Source: Lama guanicoe | Lineage: Eukaryota | DNA: 64,000 nucleotides | Assembly (NCBI GenBank): GCA_013239625.1 | Contig: MU056960.1 | Span: 1,802,544 to 1,866,543 of the forward strand | Direction of reading: 5' to 3' | Part shown: positions 1-64,000 of the stretch, piece by piece | Position numbering within the stretch: the first letter of the stretch is position 1 | Layout: each line of letters begins with the position of its first letter | Notes under the pieces: model-generated | Databases searched by the model: none | What the model was told of the DNA's origin: nothing | What the model saw: the letters and a program-made list of their open reading frames with translations, nothing else | Position numbers and translations under genes: made by a program

Positions 1-700
1 GTGGAAAACAGTATGGAGATTCCTCAAAAGACTAGGAATAGACTTACCATATGACCTAGGAATCCCACTCCTGGGCATATATCCAGAAGGAATCCTACTT
101 CAAAANNNNNNNNNNNNNNNNNNNNNNNNNNNNNNNNNNNNNNNNNNNNNNNNNNNNNNNNNNNNNNNNNNNNNNNNNNNNNNNNNNNNNNNNNNNNNNN
201 NNNNNNNNNNNNNNNNNNNNNNNNNNNNNNNNNNNNNNNNNNNNNNNNNNNNNNNNNNNCCATTTGCAGCAACTTGAATGTTCCTGGAGAATGTCATTCT
301 AAGTGAAATAAGCCAGAGAGAGAAAGAAAAATACCAAATGAGATCGCTCATATGTGGAATCTAAAAAAAAAAAACAAAAAAAAACAAAAAACAAATACAA
401 AACAGAAACAGACTCATAGACATAGAATACAAACTTGTGGTTGCCAAGGGAGAAGGGGGTGGGAAAGGATAGACTGGGAATTCAAAATTTGTAGATACTG
501 ACAGGTGTATGTAGAATAGATAAACAAGATTATACTGTATAGCACAGGGAAATATATACAAGATCTTGTGGTAGCTCACAGAGAAAAAAATGTGACAATG
601 AATATATGTATGTTCATGTATAACTGAAAAATTGTGCTCTACACTGAAATTTGACACAACATTGTAAAATGACTATAACTCAATAAAAAATGTTTAAAAA
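1..700 (+). mobile_element. Young L1 3' end (ORF2 C-terminus, 3' UTR, A-tail)
   Basis: gtggaaaacagtatggagattcctcaaaagactag...cccactcctgggcatatatccag is typical of the L1 ORF2 end. Ends aataaaaaa at ~683-690. Contains an N gap. Confidence 0.9.
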
Positions 701-897
701 ATATGTAAATTCCCCCCCCCCAAANNNNNNNNNNNNNNNNNNNNNNNNNNNNNNNNNNNNNNNNNNNNNNNNNNNNNNNNNNNNNNNNNNNNNNNNNNNN
801 NNNNNNNNNNNNNNNNNNNNNNNNNNNNNNNNNNNNNNNNNNNNNNNNNNNNNNNNNNNNNNNNNNNNNNNNNNNNNNNNNNNNNNNNNNNNNNNNN

Positions 898-2090
898 GTG
901 TTGGCGGGGATGTGCAGAAAAGAGAACCCTCCTACACTGTTGGTGAGAATGTAAATTGGTGCAGCCCCTATGGAAAACAATATGGAGGTTCCTCAAAAAA
1001 CTAAAAATAACTAAAAACTAAAAATAGAATCCAGACCTGGGTATTTATCTGAAGAAAGTGAAAACACTAATTAGGAAGGATATATGCACCCTCATGTTCA
1101 TTGCAGCATTATTTACTATAGTCAAGATATGGAAGCAACCTAAGTGCCCATTAATAGATGAATAGGTAAAGAAGATGTGATACATACACATGCGTGCACA
1201 CACACACAGAGGAATACTACACAGTCATAAAAAAGAATATTGGCATTTGCAGCAACATGGATGGACCTCGAGGTATTATGCTAAATATGATTTCACTTAT
1301 ATGTGCAATAAAAAAAAACCAAACATAACAAAACAGAAACAAAATCAGAGATACAGAGAACAAACAGGTGTTTGCCAGAGGGGCAGGGGGTACAAAGAGG
1401 AAAGAAATGATGAGGTACAAACTTCCAGTTGCAAAGCAAATGAGTCAGGGGTATGAAGTGTACAGCATGGGGAATGTAATTATGTAGTATCAATAATTAT
1501 GTAGTATATTTGTATAGTGACATTGCAACTAGACTTGTGATCATTTTGAAATGTATAGAATATGGACTATGTTGTGTAACAAGAACTAACAGTGTTGTAG
1601 GTCAATTATACTTCAAAAACAAAATAAAATACAAAAACTCGTAGAAAAGAGATCACATTTGTGGTTACTAGAGGCAAGAGGTGGGGAGGGGGCAGCTGGA
1701 TGAAGGCAAACCAAAGATACAAACTTCCACTTATAAGATAAGTAAGTAGTTAGGAATGTAATGTACAATATGATAAAGATAATGAACACTGCTGTATATG
1801 TTTGTATATATATTTTTACTGAGTGTAGTCAATTTACAGTGTTGTCTCTGCTGTATATTTTATATGAAAGTCATTAAGAGGGTAAATCCTAAGTGTTCTC
1901 ATCACAAGGAAAAAGAATTTTTCTATTTCTTTAATTTTGTATCTATATGAGATGAGGGATGGTCACTAAGCTTGCTGTGGTCATCATTTCATAATGTAGG
2001 CAAGTCAGATCTTTATGCTGTACACCTTAAACTTATACAGTGCTATACATCAATTATATACCAATAAAATTGGAAGAAAAAATAAAATAC
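898..2090 (+). mobile_element. Older L1 (L1MA-like) 3' fragments
   Basis: gaaccctcctacactgttggtgagaatgtaaattggtgcagcc...; 3' UTR ends with tacaccttaaacttatacagtgc...caataaaattggaag. Confidence 0.85.
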
Positions 2091-2419
2091 AATAGAGATA
2101 GAATATAGCCTGTATTTCTTATAGAGTAAGGGAAATGCTGTTCAGTGAATTTGGCGGGGGTGAAATGTATGCTTGTGTATTGTAAAAGTAACATGAAATG
2201 TATTTTTTATCATAGGTGGCAGTTATGAAAGCTACTGTATTAGAGCAGATTATGAGACTGGATCTTATGATCTTGGATATAACCAGAATTTGCCAGGGTG
2301 GTATATCTTTGGCTTATAAAACCAAGGTTGCTCTAGGAATTCACCTTATTAAATGTACTTCAGGATCATCTGTAAAAATGCTGTTTGGATCAAACTCCAT
2401 TAAATCCTTTTTTTTTTAA

Positions 2420-3575
2420 TTTAAAAAGTTTTTATTTTAATTGAGGTTTAACATTCCTAATGTTTATAAATCCTCAGTATACAGCTTGGTGAATTTTTAC
2501 ATATGCATCAACCCATGAAACCACCAACAAGTTTTAGGTCAAGATACAGAACATTTCCACTGTTCCTTGAAGGCTCCCCCATGCTCCAATCCAGTCAGTC
2601 CACCCCACCCCAGCTCATCTTCCCAGCCTCTCACCTCCCTACCTCCCTAAGTAATCACTGTTTTGGTTTCTGTCATTCTTGACTAATTTTATCTGGTTTT
2701 TGTTTGTTATTTAAATAAAATCATATAGTATGTTCTCTTTCATATCTGCCTTCCTCACTCCACATTTTGTGTAATTCAATCATCTGGGTTATATCAATAA
2801 TTTGTTCTTTTTCACTGATGGTGTAGTATTCCGTTGTATGAATATACAGCGGTTGTTTATCCATTTTACTGTTGATGGATATTTGAGTTGTTTCCAGTTT
2901 GGGGCTACTATGAATGTAACTGCTATGAACATTCTTGGTAGATACCTAGGAGTACCTAGGAGTAGAATTCCTGAGCCATGGCTCATTAAATCATTTCAGA
3001 AAAAATAAATCACCATATGAGAAATATGATCCAGCAAATGGTGCCGGGAAAAAATGTAGCTCCCCTTGGGGAAACAGTTTACTTCTTCCCTAACTCTTCC
3101 TTTTTGCCTTGTCTGCCAGGAAGCTCAGAGTTCAGTTTAAAGCTCATTGATATCAACTTATTGACTCTTCCTGGTTAGCATATCTCAATTCTCCATTTCT
3201 CTTCAGACTTGGGTTTTTTTTTTCTATTTTTATTAACTATATTTTGTTGTAAATTATCTGAAATCCTTTTAGGGAGAAAGCAGGATCTAGATATACTCAA
3301 AGATCATGAAGATTTACCCATTTTTTTTCCTAAGAGTTTTATAGAGTTAGAGCTTTCATGCAGGTCCCTGACTCATTTTGAGTTACTCTTTGTATGTGGT
3401 GTGAGGTAAGGGTCGGCCTTCATCCTTTTGCATGTGGATCCAGTTGTCCAGCAGCATTTGTTGACAAGACTATCAAATGATCTTGGCACCCTTGTTGAAA
3501 ATGAATTGACCTTAAATGTAATAAATAAATGAATAAATAAATGTAACAGTTTATTTCTGGGCTTTCAAGTCTANN
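2420..3575 (-). mobile_element. Ancient L1 fragments (L1M type), antisense
   Basis: Diagnostic stretches gatggatatttgagttgtttccagtttggggctactatgaat and ccagcagcatttgttgacaagact. Confidence 0.75.
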
Positions 3576-5159
3576 NNNNNNNNNNNNNNNNNNNNNNNNN
3601 NNNNNNNNNNNNNNNNNNNNNNNNNNNNNNNNNNNNNNNNNNNNNNNNNNNNNNNNNNNNNNNNNNNNNNNNNNNNNNNNNNNNNNNNNNNNNNNNNNNN
3701 NNNNNNNNNNNNNNNNNNNNNNNNNNNNNNNNNNNCTTGCCAATCTTTTTGGAAATGCACCTCTACCTTTAATTTTACATCAGTGAGATTGTGCTCCAAA
3801 GCAATTATTTTCATGTATCCCCATTTTATTCACCTAACTTTATATTATAAATGTATCCCCCTGTATTATAAACTTCTTTTACAAATGATTAGCTACATAA
3901 TTTAGTTTTTTTGTTCCTATCGGACACTTCTCAGTTTCGCTATTACAAACATTGCTGCCCTGCCCGCCTTCCTTCCTAAGAGAGTTTAATTCATTTGTGC
4001 AGCTATCCAGGATATTTTTACATATTGAAAACATTAATCATTTAATTCAGACTCTGAGATGGTCTCCTTAAAAGCAGTAGAACAGGGACAAGCAAATAGG
4101 ACATCAAATCCCACATTTTCATCTTTGAAAAGTCACTAATCTTTCTGAGCCTCAGTGTTCTCATCTGAAAATTGGGGATAATAGAACCTTCATAAAGTTG
4201 TCTTGAAGATTAAAGACGACGGAGGCATCTAGGGCCTCGAACAACGCCTGACATATTGTAAGAGCTCAATAAATAGTACTTATGCTTATTGTCTTCATTG
4301 TTGTTGTTACTGTTGGAACAGGCAGCAGAAGTGGAGCGATGTACCCTCGAGGAAATGGTGGGATGACATTCAGGTCTTCCCTATCAGCCTGGGAATTACT
4401 ATCTTAACAAGTAGAGGTTAGTTTCTCCCACCAGCCAAAGAGAAGCATTTCGCAATCACACAGCAAATAAATGTCTGCCTTCCTAAATCTCTGTATGTAT
4501 TTAAGATTAGTTTCTTAGGATCATATCCTAGCAATGGCTGTCAGAGGGTTTAGCTCAATCCATGGAACTATTGAAGACATTGTTCACATATTGAAAACAC
4601 TTATCTTTCAATTCAAACATAGATTAGCTCCGTGAGCACATGGCTTTGCCTGGCAAGTTCGTCATTTCAGGTCTTGAGTCAACAAACATACAAGAGGTGC
4701 AGGCGAAGGAAGGCAGAAGGTTCCCAGCCTGTATTTTGTTATATTTTGCCTAGGAAACCAGGTCAGCAGTGGTTCAAATCCCGACAAGGACTGCCATTTA
4801 TTAAAATAGTACCTGTTGCCTCTGTAGTGTGCCAGGCACTCTTCTGGTGGATTTTGGTATGTGATCTCAGGTAAGGGATTTAGATATCAAGATTACCCTG
4901 TGCAGTAAGCTCCCCCAGGAAGCCAGTTTTATAGGCGAGGAGACAAGCTTTGAGAGGGTTAGCAACTAGACCAAGGGGGTGCTCGTAGTGAATGCTGCAG
5001 TCCAGATGCAGGCACTTGCCTCTCTGATTCTAAAGCCTGGACACCTTCACTGAACTGGAGCATCTCTTATATTGCTGGAAAAGAAGTGTGTCCTTTTGAC
5101 AGTTTGGAGGCTAAGAGAGAAAGGCCTGGGGGCTTCCAAAGTAAGCTAAAGTAGGGTTT

Positions 5160-5730
5160 CATTCACCGTTTCAGCAAAGATTGACTGAGTGCCTGCTCTG
5201 GGCTCAGGATGGGACTTGCCAGATGCTGGGAGTTCAATGAAAGCCATAAACCAACACTTGGCTCTACTGGAAGCTTCAGGCCTCGGTGGGGAAGCCAGAT
5301 GCCATTCCGGTAAAGACACGAATCTGTGATACAGACTCTGATGAGTGGTTTGAAGAAGCTCAAGATGCCACGAGAGACTGGAGCAGAAATCAACTAGCCG
5401 TGAGTGGCAGGGAGGGATTTCTGGATGAAGGAAGGATGGAGGCAAAGACCCTGAGCCTGGAAGAGGGACTGAAAGAAGGTCCGAGTGGTGAAAGCAGGAT
5501 GCAAGGTGACCGGGAGAAGGGAGAGAGCAGTGGCCATGGGGGCCTGGTGAAGGTCTTTGGACTTGATCCTGAGGGCAGCAGGGAGTCCTCAAAGCGTTTT
5601 AGTGGGTTTCATGAAGATGAGCATGGCTGCAGGCGGAGGATGGATCAGATGACCTGATGGCTGTGGGAATGGACAGAAGTGGATGGATTTAGGAGACAGC
5701 TGTGGGGTAAAAATGATGCAGGTGACATGA
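5160..5730 (-). mobile_element. L2 fragment
   Basis: attgactgagtgcctgctctggg...ggcctggtgaaggtctttggacttgatcctgagggcagcagggagtc. Confidence 0.55.
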
Positions 5731-7239
5731 GTGATCCTTTCTAAAAAGTCATTTTGTTTGGAGATTAGTATGTTTCTCACCAACATCAGGGCTTGAAAAT
5801 ATTCAGATTTTCGTTTCAGTTTACCAGGGGCCTTCCTATTAGAAAAAACTCTATGGTTGAAATTCTTGGAATGTGACCTCCCATCTCCTTCCCTTCTCCT
5901 CCTTAATGTTTGATACATTTGGCTTCTCAATCCTTGGGGTTTCTTGACTGGAGCCCTGTCTGCTTCGGGTTCTGGACCAACCACCAAAGTGCTGAGTGAA
6001 TTCCATCCCAGTCCCTAAGTACAGATTAAAATAATTTCTCAATTCCTTATTAACTTGTTATACTCCCAGAGGAGCTGTTTAAAAATAAACTGGAGGATCT
6101 GTTTCCATTTCACGTAAAGGCAGCGTTTAATATACAGAGCTTCTGCCAGTCTGAACTGGATGAGAACTGTTTATACCCCAAGCTCATTCAAAATGCCTGG
6201 GATATTTCTGAAGGTTCAGTCTTGGCAGCAGCAGCTGAGAATGCAGAGATAAATAAAAAAGTCATAAGACACGGCTGACAGGGTTCGTCTGTGTTCATTC
6301 ACACCCCTGACTCATTAGGCTTTTGAAGACACAGAATTTCAAAAGACAGCCTAGTGGATGAGACAGTGGCTGTTTAAACTGCTGTGCTAAATCTCCAGTC
6401 TGGATGCTAAATGCGAAATGGAGCTGCCCTCGTAAATTCAGATGTAGAAAGAAAATGCTAAGAAATATACAAACACATATGAGTAGCACATAAAACTCAC
6501 CTCCGTGATTTAAAGAAAATGTGTTCAAATATTTGTTTTAAAAAAGCATACTTTCCAGTTTCTCTACAGTCACCGTGTTACCTGTATGACTAAGAAGTAA
6601 TTTCATTGAGCATTTACGACGTGCCAGGCAACAGGTACCGTTTCATTTCACCCTTGTACGCCACCGAGAAGAAGGTCTTACTGTCCGTGTTTTATGGGTG
6701 AGGGAGCTGAGGCTTCAAAGAGGTTTAATAGACTTGCTCGGGGCACCCAGGGGGTGAATGATGGTGGAATTCAAAACCAAATTGCTCTGGTTCCAGAAGG
6801 TGTGCTCTTAGAACAACCAAGCTCTGCTCCGATGGCCCTGCTCCTTTCCCTGTTGGAGCCTCCGTTTCTGCTATCTATGAAAAACAAGTTTTCAAATTAA
6901 ATATCTCCCTTTCCAGGACTCAAGGTCTTTTCCAGGAGGGTCAAAATTTGATAATCCCCATGTTTCTGTCTCAGTATAACTGATGTCACTTCCAGCACCA
7001 AATGTTTCCTTTTGAAATGCTGCCTTCAAGGAGACTTCGCCCTGAGGTTACTTTAGTAACACTGTTTAGAAGCCAACAACGGTAATTACTGCACATTCAG
7101 GACTGTCAAACCCGCCCCAGTGCCTTGTGGCTTCCAAGTTGGCTCAACTTTCCTCAAAATAATGTAACCCAACATCTGGCACTTGGAGGAAGGGAGGTCA
7201 ACTTACCACACTACTGACATTTACCCCCGAACGTCAACA

Positions 7240-7870
7240 TTTCTTTTTCTTTTTTAAAATTTGTTGAAGTATAGTTGATTTACAATATTTCAGGTATACA
7301 GCGAAGTAATTCAGATATATATATATATGTGTGTGTGTGTGAGTGTGGATATATATGTATATATTCCTTTTCAGATTCTTTCCCATTATAGGTTATTACA
7401 AGATACTGAATATAGTTCCCTGTGCTATACAGTAGGTCCTTGTTTATCTGTTCTATATATAGTACTGTGTATCTGCTAATCTCAAATTTCTAATATATCC
7501 CCCCTCTTCAGTAACCACAAGTTTGTTTTCTATGTCAGTGAGCCTATTTCTGTTTTGTATATAAGTTCATTTGCATCATTTTTTAAGTTTCTACATATAA
7601 ATGATATCATATGANNNNNNNNNNNNNNNNNNNNNNNNNNNNNNNNNNNNNNNNNNNNNNNNNNNNNNNNNNNNNNNNNNNNNNNNNNNNNNNNNNNNNN
7701 NNNNNNNNNNNNNNNNNNNNNNNNNNNNNNNNNNNNNNNNNNNNNNNNNNNNNNNNNNNNNNNNNNNNNNNGACACAGATTGCTTCCATGTCTCTGCTAT
7801 TGTAAATAGTGCTGCTATGAACATTGGGGTGCATGTATCTTTTTGAGTTAGAGTTCTTATCTTTTCCNNN
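7240..7870 (-). mobile_element. L1 3' end, antisense
   Basis: T-rich head, then tgaagtatagttgatttacaatattt...ttattacaagatactgaatatagttccctgtgctatacagtagg. Confidence 0.85.
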
Positions 7871-8339
7871 NNNNNNNNNNNNNNNNNNNNNNNNNNNNNN
7901 NNNNNNNNNNNNNNNNNNNNNNNNNNNNNNNNNNNNNNNNNNNNNNNNNNNNNNNNNNNNNNNNNNNNNNNNNNNNNNNNNNNNNNNNNNNNNNNNNNNN
8001 NNNNNNNNNNNNNNNNNNNNNNNNNTTTAGAAAGAAAAATCTTCTGTGATGTATTCTTTTAATGGGGACACATTGAGTTTTTTCATATTTTTTTCTATAT
8101 GCTTCAGATTTTTTATAATGACTACGAACTGCTTTTATATTTGAAAAACAATCCTATTTTAAAGATTCAGTCCAGTAAAACAGAAAAGAAGTAAAACCTT
8201 GGTGATACATAGTGTTCATTCCCCTGCCTTCTTAATTGGAAATTGTGGCACATGACCTTGACCTCCACTGGATTATTCTGGGTGGCGATCAGGGACTCCA
8301 GTTCTTACTCTACATTGCTATTACATGATGGTAAGACCA

Positions 8340-8570
8340 TGGATTTTGGATTCAGACAGACCAGGCTTCAAGTCTTGGCGTAGCCATTTACTTAGCTCTG
8401 TGACCTTGGTAAAGTTGCTTAGTGTCTCTGAGCCTTAATTTTCTCATCTGTAAATGGAAATAATGATAGTATCTACCTCCCAGAGTGGCTAGAGAGATTA
8501 AATAAGATGATAAATGCATGTAAAGCCCCGAGCATAGTGTCCAGCATTCAGTAAATGCAAATTTTCTAAT
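8340..8570 (+). mobile_element. MIR SINE (representative; similar cores near 4140, 9830, 26090-26430, 27290, 33460, 34860, 40130, 40480, 54740, 55040, 58830, 60230, 60960)
   Basis: MIR core tgtgaccttggtaaagttgcttagtgtctctgagccttaattttctcatctgtaaatgg...gattaaataagatgataaatgcatgtaaagc. Confidence 0.8.
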
Positions 8571-8719
8571 TAATTATGTGATATTGTTAATAATCTATTG
8601 CAAGCGTGGAGCCCTCAGGGACTGCCGAGGTACCTAAGACTCTGCCCTGGATCTAATTTAAAAGGTCCTCAGGTTTTGATGCTTGTTCTCTTCCTCCTCA
8701 TTTTCCAATTTGATTTTTT

Positions 8720-9450
8720 GTTTTTTATTGAGGTAAAACTTAAGAGACAGCAGGGTGCACAGCTCCCAAGTGTACAGCTGGGTGAACTCTGTATGTACAC
8801 ACCATGTCACCAGCGCCTCGATCTGGGTGAAGAGCAGGTCCCACATCCCAGGTGGCTCCCTCGCACTCCCGCCCAGGCAGCAGCCGAGCCCAAGGCAAAC
8901 TCTATTTGGATTTCTATCACCATAGAATAGTTTTGCTTATCCTCAAACTTCATATAAATGGGAACTCAGTCTGGATCCTCTGGCTGGCTCCTTTTGCTGA
9001 ACATTATGTCTGGGAGATAAGACTCCCAGACAGATTGTGGAGGGCAGCAGTAGTTTGTTCTTTTTCGTTGATGTGTCATGTTCTTTCCTGTGAACAGTAT
9101 CACAATTTGTATACTCATTCACTTCTTGGTGGCCACTTGGGCTGTGCCCAGTTTTTATGAACATTCTCATATGTGTTTTTAGGTGGATATAAAATACTCA
9201 GCCTCGGTTGCAGATTACCCAGGGGTGGAATTGATGGGCCTGAGAGGATGTACATATATTTAATTTTGGAAGATACTGCCAAAGTCATTTTCTAAAGTGG
9301 TGGCACTGTTTCTCATGGCCACTAGTGATGCAGGACCATTCCGTTGCTCCGCATCCTTGTCAACACTTAGTGTGATGAATCTTCTTCATTGTAACATCCT
9401 GGTGGCCGTGTAGTGGCTGTTTCACTGTGGTTTCATTTTCCTGGTGCACA
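8720..9450 (-). mobile_element. Ancient L1 (L1ME/MD-like), antisense
   Basis: ttttattgaggtaaaactta..., ggtggaattgatgggc...agatactgccaaag...catccttgtcaacact. Confidence 0.65.
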
Positions 9451-12400
9451 CCTTTTAATGTGCTTACCCAGCCATCAGGATGCTGTTTCATTCCTAAACT
9501 CAGTTCTGCTCTGAGGCTCTCTAGTAGCTCAGCTTGCCAGAATGATGTTTTCAGAATGAGCACAAGAGCTCTGAGAGGGCTCAGAGGCTCGCCTGTGACT
9601 GAAGCATGAGAGTTCGGGGCACACATTCCAAAATATCTACGCTGGCTTCTTCTGCGTACTTTCGAGGTCTTGGCTGTGTTTGACAGCTGAGCTTGCCAGA
9701 TACATAACTTTCAGATGAGTAACATGTTAGGAATTTTAAAAGATGCTAAGTGAGCTCTTTAGCAGCATTTCAGCTTGTATTTCTACAGGGCACTTTGGGG
9801 AAAAGAAGTCACGTTTGTTGAGTAGCTACTATGTGTCAAGCCCCGCACCCTTGCTTTAGATACATTGTCTCACTAATCTACATAAGGACTCTGTGAGGTC
9901 AAGATTATTTTACTTACAGTTCAAATGAGGAAATTGAGGCTATGGGTGGGGTCACCCACCTATTTAGATGGCAGAGCCAGGATTCGAACACTGGATCTGC
10001 CTGACTCCAAAGTCTGCCCTTCCGTGAGCGAGCAAACTTGAGGGGGAAACATTCTTTTTCTAGCAATTCTCTGATCAGAAACTATTCCTAGTGCACATTT
10101 CATTAATTTTTTTTTAATGGTCACCTCTACTAGTGCAACTTCACCTTTGAGTGGATGTCTCCCCTGGGGTCTCCCAGCATCAGGTGTGCTGATCCCAGGA
10201 GACCAGCTCCTCCACGACTCCCCAGCTCCTAACCTCTCCTCCTCCCTGTCTTTCTCCACCTCTGCACACTGGCTGATCGCAGTAACACTGTGTATGTGTT
10301 GATTTCCCTGCCAGTCTGTTTTTATTCTGTCTGGTATAGTTTCTGATAATTCTTTTAGAAGGTTTTTCCCAATGGTATAGCAATGCACCTATATTCTAGA
10401 CATTTGGGAGAACAAAAATTCACCCATTTCCTTTTGATTGTTTTATCCATGTTTAGTTTTTTTTTAAACAGTTGAAACTGGGCCACAACTTAGTTATGAA
10501 TGTAATTTTTGTTTACAGGGCAGTTACAGTTAAAGGATATACTATGAACATCTCACTCAGGAATAAATGTAAAATAGGAGTCACTTGCTTTAAAAAATTT
10601 TTTTCTTTTCCAGAAAGACAAGAGGTGGAAAGGGGCAGAGGTGACAGAAAGAACCCAGCTTCTGCTTTACCTTGAGAGCCATCATTGTGGCTGACTTCTG
10701 ACTCCCCCAGACAGAAGTCACAGTGTCCCCCTTGCTAACTTGTTGTGTGGAGCAATTGCAAATTTGCATCATCAAAATTTACAGGAATTTTGTCATTTCC
10801 ACTGTATTTCGCCCTTGACATTTCTCTCTGTTCCTTCAAACTTTGCAATGGCTTCATTATCCTTTATCAAGTTTATAAATGATCAAGTACCTAATCCTTC
10901 CCCAATTGTTGGGCATCTTGGTTGTTCCCAAACTGTTTGTGTGGGAAATAATGTGAGAGCAACAAAAGCACCATCTTTTGTTGCATCTTTATCAAAGAAA
11001 CCTGCATCTCCCTGGGGGAGAGAGACCCTATAGAGGTTAAGGGCATGAATGCAGAAGCCAGACAGCCTACAGTGTGACCCCAGGCCCATTACGTAACCCG
11101 GGTGCCTTAGACTCCTCATGCCTACCAGCCGGGAAAACTACTGCACTTACCTCACTGCCCCTTCATGTGTGTGAGGGGCTCATAGAAGTCTTTGTCTTAT
11201 TATTCTTCTGGAAGCCAAAAAACTAGGTGCTAACTGGATTTAAAAAATAATATTTTAAGGCTATACGTATTATATATTGCTGACTTGAGAGTGTGAACCA
11301 GTTTCCTCTCTGGAACCTCAGGACCCATCTCTGTGTGGTGGATGAACATTTATTGAAGCAGCTTCTTTCTTCAGTGTGGGAGCATCTCTTGGTTCTTCTT
11401 ATTCCCTGTTCATTTTTCTGCCTCCCCCTCTGGACTGTGAGCGCCTTGGGGTCAAAGACCACGTCCTAAGAGCAGTGCGGTTAGCTAGGAGGTGGTGCAC
11501 TCTCCTCTGGATCAGACTCAGGGCTGAGCCCCTTGCAGGCCTGGTCTCGTGTGTCCCTCCCAGGCCCGGAGGAGGCAGGGCCCTTGTAACACGTGGGCCC
11601 TCGGGAAACAGGCACTGAGCCACGGTGGACTGATGCAGTGATGCAGCATACCTTCCCAAACTTGTCACATCAGAAGGGGCACCTGAAACACAGAGGTGGG
11701 GGATGTTGATTCCGTGGCCTCACTCCTCAAGATTCTGTTTCTCAAGGTCTGGGGTGGGGCCCGGGAACCTGTATTTTTGCCCCGGGTGATCCTTTGTGCC
11801 GCGGCCACATCTGGGCAACACCGCATGAATAGCTAAATTACCCTGTGGTCCCTGCATTTCCTCCCTACATCCTGAGCCTTAGGCGGCTTCTGTAATAATG
11901 TCCGGGGTCCTCAGCCCCTCTACCGACTGGAGCAGGAGGGCATCTCCTCAAGAGGAGGAGAGCGAAAGCGGGTCTCATTAGTATGCAGGGCCTTCGTTGT
12001 CACTCTGCCTTTAATTGAAGCTGAAGGGCTGGCGCATCTCTCCGGGATTTTCCACTCTCTCAGGCCTTTCCGGAACTGGCTGCGCACCAGCCTGCCAAGG
12101 GGGACAAGGACAGCACAGGGGCACAGAGGCAGCCGTCTGTTGAGGCTGGAAGCCGACCACGACGTCTCTAAACTAAGGTGGAAACTGGGGTCTTTCATTC
12201 AGTCATCGCTGCCGGCTCCTCCTGCTGCCTTCTCCCTCGCTCCCTCCTTTTACTGAGTAACCTACCTGTGCAAGGCTCTGTTCTGCCAAGACCAGGAGGA
12301 GGAGCACCACCGAGGAGAGGCTTTATCTGATTTTTAGCAGAGTACTCCTTGCACGTGGTTCCCATGGTTACGGCTACACAGGCTAGAACTGGAGGGCAGA

Positions 12401-13759
12401 ATGAGCACCATCTCTGTCCCCTCCTCCACGGAGACCACGTTGGGCTCTTAGCTGTTTCTCCTGGTGGTTACTTCTGCCTCTCTAACAGACAGGTGAGATT
12501 TTAGACATCGTCTCCTGATTTCCTGTTGTGACAGATGCAGATTAGTTCACCTACATCCCATCCCCACCCTCCCAAAAGAGTTAAATTGCTCGTTTCTGTT
12601 CAGTAGTTGACTTTGTAATTTCAAGTAATATACTACCATCTTTATTTCTTCTTACCTTATTGTTTTGTGGGAGTGGGGGTGAAATATACATACAATAGTG
12701 ACCAGAAAACACATACGACTATAAAGCAAACCGCCATTCCAGTAAAGGAAGTGGCTCACAGTGTAAGGCTCCCCCAGCCTCCACGAAGCCTAACTTTGGT
12801 GATATTCGTTCTCTTGCTTTCCTTTAGAGTTCTTTTTGTCTTTATGTGCACGCCTCAACATTTAGATTTGCTATAAATAGGATCAAACAATGTGTATTAT
12901 TCTGTGCCTCGCACCTTTTCCTTCAATACTGTAAGCTGATCTGAGCTGACAGGTGTAGCTGTGGTTTGCTTGGGTTCGCTCCTGTTACCCACTGTTCAAG
13001 TGAACCACGACTTATTTATGCAGTCAGCTGTTGATGGACATCTGGGTTATTCCCAGCTTTCTGCTATCACGAACATCCTACTTCTGTCTGCTGGTACACG
13101 TGTCCAGGGGATGGATACAGGAGTGGGATGCTGCACTGTGGGGAACATGCACATGCAGTTTCACTTGACAATGCGTTTTCCACCGTGGCTGCACCAACGG
13201 ACAGTCCCCACTTCCAGAGACTCTGACTTGATTGGCTAGGATGGGGCAGGACACTGGGAGTGCCCAAGTCCCAGGTGATTCCATCCTGAGTTTCGCATCA
13301 CCTTTTTTTCCAGTCCACCAACTCTAGTTAGTGTCTTGTCTCTCCAGGTTGAAAGAATGTTCCTAGCATCCCTTTCCACTCTCCTCCCTCAAGATTTTTG
13401 TGTAATGATCTGAAAGAGATGAGGGCTTTATCCCAGGCAAGGTCAAAATGGAGGGGTGGGTAAGAGGGTCTCAGGCACTGCAGGATTGGTTGAAAGACTA
13501 GGACAAAAGAAAGGCATGCAGGCGAATCTTTCCTTCAGGCAGGGTTGAGGAACTAAAAACCCAAGGACTGGGGATTCCTCCCATCTGCCAATTCCTCCTT
13601 CCACACTACCAGTAGCCTTGGGCGTCTGTCTGCCAGTTGTGGGGCCAGAAAGAATGTCATTCAAATGGCTTAAATTTTGAAACACCGAGACTCCTGCGAA
13701 CTGCTCTGGGGGTCTCTGTGTTCATGTTTCCTTAAGAGACTCCAGCCACGGTTTGGGTT

Positions 13760-14090
13760 TCTCAGCCCTGTCTGAACCTTAGCAACATGCAGGAGCTTGA
13801 ATAAATACTGATGCCCGGGCCCCAGACCAATTACATCAGAATGTCTGCAGTGAGACTTCAGAAGCTACCCAGGTGGTTCTTAAATGCAGCCAGGGTAGAA
13901 AACCAGTAGTGGGTGAGTCTCAAGCTTTATTTAGTGTCCATCAGGATCACTTGGAGGGCTTGTTAAAACCAGGGATGGCTGGGCTCCACCCCCGGTTTTG
14001 ATTCTGCAGGTCTGGGGTGGGAGCCTGGATCTGCATTTTTAACAGGTTTCCACTGATGCAAACATTGCTGGTCCCTCAACCACACGTGGA
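13760..14090. mobile_element. Two adjacent MER5-like DNA transposon remnants
   Basis: atgcccgggccccagaccaattacatcagaat..., and aggatcacttggagggcttgttaaaacc...tctggggtgggagcctggatctgcatttttaacaggtttccactgatgc. Confidence 0.65.
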
Positions 14091-15699
14091 GAAGCATTTT
14101 GTACCTGATGTTTCCCTGCACACCTCCCTGTGGGGATCCAGAGCAGCCAGGTGCTGAGCTGCTCCGTCTGGTTGTGGGTGCCCCTTTCTACCTCTGTTAT
14201 TATGTCATCAGGCTGGTATGTCATCACGCTGTGGAAATTGGCAAATGTTGCAAATCAGAACTCTGCCACCCTCGTCTGTTGCTAAACATTCACATCCTGG
14301 ATCACATCATGGACCCGCGGGATACTGGGAGATCACCTCCCAGGCGTGGGGCATCCTCGGCTCATTCGTTGTCAGCACCCGCAGGTCTAGGTGAATCTAG
14401 GGTCTTCATTGTGGTTACCGATACAGCTTCCATATATGTGGAACAAAAACGTATATATGTTGAAAAAAATCTTTAAAATTTTCCCATGACCAGAGGCTCC
14501 AAGCGTTAAAAACATTTTGTTTTTGGTTTGAGTTACTAATACAATTATTAGTAGTTTGCAAAGCCAATTAAATACATGATAAAATTTGATAAGTTATTAA
14601 ACATAGAAGACTCAGGGATGCCAACATTTCACATGGCATCCTAGTTTGGCGCCTAGATTTTTTTTTTTTTTTACACCCTGGGCAACGTTAGGATGGGGAG
14701 AGAGGGAGGAGAGTGAACCCCCACAACCGCAAATCCACGCAAGGAAGCCAAGACTTGGAGACTGACTGTCTTTAAGTAAACTGTGAACAAGAATCCTTGG
14801 AAAGTCTTTGTGGAGCTGCTGTCTAAAGACTGCTGAAGGCCCTCAGCCCACTGCCCTGCAGGTGATGGGCTCCCTGGCCAGCGCGTGCCCTCAGTCCCTC
14901 CCTGGGAGGTCATCAGGCTGATTGGAAGCTCTGCTCCACGTGGTAGCAACCCCCACCCTTTCTGCTCCAACACTGCTCTTCACAGATACCCGGAGTCTGC
15001 GGCCTTGCTCTGAATCACCCTTCAGGCACTAACATCGGGGCAAAGACACTAGAAGCAAAGAGTTACTAAAAGAGGGGGTCTTTCCAAGTGGGCCCTCCCC
15101 CGACCCGGGGAAGATTGGGTTTCCATATATTTGGGAGGACGGGCTTTTATCTGGTCGGACAATTTCCCCCACAAATAGTGCCGGGCTCTGTGTTCAGCCA
15201 GCTGCCCTCTTTGGCCGACTCAGGAAATCAGCCAGATCACACTCCTGCCCAGACCACGAAAGGCTAGAAAATGTTCTCTTCTGGCCTCATATTGACCCGT
15301 GTTGTCCTGAGTTTTTAATTTCAGGTGTGTGTGTGTGTGTTGGGTGGGGGACAGGGGGAGTAGTGACAGATCGGATTGAGTTGAGAGCCTCCAATCTGTC
15401 ATCATCTTTAGTAAAACTTCCTTCAGTTCCCCCGACCTGCAAAGCACACTTTGACCTTCTTCTGAACTGAGTTAAGAATGGCCGTGAACATGACGTGAAG
15501 TGGTTTTGAAACTTCAGGTGCTGCCCTCGGAACACAATGGCCCTGTGTTCTTCCCCGGGGGATCCGTGGGGCCAGAGCCATCCCAGGCTCTCAGCGGGTT
15601 TTGAAGCAACTGACTTCCAGGGTATCAGAGCTTGCAGTTTCCAGATGCCAAGTCTGTCTAGGCATGTAAATCGATCCTTTCTCTTTCATTTCTTTGCAG

Positions 15700-15755
15700 T
15701 GAAATGCAAAATGGAGGATGAGGAAGAGGCTGCAGCAAAGATTCCACAAACTTAA
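15700..15755 (+). CDS. IQCK: IQCK (IQ motif containing K) last coding exon: (V)KCKMEDEEEAAAKIPQT*
   Basis: Pyrimidine tract cctttctctttcatttctttgcAG (AG at 15698-15699) and TAA at 15753-15755. Peptide resembles the IQCK C-terminus (VKCKMED...AAK.KIP). IQCK is the known convergent neighbour of GPRC5B. Confidence 0.85.
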
Positions 15756-16466
15756 CAGCTGTCGGTATATTTTCCCCTCTGTGCTCCACCCCCCGCTAGA
15801 GGAAATGTTCACATTATGCTTTCTGTACTGTGATTTCTTTAACGACTAGATCTGGTGCATTAGAATACAGAATCTTTCCTGCACAAGATAGGATTTGTTG
15901 CAAACGTGCTTTAGGGACAAACAGTTTATCCTAAGAAAGTACTAGTTTTAACTTCCTGTATTATCCCCCAGTTTTATTCTTTCATCCACATGTTTGTTCA
16001 GTGCTTCAGTACTCTTCTATACCAACCACCGCTAAAATGTACAATGAACTCTGTCTAGTCCGAGAGATGCTACCGTGTTCTACTTACCAATTTCCCACTT
16101 CTGGCCGCCTTTGCAAAGACCCAAACCGCTGCAGTGGGTTTTAAATTCATCTGGTGAGTAGTCTTTTCATAAAAAGACATTACTGCCTGTGATCATTTCC
16201 CAAGGAGACTGACCCTTAACTTTGACTGCAAACCCAACAAGACACTTAAACCCAGACAATGACAAAGAATTTTTGCTGTCTAGGCCCCGAAGCAGAATAG
16301 AAACCTCCTCATTTTATGACTTATTACCCTCCATTGTTCTGCAGTTTGCCGCTAACCAGGACTTCCCTGTTCAACATGCTACAGCCTCCGGGCAGATCTG
16401 AGAGCCAAGCAGTTGCACTGGGTTGTTTAGACAAGCTACCACACGTCTTAAGTAAATAGTAAAGCC

Positions 16467-16472
16467 TTTATT
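16467..16472 (-). terminator. Candidate distal poly(A) signal (AATAAA) of GPRC5B
   Basis: Plus strand reads TTTATT. The minus strand has several upstream UGUA elements (16520-16570) and a GU-rich stretch (cgtgtggtagcttgt) about 25 nt downstream. Confidence 0.55.
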
Positions 16473-16497
16473 TTTGTGTTAAGAACAGCATTTTGAA

Positions 16498-16730
16498 AAT
16501 AAAACCTATCCGCCCATGCTTTACAACATTTTAAATTTGTAATATTTATGTACAGTCATTTATGGTACACATTGATTGTCTCGAAATGTCTTTTAACGGT
16601 TTTTTTTTTAATAAGTATGCAACAGTCAGCCAGGCGAGGATAAAGGTACATTAGAAAACACACATTAATACATTTAATAAATATATATTATCTATCAAAA
16701 ACGAGCCTTAGCTCTTTATCAATTAATAAA
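16498..16730 (+). terminator. Cluster of plus-strand AATAAA signals, candidate IQCK poly(A) signals
   Basis: AATAAA at 16498-16503, 16676-16681 and 16725-16730, with a further pair at 17392-17402. Confidence 0.55.
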
Positions 16731-18103
16731 AAGCACCTGCTGAGAACTCCTGTAAGCTGGTATAATCATTGCGTCATTCGATTATAAAAGCCACAATGCT
16801 CCCTTTCGGTTTGGGGTTCAGCTCAGCCTTGCCTCGCCAGGAAGGTCACCACACATGGCCCATGTTCAGCGGGCCCTGACGGAGTCTGTGCTAGAAGAAT
16901 AGACCCCCGCCTTCAACAGCCAGGTCTGCGCCCCTTGAGACACGTGGAACTTCCCAGGTTGTCAGTTCCCGGAGCTGATTCCCTCACTCCCTCCCCTCCA
17001 TCTCCAGGGCAGAAAGCCCGGACACGGTGACCGTTTTCCATTAAAGGGGGGACAAGAGTGGCTGTTATAGTCCCAAGGTGATTTTGAAAACCAGACCCGG
17101 AAGGACTCATGCTGACAATTAGGTGTTTAGATCACAGACACTCTCCTTCCAGGTCATTTGCCCCCAACGTCTCATTCACATAAACCGCTCTTAAACAGAG
17201 GTGCCACTTAGTTTTGTATTTAAACTTTGCTCCACGGGGGCAGCTGGCTGCCACAGTCTCTTGGCAAAGGTGTCTCTTTGTACCCTTCAGGTGAAGTCAT
17301 TAGAGAAATAACAGTTCTCTGCCTCCTCCCTCACTCCCCGCCTCCACCCGCACTGGGAGAGCATTCAGCCCACTCTTGACCTTAAAGCCAAAATAAAATA
17401 AAAACCAGAAGCGCAAAAACTATCAGAGATTTAAAAAGAGAAGGGGGAAAAAAAAGGTATCATTAAGTGAGATTTCCCGTGGCTCAGAGCTGGCTCCACG
17501 TTTATAGTAGTGAAACGTGACTTTCCACTTGCAGCCATGTGTGTCCTGCTCACCTGATGCGCTCGGACCACCAAGAACTTTGAGAGAAAAACGGTCATGT
17601 GAGTTCTCCCCTCTGCAAGGGGGCGCTCCTGCAGCCCGAGTCACTGCTGGGATCAGAGAGCTCCGAAGGACTCCAGGGAGCGGGGGCAAGCGGCCACTTC
17701 CTGGCACGAGAATGTGTAACGCGGCCGTTTCTCACCGGGCTGGACCGAGGTGTTTGGAGATTTCTGTCATTTTCAGAAGTCTGGGTCTGCATGCATCCGC
17801 CCCCACCCCCACCCCACCCCACCNNNNNNNNNNGGTGTGCGGTCCCCCCAGGGGTGCTGCTGGCACAGAGGACTGGAATCTGACCCTCTAGAAAGAAGCA
17901 AGCACATGCTCTGGGCGGTGGGCGCTTCCCGAAGCTCGGGTAGGGGCGGCCTTCTGGTGACACACGGAAATGCCTGACTTGACGGAGGGCCACACAGGGA
18001 AGGCCAGATTGGCCTCATTCCCCAGGTGCCCTGCAAGGACTGGAGGGCGGGGGAGGGCGAGGACGGGACACAGCAGACTAGGGCCTCGAGAAAAATCAGA
18101 AGG

Positions 18104-18109
18104 TTTATT
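18104..18109 (-). terminator. Proximal poly(A) signal (AATAAA) of GPRC5B
   Basis: Plus strand reads TTTATT, preceded on the minus strand by AU-rich UTR-like sequence. Confidence 0.7.
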
Positions 18110-19379
18110 AAAACATACTCAGCTGAAACATGTTGGCTTACGAAGAGGTCAGTTCCCCCCAAACACTAACCTTTTTCATTTCCTTTAAAGGTTAAAGGCT
18201 TATGGGTTGTTTTATAGAAAAAAGCGATACAGTGATTAGAGTATATTCAAAACGCCCACCCTCGTGTATACATTCCATGCCGTCAGGTTAAAACTCTTTG
18301 CTTTGAATCGTGACTAGCGATTATGCTGGCCAAACAGTGCAGAGACCATGGGGCTTTGAATGGCCGAGATGTTCGAAATGCCAAATAAAGGAATGACTTA
18401 CTTAGGACAGATGGAAACCATGACAGAAACAATGAGCTTTGAAGAGAACCATTTTCATGGGCCTTGTAGGAAACCAAGACAAAACTGTCCCACGCACCCT
18501 CCAAAAGCAGCAAGGAAACCCTCACGTGCTCGGCCCACCCTGGACCTTTCACTACATCTGCATAGAAGACCCAAAAACTCACTGCATGCCAGGCAGCAGG
18601 TGTCACCTCTCCAGCCGGGGCACCCCTGGGATGCCCCGCCACGTGACAGCATCGTGGAAAGTTGGCTGTGGCCTCTGCCTCCTGGCCACACCAGGGCGCC
18701 TTGAGCTGGTGGCCTCGTCTGAGCTTTTGAAACGAAGGTGGGAACAGAACCGGGGAAGGACTTGGAGGAACACTGATGAGGGCTGGAAGAGGCGGAGGTG
18801 AGCGGGGGAGATACGGCTGCCCCAGCCAGCAACGGCAAGGGCTGCACCAGGGAGGGAGGCGGGCTTGCTTCCTGCCACTGGCGCCGGAGCAGGGGGCCCA
18901 AGAAGGAACAGCGGCCAGGCACCACTCTCTAAGTGCGATGGTCCCTTTAACTCCCAGACAGCCTTTTCTTTGGCACACGCCAGGCTCCCTCCACCACTCC
19001 TGCCTGTAAAGCTCTCTCCTCAGTTCAGCTGGTCCTCAGTCTTGGAACCACACCCGCAATCTCCTCAACTGCGCCTGACCCCCCTGAAATGTGAAAACCA
19101 ACAGGCAGGCTGGTGGAAAAGCCCCCATTCGTCCTCTTCAGGGAAACGGTTACCCCCAAGAGGCCACCCCAAGAGGGGTCCAGCACTTGCCGGGGAGGGA
19201 CGACGACGTAGGGGCGTTCCATGTTCAGCCCACACCAGCCTGTCCCACTGGCTGTGAACTTGGTTCTTTTCTGCCCCCAGAGGATGAAACAGTCTTCCCA
19301 GCCACATTCTCGAGTGAGCCTAATCCTATTTGCAATTAGCTTTGCTTTAGTTTGCAGGGTTTGAGGTTGGTTTGGTATT

Positions 19380-19381
<2 letters not shown>

Positions 19382-19411
<30 letters not shown>

Positions 19412-19420
19412 ACGTGTGTG
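19382..19420. repeat. (GT)~14 microsatellite in the GPRC5B 3' UTR, (CA)n on the mRNA
   Basis: Read directly from the sequence. Confidence 0.95.
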
Positions 19421-19623
19421 GCAGGGGAGGGAGGGCAGTCGGTGTTAGCATTTCAGTTCAGCAGTGTTCACATTTACACGGAACCCTCTTGTCTAGGATT
19501 TCCAAATCTCCCGGCTGCGAGGCGGCCTCTTTCAGCTACTGTTACTGATTTCTCCCTCAAGAAAGACACGGCCAGGGAATAAAATCGGTAAGAGATTCTT
19601 ATTCTCTGGAACTTAAAAGTCTT

Positions 19624-19668
19624 TCACCAGAGGTGTCTTCCAGTGTAACTTGGCGGAGCAGTTGGGAT
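19624..19668 (-). CDS. GPRC5B: GPRC5B terminal exon, coding part: IPTAPPSYTGRHLW*
   Basis: Acceptor tcctgtttccAG at 19670-19669, then ATC CCA ACT GCT CCG CCA AGT TAC ACT GGA AGA CAC CTC TGG TGA. Matches the known GPRC5B C-terminus ...TGRHLW. Confidence 0.96.
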   Translation of the reverse strand: MPTAPPSYTGRHLW

Positions 19669-20965
19669 CTGGAAACAGGAATAACACACTAAGAACTCTG
19701 GGCTTTGCAAAGTCAATGTCAGAAACCAACTCGTTAACAACGTACCGAAGATAAGTTACCTTGCCTTTTCCTGACGGGCTGAATAATTCCCCAGTAAAGC
19801 AGGAACCACTGTGTGTTACGATGCTCCGTTCTTGGGAAGGCCCTGTCCCCTTCTGTGTAATCATGCATCCTGAACAAATGTTTCCTCACCCAGAACCCCA
19901 CCTCGCTTTCTAAGTCCAGGATGTTTTTATGCACACTGGCCTCGACAGGACCAGATAGGGCTTACGAGTGACCAAAGGGCTGTCTTCTAACTGTATGTAT
20001 TATAACACAGGCCAAATGCTTGCAACTCAGGATTTTCTTGGCCCCCCAAAATAAACAGGCCAATCGATGGCTGGGGGTCTTCACAAATGCAATCTGTGTC
20101 TACTTGCTTTTGAGCCCCTTCCAAACCAGTGCAAACCAACGCTTCGCATACCATCCAAAGGCCAGGAAAACCCAAGTTCCCTCTAGAGATCAAAGACCAT
20201 CCCTGACATTAAGAAAAAAAAAAAAGCTCAGGTTGAGTTATGGAATTGGCACATGATAGAAAGAATGGAAATCCAATTTACACAGTGTAAACTGGCTCAC
20301 GTGTTGTTTCTGAAAGAAGCATGGAGCTATGTTTGGAAATTCAATGTGGGAATGACAGTGCATCTTTGGACTGCTGGAGAAACAAAATGATGTAATTCCA
20401 CGGAGGCAAAATGCAAATGATGACAATTCTGCTGAAGGTCTGTTTGGCATCATACAGTAAACCTGTTTGGTGTTTGCCACAGAAAAATGATAATCACTTC
20501 AATTTCTTAAGAAATCTTTTAAGGAAGGGAACCTGGGACCCGGCTGGAGTACAGATGGGGGTGGGGGGAGCAGGGGCGGGGACTCAGCTAGGTTGGATGT
20601 CAGCAAAATCTGTCAGGGTTTCATAACTCTGGGCTTTTCCTAAGAGTCACCTCTCAGGCAGAGGGAGGATGGGGGCACCTTCTGTATAATGGAAACCAGA
20701 GAATTCTCTGGCTGAGAGCCTCTAGAAACAGGGACTCTTTCAAACGAATCTACAGATGGTCAACTAAGTATAAGTGGAGGTTCCATGCATGGAGAAAGGG
20801 GGCAGAGAAGAAGAAAGAGAAAAGGAAGCATTGCATGCATGAACGGGTGCCCCCTTGAGCCGCTGTCCTTGCAGACTCCACAGAGCAGGGTGTCCCCGTC
20901 GAAGCTGCCCCCCAACACGGACCACTCCTCGGCTTCCTGCCAAAGCATCACCTCCTGATACTTAC

Positions 20966-21078
20966 AGTCCCCCCGTTGAGCACAACGGCCATCTCAGTTG
21001 GCTGATACACGTTGCTTCTGAATAGCGCGCTGGGTCTGTTTCCCAAGCTGCCATTACGAAATCCTGCTGTTCGAAGAG
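20966..21078 (-). CDS. GPRC5B: GPRC5B coding exon 3 (113 nt): (A)LRTAGFRNGSLGNRPSALFRSNVYQPTEMAVVLNGGT
   Basis: Acceptor tccctccctcAG at 21080-21079 and donor ACT|GTAAGT at 20965-20964. Phase 1 in and phase 0 out fit the neighbouring exons. Peptide matches the known GPRC5B tail (NVYQPTEMAVVLNGGT). Confidence 0.96.
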
Positions 21079-21739
21079 CTGAGGGAGGGAGGGAGGGAAA
21101 GGCCACACGACAAGGAAAAAAAAAAAAAAAAAGACACAATTTTGTTTTCTTCCCCTGTATCAACACCATGCTCCAGGCCCCCGCCCCTCCCCTTTGTCAC
21201 AAGCCAGATTCAAAACAAAAGTCACAAAGGCGCTTTGTTCTCTGGCTCTTGGAGCCTGATCCGTCTCCGTGGGGTTGGGGAGCCTGCAGTATCCAGGGCT
21301 CAGGCGGCTCTTGGGCAGGGGACCCTGGGGGGAGCCTCTTGCCCCCCCACCCCAGCCCTTGCAGGGAAGCGCCTGCCTCCCTCAGAGGATCTCCTGTGAC
21401 CAAAGACCTTCTCACTACTGAATGCCCTTCACGTCAAGTTCAGCATCACACCATCCAACACGGTTTCTGGATACACACTGAGGTGGGCAACCCTGAGAAC
21501 CTGGACGTAGAGTAGCAGGAGAGGTGGGATATGTTCATGGGCAAGTGATGGGGTAGAGGGCAGAGGGGCTCCAGGCCCACGGCTGGGGTGATATCTAGAT
21601 GAGGGGAAAAAAGGGAGATGTGAAGCAAAGATAGCAAAATATGTTGGCACTTCTTACCTCTGAAAGGTGGGGAATTGTGTCTCTTATTTGCAGTGTAGTT
21701 TTAGATATGTCAATTTCCTTTTTTTTGAGTGAAGAAAGT

Positions 21740-22170
21740 CAAATGATACAAAAAGACCTGGAAGAATCTTAAATGCATGATGCTAAATGAAAGAAGTCAG
21801 TCTAAAAACTGCATACTGTATGATTTCAACTACGCTATTCTAGAAAAGGCAAAACTATAGTCAGTGAAAAGACTAGTGATTGCCAGAGGTTTGGAGGTGG
21901 CGGATAGGGGAGCACAGGGCATTTTTAGGATCACGGAACTATTCTGGATGATACCATAATGGGGGAGACATGACATCATACGTTTGTTCCAACCCATAGA
22001 ACTGTACAAAGACTGGCCTCTGAAATGTAAATTATGGACTGTAGTTAATATATAATATATCAATATTGATTCATCCACTGAGACAAATGTAACACTAACG
22101 CAAGTCGTTAATAACAGAGGAAACTGGGGGGAGGGGCAGGTGGGAACTCCCTGTATTTCCTGCTCAAAAT
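21740..22170 (+). mobile_element. L1MC-like 3' fragment in GPRC5B intron 2
   Basis: aatcttaaatgcatgatgctaaatgaaagaagtcagtc...catcatacgtttgttccaacccatagaactgtac. Confidence 0.75.
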
Positions 22171-23790
22171 TACAGAGAAAGAAGCAGCATTATGAAAAAA
22201 AAAAATCAAAACAAAAGTCTGTCTCTAGTTGGGCAGGGAGGGAAGGGGCAGAAGTGGGGGGGAGGTGGATGGAGAGGAAGTGGAGGAGGAAGAAAACCCC
22301 ACAAAAATCCATCTCAATTATGAAGTGTCATCTTCATTATCTTTGTTCTCACTGAAGGCACTAATCTTGCTTTGCTAAGGAAAGCCTTACTTAAAAGTCC
22401 TCCCTGAAGGAAGTCATTTTTTTTTTCTGGCTAAAAAAGTAGCAAGAGGGTTTGGGATTTTTATAAATTACTAGGGGAAGGGGCCAAAATCACCTTGATA
22501 ATATAGTTAATCTTCATAGCATGCCAACCAGGAACCAGCACTGTGAAAAGTGCTTTATATATATGGTCTCATTTAATTTTCATAGCATAATCAGTACTTT
22601 TATTATTTCCACTTTATATGGGGCAGGGAGAGATTCGGTTACTTGCTCAAGGTCACACAGCTGGTAAGAACCAGCGCTCAGGTGCAGGCAGAGAATCTGT
22701 GTTCTTCACCATCACACTCTACTGGCTCCAAATAATATGTTTTTAACCACCACAGTTACTTACGGCAACTTGAATTTGACATCAGGGGCAGCTCAGCCCA
22801 CACGTGAACCAAGGAAACTAAGGCAGGGTTGGGAATGCATGTTCCAGGACAGACTTAGGAAAACCTCTTTGCTTTCGCATCTCTAGCACCTCCAAGCCTT
22901 CACCAGCTCCTATGCACACGCTGAGCAGGAGATGCCCTTCCTGGGAAGTAGAGAAGGAGGGGCACCTGGGGACAGAGAGTCCATGGACTCTCACTAGTCT
23001 CAATTCCTAGCTGAGACCTCCTTGAAGAGAAGGAAAACCAAACAGCATGGTTTTACTCATAACGCAGAGACCTGGCCAGCTGTGGTGGGGAAATCTGCCC
23101 CTAACACATTCTCCTTGGAGAAACAGGCTCGACTCTACTGGCCGGCAGTGGGATGCCTTGGCCCAGGGATCCCTCTGAGTAATGGTTATTTGTGGTTCTC
23201 CTCTGGTAAACATCCCTCCACATTCTAGGTCCCTGAGCGTTGGCTACAAGTGCCTCCTCCCCTGGCCTTGAGGTGGGCACGTGATGTAGGCCTTGCTAAT
23301 TAGGTCCAATCAGAGCGAACTCTGCGATTTTTGTTCAAGCATCCTGAGAAATGTTCTTCTTTTCTACTGGGACTCTGTGCAAGCCTAGAGCTGTGGGCTG
23401 CCATGATTCTAACAGAGCCAAGAGATGGAGAGAAACCAAATCTTGTCATCAGCCGAGCCTCCTGGATCTATCCATTCCTGAAGCCTGAGCCCCAGTACAT
23501 TAATTCGTTGCTTTGTTTTGCTTTGCTTAAGCTGCTTCAAATCTGATTTTTTTATTCCTTTCAGCTTCAAGAATCCCAGCTAACACCCAACTATGACCTG
23601 GGTCATCTCTGAAAGGCAAGCAGGGCTCACCCATAAGGAGCTCTCAAAAGGAATCTAAGATTACAGGCTAAATGCCAACCTCCTTCTGACTGGACTTTGC
23701 AAGTTAGGCGAGATTGGCCCTGCTTGCAAAGCTGAATTGGGCCTTCCACTGGGAAGCTAAGGTGCAGAGTTTAAATAACCCTTGGTCTAA

Positions 23791-24220
23791 CCTATAATGG
23801 AAAAGAATTTGAAAAAGAATATGCATATACATATATATGTATTTATATATAAATGTATAACTGAATCACCTTATTGTACACCTGAAACACTGCAAATCAA
23901 CTATACCTCAATGAAAAAAATAAAATAAAAAATACAACAAACTAGTGAACATAACAAAAAAAGGAGACTCACAGATACAGAGAACAAACTATGGCTTGAG
24001 GGAAAGGAGGAGGGGGTGGGGATTAAGAGACACAAACAAAATAACGTACAAAATAAGCTACAAGTATATACTGGACAACATGGGGCTTATAGCCAAAATT
24101 TTACATTAACTATAAATGGAGTATAACCTTTAAAAATTGTCAATCACTATATTGTATATCTGTAACATAATATTCTACATCAACTATACATCAATGAAAA
24201 AATGAAAATTAAAAAAAAAA
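23791..24220 (+). mobile_element. Two abutting L1 3' ends
   Basis: Two L1 3'-UTR termini (caactatacctcaatgaaaaa and caactatacatcaatgaaaaa), each with its own A-rich tail. Confidence 0.8.
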
Positions 24221-25010
24221 AGTAGCCTTTGGCCTAATGAGCTCAGAGAGCCCAAATCCACTAACAGGAGAAAGAACACTTTGCTCTCTTGCCCCTTTGA
24301 AAGGCGAGCATTTAACACGCCTTGTTAACAGTTTCCAAAATGTGATCTGAAGTGCTACCTCCTTCAGTGTATTTTAATCTTTTATCACATACCTCATGCC
24401 TTGTTGATACTTAATTAAGAAATGGTAGGCTGGTGAAGTATGTATCGGGGGCTCATAAGGGAAGGGAGTAAGAAAGCAGTGGCTGCAGCCTGGGGAATGC
24501 CCTTCCCATCTCTTGACGTCAGGGATAAGGCTCTCAAGGGAAGAGAGCCCAAAAGGCTGGCTGGTTAAAATGCAAGAGAAACAGGGCCAGCTGTAGCTCC
24601 CGAGCAGGGCGAGGCCCTGGTGGGGCCTGGCTCCCTAAATACAAACTGGCTGAGGTTAGCACCAAAGATAGTCAGAGTTCAGACAACCTTCGCTCACCAT
24701 GGCGAGGGAGGGTGCCCAGGCGTTCTCCAGCCAGCAAAGTAGGGTTTCTAGAACAAAGGCAGTCCTAGCCAGGATGACAATTTAGCTTCTCTCTGTGAGC
24801 CTTCCAAGGGAATTGGCTTTGCCTGGGGCCCATGTGAATTTTGGTGGACACACATTTGGAATGATGCAAAATAGGGCTGCTAAAAAAAAGTCTGACGACA
24901 TCCAAGGTTGGTGAAGAAGTGAGGAAATGGGTCTCATACAGTTATTTGGGGGAGACAATAAATTAGCCTACTTTTCTGTGGGGGGACATCTGGCAGTATA
25001 TATCAAGATT

Positions 25011-25152
25011 TTTTTAAAAAAAATTGAAGTACAGTTGATTGACAATGTTGTGTTAGTTTCAGGGGTACAGCAAAGTGATTCAGTTACATATATATAATTT
25101 TACAGATTCTCTCCCCTAGTAGGTTATTACAAGATATTGAATATAGTTCGGG
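25011..25152 (-). mobile_element. 5'-truncated L1 3' end with 13-bp TSD, nested in an older L1
   Basis: ATATATCAAGATT at 24998-25010 and 25153-25165 flanks a sequence like the L1 at 7260-7420. Confidence 0.85.
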
Positions 25153-25618
25153 ATATATCAAGATTGAAAAGTGCAGACACTTGGCTGCGTGTCTAGAAAT
25201 TTTTTTTTTTTTGCAAGGAGTTAATTGATCTTGGGCACAAAGATGAATGGAGAACATTCATTGCAGCATCACTTCTATGGAAAGCCAGAAACAAGAGGCA
25301 TCAGCTAAGATCAGAAAAATAAATGATGGTGCCCATGGAAACCTCTGCCCTGTGGAAAGGATACCGTAGCTCTTCAGTGGCTGACCTGGCACGGCCGCCC
25401 CCTCAACACACTATTGATTTAAGCAAGCACATTGCAGCACACCACTTTGACCAATGGTTTCAACCTGGTTACATCTTAGAAGCACTCGGGCACTTAAAAT
25501 ACCTAAGCCCGAACAGACTTACTCAATCAGAATGAGGAGGCAGGCACTGGCAATTTTTTTTAAAGCTGTCCAAAAGATTCTAACGTGCAGACAGGTTAAG
25601 AACTGCTCTATGACTGTT

Positions 25619-25665
25619 GTGTGTGTGTGTGTGTGAGTGAGAGAGAGAGAGAGTGAGAGAGAGAC
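25619..25665. repeat. Compound (TG)n(GA)n microsatellite
   Basis: Read directly from the sequence. Confidence 0.9.
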
Positions 25666-28600
25666 TGTGTGCTCGAGAGATGTCTGGCAAGATGGGAACA
25701 AACAGTTGGCAGTAGCTGCCTTTGGGCAAATGGGAATTTGAGCAATTTTTATGATTTTCATTTGCTGAATTTCTTCATGATTATTGTCCATCTTCTGTCA
25801 TCAGAAAGGAATAATAAAGCTATTTTTCCTTTGGAAAAGAAAGAGGGGATGAGTAACAACTTCCTTGGCTTTGGAACATAGAGTTGAAACAGATGGCGTG
25901 TGGGGCACTTCTGAGCCCTCCCATCACTCCCGGGCCAGCCCTGGAACTGCTGGTCCTGGTGTGGGTCCCAAATTCCTTTGATCTCTGGATCCTACATGGA
26001 TTTGAAGCTCTGGCTGCATTTTCACAAGGAACGGTGCATGTAACCGGATTCAGAAAAGCAAACTCCCTCTCCCTGGCCTGCTGTGCGCTTACAGTGTGAG
26101 CCTGAACAAGTTGCCTGACACTCCTGGACTCAGTTTCCTGCTCTGTAAAATGGGACCGGTAACCCGTGTCTTCTCAATGCACAGAGTTGTCCTGACACGT
26201 GCATGAGACGAGGGACACTTTAAGAAGAGAAGACTAATTCTGTGGCAGAAGGGTCAGCGTGTGGGCTCTGGCGCCAGCCTGCCTGGCTTCACACCCTGCC
26301 TCTGCCTCTTGGGCAAGTTGCTTAGCCTCTCCGTGCCTCAGTTTCCTGTCTGCAAAATGGACCTCACTGGGATTAAATGAGATCAGCCACTGAAATGCTC
26401 AGAATGGTAGCTGGTCCATGGCACCTAGTAAAGGTTATCCATCCTTCTTTTGAAGTCCCTAATACGTAGGTAGTTCCTGCATCCCCCCTTCATTGCAAGT
26501 AAACTAGCCCATCAGGTTCAACAGCTCCGGTTCTTTACCTCCTGGGGATCACAAATGGCTTTGAGAATCTAACAAAGCAATAGACTAACTCCCCAATGAA
26601 TGTACAAAAATTTACATCCATTTCAGGAGTTCCTGATACCTTTGAGGTCCAACGGGGAGTCCATGGGTCTTAGGTAAAGAGGCCCCTGCTCCCAGAAGAG
26701 CCAAAGAAGAGGTGGCCCCTTCCAGCTCCACAGGAGTTGGCCAGGAGCCGGCCTCTGCACATCACACGCCCTGAAGGGCTGTCTGGGCTCCCAGTGATGA
26801 ACTCCGTCTGACCTCCGTCCGACCTCCATCTTCTCCTGGCAACCCGGGGAGCCAGCCCCACCAGAGCTGCCGCTCACCCCTGCCAAATCTCTTGACAAAC
26901 ACAGGCTTGCTGGCCTGGGGCTTTCCAGTAAGAAGGAAGCTGCTCTGATAAAGGCCACGCCAGGATTTCCGACTCTGTCCACAGCTGGGATGGGTGGGTG
27001 GGGGCTCTGTCACTCCTCCTGTGGTTCTGGCTGGGAGCAGGGGTGCAGAGGACGCTGGGCACGTCCTGGTGGGGAGGAGGGCTGGGGGCGGCCGTGGAGG
27101 ACCTGATGGCTTGCTGTGTTTTCCTTGCCTGCACGGAATGGGTCAGCTGTGCTCCGGGCCCTGCCCTCAACCCAACAAGGCTGACTTCGTAATAAAAGCA
27201 GCCAGTGAGCACCGCCCAGGTGCCTGGATGCACGTCACAGGAAAGGGGACCATGACCATCTGGAAAGGGCCACCTCTTAGCTGTATGTCACTGGCAGGAC
27301 TGAACCTACTACAGCCTCCATTTACTCATCTGTAAGCCGGGATTGTTCCCGCCTCATCAGGTGGAGGTGCGGACTAAGGGGCAATGCAGGTTAAGGACTT
27401 AGAATGGTGCCTGGCGTGTAGCTAGAGCTCAATAAATGATGACTGGACTAGGCAGTTGTTACTGCCGCTGCCACTGCTACTACTTACTGTTTGTTATTGT
27501 TACTATTATTGTAGCTCCTGCTAAATCTTTAGGTAACAGAGAAAAGGCAATTTTAATGAATTAATCTCAAGTGCCGAGAGCCCAGCCGACTTGCTTTAAG
27601 CAACAATTGTAAGAGATGCTTCTCAAGGCATCCGTGGCAGGGGCTCTGGGCGCCTGTGTGGCTTCCTCTGGGAATCCGCTGCAGCGGTGGTGGACAGCCC
27701 TGGGTACCCGGACATCCTCCACCTGAAGTGCACGCCAAATCTCCGCTTCTCAGCCGTGGAAGCTAACGGAACTTGTTCAGCCTGTTTTCGGGAGCATGGG
27801 GGGATGTTCGTGACAGTGGGAGCCAGGAATTGGTGGAGAGATGCCACAGCCTCCTGTCCTTCGAGGATCAAGGCTGAGGCTCGTTCTACATGTAACCCTG
27901 GCAGGACTGAGCCCCAGCTGCCCGTGGTGGTACCTGGCACTTCCAAGCTCTTGTTTCTGTTTCTGCCCTCCCAGTCTCACTCCCTCTGCCCTCTCTCTGG
28001 CAGGGACCACCTCCCAGGCAGATCACCTGCACCGAGCCTCAGGCTCTGCTTTCAGGGGAACCCACCAAAGACACACACCCAACGTGCCAGGTGCAATGGG
28101 AGCCCATCAGGAAGTTACTGCTCACAGCAGCTCTACGAGGTACAAAGCCTTACATCCAGAAATGGCAGAGGCAGGATCTGAACCCAGACGTCTGGCTCAA
28201 ATTCATACACTCCTGGTGACAGAGGTATGGGACAGGACGTGAGCTTTGCCTGTCACCACCCCCTGCATCTGTCTCGCATACCAGCTGCAAACTCAAACAC
28301 TTCCAGGGAGCCAGGGAATTAACGTTGATATGTTATAGCAGCTGGGGCAGAGGGCCATAGGGAGTGGTGGGGAGTGTGGCAAAGAGAAAGCAGCCCCCGA
28401 CTGCCACAACCCGGTGAGGGTAAGGGACAGAGCCTTCTAGACAGCTGCAGACAATTTCTGTGAGGTGGGAATGGCAGCCTGGTGTTGCCAGACCCAACTT
28501 TTCAAAAAAGGCCAGAGACCTGGATTTTTATATTAAATTAGTTGGCAATTGATAGGGAAAATGCTAATGAGAATGCACCTCTGGGCCAGTTTCAGCACAG

Positions 28601-28729
28601 CGGCCACTGTTTGGGCTCTGATCTGCCTGGACTGTCCCCAAGACTAGCCACTCCCATTGGAGAGAAAGAGAGTGTCCTTTTGGGAGGAAGGGCCCCAGAG
28701 CCTAAGCCAGCGGGTGGCGCCCACTCTAC

Positions 28730-29735
28730 CTGCGTTGTGTTCGTCCATCGAGAAGGCCTTGTTCTCCATGTAGGTCCGCGGCAGCTGCACGTCCTCCTCA
28801 AACGCCGTCTCCCGCATCCTCGGCTGCGACGTGTCGAAGTAGTTGGGCGTGTTTTCCTGCGGGGCCGGCAGAATGGTGCAGTGGATCTCGGGGATGGCGT
28901 GGAAGATGACGAAGACCCAGCCGCTGGCCACCAGCGTGATGGCCAAGGTGGGGTCGCCCCAGGCGTCTCCCTGCCGCAGCTCGGCGTTGCCGAAGAGGTA
29001 CATGGTCATCCAGGCCACCCAGATGAGCACGGAGAGGAAGGCGGTGACCAGGATGCAGGCCCCGTTCTGCTTCCACTTCTTAAACTTGCCACACAGCGTG
29101 AAGAGGGCCAGCCCCAGGGTGGCCACGAGCAGTACCATGTCGTAGATGAGGGCCATGACGAAGTCCATGGGCTCGTAGGCGCAGGCAGGCTTCGAGTCGC
29201 GCAGCACGGTCAGCACCAGCCACTCGATGGCGATGATGACCTGCACCAGCATCAGGCACAGGGCCACGCCCACCAGCTGCCAGCCCGACGGGCTCTTGCC
29301 GTGGCGCACCAGCCTCCGCACACGCCACGCCTGGCTCAGCAGGCAGGAGAAGCAGAGCGCGAACAGGACGCCCCAGAGGAACCGGCGGACCGAGCAGATA
29401 GTCTCGTCCTCCCGGATGATGAAGGCGAATGTCAGCCCGAAGAGGCCCAGGGTCCCCAGGAGGAAGAGGAAGTGGAGGCCCACGGGGTCCTTCTTCTCCT
29501 TGTCCTTGATGAATGGCAGCCGCACCAGGAGGATGAGCATCAGGAGCAGCGTTATCAGGGCGCCTGCCCCGGCCACCGCCTCCACCACGATGCCCCAGAT
29601 GGTGTCCAGGTCGCACAGGGACACGTACTGAGGAAGGAGGTCTAGCCCGCAGCCCCGGGATGTGCTGGCGTTCTCAGAGGCCCCGGAGGCGATCACGAAG
29701 AGCAGGAGGAAGGCGAGCACTTGGTGGGTTCTCAT
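28730..29735 (-). CDS. GPRC5B: GPRC5B main coding exon (exon 2): signal peptide, 7TM class C (RAIG family) orphan GPCR core and start of the C-tail
   Basis: ORF 28644..29792(-) encodes MRTHQVLAFLLLFVIASGASENASTSRGCGLDLLPQYVSLCDLD...WGIVVEAVAGAG...ENKAFSMDEHNA, which I recognise as GPRC5B. Donor GCAG|GTAGAG has GT at 28729-28728 (phase 1). Start placed at ATG 29735-29733 (AAG ATG A) because the first AG after the pyrimidine tract is at 29745-29744. An alternative in-frame ATG lies at 29753. Confidence 0.97.
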
Positions 29736-30834
29736 CTTTCTCTCTGACACCATGAACGTTCCAGACAAGTTGAGGAGGAAAGACCAATGCATTGTAAGAC
29801 GCTCACTCTCCTGACTTTAAGAAGACCCACCTCACTTCAAACCTGCTTGCCTCTGTTGTGCCTTTGGACACAGAGGACAAGGTGCCCCTTTCTCCAGGCA
29901 GCACAGCCCGTCTCGGGGTGGGGGGTGGGGAGTGGGGTTTCGGGTCCCATCTGCACAGTGAACAACCACGAATCACCACCGCTAGTGGCTGGAGGAGCGG
30001 GTGGGAGGGACACTCACTTTCTCTGAATATCTTTTCATATTTTTTGAATTTGAGGCCATGTCAGACCTCTTCAAAAATAAGGGAATAAAATGAAACTTTA
30101 AAGCGACAGTTAGGGGCCAAGCGCTGAGCTGGGCATGCGTTAACCCGTTTCAGTCCCTCAGCGGTAACAGCTGACATGCACCGATGACTCACTCTGGGCC
30201 CCGCACTTGACATTTCCAGTCCTCACACCGGTGACAAAACAGTCTTGAGGAGGTTGGGACACTTGCCCAAGGTCACAGCACTCAGCTCCTAGGAGCTCTC
30301 GGAAGTCTCCCAGCATTTTAAATGTAGTATGAACCGTCTCCCTGGGACCCACCCTTTCCCCATCCCCTCACACATCCCACCCTCCTCCTCCAAAGATCTC
30401 CCAAGAATCCCTTGTCTCACGCCACTCCAGCCCGTCTCTCCGGGGGGCGCTTGCAGGATGCTCCTCGCCTCTCCCCGCCCCCGTGCAAGGCGGGGTCCAC
30501 ACAGCTGCCAGGAGACCGGCTTATTAACCCGAGTGAGTTTCCTCTTGCCCCTCCTGCTCCTTCTGCTAACCAGAGCCCCCCCTCCCCTCAACCCCTGCTT
30601 TTATGGAAAACCACTCCTCCCCACCCCCAGTGGTCTCAGATCTAATGTCATCCACTCAGACCTTGGCCAAGGTCACACCCGCGTCCTCTCTACCAGGCCT
30701 CTCGTCTGTTTCCTCCCGCTAATCCTATCTCATCTTTTTGCCTGTTTACTTTGTTTCTCTGTCCCTTCCTGTCTCTCTCCATCACTAACTGCAGGAGGAC
30801 AGGGACACTGTCCACCTTGTTCATCAGCATAAAC

Positions 30835-31025
30835 CAGGGCTTCTCAGCCTCAGAATTACTGACGTTTTGGGCCTGTCCTGTGCATTACAGGATGTTCACC
30901 AGCATCCCTGGCCTCGACCCACCAGGGGACCAAAACACACCCCCTTCCCCAACTGTGACAGCCCCAAATGTTTAGACACTGCTGATGTCCCCTGGGGGAA
31001 AATCACGGGGATGAGCACCCCCTGG
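30835..31025 (-). mobile_element. MER20-like hAT DNA transposon
   Basis: cagggcttctcagcctcag...tgtcctgtgcattacaggatgttcaccagcatccctggcctcgaccc...; reverse complement of the copy at 32039. Confidence 0.75.
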
Positions 31026-32038
31026 TCCAGCACTACCACAAAGCAGACGCTTCCTGAAAAGTGAACAAGACTTCTCCCCAGGACTCGCTCCTCTACCCAC
31101 GGCCACCAGCTCCTTGCTGTTGAAGGGAGCCTGGCCTTCAGGGAGCCTCAGCCTGCGAGGCTCCTCTGCTCCCGTTGTTTCCAAGCATCTCAAGCCAGAA
31201 GCACTGCCTTAGCTCCACCCACAGTGAGGCTGTAACCAGCCACCTCGCAGGCAGCTCAGCACATCCCTGGGGCTTTCTTAAGTAAATGCGGTATCGACCA
31301 CCTCTCTCTCTGCTCCTTTGTGGGATACTGTGAGCAGCTCCGACTCTGCCTTGGCCGAGAGGCCATCGACTGGGATAAATTATTGATGCCGCCGAATGAG
31401 AAGGAGCCTGGTGTTATTGGGACCATCTCCTTTGCCTGTGGATGAGAGAAGGCAGGCTGGGAACAGAAGGCATCTGGCAAGAGATGCCCCTTAAACAAAC
31501 AACTCAGATGCTGGCAATGGGGGCCACGGCCCAGCCACTATTCCCTGGCACGTCAGTCACGGGAGTGCCACCTCAGCTATTTATGCCTTGTCTACACACC
31601 TCCTGGAAGTCATCTGAGTCCTTGAAATCGACTTACTTAAAAGAAAACTCACTGAAATACTTGTTGATGGAATTCACGTCGGATACCCACTGCTTATCCC
31701 AGCCTCCCACCTTTGGAAGAACACTGTCCTCGCCAGAGCTGCTTTTCACAAGAGCACACTGGGAATCAAAACCCAAGAACCAGATACGTTGGAACAAAAC
31801 GCCACCAGCACCCCTCAACACACTGCAGTGGATTCCCCCACACATCTCATCCAAGGCAAACACTATTAAGAGACTTCTCAGCCAGTGAAAACAGAACACA
31901 CCCCCACGCAGCCTCTCTGGGTCGCGCAGCAGCCAGTCGCACCCCCAGGGCGGCTGGGGGGACGATGGGTAGGAACGTGCGGCTGGAGTCTTGACCGCCG
32001 ACCAACTCTCCCCAACTCTCCTCACAGACCCCCTAGGC

Positions 32039-32247
32039 CAGTGGTTCTCAACCCGTGGCAATTTTGACCCCGGGGGACATTTGGCCATGTCTAGGGACAT
32101 TTCTGGTTGTCACAGCTGGTGAGGGGGATGTAAATGGCAACCAATAGGTAGAGTCGAGGGAAGCTGCTAAACACCCTACAAGATGGCCCTCAACACAAAG
32201 AATTACGCAGCCCCCCATGTCAACAGTGCTGAGGCTGAGAGAGCCTG
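32039..32247 (+). mobile_element. MER20-like hAT DNA transposon
   Basis: cagtggttctcaacc...ggcaattttgacccc ggggacatttggccatgtctagggacatttctggttgtcaca...gaggctgagagagcctg. Confidence 0.8.
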
Positions 32248-35200
32248 CTTTATACACTTGAGGGCAGAGTTGATGAGAAAGAAGCCAGGAAACCAGCCTG
32301 GTCTCGCAGCCTCAGGCCTGCACCCCGGGTCCTTTCCTTGCAAGAACCTGGCCCTCCTTAGCTGCCTCCACTCACTCTCTTGTGGAGAATCTCCTCTCTC
32401 CAGGTCTGGCTACAAATGGGGACTTGGTTCCACCAGCTCCTCCCCCTCCCCAATTGGCCTTCCAACCACGACAGGAAACCAATGTGGATGATGAAGATAC
32501 CAAGATGGCGACCAAGCTTCTAGAATCGTGCACTGCTCTTCTGGCTGTGGTCCCGGCCTCTACACCCTACTCCTTTCTGATACGGGAAATGGATACACTC
32601 TTGCTTTCTGCTTGCTTTCTTGAGGGTGGAACCCTGTCCTTCCAGGACAGCTGTTGTTTTTGTTGTCCTGCACTTGTTTCTCCCATTTCTGAAAAGAGCT
32701 CCTGATTCTCCTTTGGAGACCACCCCCCTCAGGGCCTAACTGAGAGCACCTGACCAAGGCCTGGCCAATCGGAGCAGTCATCCCACCCTTTGGCTGCACT
32801 GATTGGTTCATGGACCAGCACATGGTGTTATTGGGACCGTCTCAACCAGACCCAGGAGAATCAGTCTTAGGATATCTGCTAGAATGAACCGGAACGAATT
32901 CTTCTCTTGCTATCGGGGTTGATAAGCTAAAAGGATACCTGGAGTTGGAGACGATGTATTTACCAACACAGGGAAAGAATCGGTCTGAGAGCAGAGCTGA
33001 CCCAGAGTAAACAGCCAAGTGGTGGACCAGAGTCCTAATGCACTGAATGACTGGATTCAGTTATGCCTGAAGCCAGATACCCTGGCCTTTGCAGTTCCAG
33101 CAGCCAATTAACTTCCCTTTTCTGGATTAAGCCAGTTTGAGCTGGGTTTATGTTACTTGCCAACAAAGAAGTTCTATTATACCTCTGGCATGATGTGACT
33201 CCCTTCTTCCAGGAAGTCCTCCCTACCCAGTATCTAGACAGCCAGGGACTTTGGTAGGGTCCAGTTGTCCCAAGGGGGTCATTATCATCCCTAAGGATGC
33301 CCACGAGGTAGCACAATATCCAGGATGATGGAGAGGAGGGCTACACGCTGCCTCACGAATGAAGCTGAGTCCAGCTCTTCTGGGATTTCTGGGGGGCTCA
33401 GAATTGCCTGCAGAGTTTTCTATTACTGCCATAGTGACACGACAATGACTGTCAACTCTTAACAGTGCTTACTACGCTCCGGGCCCTCCTCCATGCACTT
33501 CACGTATATTCACGCCTTGTAATCTGGGCAATGACACTATGAGGCAAGTGCCGTTACTATCTCCATTTTATAGGAGATAAAACAGAGAGGTCAGTTGGCT
33601 TGTCCAAGGTCACACAGCTAGAAAGTATGAAGCCAGCAGACAAACAATTGTACTATTGTTCCTGGGCTCTCACTACAGACCAGGGCTCTGGAAACGTCAT
33701 CTGGTGAGCCCTTTGCTATTTAGACTAGATTCACCAGTCTATTTAAATTAGATTCTCTCTGCCCCTTTATGCTCTATGTTAATATTTTTAATCTCTGTCT
33801 TCCTAGTACCTGCCACAGTTTTCAGTGACTTTATTTTATTACTCTCTTGGTCTGCCCATTGCCCCAGCCCAGGTTCTCTGTCTTGTTGGGCGCCCACCCA
33901 TTCCCTGGTGCCTGGCACATGGGCAGGGCTCCTGGCCCTATTGCTGAATGAATGAATTGGTAAATATGGTCACATCACCCGGCAGGGAGATGCTCTCATT
34001 GGCAGTTTTTAGAGGAGGGGACTGAGGGTCTGAGAGGCTTAAGTCAAAGTTTGATCCTCGGACCGGCAACAGCAGCAGCATCGCCCGGGACCGTGTTGGA
34101 AACACAGACTCTCAGGCATGGGCTTCGCCACCTGTGTTCCTACAAGCCCCACAGCAAAGCTCCAGGTGTTTGCAGATGCAAGGCGCACAGGGGTTTGAGA
34201 AGCTCGGGCGACTGCAGCAGGGGAGCCAGGGCACCACCTCTGCCCTCCGTCACCCCTGCCCGAGACCCAGCAGGCGGCGCCCACTCCACAACATCCACCA
34301 TCAGATAAGCCCCCATCCCGCTGCATCAGCCACCTGGGGCCTCCCCCTGCCAAGAATGGAGCAGCTCTCCGGGAACCGCAAACTGCACAATACCAGATTA
34401 GAGGTTTGGAGTCGGCCCCAAGGCAAGGCTGATTGGGACGAGATGAATATATGGCAACAAACCCGTGGGATGTAGGCATGCAGCTCCTCACAAGGAGTAA
34501 TGAATAAATGTGACGAGTGCGCAAGACTCGGCTCACATACTAATTACTTTGCTGCCGGCCAGGCTCCTAGGAATGTGACTCATTCAGATGCTCTTAAACA
34601 CACTGCATCACACAGGCACACACACACTCTCTCCCCACAGAGGGGCCAGAAGCAGCCGGCAGGTGGTGGAGCAGCATGCTCCATTTCTCCACAAGCCGGG
34701 GCCTGCAGAGGCTGGAAGGAATGCAGGCAAGATTCCTTGTGCAAGAAGGATAGCTCTGCTGGCCTAAAGACCACGCGCAGGGCTGACCCTCCCAGCCCTG
34801 ATCCATGCCAAGCAGCATAAACATCCCATCTCAAGTTCTACCCCTGGCCCTTGCTAGCACCCTGTGACCCCGGGCAGCTGAATTTACCTTTCTTGCCTCA
34901 GTTTCTTCATCTGCAAAATGAGGGTGATAATATCTAGCATGTGGGGTTCTTTTGAGGATTAAAATAATTAATAATTAGGGGTTAGGACAATAATTAACAT
35001 GGGCTAAGCACTTATATAAAGTTTCTGTTAAATAAATAAAAGATTGGCAAGTGCTCTGAACACTCCTGACTCTGATTTTCCAGGGGGGTGGTTGCCATGG
35101 AGATGAGGCTGGAATGGGGGGCTCACCCAGGTGTTTGTCCACCATTGTTTCCAGCCTCCTCCATCACACACCAAGCAAAGAGATCGTGAGGTGGTGTAAA

Positions 35201-36719
35201 GGGGAGTGGCTTTTGGGGGTGGTCTGCCCTGGAAACCCCAGAGCACTTCTGATGCCACAGTAGGTGCTCCGAATGGGAGCCTCTCTGTGAAGGTCATTTT
35301 CCAAGGGGAACCAGAGCTGGAGGACCCGAGGCCAGCCTCCATGCCCTGAAACCGGGTGTCCCTACTGAGGGGTCAGAGCCGGGACATCCAGAAACCAGAC
35401 ACCAGCCATTCTCTGGGGAACCAGCATCCCCACCTTCCCACCCACCCATACGAAAGGAGACACAAGATGAACAAAACCGCCTTGGAACACACCCTTCTGA
35501 CCTGCTTCTCCCTGGCTGCCACCAGAAGAGGCATCTTAAACCCACCTTCTCTAAAGAAGAGGACGGGCACTGGAACGAGGAAGGCAAGGAAAAACTAAGC
35601 AAGTCTGGAGGGTCTTTCCTAGCCCTGGGCGTGTTTAATAGCTCAGTACCCCATGAACACCTGGCACAGAGTTTACACTCCTTTCAGTCTCCTCAAGAGT
35701 GTAAGATTTCAGTTTGAGGAAAGCCAGACAGAACTGCGTGACTTTGGGCATTGCTTAACCTCTCTGACCTTCAGTCTCTTCTTCTGTAAAGTAAGGAGAA
35801 TAACAGGGCCAGCTTCACAAGGAACACTGGGTCCCTGCTTATTAAAAAGACAACCGTGATTCCCATCGTCCTGTTGGGAAAATGAAGAGGTGATGCACCT
35901 TGGTCAGAGGCTTCCTAGAATCCGTGGGCCAAGCTGGGACTGGATTCCACTTCTCCCAACTCCTGACCTCAAGGCCACTGCACCCCTGGTTCGATTGCCA
36001 CATGTCTGGCAGAGGGTCAGGAGGAGGCTGCGGAGCCAATCTCCCCACGCACCCCATCATTACGCTCTGTCCCTGCCCACTCCTGTTATGGCCGCTGGTG
36101 CATTTCCTGCTCCGGAGGGATTAAACTGTTACAAGGTTTCCTGACAGTGAACTCTTTCCCAGACCTACAATCTCACCCTCTGATATCTTTTCCAAGTTAC
36201 ACCATCTCATACTCTTCAGTTCCCAACGCCGCCCAGACCACCAGCCTATTTGGGGGCCCTCGAATTTAATAACCCTCATAGGTTAGTAAACAGAGTTGCC
36301 AGAACACGGGCTCCGTGAGCCATGAATATGCATAGCAGCTCCAATCCTGTAAATAAAAGCAATCATTTAAATGCAAATTGCATCCTTGGCTGCTCGTTCC
36401 GGGGTGGATGGTTCCTCTTGGGGCTGTAATTCCGAGAAGAAAATGTGACTAACTAAGAAACCCCAGGAAGCTCTGCGTAGAAGTGCTTATGGGGGTGTGA
36501 GCTCTGGGTGGGGGCCCGCTTAGGGTGGACAAAAACTGCTTAAAAGTGGGAATTGGATTTTAAAACCTAACAGAGTAGGCTCACAGGACTGACCAGGCTC
36601 AAAGTGGTCCCCATAGGCTGGCTGGAGCCCTTTGGAGGCTCCCGGTGCCTCGCCATTCCCGGGCGGGGGGCAGAATGAAAGGGGAGCTGTTTTTGGTCTC
36701 CTTGTTGAGGTCAGGGGAG

Positions 36720-37260
36720 ATTTTAAAAATCAGATCTTGTGCATTCCCGCTCCAAACCCTCCAAGGGTTCTCTGGCTCAAGGAGAATAAAACCTAAACTC
36801 CTTTCTATGGCTCAAAAGATCATGGTCTGGCTGGTCCCTGCCATCCCCTCTCCCACCCCCACCCTCCACATCTGCCTACGAGCTCCAGCCACAATGGCCT
36901 TTGTTCAGTTTCTCTAAGCTCATTCCCACCTCCAAGCCTCTGCACTTGCAGTGCCCTCTGCCTGGTTCGGTCTTCCCCCAAGATTTGCCAGTGGCGGGCC
37001 CCCCATCTTGCAGAGCTCCGCTAAAACGTCACTCCCCAGAGCAGTCTTCCCTTAAGTACACATACCCTTGTCACTTTATTTTACATCACTCTGTTTTATC
37101 TTCCTGGCAGCCGTCATCCCAATAGGAAGTTCTATCTACTTACTACTTATTTACTTATTTAGTGTTCCCCCACCTCCCCAGTGCCCTGAGATCAGGGGCT
37201 TGTCCATTTCATACACTGCACTGCCCCAGACCCAATTCCGTAGCTGGCACATTTATTGAA
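36720..37260 (+). mobile_element. L2 3' fragment
   Basis: ctccaaaccctccaagggttctctggctcaaggagaataaaacctaaactcc...; ends gctggcacatttattgaa. Confidence 0.6.
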
Positions 37261-38479
37261 ATAACACATTAGCCAATAAAGATTTTGAGCTTCTCTTTCT
37301 AACAAGAACGCTTGTCTTGCTGCCTGTGTCCCAAATGGCGACTCCTCCCCCCTTCCATCTTTTCCCTTCCCGGCTCAGCTGACCCTTTTTCAGACTTAGA
37401 GCAGGGAACAGAGAGGAAACCGTTTACTCCACAGTCTAGATACAAAACTGGCCGAGTGGAGGGCTCCCAGTCAACAGATGCCGATTTGCATTCTATTTAC
37501 ATGCGATTTGCATGCAGTTTAACTCAAAGTCTGAGTCCTCCAGAAAGCCCCCACCCCTCGGGAAACTTCTGAATCAAGGTTCCTCGGCTGAAGTTTGGAG
37601 GCTTTTGTGCCAAGGGACTTCTCTTGTCCCTGAGATAATCCTCAGTTCTTTCTGGGCTCTGCTCAGGTGCCCACCCCCCATCCTGGCGCAGTTGGCCAGC
37701 CAATGTGGCGCGTGGCCCGGGGCCCCAGGCGGGGACGCCGCTGCCCGCCACACTCCAGGGGCCTTTGTCCCTGCTCCAAGGAGCCTCCCCTTAGGGAACT
37801 GGGGACAAGTTAGGGGTGGGGGGCGGGCGTTGGCTAGGACTGGGAGTGACATAGCAAGGGCCGGGGAATGAACTCGCAGACTGCTCTGAGGCTGTACTCA
37901 GGGCAAGGTCGGTACCCCCCTCCTTGGCTGGTTAACCAACTCCTCCCAGCCAAGGCGGGTGTGGGCGGTAAGGATCCCGGGATGTGTGGGGCTGGGAGTC
38001 CGTGTCCCCCAAAGGGGGTGGGGACGCAGCACAGGGCTAGTCCTCACCCGCAGCCTGGCCGGAACATAAATGCTACCCCCGCCATTATATGCAGCTGCCC
38101 CTCATTTGTTCCCCGGACCCCGGTCTCAGCTCTGCCTCTTTTCACCCGCAGTGTCCCCTCCATGTCCCGTAGAGCGCAGCCATAGCCGGCTGTGAGCTTG
38201 GCCCCCGGCCCCTGCGGCAGGTGCGGCAGCTCACCCCCAAAGTCGGGGCCTTGTGCCCCCGACTCCTTCTGCCCTGTCGGTGGTCAGGCCCCACGGACTT
38301 GCCACGCAGCCCGCAGACCTGCCCGCGGCTGCCCTCACACGAGTCACTCGGGCACGGCTGGACTCCCTTACACTCCCAGCTGCCCTTTACCTCTGGTCGC
38401 TCCCAGACCCTCCTCAGAGACTTGGATCTCCACCAGGTCCGGATACACCCCCTTCCCCTATAAAGGTCCCCAACACTCT

Positions 38480-39260
38480 CCGCCCCCCACCCCGCCCTCT
38501 GCGGCGCCTCTCTCGCTGCACTGTGGTTCCCCTCATTAGGATACCCCAGCTGCCCCAGCAGACTAACCTCTCGCGGGGGGGGGAGCGCTTAGAAAAGCAC
38601 AAGCAGCAGACCCCCCAAGCCTCCCAAGTCCGCGGCGGGAAAAGTTTCTGGGGCCCCCCTGCAGCGCCCTCCACCCCACCAGCGCGGCTCGCACTCACCG
38701 ACCCCCGCGGCCCCGCAGCGCCGACGCTCCCGCTGGCCCTCGGCCCGAGTCACATCTCTGCAGCGCCGCCGTGGCCCCAGCCCCGCGCGCGCCCGCCCGC
38801 CCGCCAGCCGGTCCGGCCTCTCTGCATCTCACTCGCCAGCCGCTGCCGCGCGAGGCGCCCCCTGGCCGGGCGCGCGCTGCTGCAGCCGCCGCGGCCCCGC
38901 CCCTCCAGCCGGCCCCGCCCTCGGGGCTCCCGAGCCCCGCCCCCGGCCCGGCCCGAGCGGGGCTGTCTATTCCTTGCCGAACCCCAGGCCGGATACTCGC
39001 TACTCGCCGGGGGCCCTGAGAAGGGCCCCCTCCAATGTCCCCAATTCGGGAACACTATCCCCACACCCACAGTGCGCCCATAAACAGTTCGGACGCGCCG
39101 GACACAATCTCAGTTTGCTCCACTTTCAGGAGGACACGGACGAGATTTCCTCCGCCCAGGACGCTCTGCATCATGAGCCCCCAAATAGTAACTTCTCCAC
39201 AACATACCAGCACCAGGTCCAGGGCGCAGAGAGGATTCCACCCCGCGCGTTCCAAAGTCA
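38480..39260. promoter_or_regulatory. GPRC5B: CpG island / GC-box promoter of GPRC5B
   Basis: Very GC- and CpG-rich stretch with three CCCCGCCC (Sp/KLF) boxes in 38895-38945 and no clear minus-strand TATA box. Confidence 0.85.
38699..38870 (-). other. GPRC5B: GPRC5B non-coding first exon (5' end approximate)
   Basis: Strong donor CGG|GTGAGT (GT at 38698-38697) at the edge of a CpG island and just downstream of clustered GC boxes. The TSS cannot be placed exactly from sequence. Confidence 0.75.
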
Positions 39261-40981
39261 CCAATGCTCCAATGTACTACCAGGCAGACCCTTCCCTCCT
39301 GGGCACACTCCAAATCCCACCGCCCCCCACCCGCAACGTGTCCCTGTCACTTTACACACACTGAGCCCAACATCCGCAACCTTGCCACCCCATCATACTC
39401 CCGTGTTGACGTCCACATTTTTGCACCCATCACATGGGTCCATATGCAGGATGCCACCACTGCTGCTGCACACATCATCCACGTACGTACACGTCCACAA
39501 TTTACCGGCGCACACACTCGGAGGTCCTGGGCCATCGGCCTGGCGCTCCGCAAACGCTCAGGGCACAGGCAGGACTCGTGTCCACGGTGGCAGCTGCGAG
39601 ATCCGCTTGAAGGAAGGGGTTCGGGGCCACTTCCACCCCATCCTTGTCCTACACACGGCAGGGTGATGACCCCTGTTCCCCTCTTCCCTGCTTGCGGGAA
39701 GGAGGATGGGGCGGCAGGAAGGTGGGTTGCAGAGTAATACTGCTTCCTGTGGATAGTTGCAGGCCCTGATCTTTGGTGCCCACGGACCTTTCAGATACTC
39801 TCACCCCTTCCTGCATTCCCAGTTCCCTCGTGCCCAGCCAAGACCGGCTACATACCCTGTGGGCACACATCTCTCCAAATGCCTTCTCTTAATTCTAACG
39901 AAAAATGGAAGGAAAGAACCACAAAAACAAACAAAAAAAATTTCCAGTTTCATTGGCCAACGTATCCTCAGCGCCTCGAACAGTGCCTGGCAGTCAGTAG
40001 GAGATCTTAAAGGGTTTGTGAGACAACCTGTCAGTGTTCTAGTTAGATTAGGGAATTGGAAGATGGATGAGCACTGCCTCCTGGTGGTACCTAGTGGAAC
40101 TGACGCCGATATCCTTTTCTTTCCCTCTGTAACGTGGGCAAATTCACCTTTCTAAGCCTCAATTTCCTCAAAGGCAAAAAGGAGATAATTTTAGTAGTAC
40201 ATGCCTACTGGGGTTGTTGTGAAGATTAAAGACATAATACATGTAAAGGGCTTCACACAGAGTCCTGCCCGTGGAAAGCGGTTAGTGTTAATTGATTAAT
40301 ATTACAGTTACAGTTATATTCCTTTTTCTTGGCTTATTTTACAGAGGGACCCTGACTGTGATGATCAGTTTAGCTTCGGGAAGCAAGGAGTGAAAATGAA
40401 GGAGGCTACTGAGTGGCAGGTGCCTTCCTCTCCCGAAATTCAAGGACCCAAGGACTCATCATCACAATCGTGAGAACTTGGGCAGTGTTCACTGTGTGTC
40501 AGGCGCTGTTCTCAGGGCTTCAGAGTATTTCATTCCCCCAGCAGCTCTCTAGGCCAGATACTGTTATTCACTCCATGTTCCAGATGGAGACACTGAGGCC
40601 CAGCGGGGTTAAGTACCCACCCACAGTCACAGAGTTGACAGAGCTAGGATCCAACCCAGGCCATTTCTCTCAACCAGCGGCTAAACCAGTGTCATTTGCT
40701 CTAGAGTCAGAAATCATCACAGGCAAGCCTCATGTCCCCGGAGGGCTCCCCAGGTCTCCAGCCCTGGAGGGAACAGCTCTAGGAGGTGCCGGGAGCTGCA
40801 TCAGGCTCTCAAATGCTCAGTCCGCTTCAAGCTAATGAAAAGTAGAGGCTTCTCCAGCTCTATTCCTCATCTGAAAAATGGTGAGAGTGCTGCCCGTGGC
40901 TTTTCCACTGACAAATGTCAGGGAGTATAATTAGGTGTTTGTGCGGCTCTACTTTTTACTGTCTCCCCAGCTAGACTGTCT

Positions 40982-41175
40982 CAGCGCTGTCTTAATAAGA
41001 GCTTTCTACGATGATGGAAGTCTTCTGTATCTGCGCCATCCAGTAGGATAGCCACCAGGCACATGTGGCTGTTGAGCAATTTAGATGTCACTAGGGTGAC
41101 TGCAGAACTGAACTGTCAGTTTTATTTACTCTTAATTACCTTAAATTTCAGTAGCCTCATGTGACTAGAGGCTCC
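40982..41175 (+). mobile_element. MER3-like hAT DNA transposon
   Basis: cagcgctgtc..aataagagctttctacgatgatggaag...gccaccaggcacatgtggctgttgagca. Confidence 0.75.
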
Positions 41176-42434
41176 AAGCTTAATGAAAAGAGGAACCACG
41201 TCTGCTGTCCATCCTGGTATCCCGTGGCCCAGTACAGGACATGGAACATCAGATATTCCTTAACTAAGTGAATAATTTAATTCCAGCCTTGTTTTCCCCT
41301 TTGAAGTATGTCTAGTCTGTATCCAAACCCATCAGGAACCTCTTTTCTCAGCTAAATAGATCATCTTCCAGATGAACGTGCCGTTCAGGACTCCTGAGTC
41401 CCCAAAGCCCATTTCTGTGGACCATCTTGCTTTAACCGTGGAGCTTCCTGAGGTAGGCACCCACATCTGGCTGTGATGAATCTGAGGCTTGAAAAGGCTG
41501 AATGACTTCTCTGAGACGGCAGAGCTGGTGAGCAACAGGAGGCAGGACGAGAACCAAGCTACGCAGGCTCTTCCCACTTTACCACGCTGCCTCGCGGGTG
41601 ATGTTTCCAGAAACGTCAGCTCAGTCCCATGGAGAAGTGAATTTGAATGATGAGCATTCAGGCGCCTGATAGGATGATTGTTTCAGTACCTGTCGAATTG
41701 CCTCAGGTAGGTGACTGCCTGAACATCGGACCCCGATGGTGTCACAGACACTTTCCCTGGGTGTCTGCTAAGTGCCAGGCTCTCTGCTTGGTCTCGTTGT
41801 GGATACGAGTGGATCCTGCTCTCAGGGAGCTCCAGGTGGGCAGACTGTCCCACTACAGTGTGTGTGGGGTGTACTGGTCCAAAGCGTGCGGGAGTGCCTC
41901 CTAATTAATGGAGTCTTGGGAACCTGTGCTTGGCAAGGCTGGGAGGGGGTTCTGGTTCTGCAGACTCCAGAACCTGACTTTCCCTCTAGAGGGACACGTT
42001 AGGCCATTGGCATCTCTGGATGCTTCTTAGGAGTGAGCAGCCAGGAGTAAGCAAGTATGGAGCACACCATTGCTACCACTCTGTGGTTTTGTGCTGGTGA
42101 TGGATGTCAGTCACCACGCTCCTTCTTGCCTCAGGGTAACCTATGACACCCACCGTGTGTTAGAAGAATCAGTCATTCTTGCAAAGTGTTCCTCAGTTAT
42201 TTCCAGAGTCCCCATCAGGGGGCCTCACAGGTGTCCACAAACCCGGGTGTCACCTGCCATCAGCATGCGGCAGCCACCTGCTCCTCCTTTCCTGCACTGG
42301 CTCTCACAGGTCCTTGTTTGTGGCCCACAAATGGCTTAGAGCGATCTCTGTGTCTCCTGTGGTCATATATACACAGAAACTTTTGGGATCTTATGATAAT
42401 CCTGTGAGAATTATCCCCATTTGATTTGATTAAA

Positions 42435-42665
42435 CATTTTTTTCCAGCTTTTTGGAAGTATAATTGGCCAAAAAAATGTGCCTATTTAAGGCTTACAGCC
42501 TGATGGTTTGGTCCATGTATACCTTATGAAATGATTACCACAATTAAGCAAATTAACACACTGGCCACCTTAACGTAGTTATCTTTTTTTTTTCCGGTGT
42601 AGTCAAAACACTTAAGATCTATTCTCTGAGCAAATTTGAAGTATACAATACAGTATTGTTACCCA
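42435..42665 (-). mobile_element. L1 3' end, antisense
   Basis: tatttaaggcttacagcctgatggtttg...aacacttaagatctattctctgagcaaatttgaagtatacaatacagtattgtt. Confidence 0.75.
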
Positions 42666-44479
42666 TATCTCTGCCCTCATTCTGCAGAGGGGGACGTTGA
42701 GGCACAGAAAGCCAGTTTGAGCCTCCTGATAAGAAGCCTTGGGCCAGGGCTTCAGGTGCAGAGCAGGCCCCTCTAGGGCTCCTTTCTGCTGGTAAACCTC
42801 GCCCAGCCCCTGCTGGGATGAGCATAGCCTCCCCCTCCTCCCACTGCTCTTCCTCTTCCTCCTCCTCCTCCCGCTCCCTCTCCTGACATTGGTCGCAAGG
42901 ACTTGGCCCAGCCATCTGTGAAAGATTGTACCCGACAGGCGAGGCCGAGGTGGGAGCTGCGAGGTGGGGGTGGAGCCTGAGGTGGCTTGGGTTATGTAAG
43001 GGCTCCTGGGACAGGGGACAGTTATGTAATGGGGATGGCAGGCAGGGATGGAAGTGAGGCGGGGCACAGAAGACACCAGGAGCTAGGGGAGAAGAAAGAC
43101 AAAGACAGAGCCGAGCAAGGGTGCTCATCAGCAAGGGTGGCGGCCGTGCAAAGGGCCTTCCCCTGGCCTGTCACCTCCCTGGCACCCGTGCCCTGGAGAC
43201 CCCGCTTCTCCTCTCCCGGCCCCGTTGGGTACAGACGGTTCCAGAACATCCCCAATAACTTTTAACCAAACACCTTTACTGCCTAATTAACCAGAGCCAG
43301 TTTCTGTTGCTTGCAAACAAGAACCTTGAGTGATACAGAGCCCTTTTCTGCCCAAATGCCGGGCTGCATGGGGATCTGGAAACTTCTAGGCACATGGTAG
43401 GTGCTCAATATATGCATGTCTAGTGAATAAGTAAACAATGGCTATTTACGCATTTTCTTGTACTAGTTTTTACTGTCATATTTTTTCTACCTGAAGATCA
43501 CTTCGGTGGGCAAGTAGCTCAGTGGGCTACTCTGGCCCTATTCCTGAAATTAAAAAAAAGACTTTTTCTTTGCACGAAAGACAGGGTTAATCTCAATATA
43601 TGTATCTGACTTTGAATCTTGATGTGTTGCTTTTGAAATTCAAAGGCTGATTTGGTTTATACCATTACATTATTAAAATGGAGAATTGAATTTTCAGTTT
43701 ACTGTGATATTCTCTGCTGCCAACAGGAGAATGGTCCTACTATGATAGTCATTCAGTCAGGTGACAAACAATACCAAGGCACTGTGCTAGGGGCCAGGGA
43801 TGCAATTGAGAACAAGATGTTCCTGCTGTTGACCCAATATTTCCAGCTCGCTGCCTCTGGGACGTGAGATAGGATTGTACCATCAGCCTCTTTGTGGGTA
43901 GATGGGTTCTGTGACCACTCCCGGCCAGTGAGTTGTGGCAGAAGTGATTGGTGTCACTTCCTGGAGAAAGAGTTCATGGTATTACAGCCAGTCCTATTCT
44001 GAGAGCATCATCTCTTCTGTTGGGACTCTGACCCGTACAACCATGAAGAGACAGTGATAGTAGGTTTAATGCCTGCTCTGAGAGAGGTAGCATGGGGACC
44101 AGGAGCTTAGAGGAAGGGCCCTTACTTCTGACTTTGGAAGTCAGAGGACGTTTGAAGGAGGCAGTGGCACCTAAGCTGGCCCCTGGAGGCTGACTCTCAG
44201 CTAACTGGGTGAAAGATTGGGTAAGTGGGGCTCCCGGTGTTGGGAACCCCATCAGCAGAGGCCTAGGTAGCATGTGAGGAGCTGAAAGTAGTCCAAGGTG
44301 GCTGGGGCATGGGGACCAGGTGGCGGCCCTAGAGGAGGCTGGAAAGGTGGAGAGGGCTGATGCACTCTGGTAAGGGGTGTAGGTCTGTCCCGAGGGCAGT
44401 GAGGCCACAGAGGGTGTCAGCCCCTGTGCGTGGTCTGAGGCGTGTTCTGCACTTTACCCTCTGGCTGCCAGGAGGGAGT

Positions 44480-44845
44480 AGTCTTGGTCCATTCTGACTA
44501 CAATAATAAAATACCATCGTGTGGGCAGCTTACAAACAACAGACATTTATTTCTCACCATTCTAGAGGTTGGAAGCCCGAGATCAGGGTGCCAGCACCAT
44601 CAGGCTAGGGTGAGAGCACTCCCCCGGCTTGTGGTTGGCTGTCTTCTCACCGTGTCCTCACACGGCGGTGGAGAGAGAGAGCTCTGCTGCCTCCTCTTCT
44701 TCCTCTAAGGGCACTAACCCCATCCTGGGGGCCCCATCCTCATGCCCTCATCTAAACCTAATCCCCTCCCACCTCGAGTGCCATCATACCGGGGATTTGG
44801 GCTTCAGCATGTGGATTTGGGGAGGACACAAACATTCAGTCCTCA
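44480..44845 (-). mobile_element. MLT1 (MaLR) solo LTR
   Basis: aacaacagacatttatttctcaccattctagaggttggaagcccgagatcagggtgccagca...ggaggacacaaacattcagtcc. Confidence 0.8.
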
Positions 44846-45422
44846 ACAGAGATGGATTTGGAATAGCTGGAGAGAGAATAGGAAGGTGATATCTGGATTT
44901 CAGTAAATCTCACCTGGTTAATCAGTCCATCTTGCGGCTGCACAGGGATGAGGAAATCCTGGGAGGACCCCCCACCCCCCAACCCTTCACTTCCTTTCTC
45001 TTATTTTACTTTTAATACAGCTTATGGAAAAACAGCTTCTCTCATTTCAAAACTAGCATATGCTTATTGCAGAAAATCCAGCAAACACTATAAATCCTAA
45101 ATATCATGGCACATAATTGAATGTTCCCAGTTCACGTGAATATTGAATGAACAATGAATTTCAGGCCAGTGAAATTCATTCCGGCCAGTGTCCTTTTATA
45201 TTTCTGAGCACTTATATAAGCCAATAGAGCTCATTTACATATCAATTTTGATAATACCGTCCAAAGGGAAAGACATATGATACACACATAGACACATAGA
45301 CAGACACAACCAGAGGTCTCAGAGCTTCATTTTCTAAACTCAGTCATGAATCAGGTATTACAGTATAAAACCCACTCGTGTTAACAGTTGGAATAAGCTA
45401 AATTTAAAGATCTCTTTCCTAA

Positions 45423-45605
45423 GGGAGGGTGTAGCTCAGTGGTAGAGTGCATGCTTAGCATGCATGAGGTCTTGGGTTCAATCCCCAGTACTTCCACTAA
45501 AAAAATAAGTAAATAAATAAATCTAATTGCCTCCCCGCCTTCAAAAAATAAATTAAGTAAAAATAAAATAAATAAATCACATATTTATAGAAAAACAAAA
45601 AACAA
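45423..45605 (+). mobile_element. tRNA-Ala-derived SINE (camelid Vic-1 type)
   Basis: GGGAGGGTGTAGCTCAGTGGTAGAG...GGTTCAATCCCCAGTAC head, AAATAAATAAATCTAATTGCCTCCCC body and A-rich tail. Confidence 0.85.
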
Positions 45606-46596
45606 ACCCTCTCTCTCTTTTTTCCGCCCCGCAGGCTCAGGAATTAGAGTTGGTCTAGGTAAGAATTTCTGAGAGCTGTGGTCTCAAGGAAACGGGGTGA
45701 GAAAAGCAAATTCTCTTAGAAGGACTTGTTCCCTCAGGGTCAGAATTCTGAAAAAAATTTTTCCCCCAAGCTAGCTTTTTCTAACAACTGTGTACACAAT
45801 AAGAGAGCTCATTTTGACCATTTTCAGGGCAAATTTTTCCTTTAATTCCCAATTAAGTAAGTACGTGCAAGTGTAAATTCTGAACATCCATAAACCTGCC
45901 TTGGGGTATTAGCTGGAGGCTGGCTTTCTGATGCCCCTTGTTTCTTGTTCCTCTGTTTGAGAGGCTCTGTTTCCCATTTTAAAGTTGAACTTGTAGAGGA
46001 TAAAACTGATGGATGAAACTGTGTGATGGGCCAGTGCGCTGCCTGTGAGCTTGATTCTCGGCGTCATCCTAGAGTCATTTCAGCCTCTCATGTGGCGCGG
46101 TTTCTAAACTGGGCTGTATGAACCTGTAAGGCTTCTGATCCAGAAAGTTTGTAACAACGTCATATAGTCTTTAAAAGAGTTACTGTTGTGTTTGAGGTCA
46201 GATTTTTTTGGCAGCTGATATATTCACCAGATTTGAAAACACAACGTAAAGAGACACTCAGTGTCAAAACCCCATCCTTTAGAGGGGCCGCAGGGAGCTT
46301 TCCAGCGATGGGGACTGGTGCTCCCTCTGGTGGGTGCACCAGGGGCTTGGGGAGAGGACAATGGCACCTCTTTCTCCTGGGACACTTGGCTCCGTGGCGG
46401 CATCCATGGCTTGGTGCGTGCCCTGCAGGCTCCATCTCAGCCTCCCTCTGCCCTCAGCCTGTGTGGGGCTCAACCTCCATGTCTGCAGCGACTCTGTCCT
46501 TCCTGCAGGGCCGTCTATCCCCGTAACCTCCCCCACAGGTAACCACTGCTCTTTCTTTCTCTGGCAAGCTTCCAGAAGTCAAATTCAAGGACAAGC

Positions 46597-47360
46597 TGTG
46601 ATGTTGCGATGTACAATAAGAAATATATATTTGGTCTTCATCCCTGTTCCTGGCACAGAGCTCCTAAAACCCTTGGAATTTCCTGGGACAAGGGCAGAAA
46701 GGAGTCTTTTGTTATGTTAATGAGGTGACTTTTGGAAGCACCTAAAAGTGGGGGCTGGTTGTCAGGGGAATCAACCCTGTGATTAGAGGGCTGGGACCTG
46801 ACCTCCTGGGAGGGGAGAGGAGCAGGGGGTAGAATCAATCATCAGCGGCCAATGATTTAATCAATCGTGCCTATAAAATAAAGCCTCCATTAAAAAAAAA
46901 ACCAGAAAGGAGGGGGTTTAGGGAGCTTCTGGATTGGTGAGCACGTGGAGATTCTGGAAGAGTGGTGTGCTTGGAGGGGGCATGGGGGCTCTGTGCCCCT
47001 TCCCCATCCCTTGCCCGTGTATCCCTTCCATCTGGCTGTTCATGAGTTACGGTCCTTTATAATAAACCGATGATCTTGTCAGCAAAATATTTCTCTGAGT
47101 TCTGTGAAACGCTCTAGCAAATTAGCTGAACAAGAGGAACCTCCAGTTTTTAGCCCATCAGGGAGAAGCACAGGTGACAACCTGGACACACCACTGGGGT
47201 CTGAAGGGGGAGGAGAGTCATGTAGGACTGACCTCATAGCCTGTGGGATCTAGTGCTGTCTCCTGGCAGATAGTGTCACAATTGAGTTGAACTGTAAGAT
47301 ACTCAGCTGGCATCAAAGAGTTGCTTGGTGGCGTGGGAAAAACACATTGTAATTGGGTGC
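46597..47360 (+). mobile_element. MER21-like solo LTR
   Basis: Starts TGTGATGTTGCGATGTACAATAAGAAATATATATTTGGTCTTCATCCCTGTTCCTGGCACAGAGCTCCTAAAACCCTTGGAATTTCCTG. Internal TATAAA at ~46872 and AATAAA at ~47061. Confidence 0.75.
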
Positions 47361-48104
47361 AGAATCTTTACGTGCGAATATGAATATAGACTCTCACTCT
47401 TTTCGCCTCATATATCCCTTCTGCAAGCTTGCAAGAGATAAGGACGGCTCCCGTGCATTGGGATGGTCACTCATGAAGCTGGAGTCTGAGTTGTGTCCTG
47501 GGCTCCGTGTCAGGGCTGGGATTTTGAAGTGGGGGTTCTTCTGACCCAGTGAGTGGCTGAAGCTGGTAGCCCCTCTGGGCTCAGCCCCTCTGGCTGCTTT
47601 GGTACCGGGGGGAGCAGTGTCTGTGCAGGCGTGGGCGTGGGTGAGGGGCGCACCCCCTGGCCTGGGGGAATAGGGCGAGGAAGGGCCACCCCCCACGCGT
47701 GGTAGGGATGGGGAGGGGGCAAGGGCACCTTTTCAGGTCCTCTGGTCCTTGCTGAGCTTTCTTTTTGACTCAAAAACAAACAAACAAACAAAAATAAAAG
47801 ACAAAAACACACACACACACAACAGCAAAAAAGCTCTCCCTTCACCTCCTCCATTGCCCACGCACTTTGTCCTTGCTTAATCAGTCCCACTTCCCTTACA
47901 TTCCTTTTGGTAGCTGAAAGAGCTGAGCAAGGGAAAGGCTCACATGACAGTGCCCTTTGTCCCCTGGGAGGGCACTTTGTCCTCCTCTGCATCAGTCTGG
48001 GAGGTGGCGCTCTCCAGCACAGGGGTGGCGGCCGTGGTGTCCCAGCAGACCTCCAGACTTCAGAGACCCTTCAGAAGGAGGAAGTGGTACAAAAAGGCAT
48101 CTTC

Positions 48105-48460
48105 GTCAGCTTGGGCTGCTAAAACGGAACACACCACAGGCCACGTGGCTTAAACAGACATTTATTGCTCACAGTCCTGGAGACGGGGAGGTTTGAGATC
48201 ACGGTGTCAGTATGTTGGGTTCCTGGTGACTACGCTTCCTGGCTTGCAGACAGTCACCATCACACATGGAGAGAGAGAGGGCTCTGGTCTTTTCAGCTCC
48301 TTATGGGGGCACTAATCCCCCGTGGGGGCCCCACCCTCATGACCTCATTTGAACCTAAGCACCTCCCACGGGCTCCACTTCCAACCACCATCACATGGGA
48401 GGGGTTAGGGCTTAAATATTTGAATCTTGTGTGCAGAGGGGAAATAAACATTTAGTTCAC
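48105..48460 (-). mobile_element. MLT1 (MaLR) solo LTR
   Basis: ggcttaaacagacatttattgctcacagtcctggagac...ccaccctcatgacctcatttgaacctaa. Confidence 0.8.
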
Positions 48461-49009
48461 AACGGAAGGAGTATCAGGAGGACGCTGGCTGAGCAAGCAG
48501 AGAGGAGCTGTGCTCTGGGGAGAGTCTGGTGTGAGAAAGCCAGGCAGCTCCACCTGGACTTGCAGGGTGAAGGTGGGTATTTCAGGCAGGCCCCCTGAGG
48601 TGGGGACTGGCACCCAGGAAGTTGGTGGGAAGCATTCCTGGGGGAAACACTGGGGGGAGGAAGTAGGCAGCCCTGGGGAGAGGGAGAAACAGGGCCACGT
48701 CATGGGAGCAGAGCTGTCCCACACTGGGGCAAACAGGGCTGGGCCTTTACACCAATGTCTGCTGGCTGACTGGGTATCTCTGCCCACCCCCTACCCGAAG
48801 GGGAGAGGCTGGGAGGGACACTCAGCTTCCAGCAGGTGTGCACTGTCTCTGTTCTCTCTTATCCCCTCCATCTCCTTGCCCTGGGCTGTGTCTCCTCCTG
48901 GCCTCAGGGGTTTACTTAGGGGCTGACCAAGACCTTCATCTTCAAGGGTCCTGGGTTGCTGGTCACCATGCCCGACTCTGGCTGTGACTACAGCACTTGA
49001 CCATTCCTT

Positions 49010-49365
49010 GTGTGCCGTGGACTGAATGTTTGGTCCCCCTGGATTCGTATGTTGACATCCTAACCCCCAATGTGATGATGTTGGGAAGTGGAACCTTTGG
49101 GAGGTGATCAAGTCATGAGAGTGGAGCCCTTGGGGACGGGATCGGTGCCCTTACAAAACAGAGCCCAGAGAGCTTCCTCTTTCTGCCACGTGCGGACACA
49201 GTGAGAAGCCGGCTGTCTGCAGCCCAGGGAGACCCTCACCAGAACCCGATCCTGCTGGTACCCTGGTGTTGGACTTCCAGGCTCCTGAACTTTGAGGAAT
49301 GAATTTCTGTTACTGAGAAGCCACCCATCATGAGGCACTTTGTTGTGGCAGCTGAATTAAGACAC
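49010..49365 (+). mobile_element. MLT1 (MaLR) solo LTR
   Basis: tggactgaatgtttggtccccc...gaccctcaccagaacccgatcctgctggtaccctggtgttggacttccag...taagaca. Confidence 0.8.
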
Positions 49366-50859
49366 TGTCAGATGCTGGCACGAGGTGCCCAGGTGGAGTC
49401 ACATGAATGCTAAACATCTTTGCCCCCGACCCTCTGGTGGGAAAGCAGCCCTGCCTCCTCCCCGGGATACAGGCAATTTCTCTGGTTGGACAGCGGCTCC
49501 TTCCTTTCCAGGCTCCTGTCTCACCATGAGGGGCTCAACGGGACATTTGCTGTCCCCCGGTGGAGATGTTCCCTCTGGGAGCCAAGGCCCCACCATCCTG
49601 CAGAGCCCAGAGTTGGAGCCGAGTCAAGGCGGCTTCTGTGCCCCCAAGACCCCACCCAGCCCGCTCCAAGGTCCACCCTGCCTGCCTTGACTTTGCAACT
49701 TGACAGTGACTGTCGTCCAGCTCTACCAGTTCTCCTTCAGAGGAACCTGAGCAAGGCTCCCTTTTCTCGCTTCGCCCGATGGCATTTCCTGAGATTCCCA
49801 CTAGGAGGAGACGTATCTTTGTCCTGTCATTTTGTCTCCGATCAGACAGCTCCTATTTTGATTCTGACAGTGTCTCTAGCATGTCCCACGTATTGGGTTT
49901 TGTTATAAATGAGTAGATGAGCTTAAGCAGGAGTCAGAGTACTCTAACACCTTTTTTTTTAGGATAATCTATTTTATTTAATTAATTAATTTTTATTTTT
50001 AAATTTTTTATTGACCTGATGGCCTTTTCCCCCCCAGGATAATCTCCCTATTTTAATGGACTAATTAATTAATTAATTAATCAATCTTTAACTGTTAATT
50101 TTTTATTGGCCTGACAGCTTTTTGAACCGACAGCTCTGCAGTGCCCAGGGTCCCCTGAGGTCCTTGGACCCCTGGGGTCTGAGACATGACATGGGACACA
50201 TTCTTTAGGTGTGTGAGGACATCACCTTTTGAGGATTAATAATGTTACTTATAATGTGTTGCATATATATTTGTTAATTCATTCAGTGATTCATTCATTC
50301 TTGGTCCTAGTCCTCAAAGAACCCAGGTAAGCCTATTACTTATCGAACAGCTTTGTAAACAGCATCATAAACACACAGCTCAGAGCCTGCTTGCAGCTGT
50401 ATTTGCTTAGGGTCTGAGCGATCAGAGCTGCGTAGGAAACTGCTCCTGAATGCAGTGGCTTACGATACAGCCAGTGGCTCACGGCTGTGTGCCTGGGACA
50501 GGGCTTGTCTGTGCTCTGGGCTGGAAGGTCCGAGGTGGCCTCTGGAGTTCTGGGCCTCCCTTCACATGGACTTTCTCCCCAGCAGGGCAGTCGGCCTATT
50601 TCTCACCATGATGACTGGGTTCCAGGGGGAGCCAGTCCAACGTTCCCACAAGACCAGCCCTGCTAGCATCATGCTTGCTAGCGTCCCATCGGCTGAAGCA
50701 AGTCCCGGGGCCAGGCCCAGTCAGTGTGTGTGGGGGGGCTGCACAAGGGCATGAAATGGGGAGGCCACCAATGCCACCAGCTGCTAGTCACCTTAATCTC
50801 TCTTGCAGTGCTGTGTCACAGGGACCTGGGTTTGAGTCCTGCCAGCACCACCTGCATAC

Positions 50860-51285
50860 TAGCTTCTCATGGGTTGAATGGTCCTTCCCACCCTCCCAGA
50901 TTCATGTGCTCAGGTCCTGACCTCCAGGACTGCAGGATGCGGCCTATCTGAAGACTGAGTCTTTACAGAGGTGATCCAGGTGACGTGAGGGCATTAGGGT
51001 GAGCCCTAATCCAATCTGACCGGTGCTCTAATTAAAAGGAGAAGTCTGGACACAGACACACACAGAGGGAAGGTGACGTGAAGTGACACAGGGGGAAGAT
51101 GGCAGCTACCAGCCCAGGAGAGAGGCTTGGACCACCTCCTTCCCTCACGGCGCTCGGAAGGCGCCAAGGCTGCTGACACCTTGATCTTGGACGTCTAGCC
51201 TCCCCAGCTGTGGTCTGATGAATTTCTGTTGTTTCTACCACTCAGTTTATGGTAGTCTGTTATGGCAGCCCTAGGAAGCTAGCAC
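50860..51285 (+). mobile_element. MLT1 (MaLR) solo LTR
   Basis: tgggttgaatggtcc...ctgctgacaccttgatcttggacgtctagcctcc...tgttatggcagccctaggaagcta. Confidence 0.75.
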
Positions 51286-52049
51286 ATAGATCTGTGGCCT
51301 TGGACAAGTTACGGAACTTCTCCGTAGCTCGGTTTGCCCCTCAGTGAAATAGAGGCAGCGATGATACCTCTAAGACTCGTTGATACAAGCAAGCAATTAA
51401 CAAGCTCTTCTTCCACGCCAAGCACAGTGCACGGCACTGGAGACACAGCAGCAAAGAAGACAGGAGAGGTTCCCCATCTTGTGGCGCCTAGCCTCATCTC
51501 AGACAGGAAATATAAGCAAGTAAGTAAAACCATGAGACGCCTTCAGGCAGAGACAGTGCAATGAAGAAAAGAACAGAAACGATGTGCTTGGAGAATAAGA
51601 GCTGGGAGGTCCTTTGGATGAGGTGATCAGAGCAGGTCTCCCTGAGCAGAGACCTGAAGCATGAGAAGGGGCCTTGGCTGGAAGATGAGAGGGAAGAGCA
51701 GTTCACACAGTGGAAACAGCAGGTGCAAAGGGCCTGAGGTGGGAATGAGCTCCTGTGTTTGAGGAACAGAAGGAAGGAGAGAGTGGCTGGTTGGCAAGAT
51801 AGAGTGTTGGGCCATGAGGTCGGGGGAGGAGGCTGGACTCAGACCTGTGGAAGCTTCCAGTCGGAAGTTTGGCTTTTATTCTAAGTGATGAGAGGATCTT
51901 GGAGGTTGACGGCAGGGCAACCTGTTCTGTGTATTGAGGAAATCGTTCCGCCTGCCGGACCGAGAGTGGCCTGGGGCTGTGGAAAATGTCAGAGGGCTTC
52001 TCCCAGACCCAAACTGCTGGCTGGCCTTTATCCTTTTCATCCTTTCACT

Positions 52050-52490
52050 ACTGTGGTCAGCAAGATTATGTCCCCTGCCTCCAAGGATGCCCATGCCCTA
52101 ATCTCTTGAAACTGTGAATATATTATCTTACATGGCAGAGGGACTTTGCAGATGTGATCCATCTCCCTGAGATGGGAGGTGACCCTGGATTATACAGGTG
52201 GGCCCCAGGGACTCATAAGAGGAAGAGGGAGACAGAAGGGTCAGAGTCTGAGGAGGACGTGTGATGCTGGAGGCAGAGGCTGGAGCGTGGAGACTGCTGA
52301 CTGGAAGGGGCTGCAGGTCAAGGAATGCGGGCTAGAGAAGTCACAGCAGTGGCCTCTCCCCTGGCACCTCCAGAAGGAGCCAGCTGTACCAGCCCATTGA
52401 CTTTCAGCCCAGGAAACCCTGTTTCAGATTTCTGAACCCCAGCCCTGTAAGATAACAAATAAGTGTGACAGTGTGTGACAGTGGCAGGAG
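52050..52490 (+). mobile_element. MLT1 (MaLR) solo LTR
   Basis: tgtgaatatattatcttacatggcagagggactttgcagatgtgat...gaccctggattat. Confidence 0.75.
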
Positions 52491-52959
52491 AAAACGAACG
52501 TGCCCATTTCCTTGAAGGAGCCTGGAGCTGGTAGGAAACCTTTCCTTCACCACCCGGTGGATCTGGCTGCCTCACCCTTGGACCTCTGATGCTCCATCAA
52601 GGGCCAAGATTGTCCACTAAACCCAAGAGAAGCAGGAGAAGGAGAGGATGGTGCAGAGTGAGCTGCACCCACTGGGGAGCACCCCGCCCCACCCAGGAGA
52701 CCTCCTGGAGCCTCCATCTTTGGAGATCACCTGCAGCGGGAATTGCCCCTACTCCTTGGCTAGCGTGCGGAGTTCTGGCTGACACCCGGGCTCACTGGTT
52801 CAGCAAGGGGCAAGGATGTTTATTTTCAAGAGAAAACATCTCAGAGAAAAACACTGTAGTAAAGCTGACCGGGGCGGTGGTGAACAGGATATGCATGTAA
52901 TTCAGCCAAAAACGTCTGCTTCACGCTTTCCAGGGTGTAGCTGTTACATGGCCACCTGT

Positions 52960-53345
52960 TTTAGTGACCCGTCACTGCAAAACAAAGAGCCACAGACTAG
53001 GTGGCTTAACCAAGCGGAAATGTATTCTCTCACAGTTCCGGAATGAGAAGTACAAAATCAAGGTGTCAGGGGGACATGCTCCTTCTGAAGGAAAGAGTCC
53101 ATCCCGGCCCCTTCCAGCTCTGGTGGCCCCAGGCGTCCCTTGGCTTGAGGCAGCATCACCCCGGCCTCTGCTCCATCTCCACTCGGCCTTCTTCCCCGCT
53201 GCCATAGGGTTTAGGGCTCACTCGCATCCAGAATCACTCCATGTTAACTCATTCCGTCTACAAAGACCATACTTCCAAAGGAGACCGTATCCTGAGGTTC
53301 CAAGTGGACATGAATTTCGGGGGAATAATTATTCAGCTTCCTACA
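52960..53345 (-). mobile_element. MLT1 (MaLR) solo LTR
   Basis: actaggtggcttaaccaagcggaaatgtattctctcacagttccgg...aaatcaaggtgtcag. Confidence 0.75.
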
Positions 53346-55644
53346 GAACCCACTGAACAGGAATGCATTTGATCTTTCCTGCAATCCTGTGATGCAGATA
53401 AAGAGGGAGTTGTTTTTGTCCTTATTTTGCAGTTGAGGAAACAGAGGCTCAGAGAGCCTTAGCAGCTTGCCCAAGCCACTGAGAGCGTTCATTCATTCAA
53501 TTAATAAATAAATGTGATACGGGCCAGGCGCTGTCCTAGGTGCTGGAGACACAGCAGAGAAAAAGACAGACAAAAGCTCCCGGGCTGTTAGAACGGGCAC
53601 GCTAGTCTGGGGAGAGAAAACCGGCAGGACATGTGGTCTAAAGCCCAGAAACACGTAGCCCCTTAGATGGATGAACGCCATGGGGCGTGCTGACGTGCCG
53701 TTCCAAAGAGGGTAGTGAGAGAAGACGCCTGTGAACAGAGGCTTGTGGGGTGGGGCGAGAGAGAGCACGTCCCTGTTTGGGGAAGAGCATTCCAGGCAGC
53801 GAGGGCAGCAAGCAGCCTTTGCACTTTCCAGCACGCCACGTCGCCCTCTCTCTCCTCTAGGCCTTGTTGAATTTTGCCACCCCTGAAGGCCAGCTGTGCC
53901 TTCCCCTCCTCCTTTTGAACCCTGCAGGCCTTGAGCGGTTGGCGGACTTCCTGTAAGCCTCTGGAGGTGGCCTGCAGTGGAGCCACTGCGCCACAAGGTG
54001 GCAATGCTTCCCACAGATATGGCTCCTCACTCAGCTCTGCGGAGGTCTGGGTGTAAATGGTGCAAGCAGCGCTATTTCTCTTTGTCCTTGAAAGGACAGC
54101 AACTTTGGGCTCCAAAGAGCAGACTTCTTTATGTTTTATTGCTCTTTGTGTCTCCACCTTCTGAAGAAGAGTAATGGGAGGTCAAGGTGAGAAAGGAGAG
54201 TAGGGATCTCCCTGGGAAATGTTGAAATGACCACAGATGTAGGATTTTGGATGAGATGAGGAAGTTGGGCTCAGAGAGGGGAAGTAAGTGATCCAAGGTC
54301 ACCCAGCTGAGTGGTGCCAGAACTGTACGTTCTGATCCCTGGACCAGTTCTTGTCCACTGTGTCACTCTTCCTGCTTCCCCAGGCCTAGGACACAAATTG
54401 GGTCAGTGCTGGGCTGGTGGGCTGGTGGGAAGTAGAGTGGGGAGAGTAGTGGAATGAGCACTGGATGCAGAGTCCAGAGTCCAGAGCTTCACATCCAGCT
54501 CATGAGAAGTGGAACCAGAAAGGTGGTCCATCTCTGTTGCCAGGGCAGACCGCAGGACTCAGTTTTCTTATCTGTAGAATGGGAATAAAAAATTGGGTTG
54601 TACCTGTATGTAAAGACCAAATGTGGGCTAACCTTTGGGGTGAGACCTTTATTCTGACCCCTACAGTGGGGAACTTTTAAAATGACTCCAACTTTGGAGA
54701 ATCAGGTACACCTGGTTTCAGAGCCCACTTGATAGGTGTGTGATCTTAGCCTCTCTGAGCCTCAGTTTCCTCCTCTGCAAAATGGGTCCAATAATATCAT
54801 GGATTAAATGAGGTGATCCAGGTGAAGAGCCCAGCCCAGTCCTTGACAGTATAAATGTTCACTACATATTAATACTGTATTGGAGTTGGGAGGAGAGGAG
54901 AGCTAAGATCAGAATGGGGGTGGGGGATGCTCAGAAATACAGTCAGGTTAAAAGTTCAACACCTAGTCATTTCCCTACAGTGAGGGAAAGTGCACTGAAA
55001 GTAAAGGTAAAATAATAACCACAGCAGCTACCGTTTCTCAAGCATGTTCGTAACTTCATTTGTTGCTCACAATCATCCAGGAAGTGGGCACTATTGTTTA
55101 AGCCCATTTTACAGCAGTAGTGACTGAGGCTCATAGAGGTTAGTATCTTGCCTAAGGTCACACACCCAAAGACTAGTAGAGCTTGAACTTTTCAGGCTCA
55201 GTCAGGGGGCTCCAGTGTCTCTCAGCTTCTCTAATATTCTGTTAACCTAATCTGTACTCTCGGGATGGTAAAATCTACAGGGACCCATTTTGCGATGCAG
55301 ATTCTGACCTTAACCCTTGTGGGTACTCTCCAGTTCTCCTAAAAAAACCCCAAAATAAGCATTGTAGCCTAACTCCAGGGGAGAAGTGAAGCAACTTTTT
55401 CTTAAAAACAATTATCCTTTAAATTTTTTTTACTGTGATAATTTTCACAGTCATATACAGTGTGTGTGTGTGTGTGTGTGTGTTACGTCATTGCCCAGGT
55501 TCAGCGGTCATCAGCATTTGTCATCTTGTTTCCTCTGTCCCCACAGTCAAAATTAGTTTTTTTTCTCAAGAGAAATTTCTCAAGATTTATCTTAAAGAAA
55601 ATCTTGTTGATCGCACCCCACTCCCTCACCATACAATTTCCCCC

Positions 55645-55900
55645 CATCTTTATTGTGACATAATTGATGTATAACATGATGTAAGTGTAAGGTATATAAT
55701 GTAATGATTTGATGCATATGTATTTTGCAAACTTACTAGCAAAGTTAGGTTAGTTAACATATCCATCACCTCACATAGCTACAAATTTTTTTTGTGTGGT
55801 GAAAACTTTAAGAATCTACTTTCTTAGTCACTTTCAAATGTAAAATACAGTATTATATAGTTAATATGCTGTACATTACAGCCCCAGAACTTATTCATCT
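55645..55900 (-). mobile_element. L1 3' end, antisense
   Basis: tttattgtgacataattgatgtataac...gttaacatatccatcacctcacatagctac. Confidence 0.75.
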
Positions 55901-57329
55901 TATGGCAGTCACTTTTTTTTCTTTTCCTGGAAGTGTTTAAAGTAGAATCCTAGACATCGTATTATGTTATGGGCTGCATATTTTATTTTTTTTTATTCAG
56001 CCATACTGGCCTGTTGGGTCTATCTCTATCAGGAATGATGTATTTCATTGCAAGTAAGAGATTTAAATAATAGAGCATGAACACTAAATGCATTTGATTA
56101 ATTTGTATGATGGGAAGTCTGGAAGTAGGCAGTTCTGAGGGTTGGGGAAGTGACTCAATGATGGTTAGGCATTAGTGTGGTTATCTTTACGAAGTCTCAG
56201 TCTTTACCTCATGGCCCCAAGATGGCTGCCAGAGCTCCAAGCATCATGTCCTCACACAAGAGCATTCAAAACAGAAAAGGGGGGTAGGAAGTGATCAAGA
56301 GGGTTATCTCCTTGTTGGAACCTGCAGCTGTCCACAGGAATGGGACATGTACGCTGTCACAATGGCCAGAGGGTGTCAAGGCCATTTAGAGTGCGGGGAC
56401 CAGAGATGTTACATATCCTGCAATACATGCGGCAGTCCTCCCAGTGAAGAATGTTCCTACTAGACATTCATTATAGTCATCTGAGCCTAGAAACTAACTC
56501 CGCTTTGCATATAAACACTACATGCTTTGAGGGTTTTAATGTTGACCAGCTTCCCCAGGGATGCAGCTACAGACTGTAACAAAGGGAAACTGTACTTTGT
56601 TTTGTTGAGAGTATTAACAAGAGTTGCTGCCTGTCTATCGCAGGAACTCACATCACTGATGGTGACCAGCTGGTTGGTGTCTGAGGGACCACCCACAGGC
56701 CCGTGCCTGTTGGTGCTTGTGGCTGTCACGTCTATGGTGATTTTTGAGTCCAGTGACAAGCACGTGACTGCTTCATCCTGATGTCTTCTGGGTAGTGGTG
56801 TCTGAGCACTCATATGTTGAAATGCCTATCATTTTTATTATAGATATCCCTTAATTTTTTTCTTTATATTACAATCAGGTCATTATCCTGATTCAACAAC
56901 AAAAATTCATGTGTGTAGAAGTCCTTGAGTTTCGCTACAAGGGAGTCACAGAGGGGGGATTACAAACATTTTTATTATAAAAAAGAGGAGCTATTGGGTC
57001 TGAAAGGTTGTGACCCCTCAGCCTGGAAGTTTGTCCTGGAGATGGGTCACCCTCCCTGAGTGCAGGGCCCCCTGATCCCTGCACAAGACTGGGGAGCTGT
57101 TGGCAGGGAAGAAGGAGGGCGGCCGTTGGGTAGGAGGCTGTTGGTGTCTATCTCTCGCTGATCATGGGTTCCAGGGTCTCAGCAAAGATCCTGCCCCCCA
57201 GGGGGGCTCAGAAAGAGAAAGCTTCTGACAATTGAGGGTGAGTGGCAGCTGGGGAGAGAGGTGTGACTGTGTGCAGGGCAGGGCGGGGAGCTGGTACCCG
57301 GGAAGTGCTGTGGGTGGGCACATGTGCTA

Positions 57330-57716
57330 GGTGTGTGTAGTATATATATGTATGTGTGCCACAGGTCTGTATATGTGGCAGGTGTATGGACGTGTGGTGT
57401 GTATCTTTGCAGGTGATATGTATGCATGGGTGTATGTATATGCACACGCTGTATATATATGTACGTGTGTGTTGGGTATGTATATATGCATGTGCTATGT
57501 ACCTGTATACGTGATGCATATATGCATGTGTGGTATGTATATGGATATGCATGTGGAGTACGTATATGTGCATGTATAGGCATGTAGACATGGATGTATA
57601 TATGTGGTGCGCATATGAGTATATGGTCTATTTGTATATGTTCTATGCATATGCATACGTCGTATGTGTATGGTTTGCGTATGTATATGTGTGTGGTGTG
57701 TAAATGTGTATATATA
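57330..57716. repeat. Degenerate alternating purine-pyrimidine (TATG/TGTG/CATG) low-complexity repeat, ~390 bp
   Basis: Read directly; explains the His/Thr/Tyr-rich spurious ORFs at 57179-57591. Confidence 0.9.
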
Positions 57717-58059
57717 TTTTAATATTCTCTGATTTAGGTCACTGTCTAAACAGAAGACAGAGATAATGTTGGTTTGGATGCAAAACTTATTTCGTCAGAG
57801 AAGCTCTTCAGGGAAACTGCGTGCAGTGTTCTGTGGCTCCTCAAACAGCCTCTGTAGCAGAATAATAAAAACCACGAGGCGTGGTCCTGGTGGTGGAGGT
57901 AGGAGGTGGGGGGGTGGTTCTGGGTTCTCTCTATGGTGTTTCTTTAAGCCAGTGCTGCCCTGACTTGCCTGAGGCTCAGAAGAAGTGGGCAAGGAGAGGA
58001 TTTTGGATTTAATTTCAAGGGCTGTGGGAGCCACTGGTAGTTTGAGCAGGAGAGTGACG

Positions 58060-58580
58060 GGCACTTAATAGAAATGCAGATTCCCAGGCCCCATTCCAGC
58101 CTCTGAGAATCAGAATCCTGGCAGGGGTGTCTAGGAGTGACAAGACCCCTGCCAGGTGATTCTTGTCATTGTGCAAGTTCGGGAGACCGTGCCTCGTAGT
58201 GGCAGCCTCACACGTGAGTGTGCTTCAGACTCTCCCAGAGGGCTTATTGAACCACCGTGGCCTGGACCCACCCCAGAGTTTTTTACTCAGTGGGTTGGGG
58301 AAGGACAGAGAATTTGCATTTTTAGCAAGTTCCCAGTGATGCCGATGCTGTTGGTCCCTGGACCACACTCTGAGATGCACTGGCTCGTGGCAGGGGTTCG
58401 CAGCCCTGCATGCACATTGCAATCACTGGGAGCTTTAGCCAGGCCCAATGTCCTGGCCACACAAAGGCCCCAGTAAATCAGGATCTCTGGAGGTAGGGGC
58501 CAGGCATTAAAAAAACAAACAAACAACCCAACAAACTAACCCTTTCCAGGTGATTCCAATGTCTAGTCAGGACTGAAAAT
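58060..58580. mobile_element. Cluster of three MER5-like remnants
   Basis: aaatgcagattcccaggcccca..., agaatttgcatttttagcaagttcccagtgatgccgatgctgttggtccctggaccacact, and tccaggtgattccaatgt. Confidence 0.65.
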
Positions 58581-59579
58581 CGTTATCTGAAAGTCTTAAA
58601 CCCTGAACTGGTTATCGAAATGCAGCGTCTTCAATCTCCCTCCTGAATCAGAAAACACTTGGGCTGGGGTCCTTGGGTAAACCAGTGTCCCAGGTGCACT
58701 GAAATTTGAGACACTTCTTGGACCCTTTAGTCGCTGCCACCTGCCACTTTTCAGTGTGCTGGGGGAAACGATGTGGAGGGGACCCAGCTCATCTAAGAAG
58801 ACGATGAATGATGACAGCTGCCATGCAAGGAGCGCCCACTGCAAGCTGGAACGTTCAGATACACCATCTCCTAGCTGCCAAGATAACTGTGAAAGAGATG
58901 GACGCCATTAGCCCCACTTGATGGATGGGAAAACTGAGGCACAGAGAAATGAAGCACCTCCTGGAGGCCACTCTGTGGGTAAGTGGCAGAGCCAGGTCTG
59001 ATCCCAGATTCTCAAAGCCTTAAAGTCCCTTGTACTAAGCCATCTTGCCTTCTGCTTGGGGTGTTCTGTGGGCAGGGATGGGGTGGGAATTAGGGAGGCT
59101 TGCAGGAGAAGAACAAATTATTTTATATCAGTGAAGCAAAATGCCTGAGCGCCAGCGATCTCATCACTTCCTTCTGGGACTGGCATCTTGGCCTTAAAGG
59201 GTGAGTGGACCTCACTCGGGTAGTTGTAATTAACTCGCTGACTGCTGAGAATGCCGTAAAGCATTGCTAATGCAGCGTGTCTGTGATGCTGCTGGGGGCT
59301 CAAGGCCTAGGAGGAGCCAGCCAGCCTCAGGCTCCAGGGGTCAGCAGAAATGAAGGAATATTGGCGTGTCCAAACCATCACTCTGTTCTGGCTCTTTAGC
59401 GTGTGCCTGCCTGGCCTCAGACCTCAACTCCAGAAGCTTGATTAACGGGGTCTGAAGGAAGGCATTTAGGAAGTGAACTGGAGTTTGGGTTTCGACCTGC
59501 ATGAGCTGCTTAGAACGTGGTAATTAAGACTTCGGATTGGATAATCTTGAGGTTAAATCCTTGCTCTGCCTCTCTGTCA

Positions 59580-60190
59580 AAAAAAATTGAGATCTAATTC
59601 ACTTGCCATAAAATTCACCCCGTTGAAGTGCACAATTCAGTAGGTTTTAGTATATTCATTGAATTGTACAACCATCATCACTATCAGATCCAGAACACTT
59701 TTATCACCCCCGAAGAAACCCTGTCTCCCCATTGCAACTGTCCCCATTCCCCTCTATCATCCAGCCCTGGGCAACCAACACACCAATCGGCTTCCTGTCT
59801 CAATGTGTTTGTCTTTTCTGGATTCTTTATATCAAGGGAATCATACAATATGCGACCTTTGTGTCTGGCTTCTTTCACTGAGCGTCTTGTTTTCAAGGTT
59901 TGCCCATATTGCAGCCTGAATTAGTATCGCATTCCTTTTTTACGGCTGTATAGTATTCCATTGTGTGGATATATCACATTTGGTTTATCAGTTCGATTTT
60001 GGATCGATCGATCCGTTGGATTTTTCTTGTCTTTTGACTATTGTGACTTGCTGCTGTGAACATTTGTGCCCACGTTTTTGTGCAGGTTTACGTCCTCATT
60101 TCTTTTGTGCATATACCTGGGAGTGGAATGGCTGGGTCCTATGGCAACTACATGTTTAGCTTTTTAAGGAATTGCCAGACTATTTTCATA
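59580..60190 (-). mobile_element. L1MB-like 3' fragment, antisense
   Basis: ttgagatctaattcacttgccataaaattcacccc...gagtggaatggctgggtcctatggcaactacatgtttagctttttaaggaattgccagac. Confidence 0.8.
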
Positions 60191-62552
60191 GCATCTCCTG
60201 TGCTCCTTTTTGGGGCAGATTATCTCACCCCTCTGAGCCTCAGTCTCCTCCTCTGTCAAATGGGGATCATTAGAGTGCCAGGCTCACTGGGTTATGGTGA
60301 TGGTGGAAGAAAATACTGGAGGCCCCACAGCACCATCCCTGGCCCCATGCCAAGCACTTAATAAATGTTAGTTATTATTAGTATTTACCAACATATTTAC
60401 TTATTTATGAAAGGAATGCAGCCCCCAAACATACATAACCCTCACCGGGAAGAGGAATAATAAAAATAGGCTTAGAAAATCGATGAGGATATAAGTGGCG
60501 CTGGTTCCTGGAGTGTAAGTGTGGGTTTTATTAAAATTCAGTGTAGTAAGCATTTCTGCAGCAGGGCTGAGCTGATTCACTCTTACAGCCTGAGCAAAAG
60601 AGAGACCTTTTGGGGCTCTAATCAGGCACCCGGGGGTCTGTTAGCTCCCCAAGGTGGCACTTCCCATCCTGGCATCCTCATTTCTAGTTTGCCATTGAGG
60701 TAGGTAATCTGAAGACTGGCTAGATCTGTGGTTGGCTGGCACGGCGGGGAAGGAGTTAAGAAAGAAGCTGGAAGAAATTCTGATGAGCTGTCTACTGTCC
60801 CTGGCAGTAGTCGCAGTAGGAACAGTTACCATGTCTGAGCACTAATTATGCGCCAGGTGATTGGGCAGAGGCTGGGGATACAACCTGGACTGTTGACTGT
60901 CACAATTACATGAGTCCTTTTGGTCTAGGATGTAATCAGTAAATAATAACGTGTACTAAATACACGTTAGGTGCTGTGCTAACTTCCTCACATGAATCCT
61001 CTCTTTTAATCCACGTAATAGATCTAGAGGTTGTTTCCATATAATTATTGCTTTATAGGAAAGGAAACAGAAGCTCAGACAAGTTAAAAGACTTACCCAA
61101 GGGCTCTCAGTGGGTAAGAAGGGAATTAAGAATTTGGTCGTGGGTCTGTTTGGCTCCAAGGCTTTGCCCAGACTCAAAGGCAGGCACCTGGGTTAGCTGA
61201 TGTGCATAACGGAGCTGGGTCCTTCTTCTCCTGGATCCTCACCTCCTCCCCTTCAGTGGGCTCTGGCCACCCCAGCCTCCTTTCCGTTCTGAGAACACCT
61301 CCTTCTCTTCTTGGAGCCTTTGTACTTGCTGTTTCCTCTACCTGGAACCTGCTCCCCGACAGCTCCTTCACTTAATTAACTCCTGTTATTCCTGAGTCCA
61401 TAGTAGAGGTTACTCATTGCCTCTCAAAACAACTCTGGGGAGCACCTTAGAGACTACATTTCCCAACCTCTCTTAGAGAATGGTATGTTCATTTGATCAA
61501 CTTCTGGCCAATGAAATAGAAATGGAGTGTTCTGTAAGGCTCCTTACAAAGGTGGGGGCGCATTTCCTTATTTTTCTATTGTCCTTGCAATGTCCTGTTG
61601 TCTGTGATGCAGATATGGTGGCTGGAGCTCTAGCAACCATTTTGGACCATGAGGTAAACTTGAGAATGAAAGCATATGCTAAGGAATGTGAAACAGAAGA
61701 ACCCAAAGAGGCTGGGCTCCTGATTAACTGGTGGAACTGTCAAATTAGTCCTGGGCTGATTCTGGCTTCTCATGGAATGAGAGTATATGGGCATATGGAG
61801 AGTGCCACTGGGTGTAGTTAGACAGGTTGTGCACTGCACAAACCCAGGGACACCAGTTAAATAACAGTCTATGTGAATACACGTCCTGAAATTGTAGTGC
61901 CTGTCCTGTGTGACTGTTCATGGCAGCCCCGTCTACAAGGTAAGGAGGGACCTTGACCATGAGTTTATTCAGTGAACTCCTGGTGCTTACCAGGATGTCT
62001 GGACCATTGTCAGTTCTCTGAACAAATATTGGTTGCAGGATGAAAAAAAAGATGGATGTCTTGAGCTGGGTACTGAGGGCACCCAGAGTTGGGCAAGGCA
62101 TGGAAATGGTAGCAAGAAGGCGTGGTCAGGGCTTTAATCCAGGGAAAAGCGAGGGATGCTGGGGCTCAGAGGGAGGTGGCCGCCTGCCTGGGGGAGCTGG
62201 AAGCTCTGTGGACTGAGGAGGCCCTTCTCTTACCTGGTCTCAGATTTCCATCTGCAAAATGAGATTACGGCAGAAAAGTGGTTTTGTTTGACCTTAAATT
62301 TCATTTTATTTTATATCTTGATTTGTTTTAAGTAGGCAATGCTTATAGTACAAAAAAAGGCATAGGAAGAAAAGTAAATTTCTTTTCACTTCTAATTCCC
62401 AGAACCTGCTCCCCTACACACCCTCTGCACCACCTCTGTACTCACCTACCCACGGAAAAACCCACTGGTTACCACTATAACCAGTATTTTAAAAAGGGAA
62501 TAAATTTGTTTTATTTCATGAAGGCACTTTAAAACAGGCAGGTCTATGAAGT

Positions 62553-62624
62553 GGGGATATAGCTCAGTGGTAGAGCGCATGCTTAGCATGCATGAGGTCC
62601 TGGGTTCGATCCCCAGTATCTCCA
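62553..62624 (+). tRNA. tRNA-Ala(AGC)-like sequence with an intact cloverleaf (true gene or tail-less retrocopy)
   Basis: GGGGATATAGCTCAGTGGTAGAGCGCATGCTTAGCATGCATGAGGTCCTGGGTTCGATCCCCAGTATCTCCA. All four stems pair, with G3:U70, A73, anticodon AGC at 62585-62587, intact A and B boxes and a T5 run at 62652-62656. Confidence 0.6.
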
Positions 62625-62774
62625 CTGTGTCGTGCCCTTGCTTGGGAGACATTTTTCTTCTACTTTGCGATCACAGACCACTCCTGTAGAATCTGGAAAA
62701 TTAATCATCTTGCCCCCAAGTACTTGTATTTTGCTCTGGTTATGCTTCATACCCCTTCTGTTTCAGTTTCAAAT

Positions 62775-63910
62775 TTTAAATTGACTTATAACTGACCTAT
62801 AACATTATACTAGTTTCAGGTGTACAATATAGTGATTTGATATTTGTATATATTGTGAAATGATCACAATAAGTCTAGTTAATATCCATCACCACACGGA
62901 GTTACAAAAATATTTTTTCTTGTGATGAGAACTTTTACGATCTACTTTTGTAGCAACTTTCAAAAAATGCAATACAGTATTCTTAGCTATAGTCACCATG
63001 CTATACATTGCATCTCCATGACTTATTTATTTATTTAATTTAAATTTGTTTTTTTTTTTTTTGCAGGGGGAGGTAATTAGGTTTATTTATTTATTTTGAG
63101 GGAGGTCCTGGGGATTGAACCCAGGACCTTGTGCGTGCCGAGCATGCACTCTACCACTTGAGCTATACCCTCCTCCCAGTGACACTTATTTTATAATGGG
63201 AAATTTGTACCTTTTAACCCCCCACACTCATTTTGCCCAGCCCCCACCCCCCTGCTTCTGACAACCATCAATCTGTTCTTTTTATCTATGAGCTCTTATA
63301 TTTTTAAGACTCCACATATAAGAGAGATCATATATTTGTCTTTCTCTGACTTAGTCACTTAGCATAAAGCCCTCAAGTTCCATTCACGTTGCTGCAAATG
63401 GCAAGATTTCCTTCTTTTTTATGGCTGAGCCATATCTCTCTATGTATCTATGTCTCGCATTTCCATTACCCACTCACCCATCGATGGACACGTGGGATTT
63501 TTCCCTATCTTGGCTATGATGAATAGTGCTGCAGTAAACATGGGGGTGCATATATCTTTTCAAGCTACTGTTTTTGTTTCTTTAGGTAAATACCCCAAAG
63601 TGGAATTTGCTGAATCACATGGTAGTTCTTTTTTACATTTTTTGGAGGGAACTTCATGCTGTTCTCCATGGTGGCTACACCAATCCACATTNNNNNNNNN
63701 NNNNNNNNNNNNNNNNNNNNNNNNNNNNNNNNNNNNNNNNNNNNNNNNNNNNNNNNNNNNNNNNNNNNNNNNNNNNNNNNNNNNNNNNNNNNNNNNNNNN
63801 NNNNNNNNNNNNNNNNNNNNNNNNNNNNNNNNNNNNNNNNNNNNNNNNNNNNNNNNNNCTGTGAGCCATCTGTGTGTCTTCTTGGAGAAACGTCTATATT
63901 CAGATCCTCT
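62775..63910 (-). mobile_element. L1 3' end plus ORF2 terminus, antisense, interrupted by a SINE and an N gap
   Basis: tagtttcaggtgtacaatatagtgatttg...gttgctgcaaatggcaagatttcc...gtggctacaccaatccacat. Confidence 0.85.
63021..63177 (-). mobile_element. tRNA-Ala-derived SINE (Vic-1 type) nested in an L1 3' end
   Basis: Reverse complement of the same head, body and tail. Flanks share ACTTATTT, a probable target-site duplication. Confidence 0.85.
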
Positions 63911-64000
63911 ACCCTGTAACCAGTTGTGTGTGTGTGTGTGTGTGTGTGCATCTTTCCAAAGTTATCTGTATAATACAGTACATATGCTATATACGTATGC

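Follow-up and report, generated by a model that had tools for sequence, protein, structure and literature searches.

A conserved PTAPPSY motif in the cytosolic tail of GPRC5B: a candidate LITAF-type sorting signal with a single Tyr-to-His change in Euarchontoglires

The GPRC5B gene in the guanaco window

The window, a stretch of 64,000 nucleotides from Lama guanicoe, carries the coding exons of GPRC5B on its minus strand. The large coding exon (exon 2; 29753-28730, minus) encodes the signal peptide, the 7TM domain and the start of the cytosolic tail: Pfam places 7tm_3 at residues 47-288 (E 3e-38), a homolog search returned named GPRC5B proteins at 95-98% identity, and the exon 2 part agrees with dog GPRC5B at 331 of 333 residues. 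The methionine of the common 387-aa form lies at 29735, with a further in-frame methionine upstream at 29753, and the exon's donor reads GTAGAG. Exon 3 (21078-20966, minus) encodes the middle of the cytosolic tail, in frame and with GT-AG boundaries, and the terminal exon 4, entered through a canonical acceptor (pyrimidine tract and CAG), has a coding part at 19668-19624 (minus) that supplies a v1-type tail end of 14 residues and a stop. Joined by GT-AG, exons 2, 3 and 4 form a 393-codon frame with no internal stops. Exons 3 and 4 each match the genome once, which argues against a second copy or a pseudogene.

The gene has the class C 7TM domain, short N-terminus, ENKAFSMDE tail motif and one large plus two small coding exons expected of GPRC5B, defining features such as the short N-terminus and ENKAFSMDE being those given in PMC3238225. 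It is an ordinary ortholog, its last 14 residues as in dog, cattle, marsupials and birds. The solved structures found are of GPRC5D and of mGluR/GABA-B relatives only, with none of GPRC5B and none reaching the tail end. A CpG island at 38501-39500 (observed/expected 0.69-0.89), lying about 9 kb 5' of the large exon, is probably the GPRC5B promoter and first exon, and a CA-type dinucleotide repeat lies in the 3' UTR at about 19420-19381, roughly 200 bases past the exon 4 stop.

The PTAPPSY heptamer at the end of the tail

The coding part of exon 4 (19668-19624, minus) translates as IPTAPPSYTGRHLW followed by a stop. Its heptamer PTAPPSY (19665-19645, minus) combines P[T/S]AP at 19665-19654 with an overlapping PPxY at 19656-19645, the tyrosine being encoded by TAC at 19647-19645, just as an earlier note on this DNA had read it. 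The first half matches the TSG101 UEV consensus P-[T/S]-A-P, and PPSY matches the P-P-x-Y consensus of ligands for WW domains of the NEDD4 family. The heptamer spans residues 381-387 of 393, and 7tm_3 ends at residue 288, so that it lies outside the folded domain and, because of GPCR topology, on the cytosolic side of the membrane. The Tyr-type tail offers a single lysine, K332, as a possible ubiquitin acceptor.

Across the six frames of the window P[T/S]APPxY occurs twice, where 200 local Markov simulations gave 0.005 on average. The second copy, PSAPPLY at 62421-62441 on the plus strand, sits in a short stop-bounded frame with no exon signs and is taken as chance; given such a non-coding copy in the same window, the motif alone proves little, and it is conservation that carries the case. 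In 20 of the 24 read runs listed, at least half of the sampled words of 19000-19800 were present, a measure of the region rather than of the TAC codon at base level. A complex prediction that paired a WW domain of this genome (P0484, Pfam WW), from a protein that we take to be NEDD4L-like, with a dog ortholog peptide made up of its final 35 residues scored 0.05 in each of two runs, a value that, with no alignment used and no controls folded, counts neither for nor against binding.

Conservation and a single Tyr-to-His change

Orthologs were gathered through homolog searches, cluster look-ups and a representative search, which together yielded 176 rows with an exon-4-like end; removal of the paralog P0315 left 175 GPRC5B-type tails. 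The rows include isoforms and close kin, their clade labels were assigned from species names, and the named rows are without tree shrew, xenarthran or jawless fish. Within the heptamer P1, T/S, A and P4 are each kept in 175 of 175 tails and P5 in 174, and P[T/S]AP is accordingly present in every tail. The x position is S in 130, T in 33, N in 11 and P in one, and position 7 is Tyr in 95 and His in 80; PPxY is kept in 94 of the 95 Tyr rows (x = S, T or N) and in none of the 80 His rows. Variation within the motif sits at T/S and at x, positions at which the two consensus motifs leave room for it.

The two states at position 7 follow phylogeny closely. Tyr is found in all 86 named rows outside Euarchontoglires, from sharks to manatee (4 cartilaginous fishes, 28 ray-finned fishes, 1 coelacanth, 3 amphibians, 23 sauropsids, 1 monotreme, 7 marsupials, 1 afrotherian and 18 laurasiatherians). 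The 73 named Euarchontoglires rows, which cover primates, colugos, rodents and lagomorphs, all have His; the 16 rows with no species name divide into 9 Tyr and 7 His. The pairing of PTAPPSH with an upstream RPSAPFRS that the earlier note had given for human and mouse was found in human P0149 and Mus pahari P0190. On a tree built from the 7TM part only, with 37 of the 44 intended rows (7 were left out), the Tyr/His character takes one change, with support of 100/100, and none of 500 shuffles was as low. A mouse primer published in PMC2859937 shows CAC for the His, and CAC is one transition away from TAC.

The distribution argues that P[T/S]APPxY with Tyr is the ancestral state of jawed vertebrates, and that His is derived, having been fixed once in Euarchontoglires with PTAP kept. 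By the same comparison PTAPPSY is a common ancestral state and not special to this genome; with Tyr ancestral, the window holds the ancestral form, and the notable event is the single loss in the human-mouse ancestor. A gain of PPxY in this lineage can be rejected, since Tyr is ancestral and His derived, as can an assembly error at TAC, since the codon gives the ancestral residue found in 86 of 86 named rows outside Euarchontoglires. The alignment of vertebrate tails and mapping on a tree that the earlier note had called for thus gave one change, from Tyr to His; its idea that docking was rewired between lineages stands in that the H/Y state differs between them, and falls in that the present lineage is not the unusual one.

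In a 121-row alignment nine columns separate Euarchontoglires from other placentals, and among these only the Tyr/His column shows no variation within any group on either side (Tyr 70/70, His 51/51). The last 33 residues (361-393), including NVYQPTEM, LNGG and a terminal G-R-x-x-W, are nearly as invariant as the heptamer in this alignment, so conservation does not single the motif out. Among 65 representatives inspected (P0315-P0379) of 150 listed, the heptamer was seen only in GPRC5B-type tails; the paralog-type ones, which by our reading of their tails appear to be GPRC5A/C/D-like, do not end in it, and one representative reads PTAPVNY.

Further changes were observed in the same clade. The exon 3 linker, which corresponds to window 21078-21035 (minus), is 21-22 residues long in 51 of 53 other tetrapod rows; in all 73 named Euarchontoglires rows it spans 30-76 residues with SGSLGK[R/K]P-type repeats and, in 72 of the 73, at least one lysine. 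This expansion shares its clade with Y>H and supplies further potential sites for ubiquitin; each being a single event, the two give no evidence of co-evolution. The Euarchontoglires stem of the 7TM tree measures 0.093, against 0-0.03 for the end branches of dog, sea lion, rhino, cattle and dolphin, with dog and the window at length 0, and several fixed Euarchontoglires changes cluster at window residues 226-233, approximately intracellular loop 3 by hydropathy. The long stem and this cluster may point to a broader change in function.

An upstream P[S/T]AP site altered in this assembly

Exon 3 carries a second, upstream site at 21034-21023 (minus), whose codons CCC AGC GCG CTA read PSAL within RPSALFRS, the leucine being CTA, in agreement with the earlier reading. 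The site is P[S/T]AP in 227 of 253 exon-3 rows and one of several other variants in 26; PSAL itself appears in none of the 253 rows and in none of 23 short exon-3 fragments. Its fourth proline is kept in all 95 tetrapod and coelacanth rows, the leucine is the only window residue after position 35 unseen in those rows, and among orthologs the Pro>Leu change is confined to the window gene. The window's exon 2 read-through protein was absent from the protein collection searched. From these comparisons PSAL is a private, read-unverified substitution in exon 3, separate from the PTAPPSY and Tyr/His matter; a fixed substitution, a private allele and an error of the assembly would each account for it, and we put the chances that it is real or not fixed at about even.

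In the 175 rows where both sites are represented, 76 of the 95 with Tyr and all 80 with His retain P[S/T]AP upstream. The losses (19 of 95 against 0 of 80) lean to Tyr lineages, yet Tyr rows cover more branches and the Chinese hamster has lost the site too (SIVP, in two rows with other tails), so that a reciprocal trade between the two sites is unsupported; the exchange of PSAP for PPxY that the earlier note proposed is at odds with the 76 Tyr rows that keep both.

Cellular and viral proteins with the same arrangement

A Pfam search of this genome returned LITAF-domain exons, and a PTAPPSY exon lies 2.8 kb upstream of a zf-LITAF exon on the same strand (L008:6981; G000:C3491:2469380). LITAF and GPRC5B encode this identical peptide with different synonymous codons at at least four of the seven positions (five of seven counted). 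LITAF in this genome has PTAPPSY and a second PPAY, and a gene on G000:C6107 (L003/L009), presumably CDIP1-like, has PPPY followed by a separate PTAP.

PPSY 20-23 of LITAF binds NEDD4 WW domains in pull-down and NMR experiments and overlaps a P(S/T)AP (PMC5142333, PMC5095921), LITAF is reported to bind TSG101 (PMC5095921), and the motif residues in SIMPLE are P17, P20 and Y23 (PMC3667717). A PTAP mutant of SIMPLE was secreted less by the exosome route and a mutant of both PPxY tyrosines more, with PTAP dominant (PMC3667717). The spacing of this module, P1, P4 and Y7 with two shared prolines, is that of the GPRC5B heptamer. The closest match to the GPRC5B motif is the cellular LITAF/SIMPLE and not a viral protein: the heptamer is identical, and LITAF/SIMPLE, like GPRC5B, is a membrane protein sorted to intraluminal vesicles and exosomes. 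LITAF/SIMPLE is nonetheless a zf-LITAF protein unrelated to the 7tm_3 of GPRC5B, and a domain search of the window exon and of the complete dog ortholog gave 7tm_3 alone, with no zf-LITAF-like domain (PF10601), which limits the likeness to the motif. The LITAF motif is N-terminal and accompanied by a second PPxY, whereas that of GPRC5B lies six residues from the C-terminus and is accompanied by an upstream P[S/T]AP; GPRC5B has lost the tyrosine in Euarchontoglires and can splice the motif out; and binding, which is shown for LITAF, is for GPRC5B a prediction.

The Ebola VP40 motif PTAPPEY has the PTAP/PPxY overlap and spacing of GPRC5B (PMC6357148), as the earlier note had observed. VP40, however, is a viral matrix protein in which the motif is N-terminal and both halves serve budding, whereas the motif of GPRC5B is old among vertebrates and belongs to a receptor of the host, and the two show no sign of shared origin. 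Viral late domains are located in viral structural proteins, and GPRC5B is not one; a viral origin was rejected, since GPRC5B is a single-copy, intron-containing host gene conserved across jawed vertebrates. With the same heptamer in LITAF, the arrangement is not virus-like in any special sense, so that of the virus-like dual signal first proposed there remains a conserved, overlapping P[T/S]AP and PPxY in a cytosolic tail. ARRDC1 differs in being a soluble arrestin-domain adaptor, and its PSAP and PPxY are separate rather than overlapping. It resembles GPRC5B as a host protein with PSAP and PPxY, which engages TSG101 and WWP2 in microvesicle budding (as cited in PMC3667717).

GPRC5B traffic and possible roles of the heptamer

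GPRC5B is an exosome cargo (PMC5638587), as the earlier note had it. In canine MDCK cells it reaches intraluminal vesicles and exosomes (PMC5638587, PMC4611857; the species of the tagged construct is not stated in the parts of these papers covered), and it is enriched in mouse astrocyte vesicles (PMC13496119), so that vesicle release is reported both for a cell line of a Tyr lineage and for a protein of a His lineage. Reported regulators of its exosome traffic are LMAN2, sirtuins and syntaxin 3; the receptor also recruits Src-family kinases (PMC6197706) and has the leukodystrophy proteins GlialCAM and MLC1 as partners (PMC5638587, PMC8369841, PMC13496119). The literature searched, in the parts covered, names neither TSG101 nor a NEDD4 ligase as a GPRC5B partner. 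Nor does it link the motif to GPRC5B, give binding or mutational results for it there, or describe a tail sorting signal; Kwon 2014, Kwon 2016, Shirk 2005 and supplements stand outside that search and may bear on novelty. In the portions covered, the family-evolution study PMC3238225 names other conserved motifs and not PTAPPSY, PMC8369841 has the mouse tail peptide solely as the antigen for an antibody, and PMC6934595, PMC12775950 and PMC6197706 hold no motif data; 'ubiquitin' and 'lysosom' have no occurrences in PMC12775950. The motif is real, deeply conserved and of a known class, and in GPRC5B apparently undescribed.

We consider it moderately likely that the heptamer acts as a two-way sorting switch between TSG101-mediated export and NEDD4-family turnover. 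PTAP would bind TSG101 of ESCRT-I and carry the receptor into intraluminal vesicles and exosomes, and WW domains of the NEDD4 family would bind the overlapping PPSY, with ubiquitination and turnover as the outcome; because two prolines are shared, we propose that the two partners compete. By analogy with SIMPLE, PPxY would restrain rather than help exosome release, and the change to His would abolish WW binding, so that Euarchontoglires would lose the ligase half and keep ESCRT docking. Binding of GPRC5B to TSG101 and to WW domains, partner competition, restraint by PPxY and the loss of WW binding through His are steps that we infer from LITAF and from the established motif consensus. The invariant core, the restriction of variation to consensus-free positions, the identical LITAF heptamer and the entry of GPRC5B into exosomes support the switch. 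Weighing against it, the vesicle enrichment of His-type mouse GPRC5B (PMC13496119) indicates that PPxY is not required for sorting, the invariance of His in 80 of 80 His rows is not what pure loss of function would predict, K332 is the sole lysine of the Tyr-type tail, the whole of the last 33 residues is nearly as invariant as the motif, the published exosome regulators are other proteins, and a non-coding copy of the heptamer occurs in the window.

Some of these same observations would fit a tail end that forms a longer surface for another partner, such as an SH3/SH2 adaptor, a kinase or GlialCAM/MLC1, with the PTAP/PPxY match incidental and the Tyr perhaps a phosphosite: residues 361-393 are as conserved as the heptamer, His is fixed throughout the His rows, and Src-family kinases are recruited by the receptor (PMC6197706). 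Substitutions within the heptamer are, however, found at T/S and x, where the two motifs leave room for them. The upstream NVYQP tyrosine, which we take to be the Fyn site of GPRC5B, lies outside the heptamer and is invariant in 121 of 121 rows. The unrelated LITAF also uses the same heptamer for NEDD4 binding (PMC5142333). We hold this other-partner explanation to be quite unlikely. Less probable still is that PTAP alone functions, in TSG101-dependent sorting, with PPxY weak or unused and Y>H tolerated in a burst of substitutions on the Euarchontoglires stem. The long 7TM stem (0.093), the other fixed differences and the exon 3 repeat insertion would suit such a burst, His forms are still exosome cargo (PMC13496119) and PTAP dominated PPxY in SIMPLE (PMC3667717), but across the 86 other named rows the tyrosine is constant and its neighbours, x and +1, are variable.

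The original proposal, a virus-like dual budding signal with release driven by both halves and with lineages trading the upstream PSAP against PPxY, is in our view very improbable. It accounts for the VP40-type spacing (PMC6357148) and for the upstream losses being in Tyr rows (19 of 95, against 0 of 80 His rows); those rows span far more branches, however, 76 of them keep both sites, a rodent, the Chinese hamster, has lost the upstream site (SIVP), and PSAL is restricted to this assembly. That both halves drive budding is unsupported in view of SIMPLE, in which loss of the PPxY tyrosines raised secretion and the PPxY half thus opposed it (PMC3667717), and of the vesicle enrichment of the His-type mouse receptor (PMC13496119).

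Returning to the two-way switch, GPRC5B is a much-used exosome cargo for which the motif offers a candidate tail sorting signal; as the motif class is known from LITAF and the form seen here is the common ancestral one, the gain lies in an annotation open to testing and not in a new system. In its fullest version, which we regard as unlikely though worth stating, GPRC5B would be a GPCR with a built-in LITAF-type NEDD4/TSG101 switch, whose NEDD4 brake was removed by one Tyr>His change in the primate-rodent ancestor. If this were true, GPRC5B of human and mouse would have greater stability, or be exported more readily, than its counterparts in dog, cattle, birds and fish, and results obtained in canine MDCK cells, in fish and with human constructs could not be interchanged.

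An alternative tail that lacks the heptamer

A v2-type alternative terminal coding segment lies at 17700-17653 (minus), 1968 bases downstream of the exon 4 acceptor, and reads EVAACPRSLESFGAL followed by a stop. It matches the alternative tails of mouse, vole and gundi by tblastn, its acceptor at 17700 is CAG in phase 0, and tails of this type were found in 24 marsupial and placental rows. In mouse, v1 has a 14-residue end, and Gprc5b_v2 skips about 2 kb of exon 4 to take a 15-residue end instead; v2 is brain-enriched in mouse and also present in human cortex (PMC2859937). The same paper proposes a PDZ ligand for v2, the word 'motif' being absent from its text (PMC2859937). The v1/v2 tails of the window gene are as in mouse (PMC2859937), and v2 would by this resemblance be expected to be used in Lama guanicoe as well.

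Use of the v2-type acceptor removes PTAPPSY entirely. The v2 form would thereby lose both PTAP and PPSY, and, should the switch exist, the brain-enriched splice form would drop it altogether. The motif can be tested with two point mutants, a natural Tyr/His lineage pair and a natural v2 deletion.

Two further matches lie downstream of exon 4. At 16593-16552 (minus), 12 of 14 residues match an annotated alternative tail of the marsupial Dromiciops; polyadenylation hexamers stand nearby at 16678, 16612 and 16472, and conservation within the 3' UTR, not coding, is the probable basis of the match. Alternative tails predicted in desman and Chinese hamster match the stretch at 18424-18317 (minus), which has an in-frame stop in the window; these matches are likely gene-model artefacts or lineage-limited acceptors.
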